Positions 1 to 64,000 of a stretch of 64,000 nt of DNA are shown here, one piece after another. Every line of letters starts with the position of its first letter. Positions within the stretch are counted from its first letter, which is position 1. The translations under genes and the position numbers were made by a program. Source of the DNA: TPA_inf: Saccharomyces. Taxonomy: Eukaryota. The stretch spans positions 896,001-960,000 of the forward strand of contig BK006941.2 in the NCBI GenBank assembly GCA_000146045.2. The letters are read 5' to 3'. Below the pieces are notes generated by a model that saw only the letters and a list, made by a program, of their open reading frames with translations, made no database searches and was not told the origin of the DNA.

Positions 1-1146
1 AATGCGTGGTCAACATTGTACGAAATCAGAAAATATCAGTTAGATTTTCTTGTATCTAATAATTTGACTTCATATCTATGTAATGCAATGATGCTGTCCA
101 CAAAAGAAAAAGACAATGCTGATGTAGAAGAGCAGGAAGAAGGAGAGGAGGAGAAGGCATTACGTGAATTACAATTTAAATATTCTTACACTCTAGCACA
201 ACAGAGGCACATTGAAACTGCAATCAAGACTCTAGAATCATTGATATTAAGTAAAAACCCAAATTACTACAAAGCTTGGCATCTATTAGCTCTTTGTAGG
301 TCTGTGCAAGAGGATAAGGAAATGTCGTACAAGATAGTTTGCTCTGTTCTAGAAGCTATGAATGAAAGTCTTCAGAACAATACTTTACTTCTGAATGATA
401 GATGGCAATTTATTCACCTAAAATTAACGCAATTGGCGCTAATTGAAGAAATTTTTGGCACTTTAGAGGCACTGGAGACACTTCCAGAGGTCTTTGAATT
501 ATACGCAACATTATTTCCAGATTCACAACCTGAATTGAACAGCATGGGTCCCAAATATTCTCAAACTAAAGAATATCTTTTACAAATGGTGTGGATTTTT
601 GCTGCAAATATGTACATGAGAACAAAAGACAATGATGAGGATGCCAAGGCCGCCATCAAAGAAGCCTCCAATGTCGAAAGTAAATTCAAGAATTTAAATT
701 GTAATATTGCTAACGGTTATTTATCAATAATAAAAGATGAACCAGGCGTGGCATTAAAGGAATTTGAAACAGTTCTGTACTATGATGAGAATAATTTAGA
801 TGCCTTGGTCGGATTCGCTGAATTAATTTTCCCTGAAGAACTAGGCGTCGAGGAAACTAATCTTGAGCGTTATTATACTCTCAGCCTTGATAAAAAACCA
901 GGTAAGAGGGCCAAACTTACGTTCGTTAATGACACAGATAGGTCAGCAGCGTATGCAAGACTAAAATTTCTATTGGAGTGCGCAATACTAGAATCGATCG
1001 AGGCTTACTATTCCCCAGAAGTTTGGTGGTATTTGTCCCTCATTTACGAGAAATATCAAGATGACGAGTACAAAAACTCTTTGCTAAAATGTATTAAATA
1101 CCAAGAGTTGAATCCCATTCGCTCCCTAAGGTATTGCAATTACTAA
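1..1146 (+). CDS. YPP1: C-terminal part of Ypp1 (YGR198W), TPR-like protein needed for plasma-membrane PI4-kinase (Stt4) localisation. The 5' end lies outside the window.
   Basis: The open frame runs from base 1 (frame 1) to the stop at 1144-1146. The ORF-track Met at 16 is internal. The product is helical and TPR-like, and the position directly upstream of PMT6/ELP2 matches chromosome VII gene order. Confidence 0.7.
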   Translation, partial: NAWSTLYEIRKYQLDFLVSNNLTSYLCNAMMLSTKEKDNADVEEQEEGEEEKALRELQFKYSYTLAQQRHIETAIKTLESLILSKNPNYYKAWHLLALCRSVQEDKEMSYKIVCSVLEAMNESLQNNTLLLNDRWQFIHLKLTQLALIEEIFGTLEALETLPEVFELYATLFPDSQPELNSMGPKYSQTKEYLLQMVWIFAANMYMRTKDNDEDAKAAIKEASNVESKFKNLNCNIANGYLSIIKDEPGVALKEFETVLYYDENNLDALVGFAELIFPEELGVEETNLERYYTLSLDKKPGKRAKLTFVNDTDRSAAYARLKFLLECAILESIEAYYSPEVWWYLSLIYEKYQDDEYKNSLLKCIKYQELNPIRSLRYCNY

Positions 1147-1501
1147 CGATAATTCTTCTGATATATACACACACATATATACATATGGGCGCAAGTATAT
1201 TCTGGTGTAAAGATACTCATAGAAAGCATAAAGATGTAATTCAATCTAGTTGTATTATATTATTCATTGATTTATATTAATTTGATGAACAATGGAACAT
1301 CTTCTCTTCAATAACGGTTTTGCCCATATACTTGACGTTATTAGGTTACCCGTTTTTATAAATGTAATAAGTTCAATAATTTGAAAAGAGCATTAGCTAT
1401 AGTCACGTTTCGCGTTGAAACAATTCTTTAAATTATCTTCTCTTGGCAGTTTAATATACCAAACGATAGTCCTAACATACTGTTTTTCTTATTATTTACC
1501 A

Positions 1502-3781
1502 ATGAGTAAAGCCAAGGGAACGGGATTTTCATCAATTGATACTGAAGATGAAAACTTACGCGAACGTTATGTTAATCAACCAAAAGCTAATGCCTCCGAT
1601 ATTCAAGATGAACAATTAGATTGCTTTGAGCAACTAGAAGAAAAACATAGGACAAAAAAAAATGAAGAATACACTGCGTTGAAAATTTTAAGGGATGTCA
1701 TAGGTCCCCTTTTATTAACTATAACTTCGTTTTATCTAAGATTCCAACATATAGATCAGAACAATTATGTTGTCTGGGATGAGGCTCATTTTGGGAAATT
1801 CGGATCATACTACATCAAACATGAGTACTACCACGATGTCCACCCTCCACTTGGTAAAATGCTTATTGCATTGAGCGAATGGATGGCAGGATTTGACGGT
1901 CAATTTGACTTTTCCTCTAATAATGCATATCCGGAAAACGTAAACTTTAAACTAATGAGACAATTTAATGCCACATTTGGAGCTCTATGTACACCAGTAG
2001 CTTTCTTTACAGCCAAATGGATGGGGTTCAATTATTTTACTGTTTATTTGATTGCTACGATGGTAACGTTGGAACATTCATATATTGTCCTCTCAAAATT
2101 CATATTGCTAGATTCAATGCTGCTTTTTTTCTCGATGACGACTTTTGCCTGTATGATAAAGTTGTATACGTTGAGAAAGCAACAAATGACGAAAAAATGG
2201 TCGTTATGGATGTTATTAACTGGTTTATCTATTGGTTGCGTTTGTTCTGTGAAATGGGTTGGTCTTTTTATCACAGTTGTAGTCGGCCTCTACACATGTA
2301 TAGAACTATTTTTGCTCTATTGTGATAAAGAATTGCCTAGAATAAAATATTACAAACATTGGCTTATCAGAATCATTAATCTGATAGTAATTCCTTTTCT
2401 TATCTATCTCTATTGCTTCAAAATTCACTTTGTGTTGTTGTACAAATCTGGCACGGGGGATTCTACTACAAATACGTTATTTCAGATAAACTTGGAGGGA
2501 ACTCAGATTGAGGCGGGTCCTCGTGATGTAGCATTTGGGTCAGAGTTAACCATAAGGTCGCATGGTTTAAGCCCGAATCTGCTGCATTCACATATTCAAG
2601 TATACCCAGAAGGCTCTGGACAGCGCCAAATCACTGGATATGGATTCGCAGACTCTAATAATGTTTGGAAGTTTGAATTTTCTAGGTCTTCTGGATTGGA
2701 ACTAGATCAGAACGGGACTTTGAATGGCAAAATAATCCCAATAACGGATGGTGTGGAAGTTCGTCTCAGCCATAAAAATACAGGATCGAATCTTCACTCG
2801 CATGATGTACCTTCTCACGTCTCTAGAGGAAATTATGAGGTTTCAGGCTATGGGTCACAAAGTGTTGGCGATGAAAAGGATGATTGGATAGTGGAGATTG
2901 TGAAACAAATGGATTCACCAAATCCCGTCTATTCTAATGAGAATTCAACTATTTTACATCCAGTTTCTACTTTCTTCAGGTTGAGACACAAAGTTTTAGG
3001 TTGTTACTTGGCTTCTACTGGATTGACGTATCCAGCTTGGGGATTTAAACAAGCTGAAATCGTCTGCAAAGACTCCTGGAGTCGTAGGGACAAATCGACC
3101 TGGTGGAATGTAGAAGATCACTGGAACCACAATTTAGAAACCGCAGAAGATTACGTTCCACCAAAATCCAATTTTTGGACCGATTTTATTCTAACTAATT
3201 TTGCCATGGCCTCCTCTAATAACGCGTTAGTGCCTGATGAGGATAAATATGATAGTTTATCGTCTGATGCATGGGAATGGCCAACCTTGCATAAAGGGCT
3301 AAGAATGTGTTCATGGGCGGGATATATCACTCGATATTACTTGATGGGATCTCCCTTCAATACATGGATTTCTACTGTCTCCTTAATCATCTTCCCATTT
3401 ATTATTCTTTTTATATTATATCGTTGGAGGAGACAAACGCTTTATCTCTCAGACGATCAAATCTGGCAAATAACGATACAGGGTATTTTTCCTTTCATTT
3501 CCTGGATGACACATTATCTGCCTTTTGCAATGATGGGGAGAGTGACGTATGTACATCACTACGTTCCCGCTTTATATTTTGCAATGCTTGTTTTCGGATT
3601 TGTGCTTGATTTCACTTTGACAAGAGTCCATTGGATGGTCAAATATCCCATCTATTTGTCATTGTTTGGCGGATGTATATACATTTATAATTTATTTGCT
3701 CCAATATGTCAGGGTATGCATGGTGATAAAGCGGAATACTTACCTTTGCAGTGGTTATCTACTTGGGATATCGCACCTTAG
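1502..3781 (+). CDS. PMT6: Protein O-mannosyltransferase, PMT family (YGR199W), 759 aa.
   Basis: The product has a multi-pass N-terminal domain, MIR-like central repeats and C-terminal TM helices typical of Dol-P-Man:protein mannosyltransferases. The ORF track starts at 1415, but the recalled 759-aa product corresponds to the ATG at 1502 (MSKAKGTGF...). Confidence 0.85.
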   Translation: MSKAKGTGFSSIDTEDENLRERYVNQPKANASDIQDEQLDCFEQLEEKHRTKKNEEYTALKILRDVIGPLLLTITSFYLRFQHIDQNNYVVWDEAHFGKFGSYYIKHEYYHDVHPPLGKMLIALSEWMAGFDGQFDFSSNNAYPENVNFKLMRQFNATFGALCTPVAFFTAKWMGFNYFTVYLIATMVTLEHSYIVLSKFILLDSMLLFFSMTTFACMIKLYTLRKQQMTKKWSLWMLLTGLSIGCVCSVKWVGLFITVVVGLYTCIELFLLYCDKELPRIKYYKHWLIRIINLIVIPFLIYLYCFKIHFVLLYKSGTGDSTTNTLFQINLEGTQIEAGPRDVAFGSELTIRSHGLSPNLLHSHIQVYPEGSGQRQITGYGFADSNNVWKFEFSRSSGLELDQNGTLNGKIIPITDGVEVRLSHKNTGSNLHSHDVPSHVSRGNYEVSGYGSQSVGDEKDDWIVEIVKQMDSPNPVYSNENSTILHPVSTFFRLRHKVLGCYLASTGLTYPAWGFKQAEIVCKDSWSRRDKSTWWNVEDHWNHNLETAEDYVPPKSNFWTDFILTNFAMASSNNALVPDEDKYDSLSSDAWEWPTLHKGLRMCSWAGYITRYYLMGSPFNTWISTVSLIIFPFIILFILYRWRRQTLYLSDDQIWQITIQGIFPFISWMTHYLPFAMMGRVTYVHHYVPALYFAMLVFGFVLDFTLTRVHWMVKYPIYLSLFGGCIYIYNLFAPICQGMHGDKAEYLPLQWLSTWDIAP

Positions 3782-3903
3782 TAAAAAAAAAAAAAACTCC
3801 AACTCCTTTACACAGAATCACGAAAATTGTAAATAATAATGCCAAATAAAGGCATTAACTTATTATCCTCTTCTTTTCACATGAGAAATGATATAGATAT
3901 TGC

Positions 3904-6270
3904 CTATTCATATGCTAATGAGTATATACGGGTGGACAAATCACTACTTCCTACACCTAAAAATAATTTACCGTTTCTCTTTAAATGTGACCACCTCAAT
4001 CTTGTAATTTTGTCTGCTGGTGTTATATCCTCGTTTAGCTGCGTTATTAACTCAAACTTTCCCAAAGTATAACTGTATAAATAAATCTCACCGTTTTCAA
4101 GACCCACCGATATCAAAATTTTCTCTCTTATCATGCTGTCATGTATGGAAATAGCAGTGACAGCTTTAGTGTGTTTAATTGATGCTTCCAGAACGTAGTC
4201 ATCAGCTGGCTCCTTTTGGTGCCTCCATACTTTGACAGTTTTATCCCTGGACGCGGTGACAAAAACATTACCAAACTCTAATGGTGCCCAGTCTGCATCC
4301 CATATAATCCTTGTGTGTGGTTTTTCATTTTTGAATCTCAATTCAAAAGTATTATCTTCCATATTTCTTTCCCAAAGCGCCCATTTTCTGTCTCTACAAA
4401 CACTCAATAAAAATTTTCCATCTTTAGAGAATTTTAATCTTGTTATCGTTAGACTGTGGAACGGTAATGCAGGCTTTATTTCTAACCAATTTTCTGTGCT
4501 GAATATTCTAATAACTGCATTCTGAACATTATTTGATCTACAAGCAGAAGCAATTAATTTCTGATCCGGAGAAATATCAAGACACGTTATTTCAAAACCA
4601 TGTCCGTAAAGCTTTTCCACTTCAGGCCATAACAAGTGTCTTTGCAATTGGTCTTCCATAGGTGGACATTCTAGCAAGGACAATGGATCAGTGATATCTG
4701 GTGTTTCTTTATTACCACCTTCCTCCTCTTCATCATCTTCATTTGCGTCATCCTCACCAGCTTTATTAGACAAACCTAACACAGGAACGGTAGCAGAGTC
4801 TGGCATTTCACTTTTTTCCTCAAATTGAATACCAACAAACTTTTGTAACATTCCTGCCACCCCTTTAGGTAGGTCAAATGATCTCAAGATTTTTTCATCA
4901 CCACCACTTACAAATCTGGTATCCGTCACTGTCTCAACACAAATCATATCATAACCATGTATTTGTGGCCTAGAAAATTCATGCCAGGTAGCTATTTCCC
5001 TTTTTCTCCCGCTGGCATCATAAATCCATGGAGCAAAGAGTCTAGTGGTCTGATCCAGAGAAGTAGCCAATAGGTACTCGCCGCTAGGAGACCAAGCAAT
5101 GTCCGTCACATCCTTCGTGGCACCGGATATGCCCAACCTTTGATCGCAAATAATATTATCCTTTGTAGCCCACATCCTCCAGGACCCAGTCTTACCATTG
5201 GTCAAAAAGAAATCCATTCTCTCATGAGTAAACCATAGACAGGACCAAAAACCTCCAGAGGAACCCGTTGCAGTTGAGGCACCTTTTGAGGACATTTCTC
5301 CTAACCGTAGACTGCACACCCAAATGCCTGAAGTCTCATCAGGTTCCCATACCATCAATGAAGTATCAGCAGTAGCAGCTAGTAGTTGTAAGCGACTTTC
5401 GTGCCACTGAAGGGATGAAATCCAATCATCATGGCCCATAATTAAGGCTTCAAAATTTATGCCTACTCTCAATTCATCATCAATTTGAAATTTATATTGT
5501 TTATTGCTCAATAATGTTAATTTCTTTGAATCTTCTTCAGAGTCATCGATTAAATCGTTAATCCTAATTCTCCACAATCTAATATAACGGTCCTGAGAGC
5601 CAGAGCATAACAAATAATCACCCGGAGTTTCCTGGTGACGGAAAGCCAATGACTTGACCCAGTCTTCATGACCTTCCAATTCTGCAACCACTCGACACTT
5701 CTCAATGCCAGAATCACTTAAAATGAAAGATGCGATAAAAACGTTCACATTAGTACCCCCAATGGCAAGTAAATACTTTTTTTCTTCAACTTTTGACAGT
5801 GATAAACACAGTGGATAGAAGAATCCCTTTTTTATGGTGAATTCATGAGCAAGACCAAACTCATCATTTTGAATATTTTGTCTCCATATGCTGATAGTAC
5901 CATCAGCACAACCGACTGAAATAAGACTTGGTAAAGCGCTTAATGCCACAATCGTCTTCGAGTAATGTTGAATGGTTTGAATACATTGTAAATGTGAGTA
6001 ATCAGTAAATTTCCAGATCTTAACATGATGATCCTCAGATGCAGATACCATAAAATCTGAATCTGGGACAAATCTGACACAAGTCACTTCAGCTTCGTGG
6101 CCTTTCAAAGTTGCATAAACACCTTTATTATTTGGTTCAATGGGGTCCCATAATGCAATAGTTTTACCTGCGCCAAATGCGACGATTTTTTTAACTTTGT
6201 GTATATCGCTAACCTGAGTTTGCTTGTTAGCACCTATAAAAATGGCTTCGGGAGTGATACATTCCACCAT
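3904..6270 (-). CDS. ELP2: Elongator complex subunit 2 (YGR200C), WD40-repeat protein, 788 aa.
   Basis: The 788-aa ORF has multiple WD40 repeats (recurring GH...WD motifs). Its length and its neighbours match ELP2. Confidence 0.9.
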   Translation of the reverse strand: MVECITPEAIFIGANKQTQVSDIHKVKKIVAFGAGKTIALWDPIEPNNKGVYATLKGHEAEVTCVRFVPDSDFMVSASEDHHVKIWKFTDYSHLQCIQTIQHYSKTIVALSALPSLISVGCADGTISIWRQNIQNDEFGLAHEFTIKKGFFYPLCLSLSKVEEKKYLLAIGGTNVNVFIASFILSDSGIEKCRVVAELEGHEDWVKSLAFRHQETPGDYLLCSGSQDRYIRLWRIRINDLIDDSEEDSKKLTLLSNKQYKFQIDDELRVGINFEALIMGHDDWISSLQWHESRLQLLAATADTSLMVWEPDETSGIWVCSLRLGEMSSKGASTATGSSGGFWSCLWFTHERMDFFLTNGKTGSWRMWATKDNIICDQRLGISGATKDVTDIAWSPSGEYLLATSLDQTTRLFAPWIYDASGRKREIATWHEFSRPQIHGYDMICVETVTDTRFVSGGDEKILRSFDLPKGVAGMLQKFVGIQFEEKSEMPDSATVPVLGLSNKAGEDDANEDDEEEEGGNKETPDITDPLSLLECPPMEDQLQRHLLWPEVEKLYGHGFEITCLDISPDQKLIASACRSNNVQNAVIRIFSTENWLEIKPALPFHSLTITRLKFSKDGKFLLSVCRDRKWALWERNMEDNTFELRFKNEKPHTRIIWDADWAPLEFGNVFVTASRDKTVKVWRHQKEPADDYVLEASIKHTKAVTAISIHDSMIREKILISVGLENGEIYLYSYTLGKFELITQLNEDITPADKITRLRWSHLKRNGKLFLGVGSSDLSTRIYSLAYE

Positions 6271-6519
6271 GATTATGGAACGTTAACTATATAAAGTTTT
6301 TGCAGGAACTGGGATATACAAATAGATATACTAGTCTCTACGTGCAATTGTAAGCTACCTCTGCCCATCGCCTAATATTAAAACAAAAAAATTTTTCATC
6401 TATTTCAATATCGGACACTTTTCCCGTCACGTGGAAACGGCTGACAAGGTTAATAAGAAGAAATCGCTTAAAGGACCGACCCAGGCTATAAATTATACTG
6501 ATCTTTATACACTATACTC

Positions 6520-7197
6520 TTATTTAATGGGTTGCATCTCAGTCTCACACATTTTGAAACTCTCAAATTCACCTTCAAAAAAGCGGGACTTAATTACTCG
6601 ATTAAACCAGCGCGTAACCTCTGGATGCTTAGACCTCCATGTTTCATCGAAAAAACTTATAAACCCTAGCGAAAAAGCAGCCGCTGAGATTAAATCAGCA
6701 AGAGTTTCGTGGTCATCACAGACAAGGTATTGCTGTTTCTTTAACCTTTTCTCGTAAAGCGAAACAATGGTGTCGACATTCTCTCTTGCGGCTTTGAATT
6801 CAGTGGCATTATATGGCTTTACGCCAATTAGAGGGAAAAACACCTCACAAACCTCATTCAAGAAATCACTGTTGGAAAGCGATTCCCATCTTAAAATATC
6901 TGCACGAGTTTTGAAGTCACCTTCGGGACCCAACAACTGGCGCACAGCTTCCTTGTCGCTCGACAGATGGATCAAGTAGTAGTCAATAGCCATTGCCTCT
7001 GTAAGCGTCCACTCGTCATGCGGTCCAACAAAAGTTGGGTACTTACGCAAGGGAAACTCCCTTTCGTAAAGTTGCTGAGCGTCACTTGGATCAGCAAGCT
7101 TAACGTCCAGCTTCAAGGAACGCACTAAACCTCTTGGCACAATGGTCCTAATCAACTTTCTCTCCTTCAAATCAGTAAACAGTGTTCCGTCAGACAT
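6520..7197 (-). CDS. YGR201C, uncharacterised protein with a GST-C / eEF1-gamma-like fold, 225 aa.
   Basis: The ORF track gives 274 aa from the ATG at 7342-7344. The recalled 225-aa product starts at the internal ATG at 7195-7197 (MSDGTLFTDLKE...). A glutathione-S-transferase C-terminal-like helical domain is present. Confidence 0.65.
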   Translation of the reverse strand: MSDGTLFTDLKERKLIRTIVPRGLVRSLKLDVKLADPSDAQQLYEREFPLRKYPTFVGPHDEWTLTEAMAIDYYLIHLSSDKEAVRQLLGPEGDFKTRADILRWESLSNSDFLNEVCEVFFPLIGVKPYNATEFKAARENVDTIVSLYEKRLKKQQYLVCDDHETLADLISAAAFSLGFISFFDETWRSKHPEVTRWFNRVIKSRFFEGEFESFKMCETEMQPIK

Positions 7198-7473
7198 TTG
7201 TAGTTTTCTACACAAAGATGCCGAAATCAATGATGAGCAAGTATCGAGTTCGCTTCGCACTGCTACATCTAGGCTTTTATAAGGGGTGGTATCGTTTAAA
7301 GGTGCGGCTATTAAAAGGGATGAATACGTGGGAAACGGTTGCATTACAGGAAAAACAGCTTTTTATCTTATTATATCTTTAAATATGTACATACGCTTGT
7401 TTATACGTGGAGGCGACAAAAAGGGTTGGTTGAAGGGAGAGAGAAAGAGACGCACAGAGATTGGAGGAGGGGC

Positions 7474-8748
7474 TCAGTTCGCTGATTGTTTCTTCTTCTG
7501 TGTTAGGTTTTCCAAAGTTAACCTGTCGTTGTCGTCGTCATCTTCACTGGGAGGCGTTGAGTTAGTGTTTGAATCTGAATCTGAATTTGTATTCGTGTTG
7601 TTAGAATTTGTGTCTTCATCATCTTCCTGACTGAAAAGATTTCCATTGTCATCCGGTGATTTAGCGGTAGAGTTTTCGCCCGTAAATTCGTTGGCAAACT
7701 CTGTAGCCGGAGAGGCCTCCCTGATTAGCTTCCTAGTAAACGGATCATCCAAAAAATTCTGTTTTCTTTGTCGTTGATTTTGTTTCTTTAATTCATTGCC
7801 TATTAACTTGGAGTAGAGTTTTTTGCCCAACGTTTTCTTTAGCAAGATTTCACGGACTTCGAAGTACAAGTCTCTGGAGGCGTTATTCAAATTTGTCTGG
7901 TTTTTCTTGAAATATGACCTGAATTCATTGATGTGTTTTTTGAACTCCAGTTCGTTTTTCTTCAACCAAGAAACGTTCAGCTCCTGTCTGGTAGCACCCC
8001 TTGCAAAGTTTCTCATCAAATATTTGTCATAATCTCTGATGATCTTTGTGATAATATCACTTGTAGAGACACCATTGGTTCTTTGGGTAGTCAAGAATTT
8101 TCCCATCTCCTTTATTGGCTTGTAGATATCGTCGCTGTCGGCGCTAACGTAAGGAATATCGTCATGTGCCACGTAGTCAATCTTGTGTTCTAGTAGAAAT
8201 TCTGGGGTGACACACCAGGGAGCGTTGGGCACGACTTCGTCAACCCATCTGCAGTGCGTTAAAGTTTCACAACGCTGCTTATCGGTCAGCACAGTCAAAC
8301 CTTTTAGTTTGTGAGTGATTTTGTCGCTAGGCACACCAACTATCAGTGTTACATTGGGGAAAGCCTTCTTACACTGTTCCAGTTGCTTCATGTGGCCAAG
8401 ATGGAAAAGATCAAAAACACCATCTGCATATATCCTGATGGGTCTATCCGTTGGAGGCAAATTGAATCTGAAACCTTTAGGACGATACTTGCGCAGTTCC
8501 TTGGGCAACTCGTTGGTGTAACGAGCCTCCTTCTCTTCAAACTCCTTCGTCAACCGGCGACGCTTGCGGGGAGTGAGCTGTGTGTCCTTATTTTCATCCT
8601 GGTTCTTACTCTCATCCTTATCCTCATTGTCCTGCTCTTCCGTTTCCTCACGCTGTCTTTTATTTTTATTTTTTTTAAATAGGTTTGATAGCGATGAGTT
8701 AGAAAGCTTAGCCCTAATCGAGGACTTCCCTGTTGTTGGGTTTGCCAT
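7474..8748 (-). CDS. PCT1: Cholinephosphate cytidylyltransferase (YGR202C), 424 aa.
   Basis: The product carries the cytidylyltransferase HxGH motif (GVFDLFHLGHMKQLE) and RTxGVSTS. The C-terminus is acidic and rich in Ser/Thr/Asn low-complexity sequence. Confidence 0.9.
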   Translation of the reverse strand: MANPTTGKSSIRAKLSNSSLSNLFKKNKNKRQREETEEQDNEDKDESKNQDENKDTQLTPRKRRRLTKEFEEKEARYTNELPKELRKYRPKGFRFNLPPTDRPIRIYADGVFDLFHLGHMKQLEQCKKAFPNVTLIVGVPSDKITHKLKGLTVLTDKQRCETLTHCRWVDEVVPNAPWCVTPEFLLEHKIDYVAHDDIPYVSADSDDIYKPIKEMGKFLTTQRTNGVSTSDIITKIIRDYDKYLMRNFARGATRQELNVSWLKKNELEFKKHINEFRSYFKKNQTNLNNASRDLYFEVREILLKKTLGKKLYSKLIGNELKKQNQRQRKQNFLDDPFTRKLIREASPATEFANEFTGENSTAKSPDDNGNLFSQEDDEDTNSNNTNTNSDSDSNTNSTPPSEDDDDNDRLTLENLTQKKKQSAN

Positions 8749-9236
8749 TTTTCTTTGTGTCTGCTGTGCTTTGTACTACCAAGAGAGAATAGCAAGAGTG
8801 AAATTTGAAAGTTAAACAATACAATAAAGAAAAGTGACTGGCGTATGCAAGAAAGGGGAATGGGTATAAAAAATACAAGAACGGCAGAAAAAATAAAAGA
8901 AACAGGAGAAACAAACAATGGTAACTGTACTAAAACCAATACCAGATATATATTTCATACTTATTAAAAAGCGTTAAGAAACGAAGCGTAAAAACGTAAG
9001 AAAAAGAATGACTATATAACGGTAGGTCTTCGACTCATTTTTTTCTTCCTACATGCAAACGACAAATACGGGTAATGCACATTTCGCTTATTGGGTTCTT
9101 CCCTTTCCTTTTTTCCATTTTTTTCTTTCTGGCTGTCGCTAGCCTTTCTACTTCCTCCGCACATACAGTTTTCAGCACAGTATAGATAGCTGTGCAGCCA
9201 GATAGAAGCAAAAGAGAAGTCAATTGCAAAAAAAAT

Positions 9237-9683
9237 ATGGACTCGTACTCAATAACAAACGTAAAATACCTGGATCCGACTGAATTGCATCGTTGGATGC
9301 AAGAAGGACACACTACTACGCTGAGGGAGCCTTTCCAGGTAGTGGATGTGCGAGGCTCAGATTATATGGGGGGCCATATCAAGGACGGATGGCACTACGC
9401 CTATTCGCGCCTTAAGCAGGATCCGGAGTACTTACGTGAGCTAAAGCACAGATTGTTGGAAAAGCAAGCGGACGGCCGCGGAGCGCTGAACGTGATTTTC
9501 CATTGTATGTTATCGCAGCAGCGCGGACCGTCTGCAGCGATGCTGCTGCTTCGGTCGCTTGACACGGCGGAACTTTCTCGCTGTCGTCTATGGGTGTTGC
9601 GTGGGGGGTTCTCGCGCTGGCAATCCGTATACGGTGACGACGAGAGCGTTACGGCGGGTTACCTACCCGATCTGTGGCGTTGA
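9237..9683 (+). CDS. YCH1: Rhodanese / Cdc25-like phosphatase domain protein (YGR203W), 148 aa.
   Basis: The rhodanese-fold active-site loop CxxxxxR is present (HCMLSQQRGP). The ORF track begins at 9192, but the recalled 148-aa protein starts at the ATG at 9237 (MDSYSITNVKY...). Confidence 0.8.
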   Translation: MDSYSITNVKYLDPTELHRWMQEGHTTTLREPFQVVDVRGSDYMGGHIKDGWHYAYSRLKQDPEYLRELKHRLLEKQADGRGALNVIFHCMLSQQRGPSAAMLLLRSLDTAELSRCRLWVLRGGFSRWQSVYGDDESVTAGYLPDLWR

Positions 9684-9720
9684 CAGGTTTACACAATCGC
9701 ACGTGATCATATATTTGCCA

Positions 9721-9726
9721 TGACTC
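9721..9726. promoter_or_regulatory. TGACTC (Bas1/Gcn4 core) about 210 bp upstream of the ADE3 ATG.
   Basis: ATGACTCC is at 9720-9727, and a TATA-like TATTATATATAG is at about 9826. ADE-regulon genes are Bas1/Pho2- and Gcn4-responsive through TGACTC. Confidence 0.4.
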
Positions 9727-9933
9727 CTCCCAGTGACAATTTTGTTCTTTTTTCCTCTTTATCGCTTTCGTACTATGGTCAGTCATTCATTCATTATATA
9801 CGCGCTCTCCATAACCCGTAACTTTTTATTATATATAGACTCGTTTACAATACAACGATAGCGATACCATTCAATTGAAGTTGTGAGACCAGGTAACGAG
9901 ACGAACACAACTTTACAAGTCAAATAAGAAATC

Positions 9934-12774
9934 ATGGCTGGTCAAGTGTTGGACGGCAAAGCATGCGCTCAGCAGTTTAGAAGCAATATTGCTAATGAAA
10001 TCAAAAGCATTCAAGGTCACGTGCCTGGGTTTGCACCTAACCTTGCCATCATTCAAGTAGGCAACAGACCAGACTCAGCCACATATGTACGCATGAAGCG
10101 TAAGGCAGCTGAAGAGGCCGGCATTGTTGCTAATTTCATTCATTTAGATGAATCCGCTACTGAATTTGAAGTTCTGCGTTACGTGGACCAGCTGAATGAG
10201 GACCCACATACACACGGTATTATCGTGCAACTACCATTACCCGCTCATTTGGACGAGGATAGAATCACCTCGAGAGTGTTGGCAGAAAAGGACGTGGACG
10301 GGTTCGGGCCCACCAACATTGGCGAATTGAATAAGAAGAACGGACACCCATTCTTTTTGCCCTGCACGCCCAAGGGGATCATTGAGCTGCTTCACAAGGC
10401 CAACGTCACGATTGAAGGTTCCCGGTCCGTTGTGATCGGAAGATCTGACATTGTTGGCTCTCCTGTTGCAGAATTGTTAAAATCTCTAAACTCCACCGTC
10501 ACCATCACTCATTCTAAAACCCGTGATATCGCATCATACTTACACGACGCGGACATCGTAGTCGTTGCCATCGGCCAACCAGAATTTGTGAAGGGTGAAT
10601 GGTTCAAACCAAGAGACGGCACTTCCAGTGATAAGAAAACCGTGGTAATTGATGTTGGCACCAACTACGTTGCTGATCCTTCCAAAAAGTCCGGTTTCAA
10701 ATGTGTTGGTGACGTTGAGTTCAATGAAGCAATCAAATACGTCCATCTAATCACTCCAGTGCCCGGTGGTGTGGGCCCCATGACGGTGGCTATGTTAATG
10801 CAAAATACCTTGATTGCTGCCAAACGCCAAATGGAAGAATCCTCGAAGCCTTTGCAGATTCCTCCCTTGCCATTGAAGTTGCTAACACCTGTTCCTTCCG
10901 ATATAGACATCTCCAGAGCACAACAGCCAAAGCTTATCAACCAGCTTGCTCAAGAATTGGGTATTTACTCTCATGAGTTGGAGCTGTACGGACATTACAA
11001 GGCCAAAATTTCTCCTAAAGTCATCGAAAGGCTGCAGACGCGCCAAAATGGTAAGTACATCTTGGTGTCTGGTATCACACCAACACCACTGGGAGAGGGT
11101 AAATCCACTACAACAATGGGTCTTGTCCAGGCACTAACGGCTCACTTGGGCAAGCCAGCCATTGCGAACGTCAGACAACCCTCCCTAGGACCCACTTTAG
11201 GTGTCAAAGGTGGTGCTGCGGGTGGTGGTTATTCCCAAGTCATCCCAATGGACGAATTCAACTTACATTTGACTGGTGACATTCACGCCATTGGTGCGGC
11301 TAACAACCTACTTGCTGCCGCTATTGACACTAGAATGTTCCATGAGACCACTCAAAAGAACGACGCTACCTTCTACAACAGACTAGTGCCTAGAAAGAAC
11401 GGAAAGAGAAAGTTTACTCCCTCCATGCAAAGAAGATTGAACAGACTGGGTATTCAAAAGACCAACCCCGATGATCTAACACCCGAAGAGATCAACAAAT
11501 TCGCCAGATTGAACATTGACCCGGACACTATTACTATCAAGAGGGTGGTCGATATCAACGACAGAATGTTAAGACAAATCACCATTGGTCAAGCCCCTAC
11601 CGAGAAGAACCACACAAGAGTTACTGGATTCGATATCACCGTTGCTTCTGAATTGATGGCTATTCTTGCTCTTTCAAAGGACTTGAGGGACATGAAGGAA
11701 CGTATTGGAAGAGTCGTTGTTGCTGCTGACGTAAACAGGTCTCCAGTCACTGTTGAAGATGTGGGTTGTACCGGTGCCTTAACCGCTTTATTAAGAGACG
11801 CTATCAAGCCCAACTTGATGCAAACTTTAGAAGGTACTCCTGTCTTGGTCCATGCCGGCCCATTTGCCAACATCTCTATCGGTGCCTCTTCTGTTATTGC
11901 TGATCGCGTGGCTTTGAAATTGGTTGGTACCGAGCCAGAGGCAAAAACAGAAGCTGGTTATGTGGTTACTGAAGCAGGGTTCGATTTCACTATGGGTGGT
12001 GAAAGATTCTTCAACATCAAGTGCCGTTCCTCTGGATTGACACCTAATGCTGTGGTCTTGGTTGCTACTGTTAGGGCATTGAAGTCACACGGTGGTGCTC
12101 CAGATGTCAAACCTGGCCAACCTTTACCTTCCGCATACACTGAAGAGAATATCGAGTTTGTCGAAAAAGGTGCCGCTAACATGTGTAAACAAATTGCCAA
12201 CATTAAGCAATTTGGCGTCCCCGTCGTTGTCGCAATTAACAAGTTTGAAACTGACACTGAAGGTGAAATAGCCGCCATTAGAAAAGCCGCTTTGGAAGCT
12301 GGTGCATTTGAAGCCGTAACCTCTAACCATTGGGCCGAAGGTGGTAAAGGTGCTATCGACTTGGCCAAGGCCGTCATCGAAGCTTCCAACCAACCAGTGG
12401 ACTTCCATTTCCTATATGACGTTAACTCCTCCGTTGAAGACAAATTAACTACTATCGTTCAAAAGATGTACGGTGGTGCCGCAATCGATATCTTGCCTGA
12501 AGCACAACGCAAGATTGACATGTACAAGGAACAAGGTTTCGGTAACTTGCCAATTTGTATCGCCAAGACACAATACTCTTTATCCCACGATGCAACTTTG
12601 AAAGGTGTTCCAACCGGGTTCACTTTCCCCATCAGAGACGTCAGATTGTCTAATGGTGCTGGATACTTATACGCTCTTGCCGCCGAAATACAAACCATTC
12701 CTGGTTTGGCTACCTATGCTGGTTACATGGCCGTGGAAGTCGATGATGACGGTGAGATCGATGGCCTGTTCTAA
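9934..12774 (+). CDS. ADE3: Cytoplasmic trifunctional C1-tetrahydrofolate synthase (methylene-THF dehydrogenase / cyclohydrolase / formyl-THF synthetase), 946 aa (YGR204W).
   Basis: The N-terminus is a dehydrogenase/cyclohydrolase domain. The C-terminus is a formate-THF ligase domain with the P-loop TPTPLGEGKSTT. Length and sequence match ADE3. Confidence 0.95.
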   Translation: MAGQVLDGKACAQQFRSNIANEIKSIQGHVPGFAPNLAIIQVGNRPDSATYVRMKRKAAEEAGIVANFIHLDESATEFEVLRYVDQLNEDPHTHGIIVQLPLPAHLDEDRITSRVLAEKDVDGFGPTNIGELNKKNGHPFFLPCTPKGIIELLHKANVTIEGSRSVVIGRSDIVGSPVAELLKSLNSTVTITHSKTRDIASYLHDADIVVVAIGQPEFVKGEWFKPRDGTSSDKKTVVIDVGTNYVADPSKKSGFKCVGDVEFNEAIKYVHLITPVPGGVGPMTVAMLMQNTLIAAKRQMEESSKPLQIPPLPLKLLTPVPSDIDISRAQQPKLINQLAQELGIYSHELELYGHYKAKISPKVIERLQTRQNGKYILVSGITPTPLGEGKSTTTMGLVQALTAHLGKPAIANVRQPSLGPTLGVKGGAAGGGYSQVIPMDEFNLHLTGDIHAIGAANNLLAAAIDTRMFHETTQKNDATFYNRLVPRKNGKRKFTPSMQRRLNRLGIQKTNPDDLTPEEINKFARLNIDPDTITIKRVVDINDRMLRQITIGQAPTEKNHTRVTGFDITVASELMAILALSKDLRDMKERIGRVVVAADVNRSPVTVEDVGCTGALTALLRDAIKPNLMQTLEGTPVLVHAGPFANISIGASSVIADRVALKLVGTEPEAKTEAGYVVTEAGFDFTMGGERFFNIKCRSSGLTPNAVVLVATVRALKSHGGAPDVKPGQPLPSAYTEENIEFVEKGAANMCKQIANIKQFGVPVVVAINKFETDTEGEIAAIRKAALEAGAFEAVTSNHWAEGGKGAIDLAKAVIEASNQPVDFHFLYDVNSSVEDKLTTIVQKMYGGAAIDILPEAQRKIDMYKEQGFGNLPICIAKTQYSLSHDATLKGVPTGFTFPIRDVRLSNGAGYLYALAAEIQTIPGLATYAGYMAVEVDDDGEIDGLF

Positions 12775-13212
12775 GACAACTTAATTATATAGAATTTAAT
12801 AAAGACAAATGCAAAAGTTTTTTTAAAGTATGGATGTATAATAATAATAACGATAATACGAACACTATTGGGACTAATAATGATTTATAGTTTTTTTTAC
12901 ACAGGGGATTTAACGTTCCGCGACCCTTTTTCCTTTAATTTAACCCCAGTTCCTTAACGTCGAAAATTTCCGATTCCGTTAAGGAGGAGAAAACCTAATT
13001 ACCAAACGAAGCGGGGAGACGCATTAATGAGAACAATAAATGTATGAAACTTTTAGCAATCTAAATGATACTATACCAAGACAAGCGAACACTGGCTAGC
13101 ACAATATTTGGGCGGAACGAAATAAAATAACGAAGATATACATAAGACACAAAGGAAAAAGCGTTCCATTGCATCTCTGAAGTGAATAATATAAAAAGTA
13201 GTAAAGCTAGAA

Positions 13213-14085
13213 ATGTGTGATAAGTCAAAAACGGTATTGGACTACACGATAGAATTCTTGGATAAATATATACCTGAATGGTTTGAGACGGGAAATAAAT
13301 GCCCCTTGTTCATTTTCTTCTCGGGCCCACAAGGCTCAGGCAAAAGTTTTACAAGTATCCAAATCTATAACCATTTGATGGAAAAATATGGGGGTGAAAA
13401 ATCTATCGGTTACGCCTCAATTGATGATTTTTATTTAACTCACGAGGACCAATTGAAACTCAATGAGCAATTCAAGAACAATAAGCTGTTACAAGGACGT
13501 GGTTTACCAGGTACTCATGATATGAAATTGTTGCAAGAGGTATTGAACACCATCTTCAATAATAATGAACATCCGGATCAAGATACTGTCGTACTACCCA
13601 AGTACGATAAATCCCAATTTAAAGGAGAAGGGGACCGTTGCCCCACTGGTCAAAAAATCAAGCTACCAGTCGATATTTTTATCTTAGAAGGTTGGTTCCT
13701 CGGGTTCAACCCCATTTTGCAAGGAATTGAGAATAATGATCTTCTTACTGGGGACATGGTTGATGTCAATGCCAAGCTCTTCTTCTATAGCGACTTGTTG
13801 TGGCGCAACCCAGAAATCAAATCTTTAGGGATAGTATTCACCACCGATAACATTAACAATGTTTATGGCTGGAGACTACAACAGGAGCATGAACTAATAT
13901 CAAAGGTCGGAAAGGGGATGACCGACGAACAAGTGCATGCTTTTGTGGATAGATACATGCCCTCCTATAAACTTTATTTGAACGACTTTGTCCGGAGTGA
14001 AAGTTTAGGTTCCATTGCTACATTGACGTTAGGAATCGACTCCAACAGGAATGTATATTCTACGAAAACGAGATGTATTGAATAG
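13213..14085 (+). CDS. TDA10: P-loop kinase-like ATP-binding protein (YGR205W), 290 aa.
   Basis: A Walker A motif is present (FFSGPQGSGKSFT). The fold is glycerate/uridine-kinase-like, and length and position match TDA10. Confidence 0.8.
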   Translation: MCDKSKTVLDYTIEFLDKYIPEWFETGNKCPLFIFFSGPQGSGKSFTSIQIYNHLMEKYGGEKSIGYASIDDFYLTHEDQLKLNEQFKNNKLLQGRGLPGTHDMKLLQEVLNTIFNNNEHPDQDTVVLPKYDKSQFKGEGDRCPTGQKIKLPVDIFILEGWFLGFNPILQGIENNDLLTGDMVDVNAKLFFYSDLLWRNPEIKSLGIVFTTDNINNVYGWRLQQEHELISKVGKGMTDEQVHAFVDRYMPSYKLYLNDFVRSESLGSIATLTLGIDSNRNVYSTKTRCIE

Positions 14086-14112
14086 TGATGTTATGACCTT
14101 TTTTTTTACGCC

Positions 14113-14136
14113 TTTTTTTTTTTTTTTTTTTTTTTT
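14113..14136. repeat. A 24-nt homopolymeric dT tract (poly dA:dT) in the TDA10-MVB12 intergenic region, preceded by a 9-nt T run at 14099-14107.
   Basis: Read directly from the sequence: ...CCTTTTTTTTTTTTTTTTTTTTTTTTAATT. Confidence 0.95.
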
Positions 14137-14431
14137 AATTTATCTCACTTTTCCCTTCTATTTTATGTACTAACAGATAATTTTATAATGATTTCATGTA
14201 TTTTTGGTTCAGAATTTTGACAAGGCAACTCTTGAATAATTGTCGTATGCAAAAAAAATTGTTTATCTGTTACATATCCATCATAAAACTTTTATAGAGC
14301 TTTTATTGTCCTTCTTATACAAATACCGTTCAGAGGCTGTCCGAGATTTAAGCGGTTTTGGAAAAATTACTGCTATTAATTAAGATTAAAAAGGAAAGGA
14401 AAATAGCAATGGGAGCTTATCGCATAAAAAA

Positions 14432-14737
14432 ATGAACAATAATGTTGAAGAACTCCTACGGCGTATTCCCCTCTACAACAAATATGGTAAGGATTTTCCA
14501 CAAGAAACAGTGACTAGGTTTCAGATGCCTGAATTTAAGTTACCAGCGCTACAACCAACAAGGGACTTATTATGCCCTTGGTACGAAGAATGTGACAATA
14601 TCACCAAAGTCTGTCAGTTACATGATTCTTCTAATAAGAAATTCGATCAGTGGTACAAGGAGCAATATCTGAGTAAAAAACCACCGGGAATTGTTGGAAA
14701 CACACTATTATCTCCATCAAGAAAGGATAATTCCTAG
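14432..14737 (+). CDS. MVB12: ESCRT-I subunit Mvb12 (YGR206W), 101 aa.
   Basis: This is a 101-aa ORF, and size and chromosomal position match MVB12. I recognise the sequence but cannot verify it without a search. Confidence 0.7.
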   Translation: MNNNVEELLRRIPLYNKYGKDFPQETVTRFQMPEFKLPALQPTRDLLCPWYEECDNITKVCQLHDSSNKKFDQWYKEQYLSKKPPGIVGNTLLSPSRKDNS

Positions 14738-14842
14738 TTAAATTGCATTTCGATATCTATGTACACATATACAGCAATTTTTTTTTATAAACCTTAGTAA
14801 TATTATCAGTTTTCATTTTATGTCATTTGACCTTTGTTGCAT

Positions 14843-15628
14843 TTAAATGGCCTTAACTTCTTTTAACTTTTCAATCAATTCATCCACAGAATTCAATTTC
14901 ACACCAGGTGACTTAGTCTTTGGCTCTTCCATCGACACTATCTTTAACTGAGGTTCAATATTAATTTCAGGAAAATCTTTTGCTATATCCAATTTTTCAA
15001 TAGGCTTTTTCTTCGCCTTCATTAGTTTGGGCAGTCCTACGTAACGCGGAGTGTTCAATCTCAAATCTGTAGTAATAACCATTGGTAAGGAAGCTTCAAT
15101 TACTTCTTCTCCATCGTCAATTTCTCTTGTTACCTGAACTCTACCATTATCAAGGAATTCCACCTTTGCCGCATTTGTTGCCTGTGGCCAATTTAATAAA
15201 CCTGCCAACATCTGACCGGTGTTGTTACAGTCATCATCAATGGCTTGCTTTCCCATCAAAACCAGATTAGAACCCTTCTTTTCAACAACAGCTTTTAAGA
15301 TTTTAGCAATTGCTAAGGGCTCTATGTTTTCTTTACCCACAGAGTCAATTAAACTACAGGTGTCTATTCCCTTAGCAAGGCAATTTCTTAGAATATCCTG
15401 AGCTTTGGCGGAGCCAATAGAAACTGCATGCGTAGATTCTACTAAACTCTTGTTCTTTTCTTTAATTCTGATGGCTTCTTCGACAGCAATATCATCGAAA
15501 GGGTTGATACTGAATTTGATTCCACTGGTTTCAATCCCAGTTAAGGTCTTATTTACTCTAGGCTTGATCTGGAAATCAACTACCCTTTTCACCGGAACTA
15601 ATATACGTAGTTGCTGTTTTGCAGACAT
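14843..15628 (-). CDS. CIR1: Mitochondrial electron-transfer flavoprotein beta subunit (YGR207C), 261 aa.
   Basis: The ETF-beta family sequence is recognisable (RILVPVKRVVD...NPFDDIAVEEAIRIKE). The ORF track starts at 15688, but the recalled 261-aa product starts at the ATG at 15626-15628 (MSAKQQLRIL...). Confidence 0.8.
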   Translation of the reverse strand: MSAKQQLRILVPVKRVVDFQIKPRVNKTLTGIETSGIKFSINPFDDIAVEEAIRIKEKNKSLVESTHAVSIGSAKAQDILRNCLAKGIDTCSLIDSVGKENIEPLAIAKILKAVVEKKGSNLVLMGKQAIDDDCNNTGQMLAGLLNWPQATNAAKVEFLDNGRVQVTREIDDGEEVIEASLPMVITTDLRLNTPRYVGLPKLMKAKKKPIEKLDIAKDFPEINIEPQLKIVSMEEPKTKSPGVKLNSVDELIEKLKEVKAI

Positions 15629-15882
15629 TTTTATTACTCTTTCTGATACTTGATTATCGGGGTTATTGATCCTAGTGTGTCTTGACAACGTTTCTCGAAT
15701 CAGGATTATTTTACACCGAGAAAGAAAGAGTCAATACTAATAATCTCGAAAGATCTTCAAGTGAAAAATAAAAAAAAATGATAAATAAAAAATAGAAACT
15801 ATGAAACTATGTAAAAAAAAAACAAATAGACATATCCAAGCAAGTCCAATAGCATAGACATTAAGCACGACAGCTGTAAAAA

Positions 15883-16812
15883 ATGTCAAAGTTTGTTATC
15901 ACCTGCATAGCTCATGGAGAAAATCTCCCAAAAGAAACCATCGACCAGATTGCGAAAGAAATTACTGAAAGCTCGGCGAAAGATGTATCAATCAATGGTA
16001 CCAAGAAACTATCGGCCAGAGCTACCGATATATTCATTGAAGTCGCAGGATCGATTGTTCAAAAAGACCTCAAGAATAAGCTGACGAACGTCATTGACAG
16101 TCATAATGATGTTGATGTTATTGTTTCTGTCGACAATGAATATCGTCAAGCCAAAAAGCTCTTTGTCTTTGACATGGATTCAACATTAATCTACCAAGAG
16201 GTCATCGAATTGATTGCCGCTTATGCTGGTGTTGAAGAACAAGTGCACGAGATCACAGAAAGAGCCATGAACAATGAACTTGATTTCAAAGAGTCTTTAA
16301 GAGAACGCGTTAAATTATTGCAAGGCCTCCAAGTCGATACACTATATGATGAAATAAAACAAAAGCTAGAGGTCACCAAGGGTGTGCCAGAACTATGCAA
16401 GTTCCTTCACAAAAAAAATTGCAAGCTCGCTGTTTTAAGCGGTGGTTTTATTCAGTTTGCCGGTTTTATCAAGGATCAGTTAGGTTTAGATTTTTGTAAG
16501 GCAAACTTGTTGGAAGTTGACACTGATGGAAAATTAACCGGTAAAACACTGGGTCCTATCGTAGACGGACAGTGCAAGAGTGAAACCCTTCTGCAACTAT
16601 GTAATGACTACAATGTTCCAGTTGAAGCAAGTTGTATGGTGGGTGACGGTGGTAACGACCTGCCAGCCATGGCTACCGCCGGGTTTGGGATCGCATGGAA
16701 CGCCAAGCCAAAGGTGCAGAAAGCTGCACCTTGTAAGTTGAATACCAAGAGCATGACTGACATTTTATACATTCTTGGTTACACCGATGATGAAATATAC
16801 AATAGACAATGA
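15883..16812 (+). CDS. SER2: Phosphoserine phosphatase (HAD superfamily), 309 aa (YGR208W).
   Basis: The HAD motif I DxDST is present (FVFDMDSTLI), with a C-terminal GDGGND motif. Length matches SER2. Confidence 0.9.
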   Translation: MSKFVITCIAHGENLPKETIDQIAKEITESSAKDVSINGTKKLSARATDIFIEVAGSIVQKDLKNKLTNVIDSHNDVDVIVSVDNEYRQAKKLFVFDMDSTLIYQEVIELIAAYAGVEEQVHEITERAMNNELDFKESLRERVKLLQGLQVDTLYDEIKQKLEVTKGVPELCKFLHKKNCKLAVLSGGFIQFAGFIKDQLGLDFCKANLLEVDTDGKLTGKTLGPIVDGQCKSETLLQLCNDYNVPVEASCMVGDGGNDLPAMATAGFGIAWNAKPKVQKAAPCKLNTKSMTDILYILGYTDDEIYNRQ

Positions 16813-16912
16813 AGAAAATAATGATAGATAGATGTAATAGAGTTTCTTTTTAAAATTGTTTATTTAAACTGGTAAACATGATGTACTTTACGTAGCGTTA
16901 ATATACCGGCAA

Positions 16913-17227
16913 CTATACGTTGGAAGCAATAGCTTGCTTGATAGCAGCTGGGTTGGCACCGACGACTCTGGTAACCTCCTTACCGCCCTTGTAGAAGATT
17001 AGGGTAGGCATGGAAGAAACTTCAGCTTTTTGAGCAACATCTGAGACTTCATCAACATCCAACTTGTAAAAAGCAGCGTCAGAATATTGTTCTGCAAACT
17101 TTTCAATCATTGGTGCAATCATTTTACATGGCCCACACCATGTGGCAAAAAAGTCAACAACGACTAACTTGTCGCCAGATGCTAAAGCACTGTCGTATTC
17201 AGAAGCGGATTTTAATTGAGTGACCAT
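16913..17227 (-). CDS. TRX2: Cytoplasmic thioredoxin 2, 104 aa (YGR209C).
   Basis: The active site WCGPCK is present. The ORF track starts at 17299, but the recalled 104-aa thioredoxin starts at the ATG at 17225-17227 (MVTQLKSASEYD...). Confidence 0.9.
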   Translation of the reverse strand: MVTQLKSASEYDSALASGDKLVVVDFFATWCGPCKMIAPMIEKFAEQYSDAAFYKLDVDEVSDVAQKAEVSSMPTLIFYKGGKEVTRVVGANPAAIKQAIASNV

Positions 17228-17401
17228 TATTGATGTGTTATTTAAAGATATCGTAGACTCTCGTGTATGTGTGCGTGTATAATTCTTGCTAGACAACAAA
17301 TAAAAACTGGTCCTCGTTATTCTCTTGTCAGCTTTTCATCCCCCGAATGGCTTTCTTATATACTGATATCCCTCTTTCGGCTGGCTGGAAACTGAACGCG
17401 C

Positions 17402-17444
17402 TTAGTAAGAAAAGAGCCACCTTGTAGGGAGCATCCTTTACTAA
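17402..17444. promoter_or_regulatory. Pair of Yap1 response elements (TTAGTAA at 17402-17408 and TTACTAA at 17438-17444) in the TRX2 promoter.
   Basis: Two AP-1-like half-site palindromes lie 175-215 bp upstream of the TRX2 ATG (minus strand, ATG at 17225-17227). TRX2 is a classical Yap1 target with two YREs. Confidence 0.65.
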
Positions 17445-17502
17445 GAGTATAAACAATTACACATATACTTTGATGATTACTTAATATTCACTGGCACTCA
17501 AG

Positions 17503-18738
17503 TTATGCTGATCTTGGAGCGATCTTGAAGCCGAGTATGTCATTCTTACCGGGCTCAACAAGACTTTCTTCACTGACTCTCACGCCGCCAACGGTTTCAA
17601 TGCTTGCAATGGTGACCTCGCCACCCATGATATACCTGGCAACTTTGCCAACAGGGGTTCCTCGCTTGACCAAAAAACAATCTCTAAATACGTTGGTTCC
17701 GTTGCCACCCGTAAAAGTCTGGATGTTCTTCACAGTGTACACCGGTATTAGACCAAGGATGTCCGTTGCTGCTTGCAGAACCTGAACAACACCCGTAGAT
17801 CCGAATCTATACAGGACCAAATCTCTGATATTTTCAATTCTGTTAAGGATCTTGTCGTCCAGTGGCTTTAGTTTGTCTGGCTCGTCCTCAAATGTGTCAA
17901 CAAATTCCGTGCCCTCCTCGTATAATATAAAACCTTGCTTTTTCAATTTCCTCAAAAAAACTTCCGTCACTGCACTGGTCAGTACAGCTTTGGTGTCAGG
18001 ATACTTTAGCATGATTTTAGAAACATTTTTATCGGCGTCAGGGTGGTCAATCTTGTTGAGTGCCAACACAGTTGGAAATTTCTCCATCATAAAGGACTTG
18101 ACCACTCGAGTGATCCATTCGTCATCCCATTTTTCCAAAGGTGGTAGTCCCTTCAACCTGTCCAGGGCTTTTTGGATCATGGGCGCATGTGAACCGTACC
18201 CACCGAATTGCGCTTGAAGTGTGTCCACTATGCTAGATTTCGTTGCTGTATGTTTACGCACAATAGACCCCCATCTTTTCTTCAGGTTCCCCTCAACCCA
18301 AAGCCTGATTTCGTCTTGCAGCCATTCTATATCGTTCAATGGATCATATCCTCTTGTGTTCTTCCCCTCTGCATCTGTGGTTCCACTAACGTCCACCACA
18401 TGAATAAGAGCATCTGCGTGTCTTAAATCATCCAAGAATTTATTTCCAAGCCCTCTGCCGGAATGCGCTCCAGGCACAAGCCCTGCCACATCCAACAGTT
18501 TGATGGGGATATGCCTCTTACCCTTGCTACACCACCCGTAGTTAGGTTTACAAAGATCTTCCTTGCCAAATCTGGAGCAAGCACACTCAACTTGCAAGTA
18601 GCCGGTTGCCTGATTTGGCTCGATCGTGGTAAAGGGAAATGCTCCTACCGCCGCACCTGCGTCCGTCAAAGAATTTAATGTGGTGGATTTCCCTGAAGAT
18701 GGCTTACCCACAATACCAATCAATGGATCCCTGGGCAT
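17503..18738 (-). CDS. Obg/DRG-like P-loop GTPase of unknown function (YGR210C), 411 aa.
   Basis: The G1 motif GKPSSGKST is at the N-terminus, and the architecture is Obg-family. Length and position match YGR210C. Confidence 0.8.
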
Positions 18739-19020
18739 ACTGGCTCTATTTCCGTTTTATTCTTACAGACAGCTTATACTACAAGTTAGTTGGACAAAAG
18801 CTAAAAGACGGAAAACGAAAACGCAAAATGAAAATAAAACCAACTCTCATTACAATTCATCCTAGAACACTTACACATCTGTTTTGCACTGCATAGCATT
18901 ACATTTCTTGCATATCTATCTATTCGAGAAAAAAAAAAAAAGGCATCGAGTGAATTTTTCACCTTGATAAAAAAGCCCTTACTAACCCTACAATAAATTG
19001 TGCCGAAACCCTCTGGAGTT

Positions 19021-19036
19021 TTCTAGAATATTCTAG
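19021..19036. promoter_or_regulatory. Canonical 3-unit heat-shock element TTCtaGAAtaTTCtag in the divergent YGR210C / ZPR1 promoter.
   Basis: There are perfect alternating nTTCnnGAAnnTTCn units. A further CTAGAAtaTCC partial unit lies about 20 bp downstream. Confidence 0.55.
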
Positions 19037-19240
19037 CCCCATCAGGGCTAGAATATCCTAAAAGTTTATAGTTGACGAAAATTTTTCAGCGATGAGATGC
19101 ACATTTATAATGCTATGATGTTCAACGCAAAGGAAATCATAGCGTTATCGGGTAGGTTCGCATCGTTAGCAATAGCTAGTCGCATATATACACAGAGATA
19201 CATATTATACCTATACCGTTAAGAAATAGGATAGAAAATA

Positions 19241-20701
19241 ATGAGCGAACAAAAGGAAGATTTGTTTAAACCAGTAGGAGAAGCTGCTGCAGAGGTCGAA
19301 GATGAAAGCATAGCCGAACAGAACAAAGCTAATGACGGCGTCAAGTTAACCGGCGCACAGGACGCCATGGGCCATCCAGTGCAAGAGATAGAGTCTCTTT
19401 GTATGAATTGTGGAAAGAACGGTACAACCAGACTTCTTCTGACTTCCATCCCTTATTTCAGAGAAATAATTATTATGTCATTCGACTGTCCTCACTGTGG
19501 GTTTAAGAACTGTGAGATCCAACCCGCTTCTCAAATTCAAGAGAAGGGCTCTCGTTACGTTTTGAAAGTGGAGTGCCGTGAAGATTTTAACAGGCAAGTT
19601 ATTAAGTCAGAAACTGCCACTTGTAAGTTTGTCGAGCTAGACATTGAGATTCCTGCTAAGAGAGGTCAATTGACGACAGTTGAAGGTTTGTTATCCGAGA
19701 TGATCGACGATCTGTCGCAAGACCAGGAAATGAGAAAATCTATAGACGAAGCTCTTTACAAGAAGATCGATGACTTCATACAGAAAGTTAAATCCTACAT
19801 CAATTGTGAACCCAACACTATTCCGATTACATTTATTTTGGATGATCCTGCGGGAAATTCCTGGATCGAATACAAACCCGGTGAACCTCAACACAAATGG
19901 TCTCATACCCAGTACGTGAGAACCGACGAACAAAACGTTCAAGTTGGCATTATTACTAGAGACCAGTTGGAGCAACGTCGCCAAGAACAATTAAAACAAT
20001 TGGCCAACCGTGAAAGAAATCCTTCTGAATCTGTCAAAGTTGGCTCAGCAAACCCACAGTTTTTGTCAGACGCCACCGACATCGAAAACTTTAACAACGA
20101 GGTGCAAACATTCAGAGCTTCTTGTCCATCGTGTACCCAAGAGTGTGAAACTCATATGAAGCCAGTAAATATCCCACACTTTAAAGAAGTCATTATCATG
20201 TCGACGGTCTGCGATCATTGTGGTTATAAGTCTAATGAGGTGAAGACCGGTGGTGCCATCCCTGACAAAGGAAGAAGGATTACTTTATACTGTGACGATG
20301 CAGCTGACTTGTCCCGTGATATTTTGAAATCTGAGACCTGTAGTATGGTAATTCCTGAATTACATCTTGATATTCAAGAAGGTACATTGGGTGGTAGATT
20401 CACCACTTTGGAAGGTTTACTAAGACAAGTCTACGAAGAACTAGAATCCCGTATTTTCACTCAAACTTCGGATTCCATGGACGAAGCAACGAAAGCCCGC
20501 TGGGTAGAATTTTTTGCCAAGCTAAAGGAGGCCATCGCTGGGAAAGTCAAGTTCACAGTCATTATGGAAGATCCATTGGCCGGGTCGTACATACAAAATG
20601 TCTACGCCCCAGATCCGGATCCAAACATGACTATCGAAGATTATGAAAGAACTAAAGAGCAAAATGAAGACCTGGGATTGTCCGATATCAAGGTTGAGTA
20701 A
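19241..20701 (+). CDS. ZPR1: Zinc-finger protein Zpr1 (eEF1A-binding), 486 aa (YGR211W).
   Basis: The product has two duplicated ZPR1-type C4 zinc-finger modules (C-x2-C...C-x2-C twice: CMNCGKNG...CPHCGFKN and CPSCTQEC...CDHCGYKS). Confidence 0.9.
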   Translation: MSEQKEDLFKPVGEAAAEVEDESIAEQNKANDGVKLTGAQDAMGHPVQEIESLCMNCGKNGTTRLLLTSIPYFREIIIMSFDCPHCGFKNCEIQPASQIQEKGSRYVLKVECREDFNRQVIKSETATCKFVELDIEIPAKRGQLTTVEGLLSEMIDDLSQDQEMRKSIDEALYKKIDDFIQKVKSYINCEPNTIPITFILDDPAGNSWIEYKPGEPQHKWSHTQYVRTDEQNVQVGIITRDQLEQRRQEQLKQLANRERNPSESVKVGSANPQFLSDATDIENFNNEVQTFRASCPSCTQECETHMKPVNIPHFKEVIIMSTVCDHCGYKSNEVKTGGAIPDKGRRITLYCDDAADLSRDILKSETCSMVIPELHLDIQEGTLGGRFTTLEGLLRQVYEELESRIFTQTSDSMDEATKARWVEFFAKLKEAIAGKVKFTVIMEDPLAGSYIQNVYAPDPDPNMTIEDYERTKEQNEDLGLSDIKVE

Positions 20702-21039
20702 CGATCGTTGGCCTCGGTATCACCTCCCCCTTTCCTCTTCCTCTTTACATATATCCTAACCACACAAGCACTCATTTGATATGATAATACTTATTCGTTT
20801 TTATTCAAATAGATAGCGCAGTCTTGAAGATTTACCTATATTTTTAAACTTTTGTATAATAGTTGAAATAGATAATACAGCATTTTTTGGCTCCTGCTTC
20901 ATATCTTTTTTTTTAGGTTTTTGCTTTATATTCTTTCTTTTAACTCAACTTGTGCGGAGCAGAGGTAAAGAGGACAACTATAAATGCTGTCAAAACGAAC
21001 AATCTACAGATATTTTTACGAAAAGGAAAAAGCGCAAGA

Positions 21040-22446
21040 ATGAATCTTAAACTTTCTGCTATTGAAAGTTACTTTTTCCATAGAAGCAGACTAAATTTGC
21101 ATTCATGTTTTTATGTCGGAATCAAACTCAACGAATTGCCCAAAAAAAGTCAACTGATAGCGGCTCTTAAGTATACTGTAATCCAACATGAACGTTTGAC
21201 TTGTAATGTATTCTATGATGAATTGAAAAAGGAAAACTTCCTACAAAACATTCTTGAGCCACTGAAATTTTGCGATCTAGTAGAATACCGCCACGATTGG
21301 GACCAGTTAGGGGAAACCGAAATTAACCACATCTTTCAAAGGTATAACTTTTCATACAACGAGAATAAACCTTTATGGAAAATTCTGATCCTCCCTAATC
21401 AAAATCAAATGCTATTGCTGACAGATCATGTTCTCATGGATGGGATGTCCGCTATTCATGTGTGGGAAACGTTTATGGAAGGCCTACAGATGCAACAGCC
21501 GGTTGAAATTGATGAAACAATATATTCACCATCATTAAATTCATCAACTGAAAAAATAATGTCAGCCCCACTATACGGAGATTGGCCCATACCTTGGAAT
21601 TGGCATATAGTGCGACAATTGGTCAGTAGACTACATTATTGGTTTCCACAAACAGTCGTAAAAAACAATAGAAATTTAATCCAATTTGCCAACTACTCAT
21701 TTCCAAAAGACCTGCTGGATGATAAACCGAGCGATGGAACTCAAAAATACAAAGTTAAAAACACGAACCATCAATGGGAGTTTCGATTATCGCCGACCCA
21801 TCTCAACGACATTTTACAAGAATGCAAGGCCAATAATACTTCGTTGACTTCCCTTTTAGGTGCCCTGGTCTGCACCAGTTTCGAAAAAATAGCTGCACAT
21901 GAGTATACCGGATCATTTTTGAAAATTGAATTACCAATGAATATTAGAAAGCCTTTTGAACGAGTCTTGAAATTACCTTCAGATGATAAGCTCGCCGTGG
22001 GAAATTTTATTGCGGTCATAGAATTCAACCATAAACTACATCAAAACCGTGGAATATGGGATATCGCTTCTCAAATTCAAAGGGCCATAAGAAGCAGTTC
22101 CGAGGATAAAATAATAGATAAAGTAAACGAAGTAAAGTTATTGGAGGTTATTTCTTCTCAACAATACATAGAAGATAAAATTAGCTTGAATAACGGACCT
22201 TCTTCCACATTTGAAGTAACAAACTTAGGATTTCAAACATTTAAAGATGCATGCAACACCAGTTTACCGTTTTATATAGTGGATGCTACATTCAACGAGC
22301 CGCAAGGAATATCTTCAATTTTCTCACTAAGCGTAATCTCTACTCCTGGTAACGGACTACATTGTTGTATCAGTTATCCAAATACTCTCACTAAAGTGCT
22401 AGAACCCCACTGGCAATATATGAAAGATTACTTAAATTTATACTAG
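21040..22446 (+). CDS. SLI1: N-acetyltransferase for sphingolipid-like compounds (myriocin/ISP-1 resistance), 468 aa (YGR212W).
   Basis: The product has the condensation/acyltransferase-like fold, and length and position match SLI1. The ORF track starts at 20950, but the recalled 468-aa product starts at the ATG at 21040 (MNLKLSAIES...). Confidence 0.7.
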   Translation: MNLKLSAIESYFFHRSRLNLHSCFYVGIKLNELPKKSQLIAALKYTVIQHERLTCNVFYDELKKENFLQNILEPLKFCDLVEYRHDWDQLGETEINHIFQRYNFSYNENKPLWKILILPNQNQMLLLTDHVLMDGMSAIHVWETFMEGLQMQQPVEIDETIYSPSLNSSTEKIMSAPLYGDWPIPWNWHIVRQLVSRLHYWFPQTVVKNNRNLIQFANYSFPKDLLDDKPSDGTQKYKVKNTNHQWEFRLSPTHLNDILQECKANNTSLTSLLGALVCTSFEKIAAHEYTGSFLKIELPMNIRKPFERVLKLPSDDKLAVGNFIAVIEFNHKLHQNRGIWDIASQIQRAIRSSSEDKIIDKVNEVKLLEVISSQQYIEDKISLNNGPSSTFEVTNLGFQTFKDACNTSLPFYIVDATFNEPQGISSIFSLSVISTPGNGLHCCISYPNTLTKVLEPHWQYMKDYLNLY

Positions 22447-22511
22447 CAGCACTTCACTAGCTCAAATACAGAATAAAACCACATTTCCCACATGTAAATA
22501 TAGAAAGCAGT

Positions 22512-23465
22512 TTATTCGCTCTTTGAAGCGAGATCTTCTTCGATAGACGTCACCTCAACGTCAGGATAGTCGGTGCCGTCAAATCTTGCTGATTGTTGCG
22601 CTTGAATAGACTCTTCATGTATTCTAAAAATGTTAATTAGTGGGAACGCCACAATAAAAATTAATACGAGTAAAAACATTGGTAAACCATCAAAAATATA
22701 AAGATACCACTCGTGCGAGGCAATTTCTCCGTCATAACCCTGAATAAATTCAACAGCTCTGACGATCGACCTAATTAAAATCAGGAAACTGTTCACCAAT
22801 AAAGCAATGTTTAGGTATTTCCAACTACCATACCTTACCGATACATTGGTTGGTTTTTTGCTCATCTTGAAAATGAACAAAACCTCATTTATAATGAAGA
22901 GACCAAAAAAAGCAATTTGAATGAACAAACCAGCTGTAACGAGATGAGAACCAGAAGATGCACTTGTCACTTTAGACATCATAGCACCACCAATTGCTTG
23001 TAATAGAAGACTGCCTACATCGCCAATCACAAATATTGTAGTATTGAATCTAGCGGGCATGATCATTAAGTTTTCTGCGAACAGCAGAGTAGCCATTCTA
23101 CCAAAAATCATGTAAATACTGGCAGCATATAATGTTGGAGACACCAGCAAGAAAACCGTTTGAATAATATAGGGGTTTAGTAGTGTGGTGTCTTTGCTTG
23201 ATTTACATCTAAACGCAAAGCCCACACACTCAACAAAACACCCAAATATAAAGGGAATGTACGCTCCTGCTAAGTTTACCGTACCGTAATACCGCAATAC
23301 GGGTTGGGACTTCATAAGAGAGCCAACTCTCCTTTTACTTTTCACAGAATAATGGAATAGTAAAATTACAAATGCTACCCCTGATACTGCAAAAAGTACC
23401 GTAAAAAGTATACTCGCACCTAATTCCGGAGTGTATCTATATAACTCGAAGCCGTCTTTTGCCAT
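22512..23465 (-). CDS. RTA1: Rta1-family 7-TM lipid-translocating exporter-like protein, 317 aa (YGR213C).
   Basis: Seven predicted TM helices are present, and RTA1-like family sequence and length match. Confidence 0.8.
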   Translation of the reverse strand: MAKDGFELYRYTPELGASILFTVLFAVSGVAFVILLFHYSVKSKRRVGSLMKSQPVLRYYGTVNLAGAYIPFIFGCFVECVGFAFRCKSSKDTTLLNPYIIQTVFLLVSPTLYAASIYMIFGRMATLLFAENLMIMPARFNTTIFVIGDVGSLLLQAIGGAMMSKVTSASSGSHLVTAGLFIQIAFFGLFIINEVLFIFKMSKKPTNVSVRYGSWKYLNIALLVNSFLILIRSIVRAVEFIQGYDGEIASHEWYLYIFDGLPMFLLVLIFIVAFPLINIFRIHEESIQAQQSARFDGTDYPDVEVTSIEEDLASKSE

Positions 23466-24574
23466 GTTCGAAGTGGTGAAAAGTGCTGACTGTCTATTAC
23501 ATACTTTTACAGGGTTTATTATTATAGAATGAAACAGGCAAGGTATCTTATCCCTTTATTATGAAAACTATATATACGCATAAGTCTTTTGCTGCATGAT
23601 AAGCCCCTTCCCAAGAATATGACAACCTCTTATTGTTCTTTTCACCAAAGATCCACGGAACTCATCTTTAGCAAGTGAGGCTTGAAATATCACAGATATC
23701 ATTGTGAATACCGCATTGAGCAGATTGTTGACAGCGGGCATCTTACTAACAGGCGCAATCTAAAGAAGCCGCGAAAAAAAAAAGAACACGCTAAACGATT
23801 CACCCATGCCAGCCAAGTGTAGATTTGTTTGTAGAGGAAAACAGTTGATGAGCAATTTACAGTGTTTTTTTATCTTAGTAATATTCATCAAAATTCATAG
23901 GAAATAGTCAATGATGCATGTCTGAAAACAAAACGACCTATATACCTTATTGTGGCTTGTAAAGTTTAAACTTAAAAATAAACTTTCTTTTTGAATGATA
24001 GATATTTCCGCTTTTGGATGCGCTTCACAAGAATAGAAGCAAAAAGTCCGGTTAAAATTGAAATATGATAAAAACCCAAACATATTAAAAAACCCAGACA
24101 TAAAGAAAAAAACTTTGAAAAAAAAAGTATTATGCCGCTGAGCGCGCCACGTTAAAAGCTCGAATTCTTCGCATTGGTAGTAGCGCAAAGTCCAATGAGC
24201 GCACCTCAAGTGAGAAACGCAGGCCCAGAGATTCTCCAGGCAGGAAGGAATTGGGACAGATCCTGCCTGGAGGGATGGAGGAATTTACTTCGTAGGCTGG
24301 AACAGGCTCATCTCAGCCAACGATTGTAAATGTGCAGGGCCATCGTTACAATCCTGCGCACCCTACCATGGATACCAGAATCCCGTCGTGTTCCCAATTG
24401 TGAGTAGTACAGTGGCCTGCTGCCGGGCAGATAGTAGCAGGGCAGGACACTTGCCAGATCCCGTAGCAAGGATGCTTATAATATATCGAAATGTAGCATT
24501 GTTAGTTTACTTCGTAAACTGCCCTTGTAGAGTGAGGTATAGCTTAGAAAATAGCAAACTAAATAGAGAGCGAA

Positions 24575-25788
24575 ATGTCCTTACCAGCTACTTTTGACTT
24601 GACTCCAGAAGATGCCCAACTTTTGTTGGCTGCTAACACTCACTTAGGTGCTAGAAACGTTCAAGTATGTTATACTCATTCCCGATTATATAATAGAGTA
24701 ATGTGTGATTGAAAACAGTTCGAGTGAAAGAATAGCCACAACCAGGTTTCCCGCCAACCAAACGGAATGCTGGGATAGCATTTTTCAGGCTGAATAAGAA
24801 GAGAAATATATGAACAATCATTAAAACAGTTTGAAACTCCAGCTAATTATCAGCGAATATTTTGCCAATAGACTTTCTAATTGTATTATGTTATTAAATT
24901 TTAAATCGCTAATGAAAAAAAAAAACAAACCTTTGGTATTAAACCTCTTTCAATGAAATCAATTAATTCCGGTACCTATTCTTCCGACGCTGTTAGCCAA
25001 CTATAAATGCCATTTTTTCATAGTACATTAATTTGAATCAGTTGATCATTCACAGCATATACCAAGTGTACGTTTTTGAATCTTTTATACTAACTTTTTC
25101 TTCTTTAATTTTGTTTCAGGTTCACCAAGAACCATATGTTTTCAACGCAAGACCAGATGGTGTCCACGTTATCAACGTTGGTAAGACCTGGGAAAAATTG
25201 GTTTTGGCTGCCAGAATCATCGCTGCCATTCCAAACCCAGAAGACGTTGTTGCCATCTCTTCCAGAACTTTCGGTCAAAGGGCTGTTTTGAAGTTCGCTG
25301 CCCACACCGGTGCTACCCCAATCGCCGGTAGATTCACTCCAGGTTCTTTCACCAATTATATCACCCGTTCTTTCAAGGAACCAAGATTAGTTATTGTCAC
25401 CGACCCAAGATCAGATGCTCAAGCCATCAAGGAAGCTTCTTACGTTAACATCCCTGTCATTGCTCTAACTGATCTTGACTCTCCATCAGAATTCGTCGAT
25501 GTCGCTATCCCATGTAACAACAGAGGTAAGCACTCCATTGGTTTAATCTGGTACTTATTGGCTAGAGAAGTTTTGAGACTAAGAGGTGCTTTAGTTGACA
25601 GAACTCAACCATGGTCCATCATGCCAGATTTGTACTTCTACAGAGACCCTGAAGAAGTTGAACAACAAGTTGCTGAAGAAGCTACCACCGAAGAAGCTGG
25701 TGAAGAAGAAGCCAAGGAAGAGGTTACCGAAGAGCAAGCTGAAGCTACTGAATGGGCTGAAGAAAATGCTGACAACGTCGAGTGGTAA
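24575..25788 (+). CDS. RPS0A: 40S ribosomal protein S0-A (uS2), spliced. Exon 1 is 24575..24664, the intron is 24665..25119, and exon 2 is 25120..25788, giving 252 aa.
   Basis: Exon 1 encodes [30 protein letters not shown]. The intron has a GTATGT 5' splice site at 24665, a TACTAAC branchpoint at 25088-25094 and a CAG 3' splice site at 25117-25119. Exon 2 continues [20 protein letters not shown]..., which is the uS2 family, and ends in an acidic C-terminal tail. Confidence 0.9.
24665..25119 (+). other. RPS0A: RPS0A spliceosomal intron (455 nt).
   Basis: The intron has canonical yeast signals: GUAUGU, UACUAAC and a poly-U stretch followed by CAG. Removing it restores the uS2 reading frame. 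Confidence 0.9.
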
Positions 25789-26156
25789 GTAAGGTGATAT
25801 TTACAAATAGTATATTAATAATTATAGTATAATGTTTTATTAGAATAACAGATTTCTTTATCAATTTAGCGGCTAAATAAAAATCAAGAAAAAAGAAATA
25901 CATTCATTGTGTCATCTTGTCACACATTTAGCCATGTACTTTATTTGCTGAGAAGTTTAATCAATTGAGAGTAGTTAGCTATTGTAGTAAAAATGTGCAA
26001 ATGAAGTCTTATCAACACGTAGCGTATATAGTGATCTAAAACAGTTAGAAATATAATAAGCGAACTTCTAAACCATTTTAGAGCACATAGCCATGGAGAA
26101 TAGGTACTTGTTTTGACCCGCTCGACGAAGTGGTACGTAGTGATTGCGTGGATTAG

Positions 26157-26507
<351 letters not shown>

Positions 26508-26632
26508 TTGGAGCACCCTTACTAAAAAAAATATTCATTATGTAGAAACTCATTTCATGTACATACAAAATCAAAAATAAAACAACAAATAGCTGAAGCA
26601 AGAAAACGCTACTTTACTTATAAAAGAAAACG

Positions 26633-28462
26633 TTATGCCTGAATAGTCAGCCTTTTGTATAAATCCTTTACACTCAATGGCTTACTAGGCAGTGAAGAAT
26701 AAAGAACATAGTACAGCTTATTTCTATTGACCATTATAGACTCCCCTCGGACAATCTTTCGTACAGTAGCAAACGAGAAATAATTTGTCCTCATTTGCGA
26801 CAACAATAGATTGTATGGTCTGAACATACTCTTGAATTTAATAGGATTGTTTTGAAGTTCTAAGGTTGTATGCTTGTTAGAAACCGTGGTTTTGAGCTCA
26901 ATTGAAATGCCACCGGGTAGACGTTTAGGATCTTTTAACCTAAGTAATAATGCGAACAATGGAAAATGGTTAATGAGTGCAATGACAGCTTCCGAGAATA
27001 TTTCGATAGTTATTGTTAGCATTCTCAAAACTGTGTATGACATATAGAATGCCATCACTGTGGGAGTCAAGAACACTAGAATAATAAATAATAATGTTCC
27101 CAATAGCAATTGATCTAGTTGAAAATAGTTATGGTCAATCCTATTTCGTAAAACGTTCCTCTTTTTACCGCAGAACAGGTTAAAAAGACTAGCCATAATA
27201 TTCAACTGACAATGGTACAGTTTACTGCTGATACGATAAAAAACATATATTGGAAAACTTAAAATTGCAAAAAAATCAATCGCTAGGGAAACAGCAAAAG
27301 AAAAGCCAACGAGAAACATCATATATATCGTTAACGTGAGCAAAGATGATAGGGTTTTCGGATCAATGAGTCTTTTTATGAATGTGGTATAAGAAAATTC
27401 TATCACCCAAAGAAATAATTCGCTCAAAAAGTTCGCAAGTTCTGCATTTAATTTGATGCCAAGGGGGTTATTTGCTAACGTTTCAGTTATTGTTTTTAAT
27501 GAATCATATAAAAAAAACTTCAATACTCTATGGGATGCCGACACCAAGAAATCTCGATTCTCAATAAGTATGGCCCCCAATATTAAACCAAATGAAATGT
27601 CATTAATAATAAGCCAAATTGTATTATACAATAAAATATAATCGGGATAGAATTTAGAAGGCATATATGAATGTGAGAATTGACTATTAGAATTATCTTT
27701 TTCCACCATAGAGCCAACATTCTGTATGTTATCCTTCTTATTAATACGCTCATACTGTACTGGGAAATAGCAAATTTGTTGACAACGAAGATCGATTTGC
27801 TGGACAAATGCCGAGTAATTTACCAACTGAAAGTGCGAATAATTTAATAACGAGGATACGAGACTAGCAATAGAGCAGATCACAAAAGTCAAATAAAAAC
27901 CAATTTTTGCGACCATTTTATAAATACAAGTAGATGAACACCAAGCTGCGACACTATTAAGCATAGTACCCCTCAAATTTTCCTGTGATGTTTGAATAAA
28001 CGGGTAAAGCTCATTTAATGCTTTACAATATGCGGGGAATAGATTAATGATGTTCAAAGTTTCACTCAATTTCTTATTATCTCTCTTGTATCTTGGATGT
28101 TGCTCTAATTTAGAATAGTTCAGAGTTTCACCCACACTACTATGAAGACCAACTTCTTTTTCTGGTATGATGAGCGAGATGGGATCAGAAGAATAGAATT
28201 GCATAAATTTCAGCTTGGGTATTCTAAAATGGACATTACAGGGATCAGCAACTTTGTAGTTCCAACCCTCCGCTCCATTGTTCTTAGTAGCTACCACTGA
28301 ATAAGGGGGCCGTATGCTTACTTCTTCTAAATACTGAGGTTCGCAAACACCTAAGACAACAAAATGCGTCTTCTCAAATGAAATTGCCAAAGCTACCTGA
28401 GGTCCTTGAGCTGCGGAATTCTCGAACAAGGATTCGTATGGCCAGAAAATGTAATTTGGCAT
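26633..28462 (-). CDS. GPI1: GPI-GlcNAc transferase complex subunit (PIG-Q homologue), 609 aa (YGR216C).
   Basis: A multi-pass membrane protein whose length and sequence match Gpi1. Confidence 0.85.
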   Translation of the reverse strand: MPNYIFWPYESLFENSAAQGPQVALAISFEKTHFVVLGVCEPQYLEEVSIRPPYSVVATKNNGAEGWNYKVADPCNVHFRIPKLKFMQFYSSDPISLIIPEKEVGLHSSVGETLNYSKLEQHPRYKRDNKKLSETLNIINLFPAYCKALNELYPFIQTSQENLRGTMLNSVAAWCSSTCIYKMVAKIGFYLTFVICSIASLVSSLLNYSHFQLVNYSAFVQQIDLRCQQICYFPVQYERINKKDNIQNVGSMVEKDNSNSQFSHSYMPSKFYPDYILLYNTIWLIINDISFGLILGAILIENRDFLVSASHRVLKFFLYDSLKTITETLANNPLGIKLNAELANFLSELFLWVIEFSYTTFIKRLIDPKTLSSLLTLTIYMMFLVGFSFAVSLAIDFFAILSFPIYVFYRISSKLYHCQLNIMASLFNLFCGKKRNVLRNRIDHNYFQLDQLLLGTLLFIILVFLTPTVMAFYMSYTVLRMLTITIEIFSEAVIALINHFPLFALLLRLKDPKRLPGGISIELKTTVSNKHTTLELQNNPIKFKSMFRPYNLLLSQMRTNYFSFATVRKIVRGESIMVNRNKLYYVLYSSLPSKPLSVKDLYKRLTIQA

Positions 28463-28695
28463 GTCATTTAACTGTATAAAACCGCCCCTGAATTCGAAGG
28501 TTCCTGTTCACAGAGGAATTTTCATTCTTTTTGGTATTATGTTCTGGTAGGTTTTTTTCATATTCTACATTTCGGCATTCTCACTGAAAATAAATATAGA
28601 TGAGATAGAAGATCATGAATCAATGGTTGGTGACAAGCTAACATAAGGAAAATCAAAATACACGGCATTACTAAATAGAATATATTGTTAGTACT

Positions 28696-31600
28696 ATGCA
28701 GGGGAGAAAAAGGACGCTTACGGAACCATTTGAGCCAAATACCAATCCATTTGGGGACAATGCAGCAGTAATGACGGAAAATGTTGAGGATAACAGCGAA
28801 ACAGATGGTAACCGTCTAGAATCAAAACCACAAGCTTTGGTCCCACCAGCTTTAAATATCGTGCCACCAGAGAGCAGCATCCACAGTACTGAAGAAAAAA
28901 AAGGTGACGAGTACAATGGAAATGATAAAGATAGCTCCTTAATCTCCAACATATTTCGTACTCGTGTCGGAAGGAGTAGTCATGAAAACTTGAGCAGGCC
29001 TAAACTCTCACTTAAAACAGCATCATTTGGTGCCGCTGAATCTTCCCGGCGTAATGTTTCACCCTCTACAAAATCTGCCAAGTCTAGTTCGCAGTATATT
29101 GATTTAAATGATGAAAGGCTACGCAGGCGTAGCTTCAGTAGTTATAGCCGATCATCTAGTAGGCGTGTTTCTAATTCACCAAGCTCAACGGATAGGCCTC
29201 CACGGTCGGCAAAGGTTTTATCGCTAATTGCCGCTGATGATATGGATGATTTTGAAGATTTGCAAAAGGGATTTAAAAGTGCAATAGACGAAGAGGGCCT
29301 GACATGGCTACCCCAATTAAAATCAGAAAAAAGCCGTCCTGTATCAGACGTTGGAGAAGATAGAGGAGAAGGAGAACAAGAATCTATACCTGACGTTCAT
29401 ACACCCAATGTAGGAGCAAGCGCTACTCCAGGATCAATTCATCTAACACCCGAACCCGCGCAGAATGGTTCGGTATCTGAGGGTCTAGAAGGCTCTATTA
29501 ATAATTCAAGAAAGAAACCCAGTCCAAAGTTTTTTCATCATTTATCACCGCAAAAAGAAGATAAAGACCAAACAGAAGTTATTGAGTATGCTGAAGACAT
29601 TCTAGATTTTGAAACCCTTCAAAGAAAACTGGAATCAAGGCCCTTTGTGCTTTATGGACATTCTCTTGGGGTTTTCTCGCCTACGAATCCGCTAAGAATA
29701 AAAATTGCTCGTTTTTTGTTGCATAGGCGGTATTCGTTACTTTACAACACTTTGTTAACATTTTATGCCATTCTCCTGGCGATAAGGACATATAACCCTC
29801 ACAATGTGGTTTTTTTATACCGTTTCTCTAACTGGACCGACTATTTCATTTTTATTTTATCAGCTTGCTTTACAGGCAATGATATTGCTAAAATAATTGC
29901 GTTTGGATTTTGGGACGATTCTGAAATGTTTAAAGCCTATGGACGTGAGTATAAATCAATCTTACAGAGATCTGGAATTATGAAACTATACATATATCTG
30001 AGAGAAAAGTATGGTAGAAAGCTAATAGATTTCATTATTCCATTTAGGATCATATCGCCGGGAGAAGAGACAAAATATCAACGAAGTTCGTTGAGTACTT
30101 CCCTGACGAAACCTTATGGGGCAAAGGAAAATCAGAGGCCTTTTGGCACCCCAAGAGCCTTTGCGAGATCATCGTGGAATAGAATAGATCTGGTATCTTC
30201 TGTCAGTTTTTGGCTAGGTATGTTTTTATCCATAAAAAGTTATGATACAAAAACAGGCATAAGAATATTCAAGCCCCTTGCTATATTAAGGATTCTTCGA
30301 CTTGTAAACGTGGATACTGGTATGCCCTCAATTCTAAGGGGATTGAAATATGGTATCCCACAGTTGGTAAATGTTAGTTCAATGCTAGTTTACTTTTGGA
30401 TTTTCTTTGGGATTTTGGGAGTACAGATTTTTCAGGGCTCTTTTCGAAGACAATGTGTATGGTTTAACCCTGAAGATCCTACCGATACTTACCAGTACGA
30501 TATGCAATTCTGTGGTGGTTACCTAGATCCAGTAACAAAACGAAAACAAAATTATATCTATGAAGACGGATCAGAAGGTTCTGTTTCAAAAGGCTTTCTT
30601 TGCCCACAATATTCGAAATGTGTTTCCAATGCCAACCCCTACAACGGCAGAATTAGTTTTGATAATATTGTTAATTCCATGGAGCTCGTTTTTGTCATTA
30701 TGAGTGCGAATACTTTTACTGACTTAATGTACTATACGATGGATTCGGATGAAATGGCTGCCTGTTTGTTTTTTATTGTTTGCATCTTTGTTTTAACTAT
30801 CTGGCTGCTAAATCTACTCATTGCAGTGTTGGTATCATCTTTTGAAATAGCCAATGAGGAGTACAAAAAGAAAAAGTTCATATATGGTTCTAGAAAGACA
30901 GGTTATGTTGCTCGCATAGTAACAGGCTACTGGAAATATTTTAAGCTTAAGGCGAATCAGACAAAATTCCCAAATTGGTCCCAAAAAGGACTAGCTATTT
31001 ATTCCCACGTTGAGTTTATCTTTGTCATACTTATTATTTGCGATATAGGTATGCGCGCCTCTGTTAAAGTATCGACTTCGGCAAACTGTAACAATATCCT
31101 TCTAAAAACTGACAGGGGAATTTCGATTGTTCTCTTCATCGAATCACTGGCAAGGTTAGTATTATATCTGCCCAATATGTGGAAGTTTTTAACAAAACCT
31201 AGTTACGTTTACGATTTTATTATATCAATTATTACTCTGGTTATTAGTTGCCTGGCTGTTGAAGGGGTTCTAGGACATATGTATGCCTGGCTATCCATAT
31301 TCCACATATCCAGATTTTACAGGGTGATTATTTCTTTCAATTTAACAAAAAAACTATGGAAACAAATATTGAGTAATGGTGTTATGATTTGGAACTTATC
31401 GTCTTTTTACTTTTTTTTCACCTTTTTGGTTGCTATAATCATGGCTGTGTATTTCGAAGGCGTGATTCCTCCAGAAGAAATGGCAGACCAGCCATTTGGA
31501 ATGTATTCACTACCGAATTCATTTCTTTCTTTGTTTATAATAGGTTCAACTGAAAATTGGACGGATATCCTATATGCCCTCCAAAAACACTCACCAAACA

Positions 31601-34600
31601 TCTCCTCAACTTTTTTTTGCTCAGTATTTTTTATTATATGGTTTCTACTATCCAACTCAGTGATCTTGAACATTTTCATTGCCCTAATATCAGAAAGCAT
31701 GGAAGTGAAAGAAGAAGAAAAACGACCACAGCAAATTAAGCATTATCTTAAGTTCGTCTATCCTCAGAAAATACAAGAATATACACACGCTAGTTTGGTT
31801 GCGAGAATTCGTAAAAAATTCTTTGGAGGTCATAGGAACGAAGATACAAGAGATTTTAAGCAATTTCTTATGAGAGGAACCGCGATAATGAACATAGCGC
31901 AGAATATGGGGGAGTTGGCCGATGAATTCAAAGAGCCACCTTCAGAAAACCTATTTAAAAAGGGCTTATCAAAGCTCACAATTGGGGTTCCGTCACTAAA
32001 AAGGCTGAGAATGTTTGCTAATAATCCATTTTATAAAAATAGTGACGTTGTGTTTACAGAAACGAACGATATAAATGGGAGGACGTATATCTTGGAGTTG
32101 AATGAGTACGAGGATGAGAAGCTAGATTATTTAAAAAAGTACCCTTTATTCAATTACTCATATTATTTCTTTTCTCCTCAGCATAGATTTCGAAGGTTCT
32201 GTCAACGCTTGGTACCACCAAGCACTGGAAAAAGGACTGATGGATCACGATTTTTCGAGGATAGCACTGATCTATACAATAAAAGGAGCTATTTTCATCA
32301 TATTGAAAGAGATGTATTTGTATTCATTTTCGCACTTGCCACCATTTTACTAATTGTTTGCTCATGTTATGTTACGCCTCTATATCGTATGCATCACAAG
32401 ATGGGAACTTGGAATTGGTCCTCGGCGTTAGATTGCGCCTTCATTGGTGCCTTCTCAATTGAATTTATCGTGAAAACAGTAGCTGACGGATTTATATATT
32501 CTCCAAATGCTTACCTGAGGAATCCATGGAACTTTATTGATTTTTGTGTCCTAATCTCAATGTGGATTAATTTAATTGCATACCTAAAAAACAATGGAAA
32601 TTTGTCTAGGATTTTCAAGGGATTGACAGCCCTGAGGGCCCTCAGATGCCTCACGATCAGTAACACAGCTCGTCAAACATTTAACCTAGTTATGTTTGAT
32701 GGTTTAAATAAAATTTTTGAAGCTGGGTTGATTTCACTCAGTTTGCTATTTCCATTTACAGTTTGGGGCTTAAGCATTTTTAAAGGCCGTTTAGGTACTT
32801 GCAATGACGGAAGTTTGGGCCGTGCAGATTGTTACAATGAATATTCAAATTCCGTTTTTCAATGGGATATCATGTCTCCAAGGGTTTACCAGCAACCATA
32901 TCTTCATTTGGACTCTTTCGCAAGCGCTTTTAGTTCATTATACCAAATCATTTCTTTGGAAGGATGGGTTGATTTGTTGGAAAATATGATGAATAGTTCA
33001 GGAATAGGTACACCCGCTACGGTAATGGGTTCAGCAGGGAATGCTTTATTCCTCGTTCTGTTTAATTTTTTAAGTATGGTTTTCATCCTGAACTTGTTTG
33101 TTTCATTCATTGTTAACAACCAAGCAAGGACAACAGGAAGCGCTTACTTTACCATTGAGGAAAAGGCGTGGCTGGAATCCCAGAAACTTTTATCTCAGGC
33201 CAAGCCAAAAGCTATCCCAAATTTAATTGAGTTATCAAGAGTTAGGCAATTTTTCTATCAACTTGCAGTGGAGAAAAAAAATTTCTACTACGCATCGTTT
33301 CTTCAGGTAGTACTTTATTTGCACATAATCATGCTCCTGAGTCGAAGCTACAATCCAGGAAACTTGATAGGTTATCAAGGTGTTTATTTTATGTTTTCCA
33401 CTAGTGTTTTTTTAATTCAAGAGGCACTTCACATGTGCGGTGAAGGACCAAGATTATATTTTAGGCAAAAATGGAACAGCATACGACTCAGTATCATAAT
33501 TATAGCCTTTATTATGAACGCTGTAGCATTCCACGTTCCAGCCTCTCACTATTGGTTCCACAATATAAAGGGGTTTTTCCTGTTAGTGATATTTTTGTTT
33601 ATTATTCCTCAAAATGACACACTAACTGAACTATTAGAAACCGCAATGGCAAGCTTACCGCCTATTCTATCATTGACCTACACTTGGGGGGTTTTATTTT
33701 TAGTATATGCTATTGCTTTGAATCAAATCTTCGGCCTAACAAGGTTAGGGAGTAATACGACCGATAACATAAATTTTAGAACTGTAATCAAATCCATGAT
33801 TGTTCTGTTTAGATGTAGTTTTGGTGAGGGCTGGAATTATATCATGGCCGACCTAACTGTGTCAGAACCTTATTGCTCCTCTGATGATAATTCAACCTAT
33901 ACGGACTGTGGATCAGAGACATATGCCTATTTGTTATTAATGTCGTGGAATATTATTTCCATGTATATTTTTGTGAATATGTTTGTTTCGTTGATTATTG
34001 GTAATTTCAGTTATGTTTACCGTAGCGGTGGATCTCGCTCTGGCATCAACAGATCGGAGATAAAAAAATACATTGAAGCTTGGTCCAAATTTGATACTGA
34101 TGGAACTGGCGAGCTTGAGCTGTCCTACCTCCCAAGAATAATGCATTCATTTGACGGTCCTCTTTCATTTAAAATTTGGGAAGGTAGATTGACAATAAAA
34201 AGTCTAGTCGAGAACTACATGGAGGTTAACCCAGATGATCCATATGACGTCAAAATAGACCTGATCGGACTGAACAAAGAGCTGAATACGATTGATAAAG
34301 CAAAGATCATACAGAGGAAGTTACAGTACAGAAGATTTGTACAAAGCATTCACTATACGAATGCTTATAATGGATGTATCAGATTCTCGGATTTGTTATT
34401 ACAAATACCTCTCTATACAGCTTATTCTGCAAGGGAATGTCTAGGTATTGATCAATATGTCCATCATCTATATATCCTGGGTAAAGTGGACAAGTACTTA
34501 GAAAATCAAAGAAACTTCGATGTATTGGAGATGGTGGTAACAAGATGGAAATTTCATTGCAGGATGAAACGTACCATTGAACCCGAATGGGATGTTAAAG

Positions 34601-34815
34601 ATCCCACAGTATCGTCTCACATTTCGAATATAAACGTAAATCTGGAACCTGCTCCAGGAATTTTAGAAAGAGAACCTATTGCGACACCTAGAATGGACTA
34701 CGGTGTTAACAATTTTATGTGGTCTCCGAGAATGAATCAAGACTCTACGATGGAGCCCCCGGAAGAACCAATAGATAATAATGACGATAGCGCAAATGAT
34801 CTAATTGATAGATAA
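28696..34815 (+). CDS. CCH1: Voltage-gated-type high-affinity Ca2+ channel alpha-1 subunit homologue, 2039 aa (YGR217W).
   Basis: A very large ORF with four homologous 6-TM repeat domains carrying S4-like basic helices and pore loops, and an N-terminal Ser-rich region. Length matches CCH1. Confidence 0.95.
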   Translation: MQGRKRTLTEPFEPNTNPFGDNAAVMTENVEDNSETDGNRLESKPQALVPPALNIVPPESSIHSTEEKKGDEYNGNDKDSSLISNIFRTRVGRSSHENLSRPKLSLKTASFGAAESSRRNVSPSTKSAKSSSQYIDLNDERLRRRSFSSYSRSSSRRVSNSPSSTDRPPRSAKVLSLIAADDMDDFEDLQKGFKSAIDEEGLTWLPQLKSEKSRPVSDVGEDRGEGEQESIPDVHTPNVGASATPGSIHLTPEPAQNGSVSEGLEGSINNSRKKPSPKFFHHLSPQKEDKDQTEVIEYAEDILDFETLQRKLESRPFVLYGHSLGVFSPTNPLRIKIARFLLHRRYSLLYNTLLTFYAILLAIRTYNPHNVVFLYRFSNWTDYFIFILSACFTGNDIAKIIAFGFWDDSEMFKAYGREYKSILQRSGIMKLYIYLREKYGRKLIDFIIPFRIISPGEETKYQRSSLSTSLTKPYGAKENQRPFGTPRAFARSSWNRIDLVSSVSFWLGMFLSIKSYDTKTGIRIFKPLAILRILRLVNVDTGMPSILRGLKYGIPQLVNVSSMLVYFWIFFGILGVQIFQGSFRRQCVWFNPEDPTDTYQYDMQFCGGYLDPVTKRKQNYIYEDGSEGSVSKGFLCPQYSKCVSNANPYNGRISFDNIVNSMELVFVIMSANTFTDLMYYTMDSDEMAACLFFIVCIFVLTIWLLNLLIAVLVSSFEIANEEYKKKKFIYGSRKTGYVARIVTGYWKYFKLKANQTKFPNWSQKGLAIYSHVEFIFVILIICDIGMRASVKVSTSANCNNILLKTDRGISIVLFIESLARLVLYLPNMWKFLTKPSYVYDFIISIITLVISCLAVEGVLGHMYAWLSIFHISRFYRVIISFNLTKKLWKQILSNGVMIWNLSSFYFFFTFLVAIIMAVYFEGVIPPEEMADQPFGMYSLPNSFLSLFIIGSTENWTDILYALQKHSPNISSTFFCSVFFIIWFLLSNSVILNIFIALISESMEVKEEEKRPQQIKHYLKFVYPQKIQEYTHASLVARIRKKFFGGHRNEDTRDFKQFLMRGTAIMNIAQNMGELADEFKEPPSENLFKKGLSKLTIGVPSLKRLRMFANNPFYKNSDVVFTETNDINGRTYILELNEYEDEKLDYLKKYPLFNYSYYFFSPQHRFRRFCQRLVPPSTGKRTDGSRFFEDSTDLYNKRSYFHHIERDVFVFIFALATILLIVCSCYVTPLYRMHHKMGTWNWSSALDCAFIGAFSIEFIVKTVADGFIYSPNAYLRNPWNFIDFCVLISMWINLIAYLKNNGNLSRIFKGLTALRALRCLTISNTARQTFNLVMFDGLNKIFEAGLISLSLLFPFTVWGLSIFKGRLGTCNDGSLGRADCYNEYSNSVFQWDIMSPRVYQQPYLHLDSFASAFSSLYQIISLEGWVDLLENMMNSSGIGTPATVMGSAGNALFLVLFNFLSMVFILNLFVSFIVNNQARTTGSAYFTIEEKAWLESQKLLSQAKPKAIPNLIELSRVRQFFYQLAVEKKNFYYASFLQVVLYLHIIMLLSRSYNPGNLIGYQGVYFMFSTSVFLIQEALHMCGEGPRLYFRQKWNSIRLSIIIIAFIMNAVAFHVPASHYWFHNIKGFFLLVIFLFIIPQNDTLTELLETAMASLPPILSLTYTWGVLFLVYAIALNQIFGLTRLGSNTTDNINFRTVIKSMIVLFRCSFGEGWNYIMADLTVSEPYCSSDDNSTYTDCGSETYAYLLLMSWNIISMYIFVNMFVSLIIGNFSYVYRSGGSRSGINRSEIKKYIEAWSKFDTDGTGELELSYLPRIMHSFDGPLSFKIWEGRLTIKSLVENYMEVNPDDPYDVKIDLIGLNKELNTIDKAKIIQRKLQYRRFVQSIHYTNAYNGCIRFSDLLLQIPLYTAYSARECLGIDQYVHHLYILGKVDKYLENQRNFDVLEMVVTRWKFHCRMKRTIEPEWDVKDPTVSSHISNINVNLEPAPGILEREPIATPRMDYGVNNFMWSPRMNQDSTMEPPEEPIDNNDDSANDLIDR

Positions 34816-34952
34816 ATTATATAAGGGCATATTTAAGAGGCTTTATAGATGTAAAAATGAACAATAAGAATAATTTAAATTTGTTTTATTGAGAGGTGAT
34901 TTTCTAGAGCATGTCAAACTTTACTATTCAGGGAAAAAAGAAAAGAAAAAAA

Positions 34953-35023
34953 TGCGCAAGCCCGGAATCGAACCGGGGGCCCAACGATGGCAACGTTGGA
35001 TTTTACCACTAAACCACTTGCGC
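34953..35023 (-). tRNA. tG(GCC): tRNA-Gly, anticodon GCC, 71 nt with no intron, transcribed by Pol III.
   Basis: The reverse complement reads GCGCAAGTGGTTTAGTGGTAAAATCCAACGTTGCCATCGTTGGGCCCCCGGTTCGATTCCGGGCTTGCGCA. A-box (TGGTTTAGTGG) and B-box (GGTTCGATTCC) promoters are present. The anticodon loop is UUGCCAU. An oligo-T terminator follows on the minus strand (a run of A at 34925-34952 on the plus strand). Confidence 0.92.
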
Positions 35024-35039
35024 TTACTGATTATATCTT

Positions 35040-35687
35040 AATGGTTGAAGAGATCTGAATAAGTTTTATCTTCCTCTGGGCAAAGAATACTATACATTGC
35101 AAGAGTACCCATTAGAAGGGAATTAATTTATGCACTCTAAATCTTTTTTGATTATTCCGGATATTATTTTTGTTGATAATTAGAGGTAAAAAATAGTATT
35201 AATGAAGAAATAAGTATTGATCTTCTTATACTAAATAAGAGAGGTATATAAAACACACGCCGATTGGTCATATTAATCATGACCAATATAATAGTGATTC
35301 CGGTAGTTACTATACATTGATGTGACGACTCATATTCCTCATATATGTACCTACCATATCATGTTCAACTAATAGATTTTAAGCACAGCTTCAGTATTGT
35401 CTCAGCTTCTCGTTTAACATTCCTTCTGCAATAGGTGCAATCACACTTAAACGTATACGAGGTGTACATTAATATACGATGTAAGCATTATATTGTTACC
35501 ATAGCAACTCATGTCACTATTAATTACTCTCGTTCCAACAATTTTGTATTTGAAGCTTTAACGGGTGTTAAATGCACAGCCGATACGGCTCATCCGAAAA
35601 GTAACGCCAATTATATTAACAGCTTTTCCATTTATTTAGAATGGCGATACAACGGAAACATACGAATATGATAGTACTCAATTGTTG
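35040..35687. mobile_element. Probable degenerate LTR remnant(s) (Ty3 sigma / Ty4 tau / older delta fragments) between the tRNA-Gly 5' end and the intact delta.
   Basis: The sequence is AT-rich and non-coding. It begins about 17 bp upstream of the tRNA 5' end, which is the position characteristic of Ty3 targeting. It contains LTR-like segments (e.g. TGTTGATAATTAGAGGTAAAAAATAGTATT) and a TATATAAAA box. I cannot assign the family from memory. Confidence 0.3.
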
Positions 35688-36019
35688 TGTTGGAATAAAA
35701 ATCCACTATCGTCTATCAACTAATAGTTATATTATCAATATATTATCATATACGGTGTTAAGATGATGACATAAGTTATGAGAAGCTGTCATCGATGTTA
35801 GAGGAAGCTGAAGTGCAAGGATTGATAATATAATAGGATAATGAAACATATAAAACGGAATGAGGAATAATCGTAATATTAGTATGTAGAAATATAGATT
35901 CCATTTTGAGGATTCCTATATCCTCGAGGAGAACTTCTAGTATATTCTGTATACCTAATATTATAGCCTTTATCAACAATGGAATCCCAACAATTATCTC
36001 ATCATTTACCCATTTCTCA
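35688..36019 (+). mobile_element. Ty1/Ty2 delta solo LTR, about 332 bp.
   Basis: It starts TGTTGGAATAAAAATCCACTATCGTCTATCAACTAATAGTTATATTATCAATATATTATCATATACGGTGTTAAGATGATGACATAAG. It ends ...GAGGAGAACTTCTAGTATATTCTGTATACCTAATATTATAGCCTTTATCAACAATGGAATCCCAACAATTATCTCA. Both are the canonical delta termini with the TG...CA inverted ends. Confidence 0.85.
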
Positions 36020-36540
36020 TGTTGTGTACACATTATATACCTCCCAGTTACTGTCAATCCTCTCCTCTTATATCGTTTCAATACAAATAATATATTATGA
36101 AGGGCAATATTACATCATTACCCGGAGATATATACTATTTGGAATGATCTTTCTTTATAAGAAAAAAAAAGAATTTCGCAGATTTCCCTGGCTTTCCTTA
36201 TTCTTCCTACGTTAGCATTATTATGAATTATCGCTAATAGCAAAGGCAAAAAAGATTATCAACTGCAGGATATTCGGTCACAACTTTGACATAGATCTTG
36301 AGAACCTCAACACTATTCATTTCTCTGGCCTGATTATTTTAAGTAAAGTCAATCATTGTTAAGTTTTCTTTTGTTCTTTTCTATCATTCTCGCTCTTTCA
36401 ATTACTTACACCTACAATAATAGACGTTGACCTGTGAAAGGCAAGAAACTTAACTAATAGTATAATTAAGAAGAAGTTAACATTTTACTCTACATTATTG
36501 AAACCGCTCACTGACTTCAAAAATAGGATAAAAACATAAT

Positions 36541-39500
36541 ATGGAAGGAATTTTGGATTTTTCTAACGACTTAGATATCGCTCTATTAGATCAGGTGGTA
36601 TCTACATTCTATCAAGGTTCAGGTGTTCAGCAAAAGCAAGCCCAAGAGATTTTGACTAAATTTCAAGATAATCCAGACGCTTGGCAAAAAGCTGACCAAA
36701 TTCTTCAATTCTCAACTAACCCTCAATCAAAATTTATTGCCCTTTCCATCCTTGATAAATTAATTACTAGAAAATGGAAATTGTTGCCGAATGATCATAG
36801 AATTGGAATTAGGAACTTCGTTGTTGGTATGATTATCTCCATGTGCCAAGACGATGAAGTATTTAAAACACAAAAGAACCTGATCAATAAGTCGGACTTG
36901 ACTTTGGTCCAAATTTTAAAGCAGGAATGGCCTCAGAATTGGCCTGAATTTATCCCAGAACTAATCGGCAGTTCAAGTTCCTCTGTTAATGTTTGTGAAA
37001 ATAACATGATCGTTTTGAAACTGCTATCCGAAGAAGTCTTCGATTTCTCTGCGGAACAAATGACACAAGCTAAAGCTTTACATTTGAAAAATTCCATGTC
37101 AAAAGAATTTGAACAGATTTTTAAATTATGTTTTCAAGTTTTGGAACAAGGTTCTTCAAGCTCTCTAATAGTGGCAACCTTAGAATCTTTACTGAGATAT
37201 TTACATTGGATTCCTTATCGTTATATTTATGAAACCAATATTTTGGAATTATTAAGCACCAAATTCATGACATCGCCTGATACAAGAGCCATCACATTGA
37301 AATGTTTGACTGAGGTTTCAAATCTAAAAATTCCACAAGATAATGATTTGATAAAAAGACAAACTGTACTTTTTTTCCAAAATACTCTACAACAAATTGC
37401 CACAAGTGTGATGCCCGTGACTGCCGATCTGAAAGCCACTTATGCAAATGCTAACGGTAATGATCAATCTTTCTTACAAGATTTAGCAATGTTTCTAACT
37501 ACATATCTCGCTCGTAATAGGGCCCTTCTAGAGAGTGATGAATCGTTAAGAGAGTTGTTGTTGAATGCGCACCAATACTTAATTCAATTATCCAAAATCG
37601 AAGAAAGAGAACTATTTAAGACGACATTGGATTACTGGCATAATTTAGTAGCAGATTTGTTTTATGAGGTTCAGCGTTTGCCTGCTACCGAAATGAGCCC
37701 ATTGATACAGTTATCAGTCGGTTCACAAGCTATCTCAACTGGATCTGGCGCCCTAAATCCGGAATATATGAAAAGATTTCCATTAAAAAAACATATTTAC
37801 GAAGAAATTTGTTCACAGTTGAGATTGGTCATTATTGAAAATATGGTTAGACCAGAAGAAGTCCTTGTGGTTGAAAATGATGAAGGAGAAATTGTTAGAG
37901 AGTTCGTTAAAGAATCAGACACTATCCAATTATACAAATCAGAAAGAGAGGTTCTTGTATATTTGACCCATTTGAATGTTATCGATACAGAAGAAATCAT
38001 GATCAGTAAATTGGCAAGGCAAATCGATGGTTCCGAATGGTCATGGCATAATATCAACACTTTATCTTGGGCTATTGGTTCCATATCTGGTACAATGAGC
38101 GAAGATACTGAAAAAAGGTTTGTAGTTACTGTTATTAAAGATTTACTAGATTTAACGGTCAAGAAAAGGGGTAAAGATAATAAAGCTGTTGTTGCATCGG
38201 ATATTATGTACGTCGTGGGCCAATATCCTAGATTTTTGAAGGCTCACTGGAATTTTCTAAGAACAGTTATTTTGAAACTTTTTGAATTTATGCATGAAAC
38301 TCATGAGGGTGTTCAGGATATGGCATGTGACACATTCATTAAGATTGTTCAAAAATGTAAATATCATTTTGTTATTCAACAACCCCGTGAGTCTGAGCCT
38401 TTCATCCAAACAATAATTAGGGATATTCAAAAGACAACTGCTGACCTACAGCCGCAACAGGTCCATACATTTTACAAGGCTTGTGGTATTATTATTTCTG
38501 AAGAAAGAAGCGTAGCGGAGAGAAATAGATTATTAAGTGATTTGATGCAACTGCCAAATATGGCTTGGGACACTATAGTGGAACAATCCACTGCTAACCC
38601 AACATTGTTGTTAGATTCTGAAACTGTCAAAATTATTGCGAATATTATAAAAACCAATGTAGCTGTCTGCACCTCAATGGGAGCAGATTTCTATCCACAG
38701 TTGGGTCACATCTATTACAATATGCTTCAGCTATACAGAGCTGTTTCTTCGATGATTTCTGCTCAAGTTGCCGCAGAAGGTCTAATTGCTACGAAGACAC
38801 CAAAGGTTCGTGGTTTGAGAACCATCAAAAAAGAGATTCTGAAGCTTGTTGAGACCTATATATCCAAGGCGAGAAATTTGGATGATGTCGTTAAAGTGTT
38901 AGTTGAGCCATTATTGAACGCTGTACTTGAAGACTATATGAACAACGTTCCTGATGCAAGGGACGCCGAAGTGCTAAATTGTATGACAACAGTAGTAGAA
39001 AAGGTTGGTCATATGATCCCACAAGGTGTTATTTTAATTTTACAGAGTGTATTTGAATGCACTTTGGACATGATTAACAAAGACTTCACAGAATATCCAG
39101 AGCATCGTGTAGAATTTTACAAGTTATTGAAGGTCATCAATGAGAAATCATTTGCTGCATTTTTGGAACTACCTCCGGCTGCCTTTAAATTGTTTGTTGA
39201 CGCTATTTGTTGGGCGTTCAAACATAACAATAGAGATGTCGAAGTTAATGGTCTACAGATTGCATTAGACCTAGTGAAAAACATTGAAAGAATGGGAAAT
39301 GTCCCATTTGCAAATGAGTTCCACAAGAATTATTTTTTCATTTTTGTCAGTGAAACGTTTTTTGTTTTAACCGATTCCGACCACAAATCCGGTTTTTCTA
39401 AGCAAGCTTTGTTACTAATGAAGTTGATTTCTTTGGTTTATGATAACAAGATTTCGGTACCATTATATCAAGAAGCTGAGGTACCACAAGGAACTTCAAA

Positions 39501-39795
39501 TCAAGTCTACTTAAGCCAATATTTGGCTAATATGTTAAGTAATGCATTCCCCCATTTAACATCCGAACAAATCGCAAGTTTTCTCTCTGCATTAACTAAA
39601 CAATACAAAGACTTAGTGGTCTTCAAAGGCACTTTGAGGGACTTTTTGGTGCAAATCAAAGAAGTCGGAGGTGATCCAACAGATTATTTGTTTGCTGAAG
39701 ATAAAGAGAATGCATTAATGGAACAGAATAGACTAGAGAGGGAAAAAGCTGCCAAGATTGGTGGGTTATTAAAACCTTCCGAACTTGATGATTAG
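36541..39795 (+). CDS. CRM1: Exportin-1 / karyopherin Crm1, 1084 aa (YGR218W).
   Basis: HEAT-repeat exportin with an N-terminal importin-beta domain. It contains the segment [40 protein letters not shown] with Thr at the position of the leptomycin-reactive Cys. Length matches. Confidence 0.95.
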
Positions 39796-40073
39796 AGGCG
39801 GTGGCGTATCATTCTTTAAATTTCCAATATTTTTTCCCTTTTATTAACTAGTCTCTAATTTATAACCACGGGGTTTTCATTTCTTTTTCACTTCATATTG
39901 TATGTAAATTGGTTCTTCAAAGTTCCAATACTCTAATATAGTACTAAATACTATTTAGCCAACTTCATGGAAAAGTAAAGAATATTATTTGAAGATTCTT
40001 AAGTGATTACCCATTTTATTGTTATTATTGATGTATGTACATGATTGTAGTAAAATACTTATACGCCTTATGC

Positions 40074-40907
<834 letters not shown>

Positions 40908-41123
40908 TCAAAGAGTTGCCCTTTCTCGTCCCAGTTGTCAATTTATCGTCCATATATTTTTCAATAAAGTTCGTTTGACAAGGGATTACCCGAAAACAAA
41001 TATCTCGCGACTGTAATAGGAGAAATGGCATTAGCATTTCAATTAAGGAAAGAAGAGGATCATCGAGAAACGAATTTATGGTGCTTATTTACTGTTACAA
41101 CATTTCATGATTTTGAATTTTAT

Positions 41124-42992
41124 TTATACATGTACATTCTCGTACGGTGTTATTTCGTAATTATGGGATGTGCCCAGTTGCTTCCTTAAGTCTTCCGTAG
41201 AAGCTTTAAAAGGTAAGATTTCCCCCACACTAGGAGGCTGCAAGATGTCAGTGTCATCCAATAACCCACTAACACGGAAATTTATTGCATTTGACAACGT
41301 TGACGGCGGTTGTGATAAAGAAGATGATGTTGTAGTGGATGAGTTACCAGGGAGATATTGGGCCTTTATTAAATTTCTTAAAGATCCTGCAGGCTTATAG
41401 CGAGGTTTCATAGAAAGTTCTGATGGGTTGGTCATAACAACACTTTGTCTAAGCTGATATGGAAGGGGCGTACAAAATTGCTTTGTCAAAGATGTTGACG
41501 GTATTTTCGTAGGCGAACTGTAAAACATTTCAGGATGATCCATTGGATTCAACGCTGTCCCATTAAGCCTAGCTGTAGGTACATGTTTTAGTGTTTTTGG
41601 AGGTTTAGGCCTTCCTTTGAATGACGTCAAGGAATGCGAAGAGGTGGAATAAATGAATTGGGTAGGCGTGGGCAAATCTCCGATGTTCTCATAATTTTGA
41701 GGATGTTCTAACGGGAGGGGATAATTATAGTAGTAATTGTCATCATTGCTCTGGTTGCAGTGATCTATAAAATATGTAGAATATTGCTGAGCAGAAGTAA
41801 GATTTGACTGACCCGAACCCTCCGAAAGGGCCCGTACGGGAGCCTTTGCAGAGTGAATATGGTCCTTAGCGACCGTGTCAGAATATATTGATGAGGTAAT
41901 TCTCGTTGAAAGACCATTCGGTGGTGGGAATGTAAGAGATAGAGACGATTCGGGAATCACTTTTTCTCTGGTTGCTACTTCTGAATATACTGACGATGCA
42001 ATGTTTTTATTCTCTTGTGGTGCCGGCACTTGCAGATAATCAGTTGCATCTTCATATTCCTCATTGGCGCTGGAACTGGAATCAATTTCTTGGACAGTTG
42101 TACTTCCGAAGTGACTCTGTTCAATTAATGTAGTATCATTTGGATTGTCTTGAGAGCTCATATTTACACTTTTTCTTGTAGCGATGTTTAATTTAGAGTC
42201 ACGCCGTATCGAAGAAGTTACAGAGGATCGTATCGTGCTATTACTTTTCTCAAAATAAATGTTATAAATGCTTCTTATTCTGTCAATATTTTCTTCCTCC
42301 TCTCTCGAACACTGAGGCTCGAGCCCGCTACGACTCGTATAATTCGATTTAAGTCGATTATCGTTGTTATGGCTGGACTTTTCATTTACATCAGGATTTG
42401 ACGTACTATCACATCTTTGATCACAGTCTTGCCCAGTATTTGAGTGTTGTGGTGAAACAATCAGCTCAGAATTCTCTAACGATTCGAAAGAAATCTTATT
42501 CGAAAGGTCAATGTGCTTGGAGGGGACCGATAACTTGCTGTTATTCTGCGAAGCCAGTGAAGCAATATTATAAGCGGAGGGTGCATGCTCATTGATACGC
42601 CTCACATAATCTTTGAAAGATTGTGAGTTTTCGATTGACGGTTGCAAAAAATCGTCATAACCACCATAAATAAACCTCTTTTCTGTGGCATTGCTGTCTG
42701 AGTTTGCAGAATTCATAGAAGAATCCATCTTCGGTAAATAGTATAAATCGCCCTCAAAATTTGGGTCAAAATCCTGCATAGAAGGTTCTTTTTTGCATCT
42801 CCTATATACTACTATTAAAACGACGGATAGTACTATAATAATAGCACCAATGGGAACAGCAACGGCCACTGCAACAGTGACGTTAGATGAATCGGTTCTT
42901 TTCTGAAGAAATGTCAGTGATACGCGAGATTTGTCTGGTATAGCCTCTCTTTTTTGGCAAGAATTTTCTTTATAGCGGTAGTGACTAAACAT
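41124..42992 (-). CDS. TOS2: Ser/Thr/Asn-rich single-TM protein localised to sites of polarised growth, 622 aa (YGR221C).
   Basis: One N-terminal TM helix (VAVAVAVPIGAIIIVLSVVLIVV) is followed by long low-complexity S/T/N-rich sequence. Length and position match TOS2. Confidence 0.75.
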   Translation of the reverse strand: MFSHYRYKENSCQKREAIPDKSRVSLTFLQKRTDSSNVTVAVAVAVPIGAIIIVLSVVLIVVYRRCKKEPSMQDFDPNFEGDLYYLPKMDSSMNSANSDSNATEKRFIYGGYDDFLQPSIENSQSFKDYVRRINEHAPSAYNIASLASQNNSKLSVPSKHIDLSNKISFESLENSELIVSPQHSNTGQDCDQRCDSTSNPDVNEKSSHNNDNRLKSNYTSRSGLEPQCSREEEENIDRIRSIYNIYFEKSNSTIRSSVTSSIRRDSKLNIATRKSVNMSSQDNPNDTTLIEQSHFGSTTVQEIDSSSSANEEYEDATDYLQVPAPQENKNIASSVYSEVATREKVIPESSLSLTFPPPNGLSTRITSSIYSDTVAKDHIHSAKAPVRALSEGSGQSNLTSAQQYSTYFIDHCNQSNDDNYYYNYPLPLEHPQNYENIGDLPTPTQFIYSTSSHSLTSFKGRPKPPKTLKHVPTARLNGTALNPMDHPEMFYSSPTKIPSTSLTKQFCTPLPYQLRQSVVMTNPSELSMKPRYKPAGSLRNLIKAQYLPGNSSTTTSSSLSQPPSTLSNAINFRVSGLLDDTDILQPPSVGEILPFKASTEDLRKQLGTSHNYEITPYENVHV

Positions 42993-43457
42993 GGACGCTT
43001 TATAGCATCTAAAGTAGGGGAAGCACTATTTCTCACTTGCAGTTACTATGAAGTATATTTCGATCGCACAAGTTGCTTTACTATGCTATTGCAGCCTAAG
43101 ATAAAGGCAACAACCGATGAAACAAGAGTAAAGGGTATACTCTTTTATGCAAATGCTCCTTTACGCGACTGGTCATTATTGAACATCGAACACTTTCGAA
43201 TAGTTTAGTCTCAAATGTATCGAACGCGAAACTTTAAAAGCGCATTCTTGTTCTTTTTTCGCGACTTGCTCCTGTGATCGTCTTATTTCTGCTCCATATT
43301 ATCTATTCTTTACTTAAAGCTTCCTAAAAATGCAGTCAGGATAAAAGCAAATGCTTCAATGGAGTTAATATATATACCGAAACAAGAAAATGAGTTCTAT
43401 ATATTTGTTCCATGGACTCATGAATCAAATTTGTAGAAAAATAAAATAGAAAAGATA

Positions 43458-43672
43458 AACGCCCTCCTTACTCATTGAGAAAAAGGGCAGAAAAGTTCCA
43501 AAAAATATGGCAAGCCCACAGTAACGGACAGCTTTACCTGTTTCTATGGAGACAACACCCGGATGGTTCTGGTAAAAGGCAAGAACCATGTTCGTTATAA
43601 GTTCTATAGGCAATAAAAGGCCCACAGTTCTTGATGTTGACCTCCCTCCGCCATTGATCTGTAAAGCTGCTT
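43458..43672 (-). ncRNA. SNR7: U5 spliceosomal snRNA (long form about 214 nt; the short form shares the 5' end).
   Basis: The reverse complement from 43672 reads AAGCAGCTTTACAGATCAATGGCGGAGGGAGGTCAACATCAAGAACTGTGGGCCTTTTATTGCCTATAGAACTTATAACGAACATGGTTCTTGCCTTTTACCAGAACCATCCGGGTGTTGTCTCC...CATATTTTTTGGAACTTTTCTGCCC. It includes the invariant U5 loop 1 (GCCUUUUAC) and the Sm site (AUUUUUUGG). Confidence 0.9.
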
Positions 43673-43922
43673 GCAGGTTTTAAAACAAAAAGAAAGAAAA
43701 GTATTTTAAAATATATAGGAGGAAAGAAACATTTAACAAAAAGTCTTACTATGCGCTTTTTATACTGAGCACTCCGTTTCTACAAAATTTTCAATTTTTT
43801 TTTTCATATTCGTTAATCGTGATGAGAATACTAACACCACGAACTCAAATAGGAAGTTAACAATTTAGGGTAGGAGTGCCAGACTCTACCCATTATCCCT
43901 TTGTCATCGATGTAAAGCAGAT

Positions 43923-44804
43923 ATGAAGGCTTCTAGTAAAGCTATTAAATTAGTACTGGACCATCTGAAGTCCACGGGAAGAGTTCTTGGCTCCGTAGAG
44001 TCAGGAAATTCAGCAACAATAAGTGAGAAAACGGCATCTGTTAATAAGCAGCAGCAGTTGCAGGAAAAGAAACCTTCTGTCCTACAATATAGAAGCTACA
44101 ATCCATATTTAGTTAAGGAGGATTTCCTGTCAATTCTGCCAGAAAATTTGTATAAAAAGAGGGGACAATTTACAAATGAGCTTGACTTTCAGTTGATGAA
44201 AGTCAGGGACCCTAAATACTTCCAGTTCAAGGATCAGTATTACTTGTTTTTTAATGATTATAACTCGCTTACTGAGTATATCAAATTAACAAAACACTCG
44301 CGAATAAACAAGATCAGGGTGAAAATGACGCCATTGGCGCAACCCTTGCCAACCCTGTTAACAAAATTACAAAGATATTCAAAAAATCTATATAACGCAT
44401 TCCGATCATCTGAGCAATATTTTGAGGGACTAAACGAAAAAGTCGATGTTAGTGGAGAGTTCACTACCAATCAGTTACGGAGTATCCTTGATTCGGTGGA
44501 AGAAATAGAAAATAAGTCCGTATTAGTCTGGAATATACCCACTAAATTACGGTCGCACGATATATTGAATTATTTTTGGTTTTACAACATAAGGTCTAGC
44601 TTCAAGATATACTGGGATGATGAAATGAAAAGAAATCTACGATTTATATCTTTCGAAAACTCGCATGACGCCTACCGCTTTAAAAGAAACTATCATGGAT
44701 TATTGGCTAAAGAGCTATTGACCCTGTCAGAAAAGGGAGATGCAGCTGACTATTCGCTCGAAATGGACGATTCCAAAATATTAATTGAACATCTTAGTGA
44801 ATGA
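43923..44804 (+). CDS. PET54: Mitochondrial COX3 translational activator and aI5-beta splicing factor, 293 aa (YGR222W).
   Basis: A 293-aa ORF with an RRM-like central region, and sequence and position match PET54. Confidence 0.8.
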   Translation: MKASSKAIKLVLDHLKSTGRVLGSVESGNSATISEKTASVNKQQQLQEKKPSVLQYRSYNPYLVKEDFLSILPENLYKKRGQFTNELDFQLMKVRDPKYFQFKDQYYLFFNDYNSLTEYIKLTKHSRINKIRVKMTPLAQPLPTLLTKLQRYSKNLYNAFRSSEQYFEGLNEKVDVSGEFTTNQLRSILDSVEEIENKSVLVWNIPTKLRSHDILNYFWFYNIRSSFKIYWDDEMKRNLRFISFENSHDAYRFKRNYHGLLAKELLTLSEKGDAADYSLEMDDSKILIEHLSE

Positions 44805-44868
44805 ATAACTTGAATCTTGTACGTAAATGCACACTTTCTCTATACATATATATATATTTATATTCATG

Positions 44869-46215
44869 TTAAAGCTCTCTCCATGATTCTCTCACCAACT
44901 CCCATCTGGTGGGCTCACCCGCTGATTTCGTATCTTCGTTCCTCAAGCTTTCATTCAATGAATAATGCGTTTTCGATGAATCTTGTTGTTCCTTCTCCAA
45001 AATAACAAATTTCTCCCATATCCCAGAATTTTGCCACACCAGAACCAACGAATCGTCTTGTTCTCTATTATTAGAGTCTTGACACCAGCCAATTCTACAT
45101 CTGTCTTTATAGAACTCGTTATCGTGAGTTACATCACCACTGTTGTCATTTCTGTGAGCGTCAAAGATTGGGTTCTTTAAGTGAGCATTGCATATCGACC
45201 ACACAGAGTCCAAATACTTGGGCCTCCATAGGCCCTTCGGTATATAATTTTTCAAGGGATGGCTCGAACCATTGGCACGAGAGTGGTCTGGTGTATTCGT
45301 TTCTGTATTGGTTGTTTCAAAAATTTGGAAAATATGCAATGTTTGCTTATTTGACAATACGGCCAACTTACTACCATTGGGGCTGAAACTCATCTCGTAA
45401 ATATCCGCCTTGTCCACCCCTCTTCTAAATTCTTTGATTAAAGTACCGTTATGCGTACTGAAGATTCTTATAAGTGTACCCTGGACGGAACATGTTGCTA
45501 CCATGGTGCCTTGACGGTTCAGTCTAACCAGTTTGATGGGATTTTTATGTGCTTTAATGATGGAAGTGGGCAAAAGCGCTGATTCCTTCGGGTTTTGTGA
45601 ATTATATTTTATTTGTGATAGGTCGGCTACTTGAATTTGGCCTACGCATTTATTCGATGGGAATGCAATGATTTCTAAGATTTTAGACTGTGACTGCGAT
45701 GCTTGCGACTGGAGATGTTTGCTGCTACAAACGACATAGTCCACTGATCCATTGGGAGGGATATCCAAAATAGGACAAATTCTTTGAGGATTGGTTTGAA
45801 ATTGGAAGATCTCTATTGTGTTCTCCAGGACTACCACAATATGAATCCTAGATAAAAACACGTCTTTAATGGAAGACATAAACTTCAAAGTAATCGTTTC
45901 CTTTTGCAAAAGATCATCCCAGATGATCAGTTTATTTAGAGCATGCCTTGGTCGTTTACCACCTCCGACTAGTGCGATGTAATTCGTACGATAAAGCATC
46001 CTGGTATAGCCAATCCCAGTGCCCCTGGATTGGTTGGTCGCAGACTCTTTAAATGTTTTCGATAGCTTACTAGTCAATGGATCTGTATTGAAAATACGAA
46101 ATCCATTCTCTAACGCCACGCTGAAACACGAATCATCTTGGTTAAACGAAACGCTCAAAAATTTTGGTTTCCTCCTGTTGTTGACTGCCTCCCTTATAGG
46201 TCGACGAACATCCAT
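44869..46215 (-). CDS. HSV2: PROPPIN (WD40 beta-propeller phosphoinositide-binding protein), 448 aa (YGR223C).
   Basis: A WD40 propeller with the FRRG phosphoinositide-binding motif (LIKEFRRGVD). Length matches HSV2. Confidence 0.85.
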   Translation of the reverse strand: MDVRRPIREAVNNRRKPKFLSVSFNQDDSCFSVALENGFRIFNTDPLTSKLSKTFKESATNQSRGTGIGYTRMLYRTNYIALVGGGKRPRHALNKLIIWDDLLQKETITLKFMSSIKDVFLSRIHIVVVLENTIEIFQFQTNPQRICPILDIPPNGSVDYVVCSSKHLQSQASQSQSKILEIIAFPSNKCVGQIQVADLSQIKYNSQNPKESALLPTSIIKAHKNPIKLVRLNRQGTMVATCSVQGTLIRIFSTHNGTLIKEFRRGVDKADIYEMSFSPNGSKLAVLSNKQTLHIFQIFETTNTETNTPDHSRANGSSHPLKNYIPKGLWRPKYLDSVWSICNAHLKNPIFDAHRNDNSGDVTHDNEFYKDRCRIGWCQDSNNREQDDSLVLVWQNSGIWEKFVILEKEQQDSSKTHYSLNESLRNEDTKSAGEPTRWELVRESWREL

Positions 46216-46805
46216 CTGCTAGTTATGTATGCTTATAGTTGTCCTCTAATAATCGCTGCCTTTCCAGATCTTCTGGTTTCTCTTCCCTTTAACAATAGCC
46301 CCCGCAGTACGTATTACTAAGGTAAATAAATATAACCGGCTTTACAAGCCAGAAAGCCGTGATCACGTGATTATCAATTTCTTTATTTCATTTCGCTCAG
46401 ATACTGCCAAAAGCCCCTGATCTTGAACACAAAGGTAAACAACGTTAATATGAACCTGGCTATCATCATTAGGATAGGCTCATTTTCTCTTTTTAACTCA
46501 GGCCCCTTTCTTGCACTGTTACCATAGGATCTTACCAATTTGCATTATTTCCGCCAACTAGCGGATATCCGCTGTATTTCCGCGCTTCTATATGCTATGG
46601 CTGGAAATACAATAAAAAGTGTCAAGCAGAACCACTACATTAATTTAAAGAAAAATGTCTTATATCAAAGAATCGGCACTGTATCAATTGATTATATATA
46701 ATGCTAGAGTTTCCGTACCCTCTTGCAACGTCCTTTAAATCTTGTATCTTTTCTTCTACAATTGTAGTAACACCACGTCTACATTAGTATCTAAATTGCA
46801 GCCCA

Positions 46806-48647
46806 ATGAAAGGCGAACCTAAGACTTACAGCATGAGCGACCTCTCATACTACGGTGAGAAAGCACAACAACAGAACGAGAAACAGCAAAAACAATATGT
46901 TGTGAGACGAAATTCTACGCAGTCAACATCAAAACAAAACGTGAGCGTGGTGCTCGAGGACAACGCCAGCGAAAGTAATGAACTACCTAAAGGGTTTATC
47001 TTGTACGCATCTTTGATAGCATTGGCTTTGTCGCTGTTTCTGGCAGCCTTGGATATCATGATAGTTTCTACAATCATTGAAGAAGTAGCTAAACAGTTTG
47101 GATCGTACTCTGAGATCGGGTGGTTATTTACCGGGTATAGCTTACCAAACGCTCTGTTGGCGTTGATATGGGGAAGAATTGCCACACCTATCGGATTCAA
47201 GGAGACCATGCTATTTGCTATTGTCATTTTTGAAATCGGGTCGCTGATCTCTGCTTTAGCAAATTCAATGAGTATGCTCATTGGTGGTAGAGTTATTGCT
47301 GGAGTCGGCGGTTGTGGTATTCAAAGTTTATCGTTCGTCATTGGTTCAACCCTGGTAGAGGAGTCGCAGAGAGGCATACTAATTGCTGTTTTGAGTTGTT
47401 CGTTTGCTATTGCATCTGTTGTTGGGCCTTTCCTTGGAGGAGTTTTCACCTCCAGCGTCACATGGAGATGGTGCTTCTATGTTAATTTACCGATCGGTGG
47501 CCTAGCATTTTTCTTATTCCTGTTCTTTTATAACCCAGGTTTAAGTACATTTCAAGAGACAATGGATAACATCCGCAAATTTCCATCACAGTTTATCGAA
47601 ATTGTTCGGAATGTAGCATATCATTTATTGAAAATCAAAGGGTTTAGCAAACTTAATGGGTGGAGAAAGCCGTTCATGGAATTGATTTTCATGTATGATA
47701 TTATCGAGTTTGTGTTTTGTTCAGCTGGATTCACATGTATTCTATTGGCTTTCACATTTGGCGGTAACCGGTATGCTTGGAACTCTGCATCCATCATTAT
47801 TCTTTTCATCATCGGTATAGTCCTGGTAGTGTTAGCAGGTATCTATGATTTCCTTGTCTTCCCCAAATTTAATATAGTGAAAGCAACACCACATTACCAA
47901 CCATTAATGTCATGGACAAATATCAAGAAACCAGGTATTTTCACGGTTAATATAGCCTTGTTTCTCACTTGTGCAGGATATATCAGTCAGTTTACGTATA
48001 TTGTGCAATACTTCCAATTAATTTACAATGATTCCGCCTGGAGAGCCGCTGTACACCTGGTTGCTTGCATTATTTCTACAGTCGTTACAGCAATACTTTG
48101 CGGTGCTATCACCGACAAAACCCGCCAAATCAAACCGATTATTGTTATTTCAAGCATTTTTGGTGTTGTTGGTGCGGGTATATTAACCCTATTGAACAAT
48201 AATGCCAATAACTCTGCTCACATCGGCCTTTTGATATTACCTGGCGTTGCTTTCGGTGGTTTGGCACAAAGTTCCATGCTCGCTTCTCAAATTCAGTTAG
48301 ACAAGAAGAGCCCAACTTTTCGATCAGATTTTGTCTCTATTACCACTTTTAACACATTTTGCAAAAATCTAGGTCAAGCACTGGGAGGTGTCATCTCTAA
48401 CACTGTTTTCAGTGCTGCTGCTATCAAGAAATTAACCAAGGCTAATATTCAGCTCCCAGATGGTACCACGGTAGACAATCTGGTAATCTATAGGCAGACC
48501 AATTTCGATGGCTCTCATTCCAAATTGGGCAATATAATTTCTGAATCTCTCACTGACGTCTTTTACATGGCATTAGGATTTTATGCATTATCTCTCATTT
48601 TTGCTGTTTTTGCTTCAAATAAGAAAGTCACAGCAAGCCTGAGATAA
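46806..48647 (+). CDS. AZR1: MFS (DHA2-type, 14-TM) azole-resistance transporter, 613 aa (YGR224W).
   Basis: Multi-TM major-facilitator signature (…GRIATPIGFKETMLFA…GGRVIAGVGGCGIQS…). Length matches AZR1. Confidence 0.8.
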   Translation: MKGEPKTYSMSDLSYYGEKAQQQNEKQQKQYVVRRNSTQSTSKQNVSVVLEDNASESNELPKGFILYASLIALALSLFLAALDIMIVSTIIEEVAKQFGSYSEIGWLFTGYSLPNALLALIWGRIATPIGFKETMLFAIVIFEIGSLISALANSMSMLIGGRVIAGVGGCGIQSLSFVIGSTLVEESQRGILIAVLSCSFAIASVVGPFLGGVFTSSVTWRWCFYVNLPIGGLAFFLFLFFYNPGLSTFQETMDNIRKFPSQFIEIVRNVAYHLLKIKGFSKLNGWRKPFMELIFMYDIIEFVFCSAGFTCILLAFTFGGNRYAWNSASIIILFIIGIVLVVLAGIYDFLVFPKFNIVKATPHYQPLMSWTNIKKPGIFTVNIALFLTCAGYISQFTYIVQYFQLIYNDSAWRAAVHLVACIISTVVTAILCGAITDKTRQIKPIIVISSIFGVVGAGILTLLNNNANNSAHIGLLILPGVAFGGLAQSSMLASQIQLDKKSPTFRSDFVSITTFNTFCKNLGQALGGVISNTVFSAAAIKKLTKANIQLPDGTTVDNLVIYRQTNFDGSHSKLGNIISESLTDVFYMALGFYALSLIFAVFASNKKVTASLR

Positions 48648-49144
48648 GTTAAGCACGATTTAGAAGGTGGCGAGCCTCAAAGTGTAAAGCTGCAGAAAAA
48701 ATAAACATGACTTTTAGTAATTGGCTGTTTAGCTTGCTGAATTGTGTACCACAACTAACGATAACAGTAAGAGGGTAATCCGAGACAGTATGAGTACAGC
48801 TATTAAATAGTTAATTTAGATTTTTATACTGGTATGATAAACGACGTTCATATAGCAAGAGCGTCAATGCCTCTATGTCACCTTCAATAGAAGTTTCCCT
48901 TTTTATTTCGACTTTTGTTTTTGTATTTTTCGGCGTCTGCCTTGTTCCATTTTTAAGGCGCCAAAAATAAAATAAAATGATGAACGATTAGTACTCAAAG
49001 AACACTTTAATCCTTGGAAACAAAAAAATAAAAAATCAAAAGTTGAAGGAAGGTCAAATTTTCTTCCTCCAACGATAATAATACTTGCTTATATAACTCT
49101 TTTAAAGTTTTACAAAACTTTGGATCAGAAAAAAAGAAAAAAAT

Positions 49145-51019
49145 ATGGCTACTCCCCATTTATATCACAGATATAACTCCAAAAGCTCTAACAAAAATAT
49201 CAATTCGAGCGGAAATTCTACAGAGGTTGACCGTTTCATTCCAAAATCAGTTTCGAGAAATGCTTATAAGTCTATTCCAATGTTAAATGGGTTTGACATA
49301 AGTTACTCAGAACTTTGCGAGAAATCTCCTTCACCTGAGCGGCTATCATCCCCTGAATTCTTTAACGAACTGCGAAACACCGGGCATTACGAATCAATCA
49401 GTACAACAAATGAGTTTTCCATGTCAAGTATCTCTAGCTCTTCTGAGAGTCAAGTTACCAGAAGTGGAAGTGCAAGAGCTTCAAGAAACGATTATTCAAA
49501 ATTAACTAAAGAGCAAAAGGACCATAGAAAGAATATTGCACATTCTCTTGGTTTTCAATTGCCCGACCGTGTCTTTACGTTTGAGACCACAAGTGCTGAA
49601 ATTCTGGAAAAGAATAAAGCCATCAAAAATTGCTTTGGACCAGGAAGTTGCGCCGAAATAAGATCAACCTTTGACTTTAGTACACTCTCGCCCGATGTTG
49701 CCCGTTATTATATCGCTAATTCTAACGCAAGATCAGCTTCCCCACAAAGACAAATCCAAAGACCTGCTAAACGAGTAAAGTCACATATTCCATACCGTGT
49801 ATTGGATGCACCTTGCCTGAGAAATGATTTTTATTCGAACTTAATTTCTTGGTCAAGAACCACAAACAACGTTTTGGTGGGACTGGGTTGCTCCGTATAC
49901 ATCTGGTCTGAGAAAGAAGGAGCGGTATCTATATTGGACCATCAATACTTAAGTGAAAAGAGGGATTTAGTGACATGCGTCTCATTCTGTCCTTACAATA
50001 CTTATTTTATTGTTGGTACAAAATTTGGCCGTATTCTTCTTTATGATCAAAAAGAATTTTTTCATTCCAGCAACACAAACGAAAAGGAACCAGTATTTGT
50101 TTTCCAAACTGAATCCTTCAAAGGAATATGTTGCCTAGAATGGTTCAAACCAGGTGAAATTTGCAAATTTTATGTTGGAGAGGAAAATGGCAATGTGAGC
50201 CTCTTTGAAATAAAGAGTTTGCATTTCCCCATAAAAAACTGGAGTAAAAGACAAAAACTCGAAGATGAAAATTTAATAGGATTGAAACTTCATTCCACTT
50301 ATCAAGCTCAGGCACAGCAAGTCTGTGGTACGTTATTAAGAGCTTATGCTTTCACATACCCTTTTCTGGTATAGCGCTTATTTTTTCATTATGAAAAATA
50401 CTAACAAATATTTTCTACAGGTATTTCTCTGAATGAACATGCAAACCTGCTTGCAGTCGGCGGCAATGATAATTCTTGTAGCTTATGGGATATTTCCGAC
50501 TTGGATAAACCTATTAAAAAGTTTGTTCTTCCACATAAAGCGGCTGTGAAGGCCATTGCCTTTTGTCCTTGGTCGAAGTCTTTGTTGGCTACGGGTGGTG
50601 GAAGCAAAGACAGATGTATTAAGTTTTGGCATACATCGACAGGCACATTGTTGGATGAGATTTGCACCTCGGGACAGGTGACGTCTTTGATATGGTCGTT
50701 GAGACATAAACAGATTGTTGCTACTTTTGGATTCGGTGATACCAAGAATCCTGTATTAATAACACTATACTCATATCCAAAATTATCAAAACTACTCGAA
50801 GTTAGGTCGCCCAACCCTTTGCGTGTACTGAGCGCAGTAATCTCTCCAAGTTCCATGGCAATTTGCGTTGCCACTAACGATGAAACGATAAGATTTTATG
50901 AACTGTGGAACGATAAGGAGGAAATAATTAATGAAATTCAAGAGAGTGGGATTTATGGATCTAATATTATAGAATATATGGAGGGTATCGAAACAACACA
51001 TAACAAAAGAATAAGGTAA
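49145..51019 (+). CDS. AMA1: Meiosis-specific APC/C activator (Cdc20/Fizzy family), spliced. Exon 1 is 49145..50327, the intron is 50328..50420 (93 nt), and exon 2 is 50421..51019, giving 593 aa (YGR225W).
   Basis: Exon 1 ends ...AQAQQVCG and exon 2 continues ISLNEHANLLAVGGNDNSCSLWDISDLDKP... (WD40 repeats). The intron has a GTACGT 5' splice site at 50328, TACTAAC at 50399-50405 and CAG at 50418-50420. Exon 1 is 1183 nt, so it ends with the first base of a Gly codon, and the frame is restored only by splicing. The ORF track shows the two exons as separate 409-aa and 172-aa ORFs. Confidence 0.88.
50328..50420 (+). other. AMA1: AMA1 intron (93 nt) with a non-consensus GUACGU 5' splice site and a Mer1 enhancer element.
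   Basis: The 5' splice site is GUACGU at 50328-50333. The Mer1 intronic enhancer match ATACCCTT (AYACCCUY) is at 50356-50363. The branchpoint UACUAAC is at 50399-50405, and the 3' splice site CAG is at 50418-50420. Confidence 0.85.
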
Positions 51020-51419
51020 TATAAAAAAAGGATATTCATTGCACGCACAAACCAAATACTTCAAATAGCAAACTAACAGTAAGAATATATAAAACTATAC
51101 ATACGTATACATAAAAAAATAATAGGGAAAAAAAAAGGAAACCATATGAGTTTGAATGAGGCGACGTGCCATATTAAACAATTATATTTTAACACTTCCG
51201 CACTGCACCTATTTAGTTGGCTGATTTGTGACGTTTTTAATTCCGATCGGCCTGAAACAGCGAAGGGTCCTGGAAAATTAAGATAATAAAACGAAATGAA
51301 ACCCAGCAACGTTAGATGATGCTCAAAAAAATATAGAGACAGAGAAAAACCAGAATACAAAGAGCTGTTTAAGTGGTCAATATCCCAGGTACACCGAGCC
51401 CAGTCACATCGAACTTATA

Positions 51420-52997
51420 ATGGATGCAAAGAAAAATACTGGTGAAGCCAATAATGATGTATTGGAAGAGGAAGCAGCGATTCAGTTGATTGCACCAGGT
51501 ATAGCGAGAAACTTAACACAAGAAGTCATTACCGGTATCTTCTGTAATGTAGTAATATATCCTCTTCTTCTAATATATTTTGTCTTAACTTTCCGTTACA
51601 TGACTACAAATATTGTACCTTATGAATTTATAGATGAAAAGTTTCACGTTGGCCAAACTTTGACCTATTTAAAAGGTAAATGGACTCAATGGGACCCTAA
51701 AATAACAACCCCCCCTGGAATCTATATTTTGGGTTTAATTAATTATTATTGTATAAAGCCCATATTCAAGTCGTGGAGCACACTAACCATACTAAGATTA
51801 GTTAATTTACTTGGAGGGATTATCGTTTTCCCCATTTTAGTACTCAGGCCAATATTCCTTTTTAATGCCTTAGGTTTTTGGCCCGTTTCATTAATGAGCT
51901 TCCCATTGATGACAACTTATTATTACTTATTTTACACCGATGTGTGGTCTACAATTCTGATATTGCAATCACTCAGCTGCGTGTTAACATTACCGTTTGG
52001 CCCCGTGAAGAGTATATGGTTGAGTGCTTTTTTTGCTGGTGTAAGCTGTCTCTTCAGACAAACGAATATCATTTGGACGGGATTTATAATGATTCTTGCT
52101 GTTGAACGCCCAGCCATTTTACAAAAACAGTTCAACACGCATACGTTCAATAACTATTTGAAATTATTCATTCATGCTATTGACGATTTCTCCAACCTTG
52201 TTCTGCCCTATATGATAAATTTTGTTTTGTTCTTCATTTATCTGATTTGGAACAGATCCATAACACTAGGTGATAAGTCCAGCCACTCAGCAGGCCTGCA
52301 TATAGTACAAATATTCTATTGTTTCACATTCATCACCGTTTTCAGTTTACCTATATGGATATCTCGTAATTTTATGAAGTTGTACAAATTAAGAATAAAA
52401 CGGAAGCCAGTACAAACTTTTTTTGAATTTATTGGTATTATGCTAATCATAAGATACTTTACAAAAGTTCACCCATTTTTGTTAGCAGATAATAGACACT
52501 ACACGTTCTACCTCTTCAGAAGATTGATAGGCAACAAAAGTAGACTAATCAAGTACTTTTTTATGACACCAATCTATCATTTCTCCACTTTCGCATACCT
52601 TGAAGTGATGAGACCCAACCAGCTCACCTTTCACCCCATCACTCCACTCCCCATCAAAGAACCTGTACATTTACCCATACAACTGACACATGTATCGTGG
52701 ACGGCCTTAATAACGTGCACCATGGTAACTATCGTTCCATCACCCTTATTCGAACCTCGTTACTATATATTGCCCTATTTCTTTTGGAGAATATTTATTA
52801 CCTGCAGCTGCGAACCTTTGATAAAGGATTTAAAACCTGCTAAAGAAGGCGAAAACCCAATTACCATAAGCAGTACGAAAAGACTGTTCATGGAATTTTT
52901 ATGGTTCATGCTCTTCAATGTCGTTACTTTAGTTATCTTTTCCAAGGTCTCATTTCCTTGGACCACTGAGCCCTATTTGCAAAGAATAATATGGTGA
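51420..52997 (+). CDS. DIE2: Dolichyl-P-Glc:Glc2Man9GlcNAc2-PP-Dol alpha-1,2-glucosyltransferase (ALG10), 525 aa (YGR227W).
   Basis: A multi-TM ER glycosyltransferase whose sequence and length match DIE2/ALG10. Confidence 0.85.
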
Positions 52998-53251
52998 ACA
53001 GAATTGATTATAGTTGCAAAAAGACGTTCTATAAATGTTTACTAGTAGTATTTATTTTCTTTTTTTATTTCCATCTTTTAGTGGCCAACCGTTTTGTATA
53101 TATTGATTTTTCTTCGTAGTGGCCTCAAACCGTTTGAGCCACTTAATGGCAAATGATAGCGAACTTTCTCCTGCTTTTAGGAATACTCTTATAGACATAA
53201 TGCATTGATTTCCACGAACGTTCATGGTTGGTAAACGTAAGGGAATTGTGC

Positions 53252-53274
53252 TATATATATATATATATATATAT
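53252..53274. repeat. (TA)n dinucleotide microsatellite in the DIE2-SMI1 3' intergenic region.
   Basis: TATATATATATATATATATATAT is read directly from the sequence. Confidence 0.9.
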
Positions 53275-53381
53275 GATAATATTGTATAAATTTCTTAAGG
53301 TTGAAACCTACCTAGAACAGTTTAATAGAAATAAATATTGTCCAAATTTCTTTTTGGTTGTAGAATGTTAATTGTGATATT

Positions 53382-54899
53382 TCATAAAGCTATATTTTCA
53401 AATTCTTCTCTCGCTTCTTCCACTTTAGCATCATCACTTCTTATTTCATTTTCTTCCTTTTTGTTCATTTCTTCTGTTTGCTTATTTACATCATCGTCTT
53501 TTTTTGCTGATTCTGTGACATGTTCGTTTTCAACGTGTTCTTTTTCTTCAACCTTTGGTTGCTTTTCGTCTTCTTTCCTCTCGCTTTCTTGTTTAATGTC
53601 TACATTATCAGCTTTGATTTCATGCTCTGCTTGTCCAAGGCTTTCTGTATTTACAGTTGTAGTCTCCGCTTCGCTAGGTTCTGTTTTCACAATTTTGACA
53701 GATTCGTGATCTTGAACAGATTGTACATCTGCACTACCACTATCTTCGCCCTTTATGGATTCTGCGTTGAGGGTAGAAGGCTGTTCAGCTGCCACTTTCT
53801 TTTGCGAGGCAGGCACGTATTTCTGCTCCTGCAAGGATGTGTCAGGTTGAGATTTTTGCTGTTGTGATCTCAAGTTTTCTTGATACTTGATCCACGTTCT
53901 TCTTTTTAAAACTTCGAAATAATCTTGTATAGGACCATTAGATTTCTTATCCCTGAAGACCAATTCACCATCACCGCTAAAGTAGTCGTCATTGTCATCT
54001 ACTAAATACCAATTACCAGCTTCCAAATCGTTGGCAAACGATAACAGAAATTCACCCCAATTTTCAGCAATGACAAATTTCGTATCGAAGTCCCTCCCAA
54101 ATGTTATAATTTGAGCATATTTACCATTTGGACCAGGCGCCAAGTCAACACCGATATGGTTACCGGCATTGTCCGTTATTAAAGGAATCCAAGCAGGATG
54201 TGCATATACCGGTTGCACTGCATTTGGAGGAATAGATTTTTGATCTGGGATATTTGGCAGTTTGAACTTGTTACCATTTAGTCTTTCCATAGATGAAGAA
54301 GAGCCAGTAGATGTAACATGGGATAAACCTTGTTGAGATCTTTTGTTTAGGTTCTTTGCGACGTTTCTCCAGGCCTGAGTCATAGCTACAACCTGATCTA
54401 GTGTCATTAGTTGGAAGCCATAAAACAAGCCAGAAGTACCGGTCATCGATTCTAAATCTTCTTGGCCATCATGAATTTTGAAAGACGCTTTTACTGGGTT
54501 GGGAAAGCTAACTTCCAAGTCTTCCTCTGCGTGAGTGATATCGTTTTGGGTGCAAGGATCACTCAAAGTTGCATTTAAATCTGGATTATGTTCACTGGTC
54601 CAAAAATCGATGTGTCTCCAAGCTAAGAGGGTTTCAGAGACACCATCGTTTGACTCCGTGGACGTAAATTCATCAATATTTATGTCTTCATTAGATGGCA
54701 CGCCATTTTGAAATCCCATGCTCATTTCCTCATCTACACTATTCAAATGCATTTGAGAGGGATTTACCTGACCATTGTTGCTGTTTAAACGTTTACCCAT
54801 GTTAAAAGTAGGCGTTTCATCGGGGTTATACTCTGCATAATGGTCGTCAGTGCTGAGGGAGTATACCCATTCTTTAACTTTTCTTTTGAATAGATCCAT
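53382..54899 (-). CDS. SMI1: Cell-wall integrity / glucan synthesis regulator Smi1/Knr4, 505 aa (YGR229C).
   Basis: A globular Knr4/Smi1 core followed by a long acidic, Lys/Glu-rich disordered C-terminal tail. Length matches. Confidence 0.88.
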
Positions 54900-55893
54900 T
54901 TTATACTAAAAAATTCTGCCAAGTTGTCGCCTATAGAACGAATGTGCGTTTATTTTGTATTTTCTTTGCGTATTGATAGTATAGCTAGTCCTTGTATATT
55001 TTCAATTTTTCGATAACTTTAGTCGAACACGAAAAAAAATAATTAGCGGATTTAATTTTGTACCTTTATTTTCAACAGGCTTGATTCTTGAATGGCGTAT
55101 TTGCAAATATTTCAATATTGAGAGAAGCTAAAATTTCTAAGAATGGACTTGCGTTTGAAGATTGCGTAGCAGCGCAAAGAATTGATTAAAATGTAATTTA
55201 CTCTGGAAAGAAAACACAACCTTTTCAGTTGCGGTGCAAAAACATTCTTTTGATCTCGAAGTAGGAAAACTGACATTAGAAAAAGAAAAAAAAAACAATC
55301 TGCGAATTATGCATTTCTTTTTTTCGCTTTTTTATTTTCTTTTTTCTTTTTTTCGACCTCCAATAGGGCTTTGGAAGCCCTATATGTAATCTAGGGTAAT
55401 GACATATGTCACGTGCTTTAGGGCTTGGTGCCTTTATTTTTATGATTATGTGACAAGGATCTAAGGGGGTTTTCCAGATACGGGAAAAAATAAATAGTAG
55501 ACTATCCTAAAAAGGAATGTAATTAACTTATGATGTACAAACGGTGGTGCAATGCATGTTAAGCCCTGCAGGTAAATGGATCAGTGCGGAGTACGCATCT
55601 TTTGCGATGTTCCCATGTAGATTGGAGCCTCTCTGCTTCGTTCTAACTCTCCTCCGTTGTCATAAAGGCCTGCGATTAGTAAGGTGGAAGGTATCTGAAG
55701 TTAATGCTAGGATTTCAAATGTATACCTTTTTATTCTCTTGAACAAATAACGAAATCCTCTACAAAAGGTTTCTATTGAAAGTTCCCAATAAGCAGCAAA
55801 TTCTTCTTCCTCTACTTATCTGTGATTTTTTTTTAAAAAAAGTTAATCAGAGGCTACTACATCATTGCGCTAAAAAAAAGTAACAGATTTGCG

Positions 55894-56307
55894 ATGTCAT
55901 ACGGCGGATCGGCATCCCAAGATATAGTGACAAAATTGATTAGAAAAATCCAAAATACGTCTGTGTCTTGCACCAGGAGGGATGAAAATCTAGATTCTTT
56001 TAATCAACACTTGAAAATGAGTCTTAAAGTTGCGCATAACACGAAGACATTTGCAAAGCATTGCCTTCATCGACAAGTATTCAAGAATACGTATCGGAAA
56101 AGAAAAGCAGTGGAAGATCAAAGGAAAAACTTGAACACGCAACTTAGGCAAAAATTTGCGTCGCCGTCAGACAATTTGCTTTCACCATGCTCTAGAAAAC
56201 TGAATGATCACAAGTCAAAACTTTTCTCAGCCAAATCGCAACCCAAAACACTGGAGTTTGTGCGGGGCAAACAGAATATACCACGCAAGCCGAATGTAGA
56301 CATTTAA
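55894..56307 (+). CDS. BNS1: Bypass-of-Net1-like small basic protein (Spo12 paralogue), 137 aa (YGR230W).
   Basis: A 137-aa basic, Ser/Lys-rich ORF, and size and position match BNS1. Confidence 0.7.
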   Translation: MSYGGSASQDIVTKLIRKIQNTSVSCTRRDENLDSFNQHLKMSLKVAHNTKTFAKHCLHRQVFKNTYRKRKAVEDQRKNLNTQLRQKFASPSDNLLSPCSRKLNDHKSKLFSAKSQPKTLEFVRGKQNIPRKPNVDI

Positions 56308-56547
56308 TTTAACGGATGATGATCATAAATTGGCCTATTTTTTTGCTGTATGTGTTACATATTATACTATATACGTTCTCCAACAATACAAGATGATACG
56401 GGGTAATACTCCTTATTCTTATTCTAGAAGACATACAAATATTTATGTTTTACGCATCGCTTTCTTTCCCTTTATTTTGTATTCACAAGTATATGGCATC
56501 TTAACATTGTTACTCAATTCTTAAAGATAATATCTAGCCTTCGCTAT

Positions 56548-57480
56548 TTATTTGCCCCTTCCATCGATTCTTGCATCCACTACGGTATTTAGCAACAATG
56601 CTTCATTATCCAAGATGACTCTATTTGGAGAGCTAGCCAAGATCTTTGCAATGTCCCTGGCTGTATCTAATCTTTTCAATTCCACGTAGTCTCTTGATTT
56701 CTTGATGGCTTCACCAATCAGTTCGGCGGATTTGGCTTCACCTTGTGCCCTCACTACCATACCTTGTTTTTCTTGTCTGGCTTTATCAACTACAAATGCA
56801 GCCCTTTGAGCATCTTGTTGGGCAATTTGCTTTGCTTCTACAGCGTTCGTAAACTCTGGCGAAAAAGTCATGTACGTAATAGAAACATCATCCAGTAGGA
56901 TATTGAATTTGCTTGCACGACGAACCAAATTCTCGCGAATCAACCTGGAAACTTTTTCTCTTTGAGTGATTAATTGTGACGCATTAAATTGGGCCACTAC
57001 AGCCTTTAAAACTTCATTAACAATGGAAGGCAACACTCTTTCATCGTAATCCTGACCTAAGGTTCTGTATATGGTGGGCAATTGCACCACATCCGGTCTT
57101 GAAAGTACTCTACAGGTGATATTCACCATTTGTAAGTCTTTGGTACCTGTTAAAGAAGCAACATTACGAGGTTTTGCTCTCACATCATAAATAATTGGTG
57201 TGTCAAGCCAAGGGAAAATGAAGTGAGTACCTTCATTAAATATCCTAGAGGAAACACCATGTATTCTGGAATAAACAATGGCTCTATGACCACCATCTAC
57301 ATTGAACAGTGCATTATTAATGAACAGTGCACCACCTCCGAGTAAAAGCAAACCTCCCAAGCCTGCAAATGCCCCCCTTGGTGAAGGCACTTGACCTCTG
57401 CCTCCGGTTTGCTGTACCTTGGACAATTGTTTTTGGAACGCCTTTGCGTACCTTTGGAACTCACCAGGTGATCTATTCAT
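56548..57480 (-). CDS. PHB2: Prohibitin-2, 310 aa (YGR231C).
   Basis: A PHB/SPFH domain protein. The ORF track begins 2 codons upstream (MLMNRSP...; ATG at 57484-57486). The recalled 310-aa Phb2 starts MNRSPGEFQRYAKAF at the ATG at 57478-57480. Either start is possible from the sequence alone. Confidence 0.85.
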   Translation of the reverse strand: MNRSPGEFQRYAKAFQKQLSKVQQTGGRGQVPSPRGAFAGLGGLLLLGGGALFINNALFNVDGGHRAIVYSRIHGVSSRIFNEGTHFIFPWLDTPIIYDVRAKPRNVASLTGTKDLQMVNITCRVLSRPDVVQLPTIYRTLGQDYDERVLPSIVNEVLKAVVAQFNASQLITQREKVSRLIRENLVRRASKFNILLDDVSITYMTFSPEFTNAVEAKQIAQQDAQRAAFVVDKARQEKQGMVVRAQGEAKSAELIGEAIKKSRDYVELKRLDTARDIAKILASSPNRVILDNEALLLNTVVDARIDGRGK

Positions 57481-57959
57481 CAGCACTAAATTATATTCTT
57501 TTCTAGCAGCCGCTTGCTTTTATTTCGTGAGCTACTAAAATACAACCTCCCCTGTAAAACTCTTCTGATGTCCTTTATGGTTTATGAATTGCCCTTTTTT
57601 GCTATTATTTCCCTTAGATGCCAAAATGAGCGATACAAGAAAAGTTTGCCACTCTATGTCGTTGATAGTGATTATGCAACACAATTACATGCAAGCTATT
57701 AAAATATCGACTAAACGGATACGGCCACATCGCAGTATTACTCATAGCAATAGAGGAAGTAGAAAGTATTTAAATGGGGCCACTCAAATTGCACACTGCT
57801 TTATGTAATCTGATTTCATTTCTATACAAAGAATATCTCTCTTACCCGGCTGTCAAGTATGATCGAAGGGCCCTTCATAAAAGGGTTCTTTAAAGAACGA
57901 TCAGCTGAAGCTGTGATAATAAATGCTACATAAATGCATGCCCTTAAAACTGTATAACC

Positions 57960-58646
57960 ATGTCTAATTATCCTTTGCATCAAGCCTGCATGGAAAATGA
58001 GTTTTTCAAGGTACAAGAGCTGCTACACTCCAAACCTTCCTTGTTGCTACAGAAGGACCAGGATGGCAGAATCCCTTTACACTGGTCAGTTTCTTTCCAA
58101 GCACATGAAATTACCAGTTTTTTGCTTTCTAAAATGGAAAATGTTAACTTAGATGATTATCCAGATGATTCTGGATGGACACCTTTCCATATTGCTTGTT
58201 CAGTGGGGAATTTGGAGGTGGTAAAGTCTCTTTACGACAGACCTCTAAAGCCTGATCTAAATAAGATAACCAATCAAGGAGTTACATGCTTGCACTTGGC
58301 AGTTGGTAAGAAATGGTTTGAAGTATCCCAATTTTTAATTGAAAATGGTGCGTCCGTAAGAATTAAAGATAAATTTAATCAAATTCCATTGCATAGAGCT
58401 GCGTCGGTGGGTTCTTTGAAATTAATTGAACTATTATGCGGTTTGGGCAAAAGCGCTGTAAATTGGCAGGATAAGCAGGGTTGGACCCCACTATTTCATG
58501 CTTTGGCTGAAGGGCACGGTGACGCAGCTGTATTGTTGGTGGAAAAGTATGGTGCAGAATATGATCTTGTAGATAATAAAGGCGCTAAGGCAGAAGATGT
58601 TGCCCTTAATGAACAGGTTAAAAAGTTTTTCCTAAATAATGTATAA
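57960..58646 (+). CDS. NAS6: Proteasome 19S regulatory-particle assembly chaperone (gankyrin homologue), ankyrin repeats, 228 aa (YGR232W).
   Basis: Seven ankyrin repeats (…GRIPLHWSVS…GWTPFHIACSVGN…TCLHLAVGK…IPLHRAASVGS…GWTPLFHALAEGH…). Length matches. Confidence 0.9.
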   Translation: MSNYPLHQACMENEFFKVQELLHSKPSLLLQKDQDGRIPLHWSVSFQAHEITSFLLSKMENVNLDDYPDDSGWTPFHIACSVGNLEVVKSLYDRPLKPDLNKITNQGVTCLHLAVGKKWFEVSQFLIENGASVRIKDKFNQIPLHRAASVGSLKLIELLCGLGKSAVNWQDKQGWTPLFHALAEGHGDAAVLLVEKYGAEYDLVDNKGAKAEDVALNEQVKKFFLNNV

Positions 58647-58673
58647 GATTTCAAAACTACATATTACAGAACT

Positions 58674-61600
58674 TTACATATCAATATTATTCTCAAAAAG
58701 CAACTCACAAGCGTAGTAGATCCCGCTGTAACCTCCATCAGCTGGTATTTGGTCATTTTCCCCGACCGATGCAATCAACAGTAGTCCGTTTTGTTTGATG
58801 ATCCTAGCCAACGACGGGCATATCTTCAGTACTTCATATGGAAGCGTTACACCTAACAAATTATTGTTCATAGCAAATTGAACCATTGTATGTATGTTTA
58901 TTAGTTCCGTGTTTAAATACGACATTTTTTGAGGATTTACGGCCAGTTCCTTTAAACAATTAGGAGTATCACCTACAAATTTGCCTGTGGTTGAATCTCT
59001 GAGTAGATTTTTCATTTGCAACAAAACCGGAAAATTGGGTTGTTTCCAGTTAAGGATCGAGCAAGCTTCCCAATTGCATGAACTGAAAACTATTTGGCGC
59101 ATACTCCCACTTCCGCTGTGACGCAAAAAACGTTCATGCTCGAAAATGATTAGTAAAAGCTTATCAATGAATTGATTGATATTTATAAATGGCGATATTT
59201 TGATGGGAATTGTGTCAATTTCCTTATCTGTAGGAAAATATACACGAATTACCAGCTGGGCTGACCCGGGAATAACTTCTAGTAGGCTTCTGAGAGGCAC
59301 CACTCTCGAAGATAAGTATTGTTTCAATGTTACTTCATCGAAGCTTCCATCAATTTTACCGAAGTCATAATCCACTACCTTTTCCAATTGTTCTTTCGTT
59401 AAATCATTTAACAGAATCTTCGTGCCTTTGAATTCAACGTATGGTTTTGGCGCAGCCACTATGGTTTCATCATTCAGAGCGCAAACTAATACACTAATAA
59501 AACTGCCATTCAACGATGAAGAAGTAACAAAATTACCGTCTTTACTAGAGGTCATTAAATCACTTCCTGTAGATTTCCAATACGGCTCATAATTTATGAT
59601 TTTCAGTGGATTTCCCGGATAAGGAAAAATAATTTGGTAATCCAAAGTGAGAGATCCAATATTATTTAGTCTTGTGTCGAATAAGGGTAAATTCATGGTT
59701 GCAATACTATTTATTGCCACCTTCTTGAAAAGGAATGGCATTGCCGTTGTTTTGGCAATTATCCTTGTGCCAAATGAAGGAAATATCTCGAAATCCATTG
59801 AAAAATCGTCGATTGAATCTACTTGGAAAATTATCTCTCCATCATCATGATCTTCACTAATTTCATCATCATCTTCTTCATCATTTGTTTCACTGATATC
59901 CTTACAAAAGTTATTAATTTCGCCAGATCTAACAGGTAAAATAACATTTCGCGGTATTATTTCAGGTAAGTTTGAGGATAAAGTAATTCTGCCTGGTGAT
60001 GATGACATAATAATGCCGTTATCCTGAGTCAACTTGATAGACTCGAGACCTGGCCTCAACTTTAATTTGATGAAAATTTTTTTCTCCAAAAAATTATGAC
60101 CATATTTCCTTAGTGGAATGATTGGCGGTGGTAAAGCAAAATCCGGAATGCTATCTTGAATGTCTAAATCAAATTTGTCATCATTTGGGGTTAAATCTAT
60201 TGTATTAAGGCGTTGCGTACTAGACTGCGAATTTATTTCATTCAGGGGTGCAGATGGCAAATTTAATGGTCTTTGTAAAAGTGCATTCAAAACATCAACG
60301 TGGCTCTCCCATAAGGCGTAAAAAAGTGGCGAATGGCCGTTGTCATCTTCAATATCCAGACGTGCATTATGTTTCAATAGTTCAGTAATAACTTCAGAAT
60401 GACCTGAACGAACAGCGTAAAAAATGGGCGTCCATTTATTAAACCCATCAATTTCGTTGGGATCCGCCCCATAACGTATCAATAGTTGAATTAATTGTGG
60501 ATCGCCGCCAATTTTTGCCACTATATGAAGAGTGCATAAACCTGTTGAGTTCTTTTTGAAAAGCGGTTGACACAAGTGTTGTGAACTTTTGTTCTTGGCA
60601 TTATCAGCATTTTGCTTACTCCGAATTTCTAAAAGTAACTTGGCGGCGTCATGATTATTAAATTTACAAGCAACATTTAAAGGATCGAACTGGACTTTAG
60701 TAGAGCTGATTACATTCTTACTATAATCCAGAATTGGCTTTTCAATGGGTGATGCGTTCGCACCACCAATAGTCAGCAGATCCCTAACAACATCTATGTG
60801 GTTGTTAGTGATAGCCAAAACCAAGGGTGTCTTAGAATCACTATCAATGGGATCAACGTCCTCTAAAAGATTGGTGATTAGCAACGAGTGAACAAATTCC
60901 AGTTTTCCTAGCTCTGCAGCATAATGTAGCGGCACCCGCGAATGTATATCTTGGGCATTCAGTAGTTTTTGTACTGTTTCTTTAGATAACTTTGATGTTG
61001 TTAAAGCCTCATCTAGAATAAATAAGCGTGATTTTTCTGGACAACTTGCAGCCTCGTGAAATACGTTTTTTCGTGAAAATACTTGATCATCTTCGTCACA
61101 ATATGACAGATCAATATGATCCTGATTGCTTTTATAGAAAATATGCAGAGAGTTATCGTCCAAAGGACTAGCCACCAGTAATAAAAACAGCGTCGTTAAG
61201 CACTCCTTCAACAAAGAAAAGACATTTTTATGAAAAGATTCTGAGGAATTTTGTAGCAGATATGTGAATATCTTGGTTTCTCTGAAGTTTCTTAGTAGTG
61301 CATGCTTTCTTTGAACATCTTTCACCGTGGCTATATTCAAAATTTCCTTATACCAGTTTTCGATTTCCATCTCCATGTCCAAGGAGGAGGAAGATGCTTG
61401 AAAAAGATGTTCAAGTTGGTTTTCCGAAATCTTTGATGTTGTTAATTCATAATTATTGTGTAATATGTTATTATTATTGTTGTTGTTGTTGTTGTTATTA
61501 TTATTGTTATTATTATTATTGTGTTTATTATTGTTGCTGGTATTATTGTCGTCATCATCGTCATTAGTAAACGTACTGGATTGTATGTCTGCCCTTCTAT

Positions 61601-62210
61601 TGTTGTTGTCAATATCATTCAGCTCTAAGAGAATATGTAAAGTTTCATCGTTTAATTTTAGTGGCCCATCTCTGGTAAAAATTGGTTGAATGGAAACAAC
61701 AGTAGCAAGGTAAAAATCTTTATCGTGAGATTGAGATCTCTTGTCCCATTTCTTCAGAGCTTTTGAAAATCCCGTTTTATTTAACTCAACATACTGCTCC
61801 AAATTTCTAAGATCCTTTTGAAACTTTTTGAAAGCCGCATATAAGTTTTTAAATGAGGTAGCTTGGTTTGAGTTTAGCTTACCATTTATCTTATAATCTT
61901 TATATTTTGAGTGTAATATATTGAATTTTATTCTTAAATCGGACTCTCTCGCCAAATAATAACCATTTACTTTTTCCAGCTCCCTCTCTAGTTTAAAAAA
62001 AAAGGCAGCTTTATTTTCTTGCAGTCTCTGATGTATAATTTTTTCGTCGATGTCATCTAATGTTAAATGCAAATCTAAATCTGAACTAGCCTTTAGCGTG
62101 GGAATGGCCAATTGTTTGATAAGTTTCTTTAGAGCCTTATAATCAATAAAATGGCTGTTGTACTCCGCCAGTTCCAACTGCCTGGCTTCCAAATACTTGC
62201 CGAATTTCAT
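58674..62210 (-). CDS. PHO81: Cyclin-dependent kinase inhibitor of Pho80-Pho85, with an SPX domain, ankyrin repeats and a GDPD-like domain, 1178 aa (YGR233C).
   Basis: The N-terminus is an SPX domain ([34 protein letters not shown]). A central ankyrin-repeat block and a C-terminal glycerophosphodiesterase-like region follow. An internal poly-Asn tract is present. Length matches. Confidence 0.92.
   Translation of the reverse strand: [1178 protein letters not shown]
61460..61570. repeat. Imperfect trinucleotide microsatellite ((ATT/GTT)n on the plus strand, equal to (AAT/AAC)n on the coding strand) encoding the PHO81 poly-Asn tract.
   Basis: The plus strand reads GTTATTATTATTGTTGTTGTTGTTGTTGTTATTATTATTGTTATTATTATTATTGTG.... 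On the minus strand it translates to [30 protein letters not shown] within Pho81. Confidence 0.9.
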
Positions 62211-62548
62211 TGCACGTTTATCTATCTATGTTGCCTCCAAAGGGTTATTCTCTCAAAAAGCTCAATCACTGTGGAACCGAAAAATAATGTTATGAAGATT
62301 TTTTGAGCAGTATGTCTTGTCAAAAGCTCAACTAGTGCAGCTGATGTTGCTTAAAAAAATAAAAACCAAATTTTTCTACTTTGCTCTTGTACGTTGCACA
62401 AAGAAGATTATGTAACAAACTTGAAGGGACTCTCAAAAACTTGCTATAAATTGTACAAAAGCCTCAATATCACCTAGTAGTGGTTCTATACCTGTCTCGA
62501 GCCATCGCCAAATAGTTGATAAATTTGATTAATTTCTGCCCTTATTCG

Positions 62549-62554
62549 CACGTG
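62549..62554. promoter_or_regulatory. Pho4-type E-box (GCACGTGCC) about 340 bp upstream of the PHO81 ATG.
   Basis: A CACGTG core with flanking G/C sits in the PHO81 5' region. PHO81 is a known PHO-regulon member activated by Pho4 through an upstream CACGTG UASp. Confidence 0.6.
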
Positions 62555-63779
62555 CCATAACACCTGTACCTCTCACGCTAAAGACCTTTATAATCAAGGA
62601 AACTTGTTGCTGCAGAGGAAATAGGAGGTAATGAATTGTGATAAGGCACATCACATCAATTTTTCTTGCATTCTTGCATAGAAAGATAGGCTGATGCAAT
62701 TAGCGCGTTTCAATCGCGTGCCAAAGACGTATATACTAAGCAATATAACCGAATTGATTAAGTAGTTGGTTAATTGTATATTTTGTGATAAAGATGGTTA
62801 ACTGACTTAGGCGGACATAATAGTAGAAAATCTATATAATTTTTCCCATGCAGTTGTTATTACAAAATGCAATTCTTGAGATAGCACAAGCAAGAATAAT
62901 AGGGCACGGTACGTTCATTCACGTAGCGTTAGCTAGTGCTGCCACAAGGTAAACGTACGATTATATTCATTTTTGAAACGGAAGTTCTTTGTAACCCTCA
63001 TGCTCGTTTGATAGTCACTTAACTACAAGATATTCTCGTTCAGTGATTGCTTGCTTATAAATCAGGAAACTTCATTTTTATTCCTTACATTTTCGAAAAG
63101 CCCGCAAGGTTTTCTTCGCCACGCTCAAGCATTCATCGTTGAAAAGCAAAACTGTGCACACTGTACCTTAGGCGACTCTTCTCCGAACAAGCTCATGGCT
63201 CATTTTTAAAATCACAAGCTTCGTATAATTGCCAAGACATAATCTAATTGAGAAGGTCAGACGGCAAAACAAATGACCGAAATCTTCGTTTATTGGTTCG
63301 CCTGCGTTGCCAACTGGTACATTTTCCCAGAGTACCAGCAAAGGAAGGCATCCTTGATGCCTACTCTGATACTGTGGAGGATTTAAACTGAAAATGATAG
63401 TCTGCGCGGCAAATCTTTCTATTTCTACTAAAGTTGGATCCTCCGGCCGATATAACGTATTCTTTTTATCCAATAATGTCAATTTTAAATGCTCGATTAC
63501 TAATCGTTACTAAAATAGCGGACGCGCTTATGCGTCTTCGACGGATAGTTTTCAGATCATCCCTCTCAGAAAGCAATGCAGGAACCGCCTGTAAAACTAT
63601 CTTTTGCTGGCACTCACACATTATGGTATTGATGCCACCTGAAAATACGGAAATTAACCATTCCTTGTACGGAGATCTAAGAGCAACTATTATTGAATTG
63701 TTGCCGTTAAAGTTTCATTTCAGTTCCGTGTGTGGTCAAGTACAAGACTACTGATGAAATATGTTGTACACACACGGAA

Positions 63780-63802
63780 ATATATATATATATATATATA
63801 TA
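63780..63802. repeat. (TA)n dinucleotide microsatellite about 100 bp upstream of the YHB1 ATG.
   Basis: ATATATATATATATATATATATA is read directly from the sequence. Confidence 0.9.
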
Positions 63803-63903
63803 ACAATATTGTGGGTTGAGGTGGAGACTTGATTTTTCTTATACAGTATATTCTTGTTCATTTTTTACCATTTTCAACAAACCACACAAAGACTTTATTC
63901 ATT

Positions 63904-64000
63904 ATGCTAGCCGAAAAAACCCGTTCCATAATCAAAGCAACCGTTCCTGTTTTGGAACAGCAGGGCACTGTCATCACGCGTACATTCTACAAAAATATGC
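63904..64000 (+). CDS. YHB1: N-terminus of flavohemoglobin / nitric oxide dioxygenase (YGR234W). The gene continues beyond the window end.
   Basis: The ATG at 63904 opens MLAEKTRSIIKATVPVLEQQGTVITRTFYKNM, the globin-domain N-terminus of Yhb1. Confidence 0.8.
   Translation, partial: MLAEKTRSIIKATVPVLEQQGTVITRTFYKNM

Follow-up and report, generated by a model that had tools for sequence, protein, structure and literature searches.

The G+C-rich block upstream of RPS0A in Saccharomyces cerevisiae is very probably the intervening region (IVR) of an Hmo1-enriched (category I) ribosomal protein gene (RPG) promoter, rich in G+C and bearing IFHL motifs, with the category I label resting on the Hmo1 table of Reja 2015. 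Such a block is already known as a well-described Hmo1/Fhl1/Ifh1-binding part of the promoter, RPS0A being already tabulated, and it represents neither a new RNA nor a new element. Among other readings, the first-pass annotation had offered an unusual promoter element; that it is a promoter element stands, and its kind is the usual one, with the layout of the Hmo1-enriched promoters.

The block is located between RTA1 (22512-23465, minus strand, 99% identity to Rta1p) and RPS0A, whose ATG is at 24575 and whose syntenic orthologues carry Pfam Ribosomal_S2. Exon 1 of RPS0A comprises 30 codons on the plus strand (24575-24664), and the intron begins with GTATGT at 24665. These gene identities, together with the position of the ATG, bear out the RTA1-RPS0A intergenic placement given initially. 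The G+C-rich segment first noticed at 24190-24470 is real and slightly larger, spanning 24133-24475 with 54.2% G+C, compared with 34.7% in the upstream intergenic DNA and 32.3% in the 99 bp preceding the RPS0A ATG. In the 64-kb window (the whole stretch of DNA analysed here), this is the sole non-coding stretch of at least 300 bp with at least 50% G+C, the remaining 300-bp windows at this level being all inside ORFs. Considering its composition, its conservation, its density of GGCNG/GGCAG and the literature, the region would constitute a platform for Hmo1 and Fhl1/Ifh1(/Sfp1), and probably the site of the 'fragile' nucleosomes.

A pattern scan locates two Rap1 sites upstream of the block, both on the plus strand. 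Site 1, AAACCCAAACATA (24072-24084, core ACCCAAACAT at 24074-24083), lies 501 bp upstream of the ATG and points to RPS0A, and site 2, AAACCCAGACATA (24090-24102, core ACCCAGACAT at 24092-24101), follows head-to-tail at 18 bp from start to start. The Rap1 core has just three matches in the 64-kb window, these being two of them, and both sites are kept in the six Saccharomyces species compared (S. uvarum has ACCCAAACATG just beyond the site 1 core). A poly(dA) tract, AAGAAAAAAACTTTGAAAAAAAAAGT (24103-24128, plus strand), separates them from the G+C-rich block. The earlier statement that the usual Rap1/poly-T architecture is lacking was mistaken, with two Rap1 cores and an A-tract at 24072-24128, just outside the segment it had delimited. 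The weak Rap1-like match that it had reported, GCACCCTACCATGG, is present at 24358-24371; it departs from the ACCCANNCAY core, the five other species have CACTCT in its place, and it was dropped as a Rap1 site in favor of those at 24072-24102.

Where the block ends on its 3' side and the A+T-rich core promoter begins, a conserved TATA-like element is found, TATAATAT (24477-24484, plus strand), with two mismatches to TATAWAWR. This element would be the one scored with two TATA mismatches by Reja 2015. Between the Rap1 sites and the TATA-like element lie 375 bp with 50.7% G+C. The canonical TATA (TATAWAWR) has no match in or near the block, its sole match in the scanned intergenic region being at 23569, and the motifs of Abf1 (RTCRYNNNNNACG), Sfp1 (AAAAWTTTT) and exact Fhl1 (YKYGCGTC or GACGC) have zero matches across the intergenic region.

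This layout can be compared with what is published for the class. According to Reja 2015, two Rap1 sites tend to mark Hmo1-enriched genes, poly(dA:dT) is enriched between Rap1 and Fhl1-Ifh1-Sfp1/Hmo1, and IFHL (GGCNG) lies within broad stretches of G+C-rich DNA whose extent agrees with that of Hmo1 binding. Knight 2014 described category I promoters with multiple Hmo1 motifs on both strands, in which Fhl1/Ifh1 are found at ~100 bp and Hmo1 at ~150 bp downstream of Rap1, and Kasahara 2011 reported for Hmo1-enriched genes an IVR about twice as long as in Hmo1-limited ones, with a G+C content of 48.6% compared with 36.1%. At RPS0A, the two head-to-tail Rap1 sites face the gene (24074 and 24092, both on the plus strand), a poly(dA:dT) tract (24103-24128) follows them, ahead of the Fhl1-Ifh1-Sfp1/Hmo1 region, the IVR is long and raised in G+C over its 375 bp and even more so in the core block, and GGCNG is present on both strands, four times on the plus and three on the minus.

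Moreover, the occupancy of the factors at RPS0A and the role of Hmo1 can be taken from the literature. The check on Rap1/Fhl1/Ifh1 ChIP-exo signal proposed with the first-pass annotation is answered by one published table, which shows occupancy at the level of the gene: in Table S2 of Reja 2015, RPS0A is listed with two Rap1 sites, a spacing of 7 and two TATA mismatches, and the ChIP-exo percentiles are 75.9 for Hmo1 (occupancy 31157), 75.2 for Fhl1 and 69.3 for Ifh1, the one for Rap1 being low (14.6). Also, the double deletion of hmo1 and fpr1 lowers the binding of Fhl1/Ifh1 at RPS0A (Kasahara 2020). Regarding the role of Hmo1, Kasahara 2011 reported that it masks the IVR against ectopic assembly of the pre-initiation complex, and that upon deletion of hmo1 the start sites move upstream into the IVR (RPS5 and RPL27B).

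The IFHL motif has the consensus CTAGGCGG or TCTAGGCAGAG, with the core GGCNG. Seven GGCNG cores are present in the block, 6.5 times the density of the window, and the block is the densest GGCNG/GGCAG spot of the 64 kb. Given the local composition, GGCAG is enriched (67 of 5000 shuffles, p 0.013), and GGCNG alone shows no enrichment beyond the local G+C (787 of 5000, p 0.16). The S. cerevisiae copies, CCAGGCAGG (twice, convergent), GTAGGCTGG, CCGGGCAGATAG and GCAGGGCAGG, all contain the GGCNG core, although the strongest consensus has a CTA prefix that is missing from them (they read CCAGGCAG and not CTAGGCAG), being matched by core and not by weight matrix. In addition to the two arms of the 12-nt inverted repeat described below, a further convergent pair of IFHL-like cores at 24291-24318 is formed by GTAGGCTGG on the plus strand (24291-24299, with GTAGG invariant) and GGCTG on the minus strand (24314-24318).

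The conservation of the block was addressed in six species, S. cerevisiae, L006sp (L006, Logan SRR10997049; the closest relative compared, with 81% identity), S. mikatae, S. kudriavzevii, S. eubayanus and S. uvarum. Among them, the block keeps a length of 340-350 bp, a G+C content of 54-57% and 6-8 GGCNG cores, with an identity of only 65-81%. This answers the question of conservation among Saccharomyces that had been left as a check: length and G+C are kept in the six species, and some sub-blocks are invariant. In the alignment, the first of these is the box TGCCGCTGAGCG (24133-24144, plus strand), with TGCCGCTGAG invariant in the six species, and it shares a direct repeat, TGAGCGC[GA]CC, with 24196-24205, which is part of a second conserved box, TCCAATGAGCGCACC (24191-24205, plus strand), ~120 bp downstream of the first Rap1 site. 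This second box coincides with the average position reported for Fhl1/Ifh1, factor positions being those of the literature. The best-conserved part is 24418-24475, CTGCTGCC-G-GGCAGATAGTAGCAGGGCAGGACACTTGCCAGATCCCGTAGCAAGGATG, where 60-75% of the positions are invariant, including TAGTAGCAGGGCAG in the six species, and where back-to-back GGCAG cores are found at 24420 (minus), 24426 (plus) and 24441 (plus). The sequence runs noted earlier, CTGCTGCCGGGCAG (24418-24431) and AGCAGGGCAGG (24437-24447), are both there. In the center of the block the conservation is low, with 10-30% of the positions invariant.

Outside Saccharomyces, the syntenic RPS0 gene of Naumovozyma dairenensis has the same order of elements: the Rap1 core is matched at -501, a second site resembling Rap1 can be read by eye ~20 bp downstream of it, and next come a T-tract, a GCGTC core and, between -430 and -120, a G+C-rich block. 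The exact CTAGGCAG is found twice in this block, together with CCAGGCGG and TTAGGCAGG.

The inverted repeats that first drew attention to the region, three in number, were all found in their reported places. For the first one, described as 24236-24244 pairing with 24262-24270 across a 17-nt loop, the repeat is real and its dimensions are different: it is a perfect 12-nt repeat, CTCCAGGCAGGA/TCCTGCCTGGAG (24234-24245 and 24261-24272), with a spacer of 15 nt. A perfect repeat of this length with a spacer of up to 60 nt appears in one of 2000 dinucleotide shuffles of the block. The other two, AATTGGGA/TCCCAATT (24249 and 24392) and GATTGTAA/TTACAATC (24322 and 24346), are of 8 nt each, a length that arises in ~18% of the shuffles, so that just the 12-nt repeat beats chance. 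Taken together, repeats of at least 8 nt are in mild excess, three against 0.5-0.7 expected (p ~0.015-0.03).

The arms of the 12-nt repeat, located 160-198 bp downstream of Rap1 site 1, contain IFHL-like motifs. The left arm, on the plus strand, includes AGGCAGG, which S. kudriavzevii and S. eubayanus retain as well, and the right arm carries CCAGGCAGG on the minus strand, where S. cerevisiae, L006sp, S. mikatae and S. kudriavzevii share CAGGC[A/T/G]GG, the counterpart in N. dairenensis being CCAGGCGG. Thus, as read from the motifs, the 12-nt repeat would be two convergent CCAGGCAGG sites whose complementarity became perfect in the lineage of S. cerevisiae alone. It is intact in the eight S. 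cerevisiae contigs examined, lies where the block is least conserved (10-25% of positions invariant), and is missing as a perfect repeat from L006sp, S. mikatae, S. eubayanus and S. uvarum, with an imperfect 8/9 version in S. kudriavzevii. None of the three repeats is preserved in the orthologues, which keep 5-6 of 12, 2-5 of 8 and 3-6 of 8 pairs, respectively. The predicted hairpin at the 12-nt repeat has -13.6 kcal/mol as DNA (z -4.2) and -24 kcal/mol as RNA, the corresponding hairpin of the closest relative having -1.6 kcal/mol. A different repeat, CCAATGGGCCC(C), of 11-12 nt, is found elsewhere in the block of S. eubayanus and S. uvarum; the latter species has five repeats of at least 8 nt (p 0.001), and in S. 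mikatae and S. kudriavzevii the counts are at or below chance. In the anatomy and conservation observed here, there is no conserved structure, and the inverted repeats would be a by-product of IFHL-like motifs in opposite orientations, which does not fully account for the rarity of the 12-nt repeat and the mild excess in some species.

Another reading of these repeats is that the block is transcribed as a structured RNA, either as a long RPS0A 5' leader or as an independent or divergent ncRNA. A local RNA hairpin is indeed stable on both strands (z -3.6 on the plus and -5.9 on the minus), the fold of 24190-24470 in S. cerevisiae is mildly favorable (z -1.6 and -2.0, respectively), and the upstream shift of start sites in hmo1-deleted cells (Kasahara 2011) implies that transcripts through such regions can exist. 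Nonetheless, a search against Rfam of 20000-28000 with E up to 1 gives zero matches in the block, two chance miRNA matches being elsewhere, and at the gathering score the entire window yields only tRNA and U5, outside the block; ARAGORN found no tRNA in it either, in agreement with the first impression that it is not a recognisable one. The covariation proposed as a check was evaluated with RNAalifold on the six species, where the covariation term of +1.18 gives no support, and the z-scores by species (-1.0, -0.1, +0.2, 0.0, -1.5 and -3.9) are about zero in L006sp, S. mikatae and S. kudriavzevii, and between -1.0 and +0.2 in four of the six. Moreover, the pairs of the three repeats are broken in the orthologues and the 12-nt hairpin is missing in the closest relative. 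Since the conserved TATA-like element at 24477 comes after the block, a normal start would also fall beyond it, which would speak against transcription of the block. The structured leader or ncRNA suggested initially is, then, very improbable. In yeast, autoregulatory RNA structures of RPGs, such as those of the RPL30 and RPS14B pre-mRNAs, are inside the transcript (5' exon or intron) and conserved as structure. The RPS0A block shares with them the association with an RPG and a hairpin-forming sequence, but differs in being upstream of the TATA-like element and in having no covariation.

The repeats could alternatively matter as DNA structure, if a cruciform or hairpin is extruded at the 12-nt repeat, and at other repeats, under negative supercoiling upstream of such an active gene, or if a dimeric factor binds the palindrome, which we consider unlikely, if less so than the RNA. 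The 12-nt repeat is rare by chance, is predicted to form a stable hairpin, combines a long repeat with a short spacer and is intact in the S. cerevisiae contigs, at the distance from Rap1 where Hmo1 is expected; long repeats elsewhere in the block of S. eubayanus and S. uvarum, together with the fold z of -3.9 in the latter, point in the same direction. On the other hand, the repeat is missing or degenerate in the five other Saccharomyces species, falls where conservation of the block is lowest, and the counts in S. mikatae and S. kudriavzevii are no higher than chance. Also, a 15-nt spacer between 12-bp G+C-rich arms is unfavorable for cruciform extrusion. Hmo1/HMGB proteins bind four-way junctions, and a review (PMC11325855) cites the hypothesis that cruciforms at the supercoiled boundaries of genes are stabilised by Hmo1. 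RPS0A resembles this scenario in having a stable inverted repeat in DNA reportedly occupied by Hmo1, upstream of a very active gene. It differs in having a lineage-specific repeat with a long spacer, extrusion being hypothetical, and in that the published idea concerns gene boundaries generally and not IFHL pairs. Finally, the low identity of the central block and the small ORFs of 51-69 aa that overlap it could suggest a neutral relic (decayed coding sequence, mobile-element fragment or recombination scar) with no present function. A coding relic was rejected, as none of the four small ORFs that overlap or adjoin the block has a Pfam family above threshold. The recombination relic proposed earlier finds no support either: the six Saccharomyces species have the block as orthologous DNA whose length and composition are conserved, and Naumovozyma has its counterpart. 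Neutral, A+T-biased intergenic drift would not maintain length and G+C so tightly despite the turnover, several sub-blocks are invariant across the six species, and factor occupancy at the RPS0A promoter is reported as high, all of which leaves the relic with a practically negligible probability.

For the preferred reading, an Hmo1-enriched IVR, we infer the exact positions of the factors and the start site at RPS0A as follows. The tandem Rap1 sites at -501 and -483 would recruit Rap1 and the chromatin would be opened, with the A-tract next to them. On the ~340-bp G+C-rich region, Fhl1/Ifh1(/Sfp1) would be placed ~100 bp downstream of Rap1, and several molecules of Hmo1, an HMG-box protein with a preference for G+C-rich DNA and repeated GGCNG (IFHL) on both strands, would be bound further downstream. 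Over this region, Hmo1 would help to keep Fhl1/Ifh1 and would bar the assembly of the pre-initiation complex; because the complex would be excluded from the IVR, transcription would start downstream of the TATA-like element at 24477.

Compared with other category I promoters (the IVRs of RPS5 and RPL27B, and RPS11A), RPS0A has the same Rap1 pair at ~-500, poly(dA:dT), an IVR of ~340-375 bp with 51-54% G+C and a TATA-like core. RPS0A differs in its perfect 12-nt inverted repeat, which a convergent pair of IFHL-like sites makes up, in having no exact match to the Fhl1 motif YKYGCGTC in the block, and in a G+C content somewhat higher than the class mean of 48.6%. Nothing essential sets the RPS0A promoter apart from the class. 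Because of the S. cerevisiae 12-nt repeat, the S. eubayanus/S. uvarum palindrome and the excess of repeats in S. uvarum, it could be speculated that Hmo1-bound IVRs are under recurrent lineage-specific selection, or a template-switch bias, that creates palindromes prone to form hairpins or cruciforms. This idea is a long shot; if true, such palindromes would favor the binding of Hmo1 as a structure-preferring HMG-box protein. The RPS0A locus carries little weight as a discovery and is a textbook-like worked case of the Hmo1-enriched promoter class. Its near-constant length and G+C content, along with the turnover of its sequence, agree with the view in the literature that what Hmo1 reads is composition and repeated degenerate motifs, and not one precise site.

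RPS0A lies on the forward strand, with its start at 24575, a first exon of 90 nt and an intron from 24665 (GTATGT), and RTA1 (99% identity to Rta1p) occupies 22512-23465 on the reverse strand. The gene order GPI1, RSM27, RPS0A, RTA1, SLI1, ZPR1 is common to the orthologous loci of S. kudriavzevii, S. eubayanus, S. mikatae and S. uvarum, and is identical in the closest relative used (L006, Logan SRR10997049) and in Naumovozyma dairenensis. The G+C-rich block that the first-pass annotation described between both genes is confirmed, being 54.2% G+C at 24133-24475, with 34.7% in the upstream remainder of the intergenic DNA and 32.3% in the final 99 bp 5' of the RPS0A ATG. At the 100-bp scale, G+C goes from 0.28-0.33 to 0.50-0.56 across ~24150-24500, and all other 300-bp windows with at least 50% G+C in the 64 kb fall within ORFs. 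Ordinary genes of annotated type for tRNA-Gly(GCC) (34953-35023, minus strand) and the U5 spliceosomal snRNA (Rfam RF00020, 47 bits; 43494-43618, minus strand) are also present.

The usual Rap1/poly-T architecture had been considered absent. However, the Rap1 core ACCCANNCAY is matched twice on the RPS0A strand immediately 5' of the block, by ACCCAAACAT at 24074 and ACCCAGACAT at 24092, which are head-to-tail and 18 bp apart and are followed by an A-tract at 24103-24128. These are two of the three matches to this core in 64 kb, and both sites are kept in 6/6 Saccharomyces species. The usual architecture, Rap1 sites with poly(dA:dT), is thus present in the RPS0A promoter and begins ~60 bp upstream of the block and just over 100 bp upstream of 24190, where the block had been taken to start. 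The Rap1-like match proposed earlier (GCACCCTACCATGG, 24358-24371) deviates from this core, and the other species all have CACTCT there. Natural variation in this upstream activating region is seen in one S. cerevisiae contig (L016, ENA ERZ26178799; equivalent of 24087-24147), where the Rap1 sites are separated by a spacer with 1 bp deleted, G>A at 24097 converts the second site into ACCCAAACAT, and the TGCCGCTGAGCGCGCC box carries two C>T substitutions.

According to Reja et al. 2015 (PMC4579351), Hmo1-enriched ribosomal-protein genes tend towards two Rap1 sites, and poly(dA:dT) separates Rap1 from the Fhl1-Ifh1-Sfp1/Hmo1 region. The intervening region (IVR) from the Rap1 sites to the core promoter, named by Kasahara et al. 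(2011, PMC3105432), is ~2x longer in these genes, with a mean G+C of 48.6% versus 36.1% in Hmo1-limited genes, and its masking by Hmo1 leads to pre-initiation complex assembly downstream of it; the same authors give CAG-repeat binding as the basis of an earlier Hmo1 isolation. In RPS0A, 375 bp with 50.7% G+C separate the second Rap1 site from a conserved TATA-like element (TATAATAT, 24477-24484, 2 mismatches to TATAWAWR). Table S2 of Reja et al. 2015 (PMC4579351) gives for RPS0A 2 Rap1 sites with spacing 7, 2 TATA mismatches, percentile ranks of 75.9 (Hmo1), 75.2 (Fhl1) and 69.3 (Ifh1), and an Hmo1 occupancy of 31157, the median of two-site genes being 21852 and Hmo1-poor genes having a few hundred. 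Moreover, the hmo1 fpr1 double deletion lowers Fhl1/Ifh1 binding at RPS0A (Kasahara 2020).

In Knight et al. 2014 (PMC4117944), degenerate Hmo1 motifs occur in multiple copies and on both strands of category I promoters, and the distances downstream of Rap1 are ~100 bp for Fhl1/Ifh1 and ~150 bp for Hmo1. The IFHL motif, with a GGCNG core, has the consensus CTAGGCGG (Lavoie 2010) or TCTAGGCAGAG (Malinina 2024). The block contains 7 GGCNG cores (4 on the plus and 3 on the minus strand) and is the window's densest place for GGCNG (6.5x the window average) and GGCAG (~15x); the runs CTGCC-G-GGCAG and AGCAGGGCAGG singled out by the first-pass annotation are further back-to-back GGCAG cores. GGCAG is enriched given local composition (67/5000 shuffles), and GGCNG alone shows no enrichment beyond it (787/5000), so much of the motif density reflects G+C richness itself, in line with suggestions in the literature.

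Across six Saccharomyces species, the block maintains a length of 340-350 bp, 54-57% G+C and 6-8 GGCNG cores, at only 65-81% identity to S. cerevisiae. Conservation is patchy, being high at the Rap1 sites, TGCCGCTGAG (24133) and TCCAATGAGC (24191), with a peak at 24418-24475, where TAGTAGCAGGGCAG is invariant. The conserved boxes at 24133-24148 (TGCCGCTGAGCGCGCC) and 24191-24205 (TCCAATGAGCGCACC) share TGAGCGC[GA]CC, 57 bp apart, and each is one base off the PAC-type GATGAGC core. In S. eubayanus (L003) and S. uvarum (L008), the region homologous to ~24190-24225 holds a lineage-specific perfect palindrome, CCAATGGGCCCC-GAC-GGGGCCCATTGG (12 nt, or 11 nt in S. uvarum), that surrounds the conserved CCAATGAGC box. 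The syntenic gene of N. dairenensis has the same order overall, with a Rap1 core match, a second site recognised by eye as Rap1-like, a T-tract, a GCGTC core and a G+C-rich block of ~300 bp, 48-57% G+C, with exact CTAGGCAG twice.

The three inverted repeats reported previously are all present, the first being longer than noted: a perfect 12-nt repeat (CTCCAGGCAGGA, 24234-24245; TCCTGCCTGGAG, 24261-24272) with 15 nt between arms. A 12-nt repeat with a spacer of at most 60 nt occurs in 1/2000 dinucleotide shuffles of the block, and an 8-nt repeat in ~18%, so that neither of the other two by itself exceeds chance; together, 3 repeats of at least 8 nt against 0.5-0.7 expected represent a mild excess (p ~0.015-0.03). 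Both 12-nt arms represent CCAGGCAGG, an IFHL-like word, with one copy per strand, and they lie downstream of the first Rap1 site at a distance of 160-198 bp. The perfect repeat is intact in 8/8 S. cerevisiae contigs recovered and specific to this species, and conservation is lowest around it (10-25% of positions invariant). Its DNA fold is -13.6 kcal/mol versus -1.6 kcal/mol in the closest relative, which has no hairpin, and other species retain just 5-6/12 pairs at the aligned positions. By alignment reading, S. kudriavzevii carries an imperfect version, AGGCAGGAA / TTCCCGCCT (8/9), and four species retain CAGGCNGG on the minus strand, with CCAGGCGG in N. dairenensis, pointing to what looks like an ancestral state of two convergent IFHL-like sites. 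In the S. cerevisiae lineage, the arms would have become perfectly complementary by a small duplication (TGGAGGGATGGAGG) and a handful of clustered changes, and a template-switch event could be the source. At 19028-19056, ATATTCTAGCCC and GGGCTAGAATAT form a separate 12-nt inverted repeat, also perfect and with 5 nt between arms, in intergenic DNA downstream of a 411-aa ORF on the minus strand (17503-18738), within the area of the divergent YGR210C-ZPR1 promoters.

Palindromes in such regions might be favoured for their structure; a review (PMC11325855) cites a published hypothesis in which cruciforms at supercoiled gene boundaries are stabilised by Hmo1. The rarity of the perfect 12-nt repeat is greater than expected from two degenerate motifs alone, another palindrome of 11-12 nt, CCAATGGGCCC(C), is found in S. 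eubayanus and S. uvarum at the site homologous to 24192, and S. uvarum has five repeats of at least 8 nt (p 0.001). However, the repeats are not positionally conserved, their number does not exceed chance in S. mikatae and S. kudriavzevii, and the spacer of the 12-nt repeat is long; we give this structural reading a small probability. A structured leader or RNA, also proposed earlier, gains no support from the cross-species folding check (RNAalifold consensus covariation term +1.18). Fold z for the whole block is -1.0 in S. cerevisiae, -3.9 in S. uvarum and -0.1, +0.2, 0.0 and -1.5 in the others, and for 24190-24470 it is -1.6 and -2.0 on the two strands. The block has no Rfam match and, as the first-pass annotation held, no recognisable tRNA, and the small ORFs there match no Pfam family. 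Since the block is upstream of the conserved TATA-like element, normal RPS0A initiation should fall downstream of it.

Between this element and the RPS0A ATG, a palindrome, TAGTTTAC-TTC-GTAAACTG (24503-24521), is identical in 6/6 Saccharomyces species, with no obvious counterpart in N. dairenensis. It folds into an 8-bp hairpin (-5.4 kcal/mol, z -4.1), includes a pair of GTAAAC cores that are forkhead-like and inverted, and pairs 9/10 with an invariant AGCAAACTAA (24553-24562); it could act as a hairpin in the 5' UTR or bind a protein. A 16-nt direct repeat of 88% identity (24284-24299, TTTACTTCGTAGGCTG; 24506-24521, TTTACTTCGTAAACTG) connects the block with this palindrome, probably by chance because the upstream copy is just partly conserved.

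The original observation is largely correct, but its interpretation is mostly wrong, the block being a known kind of promoter region at a gene that published tables already list in the class. The sequence of the RPS0A block fits the Hmo1-enriched, category I class of ribosomal-protein promoters.

Follow-up and report, generated by a model that had tools for sequence, protein, structure and literature searches.

[quoted passage not shown] Two isoforms, U5L of 214 nt and U5S of 179 nt, have been described, both of them present in Sm-purified snRNPs (PMC3159458). In the published numbering of the yeast RNA, C79 and G80 belong to the 5' strand of internal loop 1, and U121/C122 to stem 2 (PMC4065371), with C95 and U97-U99 placed in loop 1 by the cryo-EM numbering quoted in PMC8283771. 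The precursor is also a known processing substrate of Rnt1p, the yeast RNase III (PMC5027489, PMC5513554, PMC13183374), which cleaves its target hairpins 14 nt from the tetraloop on the 5' side and 16 nt from it on the 3' side (PMC5027489; PMC13183374). Where a pre-snRNA trailer has been cleaved by Rnt1, Rat1 can enter and transcription can be terminated (PMC13183374, PMC5513554). For SNR7-L, listed as YNCG0044C on the minus strand of chrVII, in-vivo Rnt1 sites have been mapped by PARE to chrVII 939430-939432, the strongest being 939431-939432, and to a second cluster at 939395-939398, within which 939397-939398 is also cleaved in vitro (PMC13183374 supplement).

The Rfam U5 family, RF00020, is eukaryote-wide, with a metazoan-like consensus of 117 positions. 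It has in common with yeast U5 a CGAA...CCG internal loop, an 8-bp stem and an 11-nt loop containing GCCUUUUAC, as well as a U-rich Sm site that has a hairpin on its 3' side. The yeast RNA is, however, approximately 100 nt longer, and neither its 5' extension of 54 nt nor its variable stem-loop is covered by the model. The outer stems and Sm site of the model are forced onto non-homologous yeast sequence, and the 3' stem-loop of yeast U5, found only in the long isoform, lies beyond the extent of the match.

The locus considered here lies in a 64-kb stretch of DNA that was analysed as a whole and is hereafter called the window. Its minus strand from 43672 to 43459 is, with near certainty, SNR7, the single-copy U5 spliceosomal snRNA gene of S. 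cerevisiae, situated in the TOS2/PET54 interval of chromosome VII. An earlier note had proposed a U5 snRNA gene on the minus strand between TOS2 and PET54, and the Rfam match, published numbering, flanking proteins, synteny, covariation and PARE sites all agree with that proposal. The assignment to SNR7 was made because an above-threshold RF00020 match coincides with published U5 position markers, exact S288C neighbours, syntenic and covarying orthologs, and the Rnt1 sites reported for SNR7-L. In a protein collection, the flanking ORFs were matched by S288C Tos2p, Pet54p and Hsv2p, identical over their full length, and Pfam assignments were consistent for two of these three neighbours (SKG6 family and PROPPIN). 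The gene is thus bordered by TOS2 (YGR221C) on one side and PET54 (YGR222W) on the other, as expected of the chromosome VII locus. The neighbouring genes and the principal parts of the RNA are as follows.

41124..42992, minus strand: Tos2p ORF, exact match to S288C.
43923..44804, plus strand: Pet54p ORF, exact match to S288C.
44869..46215, minus strand: Hsv2p ORF, exact match to S288C.
43459..43672, minus strand: mature U5L, 214 nt, with +1 being the A at 43672 (from the exact 5' sequence and the length given in PMC3159458).
43494..43672, minus strand: U5S, 179 nt, ending 4 nt past the Sm site and lacking the 3' stem-loop (length from PMC3159458, coordinate computed).
43593..43594, minus strand: C79 and G80 in the 5' strand of internal loop 1, within the Prp8/Snu114 crosslink region (positions from PMC4065371; invariant across species).
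43571..43581, minus strand: loop 1, the 11-nt exon-aligning loop UGCCUUUUACC, RNA 92-102 (from the model alignment and conservation).
43498..43506, minus strand: predicted Sm-protein binding site AUUUUUUGG, RNA 167-175 (exact match).

Each of the motifs named in the earlier note was recovered on the minus strand: the 32-nt 5' sequence AAGCAGCTTTACAGATCAATGGCGGAGGGAGG is exact at 43672..43641, the loop 1 sequence GCCTTTTAC is present at 43580..43572 as its single occurrence on both strands of the 64 kb, and the Sm site ATTTTTTGG is exact at 43506..43498, although this last 9-mer occurs four times in the window and carries little weight outside its context. With 43672 taken as +1, the positions C79, G80, C95, U96-99, U121 and C122 of published yeast U5 are all recovered. 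The span proposed for the gene, 43458..43672, measures 215 nt and requires a small correction, as the published U5L length of 214 nt would put the 3' end at 43459. Relative to S. cerevisiae SNR7, the 5' end, loop 1, Sm site, position markers, 214/179-nt geometry, neighbouring genes and Rnt1 sites all agree, and the only difference found was this 3' coordinate, a 1-nt ambiguity of annotation.

The features that define a U5 RNA were also found at the locus. The 11-nt loop contains the 9-mer GCCUUUUAC at 43580..43572, which is invariant in all seven species or loci compared, and it is closed by an 8-bp stem. Below stem 1c lies an internal loop (yeast IL1) with CGAA on its 5' side and CCG on its 3' side, which fits the consensus of the model. 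Judged by its sequence, the putative Sm site is A/U-rich, conforms to RAU3-6GR and is located near the 3' end; it does not vary among the five Saccharomyces species, and the same 12-mer, AUUUUUUGGAAC, occurs in a more distant yeast. A second, loop-1-like sequence, GCCUUUUAU (8/9 match; RNA 52-60, 43613..43621, minus strand), was noted in the loop of the variable stem-loop and rejected as a functional duplicate of loop 1; the resemblance was judged a coincidence because C53 is replaced by A, U or G in sister species.

A comparison with the Rfam U5 model, which the earlier note had suggested as a check, returned a match to RF00020. Its 47.0 bits exceed the gathering score of 40, and its E-value is 1.6e-4 for the whole 64-kb window and 2.3e-6 in a sensitive scan of 43000..43930 alone. 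This sensitive scan gave no other Rfam family at the locus with E <= 1.

43494..43618, minus strand: extent of the RF00020 match, RNA 55-179, 47.0 bits.

Both the excess over threshold, a mere 7 bits, and the whole-window E-value could be read in favour of a pseudogene resembling U5, or of a match to the model by chance, as opposed to a functional gene; the agreement of the published position markers described above already argues against such a reading. Rfam matches within the 64 kb comprised U5 and one tRNA, which bears out the claim that this is the sole spliceosomal snRNA in the window. The tRNA is a tRNA-Gly with anticodon GCC at 34953..35023 on the minus strand (Rfam 60.3 bits), and it was also found by ARAGORN.

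Outside the core made up of IL1, stem 1c and loop 1, the alignment to RF00020 was forced, with non-canonical pairs flagged. The Sm site of the model was aligned to UUACUGUGG at 43524..43516, and AUUUUUUGG, the real site, fell within the hairpin loop at the 3' end of the model. The cross-species alignment revealed that UUACUGUGG varies between species and that AUUUUUUGG is invariant in Saccharomyces, hence the Rfam placement was considered an artefact and the Sm site of the earlier note the correct one. The generic Rfam model thus catches yeast U5 narrowly and by its core only, and its coordinates are unfit as gene boundaries.

Orthologous loci were retrieved through one Pet54p homology search and then by synteny with PET54. 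The search yielded S. paradoxus, S. mikatae, S. kudriavzevii and S. arboricola, a variant with 91% identity and a distant yeast with 37% identity, and at each ortholog locus an RF00020 match of 41-53 bits adjoined PET54 and lay on the other strand. In the alignment, conservation between species sets in precisely at C(-1)A(+1). The five Saccharomyces species and the variant assembly show no change in the core, which runs from UAUAACGAAC by way of loop 1 to CCGGGUG, and the distant yeast differs there solely at A76U and A106G. This retention of synteny and of an invariant core, out to a yeast in which Pet54 is only 37% identical, argues against a pseudogene or a chance match.

Two of these loci have features of their own. 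The variant (L024:196..3873, from GCA_030036235.2, labelled S. cerevisiae) encodes a Pet54 of 290 aa with 91% identity and has a Tos2 call of 551 aa, whilst its U5 region differs from the window by one base; this pattern could reflect local divergence, introgression or an assembly problem. The distant yeast (L022:5270..5601, minus strand, Logan SRR28502119) has the gene order CRM1, an L3-family (MRPL9-like) gene, U5, PET54 and a PROPPIN gene, without an SKG6/TOS2 gene. Its U5 appears to have approximately 100 nt more separating core and Sm site, with AUUUUUUGGAAC located approximately 100 nt downstream of the position assigned by MAFFT. A metagenome search with the pattern ACGAAN{9,11}TGCCTTTTACCN{8,10}TCCG gave seven loci, which were rejected as chance matches, being without a U5 match, stem or Sm site; the pattern called for 8-10 nt from loop 1 to TCCG, where the U5 of the window has 7, so that a yeast-type U5 would not have been matched and the scan is uninformative.

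The minimum free energy (MFE) fold of the 214-nt RNA had an energy of -67.9 kcal/mol, a modest departure from shuffled sequences (z = -2.5). The helices to which the following text refers are given below.

43661..43670, minus strand: 5' arm GCAGCUUUAC of the 10-bp closing helix, RNA 3-12, pairing with RNA 136-145 at 43537..43528 (MFE fold).
43599..43632, minus strand: yeast-specific variable stem-loop, RNA 41-74 (MFE fold).
43563..43589, minus strand: stem 1c and loop 1, with AUGGUUCU (RNA 84-91) pairing with AGAACCAU (RNA 103-110) (MFE fold).
43460..43489, minus strand: 3'-terminal stem-loop of U5L only, RNA 184-213 (MFE and centroid folds).

Further stems of the MFE fold were formed by RNA 28-32 with 121-125 and by RNA 34-40 with 114-120, and the fold also shows the C79-G80 pairs of internal loop 1. 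Covariation was counted for an explicit structure of 72 pairs across seven sequences, in an alignment (MAFFT) in which the distant sequence is misaligned 3' of the core. Standard pairs occupied 93.2% of cells, relative to 39-46% when the partners were slid, a contrast that is inflated because the tested structure was itself taken from the S. cerevisiae fold. Nine pairs were changed on both sides, as opposed to 2.8 +/- 1.3 in shuffles, none of 500 of which reached nine. These compensatory pairs were found in the internal stems, the variable stem-loop, the U5L 3' stem-loop and the Rnt1 hairpin of the 3' trailer, and helices that carry compensatory changes again argue against a pseudogene or a chance match.

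Individual helices differed in how well they were kept. Stem 1c (helix 5) was paired in 100% of cells, with seven of its eight pairs invariant and the eighth changed from U-A to U-G, and the helix of the variable stem-loop (helix 3) was 93% paired with two pairs changed on both sides. The 3'-terminal stem-loop (helix 6) was 91% paired, with double changes of C-G to U-A in two species and six one-sided changes. The closing helix (helix 1) was the weakest at 86% paired, with position 10 mismatched in three species and its mismatches uncompensated. The MFE fold also contained a hairpin at RNA 146-175 that hides the Sm site and resembles the 3' hairpin of the Rfam alignment. A Sm site needs to be single-stranded for binding of the Sm ring, and for this reason, and because the 5' arm of the hairpin varies without compensation, the Sm-sequestering hairpin was rejected.

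Variation within the species was assessed in 10 S. cerevisiae assemblies with identical Pet54p, representing nine haplotypes. The U5 gene together with the Rnt1 hairpin (278 bp) contained one variable column, relative to 13 in 652 bp of flanking intergenic DNA, or about 2 per 100 bp, and adjacent coding segments were similar to the latter. Approximately 5.5 variable columns would be expected in 278 bp, giving a Poisson P(<=1) of about 0.03 by our own arithmetic. The locus is under purifying selection, and lowered diversity of this kind is another point against a pseudogene. The lone variant, U166A at window position 43507, lies just 5' of the Sm site in GCA_030035915.1 (L016) and changes UAUUUUUUGG to AAUUUUUUGG.

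SNR7 and PET54 are divergent genes that have a 250-bp intergenic region, 43673..43922, in common, and two conserved elements were identified within it.

43757..43764, minus strand: putative TATA box TATAAAAA, starting 92 nt upstream of +1 (from conservation).
43795..43804, minus strand: A10 tract in the divergent SNR7-PET54 intergenic region (A-rich tract conserved in the five Saccharomyces species).

The TATA box lies within GTATAAAA(A/G)GCGCA, which is conserved in the five Saccharomyces species, and a TATATA at -45 is not conserved. The A10 tract is probably a nucleosome-excluding element. In the five Saccharomyces species, 248-258 bp separate the U5 +1 from the start codon of PET54. The spacing is 399 bp in the distant yeast, where the two genes are still adjacent even with Pet54 being 37% identical; the head-to-head pairing of U5 and PET54 is unusually stable. 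Selection to keep the divergent promoter region, co-regulating U5 with PET54, an activator of mitochondrial translation and splicing, would be one way to account for this, but we regard it as improbable next to mere inherited synteny. In S. mikatae, a gene call of 45 aa (L019:2787..2924, plus strand) is present in the SNR7-PET54 promoter region; it has no Pfam match and is clear of U5, and is probably another spurious short ORF.

Downstream of the mature RNA, the 3' trailer contains a hairpin with the characteristics of an Rnt1p signal.

43395..43438, minus strand: Rnt1p (yeast RNase III) processing hairpin in the 3' trailer (from folds, conservation and PARE sites).

The hairpin is capped by an AGUC tetraloop at 43418..43415, in agreement with the AGNN (NGNN) preference of Rnt1, and all five Saccharomyces species retain an AGNN loop, either AGUC or AGUA. 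Its two helices (7 and 8) were 89% and 92% paired, each with one change on both sides, along with seven one-sided changes. The 14/16 rule predicts 3' products that start at 43432 (-14) and 43398 (+16). With window positions taken as chrVII coordinates minus 896000, the published PARE clusters become 43430-43432 and 43395-43398 and fall on the predicted nucleotides; this offset is one that we infer, and it is supported by the position of both clusters, one on each arm of the sole AGNN hairpin of the trailer, and by 896000 being a round multiple of half the window length. The AGUC hairpin downstream of SNR7 is an Rnt1 processing signal. When compared with the Rnt1p signals of the Sm-class snRNA genes (U1, U2, U4 and U5), it has the same AGNN cap, bulged stem of about 16 bp, downstream location and cuts at -14/+16, and for U5 no difference was seen, since this is the known U5 signal. 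Conservation of both the TATA box and the Rnt1 hairpin, together with the published in-vivo Rnt1 cleavage of the SNR7-L transcript, completes the evidence against a U5-like pseudogene or chance match, whose probability we consider negligible; the locus is accordingly taken as the functional SNR7 gene in what follows.

An open reading frame overlaps the RNA gene on the same strand.

43425..43625, minus strand: 66-aa ORF with a GTG start, consisting of the snRNA body and 3' trailer read as protein (from a mechanical ORF list).

The earlier note had dismissed this ORF as spurious, and rightly so, in that it is frameshifted in every other species and has neither a Pfam match, a match in the protein collection nor a gene call. 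That note had further stated that an ORF-based description would miss U5 and report the 66-aa ORF instead. The first part holds, and the second is true of a permissive lister of short ORFs that accepts GTG starts, but not of real gene callers, as none of the 15 yeast assemblies examined had a gene call overlapping U5. The view that the 66-aa ORF, or the 54-aa version obtained from the first in-frame ATG at 43589, is a real small protein to which the U5-like features are secondary can draw on the frame being open in S. cerevisiae and on a comparable open frame of 67 codons in S. kudriavzevii. It has to contend, however, with a GTG start, with the absence of any Pfam match for the ORF and of both versions from approximately 15 billion predicted proteins, and with the lack of a call in those 15 assemblies. 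All non-cerevisiae orthologs, moreover, have a 1-nt insertion just after the Sm site that shifts the frame and turns the C-terminal third into an unrelated peptide, and in-frame stops are present in S. arboricola and the distant yeast. The first ~43 codons of the ORF are conserved, but at all three codon positions, as expected for an RNA and not for a protein, so this conservation mirrors that of the RNA. Sm-class snRNAs are nuclear and are not expected to be translated. A coding function is hardly credible on this evidence; the small-protein interpretation is effectively refuted, and the ORF is effectively without coding function.

For SNR7 as the gene at this locus, the following course of expression may be proposed. 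RNA polymerase II would start at the A at 43672, approximately 92 nt downstream of the conserved TATA box, and the primary transcript would pass the mature end, allowing the 3' trailer to fold into the AGUC-capped hairpin at 43438..43395. As the published PARE mapping shows, Rnt1p then cleaves this hairpin on either side of the tetraloop, at 14 nt upstream and 16 nt downstream. Trimming by 3' exonucleases would presumably proceed from the Rnt1 cut, which leaves a 3' end at 43433, 26 nt beyond that of U5L. U5L (214 nt) would result where trimming is halted by the terminal stem-loop, and U5S (179 nt) where it is halted by the Sm ring on AUUUUUUGG. Chanfreau et al. in 1997 reportedly found that alternative Rnt1 cleavage picks between the U5L and U5S pathways, a feature particular to U5, with U5L being strictly dependent on Rnt1. 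Within the U5 snRNP, internal loop 1 and stem 1 would carry Prp8, Snu114 and Brr2, and loop 1, UGCCUUUUACC, would touch the 5' exon alone ahead of the first step and both exons once it is over, so that they are aligned for ligation (PMC4065371).

SNR7 is already known as a textbook gene and no new biology is implied by its identification here, the value of which is that of a quality check, in that an essential non-coding gene, invisible to an ORF-only description, was recognised. The combination of synteny, covariation and frameshift analysis cleanly told this RNA gene apart from the accidental ORF that overlaps it. The functional unit also reaches beyond the mature RNA, extending approximately 65 nt past its 3' end and taking in the RNase III hairpin.

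Follow-up and report, generated by a model that had tools for sequence, protein, structure and literature searches.

Sequence anatomy and cross-species comparison of the Mer1/Nam8-dependent meiotic intron of Saccharomyces cerevisiae AMA1

AMA1 splicing is one of a small number of regulated splicing events that are well characterized in budding yeast; the intron of this gene is a standard reporter in work on Mer1, Nam8, and pre-mRNA retention. According to the literature, the pre-mRNAs of AMA1, MER2, and MER3 carry the element 5'-AYACCCUY, to which Mer1 binds and thereby activates their splicing (PMC3082912, Qiu, Schwer and Shuman 2011), and a 2024 review places this enhancer within 18–25 nt of the 5' splice site (PMC11585973). 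Introns of the regulon carry the enhancer downstream of the 5' splice site and upstream of the branchpoint (PMC3082912, PMC11585973), and have a suboptimal 5' splice site or some other source of weakness, for example a long 5' exon. As in AMA1, the 5' splice site upstream of the AYACCCUY element of MER2/REC107, MER3/HFM1, and SPO22/ZIP4 is suboptimal, the host gene is meiotic, and splicing depends on Mer1 and Nam8. A preliminary description of the locus, made from the raw sequence, named MER2, MER3, SPO22, and AMA1 as the Mer1 targets, and the same four genes are given in PMC5602110 and PMC11585973. Within this group, the 5' splice site defect of AMA1 is the mildest (GUACGU, versus GUUCGU in MER2; PMC7969001), and the loss of Npl3 has a marginal effect on AMA1, unlike its effect on MER2 and ZIP4 (PMC7969001). 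PCH2, which requires Nam8 and Tgs1, and SAE3, which requires Tgs1, resemble AMA1 in being meiotic genes with weak introns that need accessory factors, but both are devoid of the Mer1 enhancer found in AMA1 (PMC3082912). PCH2 combines a consensus 5' splice site with a non-consensus branchpoint (PMC3082912), whereas the branchpoint of AMA1 is of the consensus type; a long 5' exon, on the other hand, is common to PCH2 and AMA1, according to the same paper.

The window analyzed here, a 64-kb stretch of S. cerevisiae DNA, carries AMA1 (YGR225W, SPO70). Splicing yields a product of 593 amino acids that has the same sequence as NP_011741.5 (Ama1p from strain S288C of S. cerevisiae) and shares 99% identity with the representative of its protein cluster (P0001, "Ama1p [Saccharomyces cerevisiae YJM1388]"). 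Pfam analysis revealed that the protein contains a WD40_CDC20-Fz domain (PF24807; E-value, 2.7e-82; 276.8 bits, with a cut-off of 200), which covers residues 220–554 and matches the profile from end to end (positions 1–292 of 292). Proteins of the Cdc20/Cdh1 family carry a DR[F/Y]IPxR-like C-box at the N-terminus and an IR tail at the C-terminus. In addition to the CDC20/Fizzy-type WD40 propeller, the seven-bladed fold by which the family is recognized, direct reading of the AMA1 product showed a C-box-like DRFIP at residues 29–33 and a C-terminus ending in ...KRIR. The protein is the meiosis-specific activator of the anaphase-promoting complex belonging to this family.

The intron under study is the already characterized Mer1/Nam8-dependent AMA1 intron of the reference S. 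cerevisiae, and as such it is not new: the locus is the same, no difference from the published intron was found, and the order of 5' splice site, enhancer, and branchpoint is that of the published descriptions, the enhancer being no more than 25 nt away from the 5' splice site. Its sequence anatomy, the identity of its host gene, and its conservation come from the present analysis, and the dependence on Mer1, Nam8, and the enhancer was demonstrated by others. All of the features described below are found on the forward strand. The ORF listing and reconstruction of the spliced frame indicate that exon 1 (positions 49145–50327; 1183 nt, phase 1) codes for residues 1–394 and the first base of Gly395, so that the exon ends one base into a glycine codon (G|GT), as had been described. 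The intron is 93 nt long (50328–50420), and its splice signals, read directly from the sequence (48800–51200) with scripted coordinates, are those reported in the preliminary description. It opens with the 5' splice site GUACGU (GTACGT in DNA; 50328–50333), in which intron position +4 is C instead of U. The Mer1 intronic splicing enhancer, AUACCCUU in the RNA and ATACCCTT in the DNA, occupies positions 50356–50363; as originally proposed, it fits AYACCCUY, without a mismatch, and precedes the branchpoint (for its function, see PMC3082912 and PMC11585973). Its first base is intron nucleotide 29, and it is located 22 nt past the 5' splice site hexamer and 35 nt ahead of the consensus branchpoint UACUAAC (50399–50405), the branch A of which is at position 50404. 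The distance from the branch A to the 3' splice site, CAG (50418–50420), is 16 nt. Exon 2 (50421–51019) codes for residues 395–593, followed by the stop codon, and excision of the intron results in the uninterrupted 593-residue Cdc20/Fizzy WD40 protein. Thus, both properties of the regulon are found in AMA1: AUACCCUU lies past the 5' splice site but ahead of the branchpoint, and a suboptimal, although mildly so, 5' splice site (GUACGU instead of GUAUGU) is accompanied by a 5' exon of 1183 nt.

Because the WD40 domain spans residues 220–554, the intron, located at Gly395, interrupts it, and an unspliced message would lack the last blades of the propeller and the IR tail, which are encoded by exon 2. 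When the intron is retained, the frame remains open for 15 codons beyond exon 1, with the tail TLLRAYAFTYPFLV, and, in agreement with the preliminary description, terminates after ...AFTYPFLV at an in-frame TAG (50372–50374), which closes a 409-codon ORF (49145–50374). Many S. cerevisiae assemblies include this unspliced product of 409 amino acids among their deposited proteins (P0122, P0123). This truncated product is presumably inactive. It might be argued that retention is productive, i.e., that exported unspliced mRNA yields a functional 409-residue N-terminal fragment able, for example, to bind Cdc20, and the short open extension followed by a stop codon is compatible with such a product. 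However, no report of a functional 409-residue protein of this kind was found in the literature, and the 15-residue tail is unconserved, with indels and substitutions in S. kudriavzevii and completely different introns in the other genera. Export is also at odds with the title of the work of Scherrer and Spingola, according to which Bud13p is needed to retain some of the Mer1-dependent introns in the nucleus. In prp45(1-169) cells, AMA1 export reporters show increased leakage of unspliced RNA (PMC5602110). A functional role for the fragment is therefore regarded as very improbable.

A search of both strands of the window for AYACCCTY returned six matches, with 6.25 expected, and the motif is thus not enriched. 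The count by itself is no evidence, and the AMA1 octamer derives its meaning from position and conservation. Of these six matches, the one in AMA1 is the only one situated downstream of a 5' splice site-like sequence and upstream of TACTAAC; none of the other five in the window has a 5' splice site-like sequence upstream together with a branchpoint downstream. When the AMA1 sequence that separates the 5' splice site from the branchpoint was shuffled 20,000 times, an exact enhancer match appeared in 0.29% of the shuffles. The possibility that RNA structure conceals the 5' splice site or the enhancer was rejected, as the intron folds no better than its shuffled versions (z = −0.93). Both the background rate of the motif in the window and the unremarkable RNA structure would suit an ordinary constitutive intron in which ATACCCTT occurs by chance. 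Such a reading is, however, difficult to reconcile with the roughly 0.3% frequency obtained by shuffling, with the preservation of the motif and its flanks, though not of the downstream part of the intron, in S. kudriavzevii, and with the recurrence of the motif in Lachancea and Eremothecium orthologues. It is refuted by published mer1-delta data and enhancer mutagenesis (PMC7969001, PMC5602110, PMC3082912), and next to no weight can be given to it. A scan of the window for the pattern GTAYGT...TACTAAC...YAG identified three candidates, including the AMA1 intron itself. The second of these (24665–25119) is an ordinary intron ahead of an ORF encoding a ribosomal protein S0-like product. The third (18248–19026) overlaps a GTPase ORF on the minus strand and was dismissed as a chance match.

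The central claim of the preliminary description, that AMA1 undergoes Mer1-regulated meiotic splicing, matches the published record (PMC3082912, PMC7969001, PMC5602110, PMC11585973). The experiments proposed there, namely splicing assays in vegetative, meiotic, and mer1-delta cells and mutation of the enhancer, had in fact already been published, as had RT-PCR in nam8-delta cells, with the predicted outcome (PMC7969001, PMC3082912); the intron was recognized from raw sequence with its splice signals read correctly, and no biology was added. During meiosis, 84% of AMA1 transcripts are spliced in the wild type versus 6% in nam8-delta cells (PMC3082912), which corresponds to a 14-fold drop, and in mer1-delta meiosis the block to AMA1 splicing is complete (PMC7969001). 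Ectopic Mer1 turns on the splicing of an AMA1-intron reporter in vegetative cells (PMC5602110). As cited in PMC3082912, Spingola and Ares (2000) found that multi-base substitutions in the AMA1 enhancer abolish activation by Mer1 and leave basal splicing unchanged.

The mechanism is almost certainly the published one. By itself, the U1 snRNP recognizes the AMA1 intron poorly, owing to the GUACGU site and presumably also to the unusually long 5' exon (1183 nt plus the leader). Upon entry into meiosis, the KH-domain protein Mer1 is induced and binds AUACCCUU, located 22 nt beyond the 5' splice site; acting with Nam8, a protein of the U1 snRNP, it stabilizes U1/U2 assembly and so allows efficient removal of the intron. 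In cells without Mer1, most AMA1 transcripts stay unspliced and could code for only 409 amino acids, a product devoid of the IR tail and of the final blades of the propeller. Full-length Ama1 is, in this manner, gated by splicing on top of meiotic transcription.

How strongly the 5' splice site contributes is less straightforward. The preliminary description called GUACGU non-consensus, which holds in comparison with GUAUGU, but the deviation is only mild, given that GUAPyGU is counted as consensus in PMC7969001, where the MER2 site GUUCGU was repaired to GUACGU as the "consensus" sequence. Similarly, the statement that splicing is efficient only in the presence of Mer1 stands in a near-absolute form for the native locus in meiosis, but not for reporters, which are leaky. 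According to PMC3226532, which quotes Scherrer and Spingola (2006), AMA1 reporters are 31–32% spliced without Mer1 and 71–72% spliced with it. That source also ranks AMA1 first in splice-site scores and in basal splicing among the three Mer1 targets compared (AMA1, MER2, and MER3), and the AMA1 branchpoint is of the consensus type. High scores, combined with about 31% of Mer1-free reporter splicing, suggest that the 5' splice site alone may not explain the dependence on Mer1. Large 5' exons are one source of reliance on Mer1 and Nam8 in some targets (PMC3082912), and the long 5' exon presumably contributes to the weakness of the AMA1 intron. The length of this exon (1183 nt) was absent from the preliminary description. 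In vegetative ume6-delta cells, removal of Snf2 improves AMA1 splicing with MER1 expression virtually unchanged (PMC5570110), which points to competition for the spliceosome as a further input.

Taken together, the reporter values (PMC3226532), the consensus-class status of GUACGU in PMC7969001, the effect of snf2-delta (PMC5570110), and the size of exon 1 set beside the large-exon effect (PMC3082912) could also be read as showing that Mer1 is a booster and not a binary switch. Under such a reading, which would refine the main explanation, the dependence would stem mainly from a general weakness of the intron, caused by the length of the 5' exon, by ribosomal-protein pre-mRNAs competing for a limiting spliceosome, and by reliance on Nam8/U1, with C at position +4 playing a minor part. 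However, the complete block in mer1-delta (PMC7969001) and the 14-fold drop in nam8-delta (PMC3082912) were both seen in real meiosis, and these effects indicate that the dependence at the native locus is close to absolute. Mer1 acting as a mere booster is thus considered rather unlikely, and a Mer1/Nam8-dependent meiotic switch is by far the preferred explanation, to which the comparison of orthologous introns also speaks.

For this comparison, AMA1 loci from 12 other Saccharomycetaceae were used, and their introns were located by finding the splicing that reproduced each deposited protein exactly, with corrected introns (see below) taken in for N. dairenensis and L. thermotolerans. The intron is found at the same position and in the same phase, after ...QVC|G, in 12 out of 13 species, and K. 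marxianus is the only one that truly has no AMA1 intron. Ten of these 12 introns retain the branchpoint TACTAAC, and S. kudriavzevii, K. africana, and Z. rouxii share the 5' splice site GTACGT with S. cerevisiae. A comparison of the S. cerevisiae and S. kudriavzevii introns shows hardly any change from the 5' splice site through TTTCACATACCCTT, with the enhancer and its TTTCAC flank conserved, and divergence from the enhancer to the branchpoint.

An exact match to AYACCCTY is present in four introns: those of S. cerevisiae and S. kudriavzevii (both with the 5' splice site GTACGT and the element ATACCCTT), L. thermotolerans (GTATTT, ACACCCTC), and E. sinecaudum (GTAAAT, ATACCCTT). In the latter two species, the element follows the non-consensus 5' site after 11–12 nt, an occurrence with a chance probability of 0.1–1.7% per intron. 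The best elements of K. africana (GTACGT, AGACCCTT), Z. parabailii (GTATGA, ATACCTTT), and L. mirantina (GTATTT, ATACTCTT) deviate from the motif by one mismatch, and those of Z. rouxii (GTACGT, ATACTCGT) and L. lanzarotensis (GTACTT, AAACCTTT) by two. The three introns that begin with GTATGT, from N. glabratus (best element TTAAACTT), N. dairenensis (ATATTGTT), and T. phaffii (TTACAATT), contain no enhancer-like sequence, since the best element of each has three mismatches and every other stretch at least as many. The probability of an exact AYACCCTY match arising by chance ranges from 0.01% to 1.7% per intron.

Among the 12 introns, the exact enhancer thus occurs solely with 5' sites other than GTATGT, and all of the GTATGT introns are without it. 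This pattern speaks against Mer1 being a simple booster of a generally weak intron, and argues for a link between 5' splice site strength and the enhancer. The cross-species association of 5' splice site weakness with enhancer presence is suggestive, resting as it does on 12 introns. Mer1-like KH domains have been described in yeasts that include L. thermotolerans, K. lactis, and Z. rouxii (PMC3082912). It may be that the combination of enhancer and weak 5' splice site in AMA1 is much older than Saccharomyces and has co-evolved with 5' splice site strength, Mer1-type control being ancestral, although we hold this view tentatively and with somewhat less than even confidence. If it were true, Mer1-type control of AMA1 would be ancestral to the Saccharomycetaceae and would have been dismantled repeatedly, through strengthening of the 5' splice site or loss of the intron. 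Enhancer presence, which follows 5' splice site weakness across the Saccharomycetaceae, may serve as a natural experiment in the making and unmaking of a developmental switch that works through splicing. A literature search of incomplete coverage returned no paper stating an ancestral pairing in AMA1, and the point may already have been published. This cross-species pattern is the only mildly new element of the analysis, the AMA1 intron itself being known.

The comparison also indicated that the deposited AMA1 models of L. thermotolerans and N. dairenensis are probably in error. The N. dairenensis gene is annotated as intronless, but its sequence contains an in-frame 81-nt GTATGT...TACTAAC...TAG intron (L006:2756-2836), the excision of which restores QQVCGISINSNNSLLAVGGNDNSC. 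In L. thermotolerans, the annotated intron is 396 nt long and starts with GTGTGC. Using instead the 84-nt intron found at the conserved site (L010:2813-2896), a protein of 635 amino acids is obtained that aligns over its full length with the other Lachancea Ama1 proteins.

As for the surroundings of the gene, neither an MSE core nor an exact URS1 was detected in the 497 bp upstream of AMA1, and a URS1-like sequence with one mismatch (TCGGCGTC) is found upstream at position 48930. Ama1 has been reported to be controlled in its transcription as well as in its splicing (PMC3031463). AMA1 is flanked by a gene for an MFS transporter upstream and by DIE2/ALG10 downstream, and this gene order is shared by the S. 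kudriavzevii locus.

Many S. cerevisiae assemblies list among their proteins the 409-aa translation of the unspliced AMA1 reading frame (window positions 49145-50374). The deposited sequences P0122 and P0123 are found on 110 and 66 contigs, respectively, and CAA97253.1 is one of these entries. Since this frame has been deposited so many times, it follows that the AMA1 intron is often overlooked by gene callers.

Gene models of two other species also departed from the conserved phase-1 intron position. In Naumovozyma dairenensis (HE580270.1), AMA1 is annotated without an intron (protein entry P0011, 648 aa), and an in-frame intron of 81 nt with GTATGT, TACTAAC and TAG is present at the conserved site (L006:2756-2836). 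P0011 translates through this intron as MLYCSFFLFFSLLVFFTNFYNLFLLL, and the conserved junction QQVCGISIN is regained once the intron is taken out. The deposited model of Lachancea thermotolerans (CU928167.1; protein entry P0015, 531 aa) has a 396-nt intron (L010:2501-2896) that begins with the non-canonical GTGTGC. An alternative intron of 84 nt, located at the conserved site (L010:2813-2896), carries GTATTT, ACACCCTC and TACTAAC, and splicing with it yields a 635-aa protein. Its alignment with Ama1 of L. quebecensis, at 84% identity, and with that of L. lanzarotensis, at 57%, extends over the full length. The deposited model P0015 is probably in error.

Among the 13 species examined, true loss of the AMA1 intron was found in Kluyveromyces marxianus only (AP014604.1, L008:1501-3264), where the gene is intronless and the protein is continuous across ...SQQVCGAKICEDTKQIAIGGNDN.

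Alignment of the S. cerevisiae intron (window positions 50328-50355) with that of S. kudriavzevii (L001:2684-2717) revealed that conservation is wider than the enhancer 8-mer. With the exception of one 6-nt insertion, the stretch from the 5' splice site to the enhancer is conserved throughout (GTACGTTATTAA.AGCTTA and TTTCAC), and the part between the enhancer and the branchpoint has diverged. The conservation of the former may reflect extra contacts, e.g., with Nam8 or U1, or just the short evolutionary distance.

An exact URS1 core, TCGGCGGC, lies within AMA1 exon 2 (window positions 50457-50464), 37 nt 3' of the 3' splice site. In the 497 bp upstream of AMA1, the URS1 core is present only as the one-mismatch TCGGCGTC (48930-48937), and a search of this region for the MSE core (CRCAAAW) gave no match.

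Gene order around AMA1 depends on lineage. The downstream gene is DIE2/ALG10 in Saccharomyces, N. glabratus, N. dairenensis and K. africana (L001, L004, L006 and L011), whereas it is a Pex24p-family gene in Zygosaccharomyces, Lachancea, Kluyveromyces, Eremothecium and T. phaffii (L003, L005, L007-L010, L012 and L013), most of these latter lineages having a PROPPIN gene upstream of AMA1.

Elsewhere in the window, a candidate intron of 455 nt (24665-25119) with consensus GTATGT, TACTAAC and YAG is located directly upstream of a ribosomal protein S0/SA-like ORF (25033-25788), and looks like an ordinary ribosomal-protein-gene intron.
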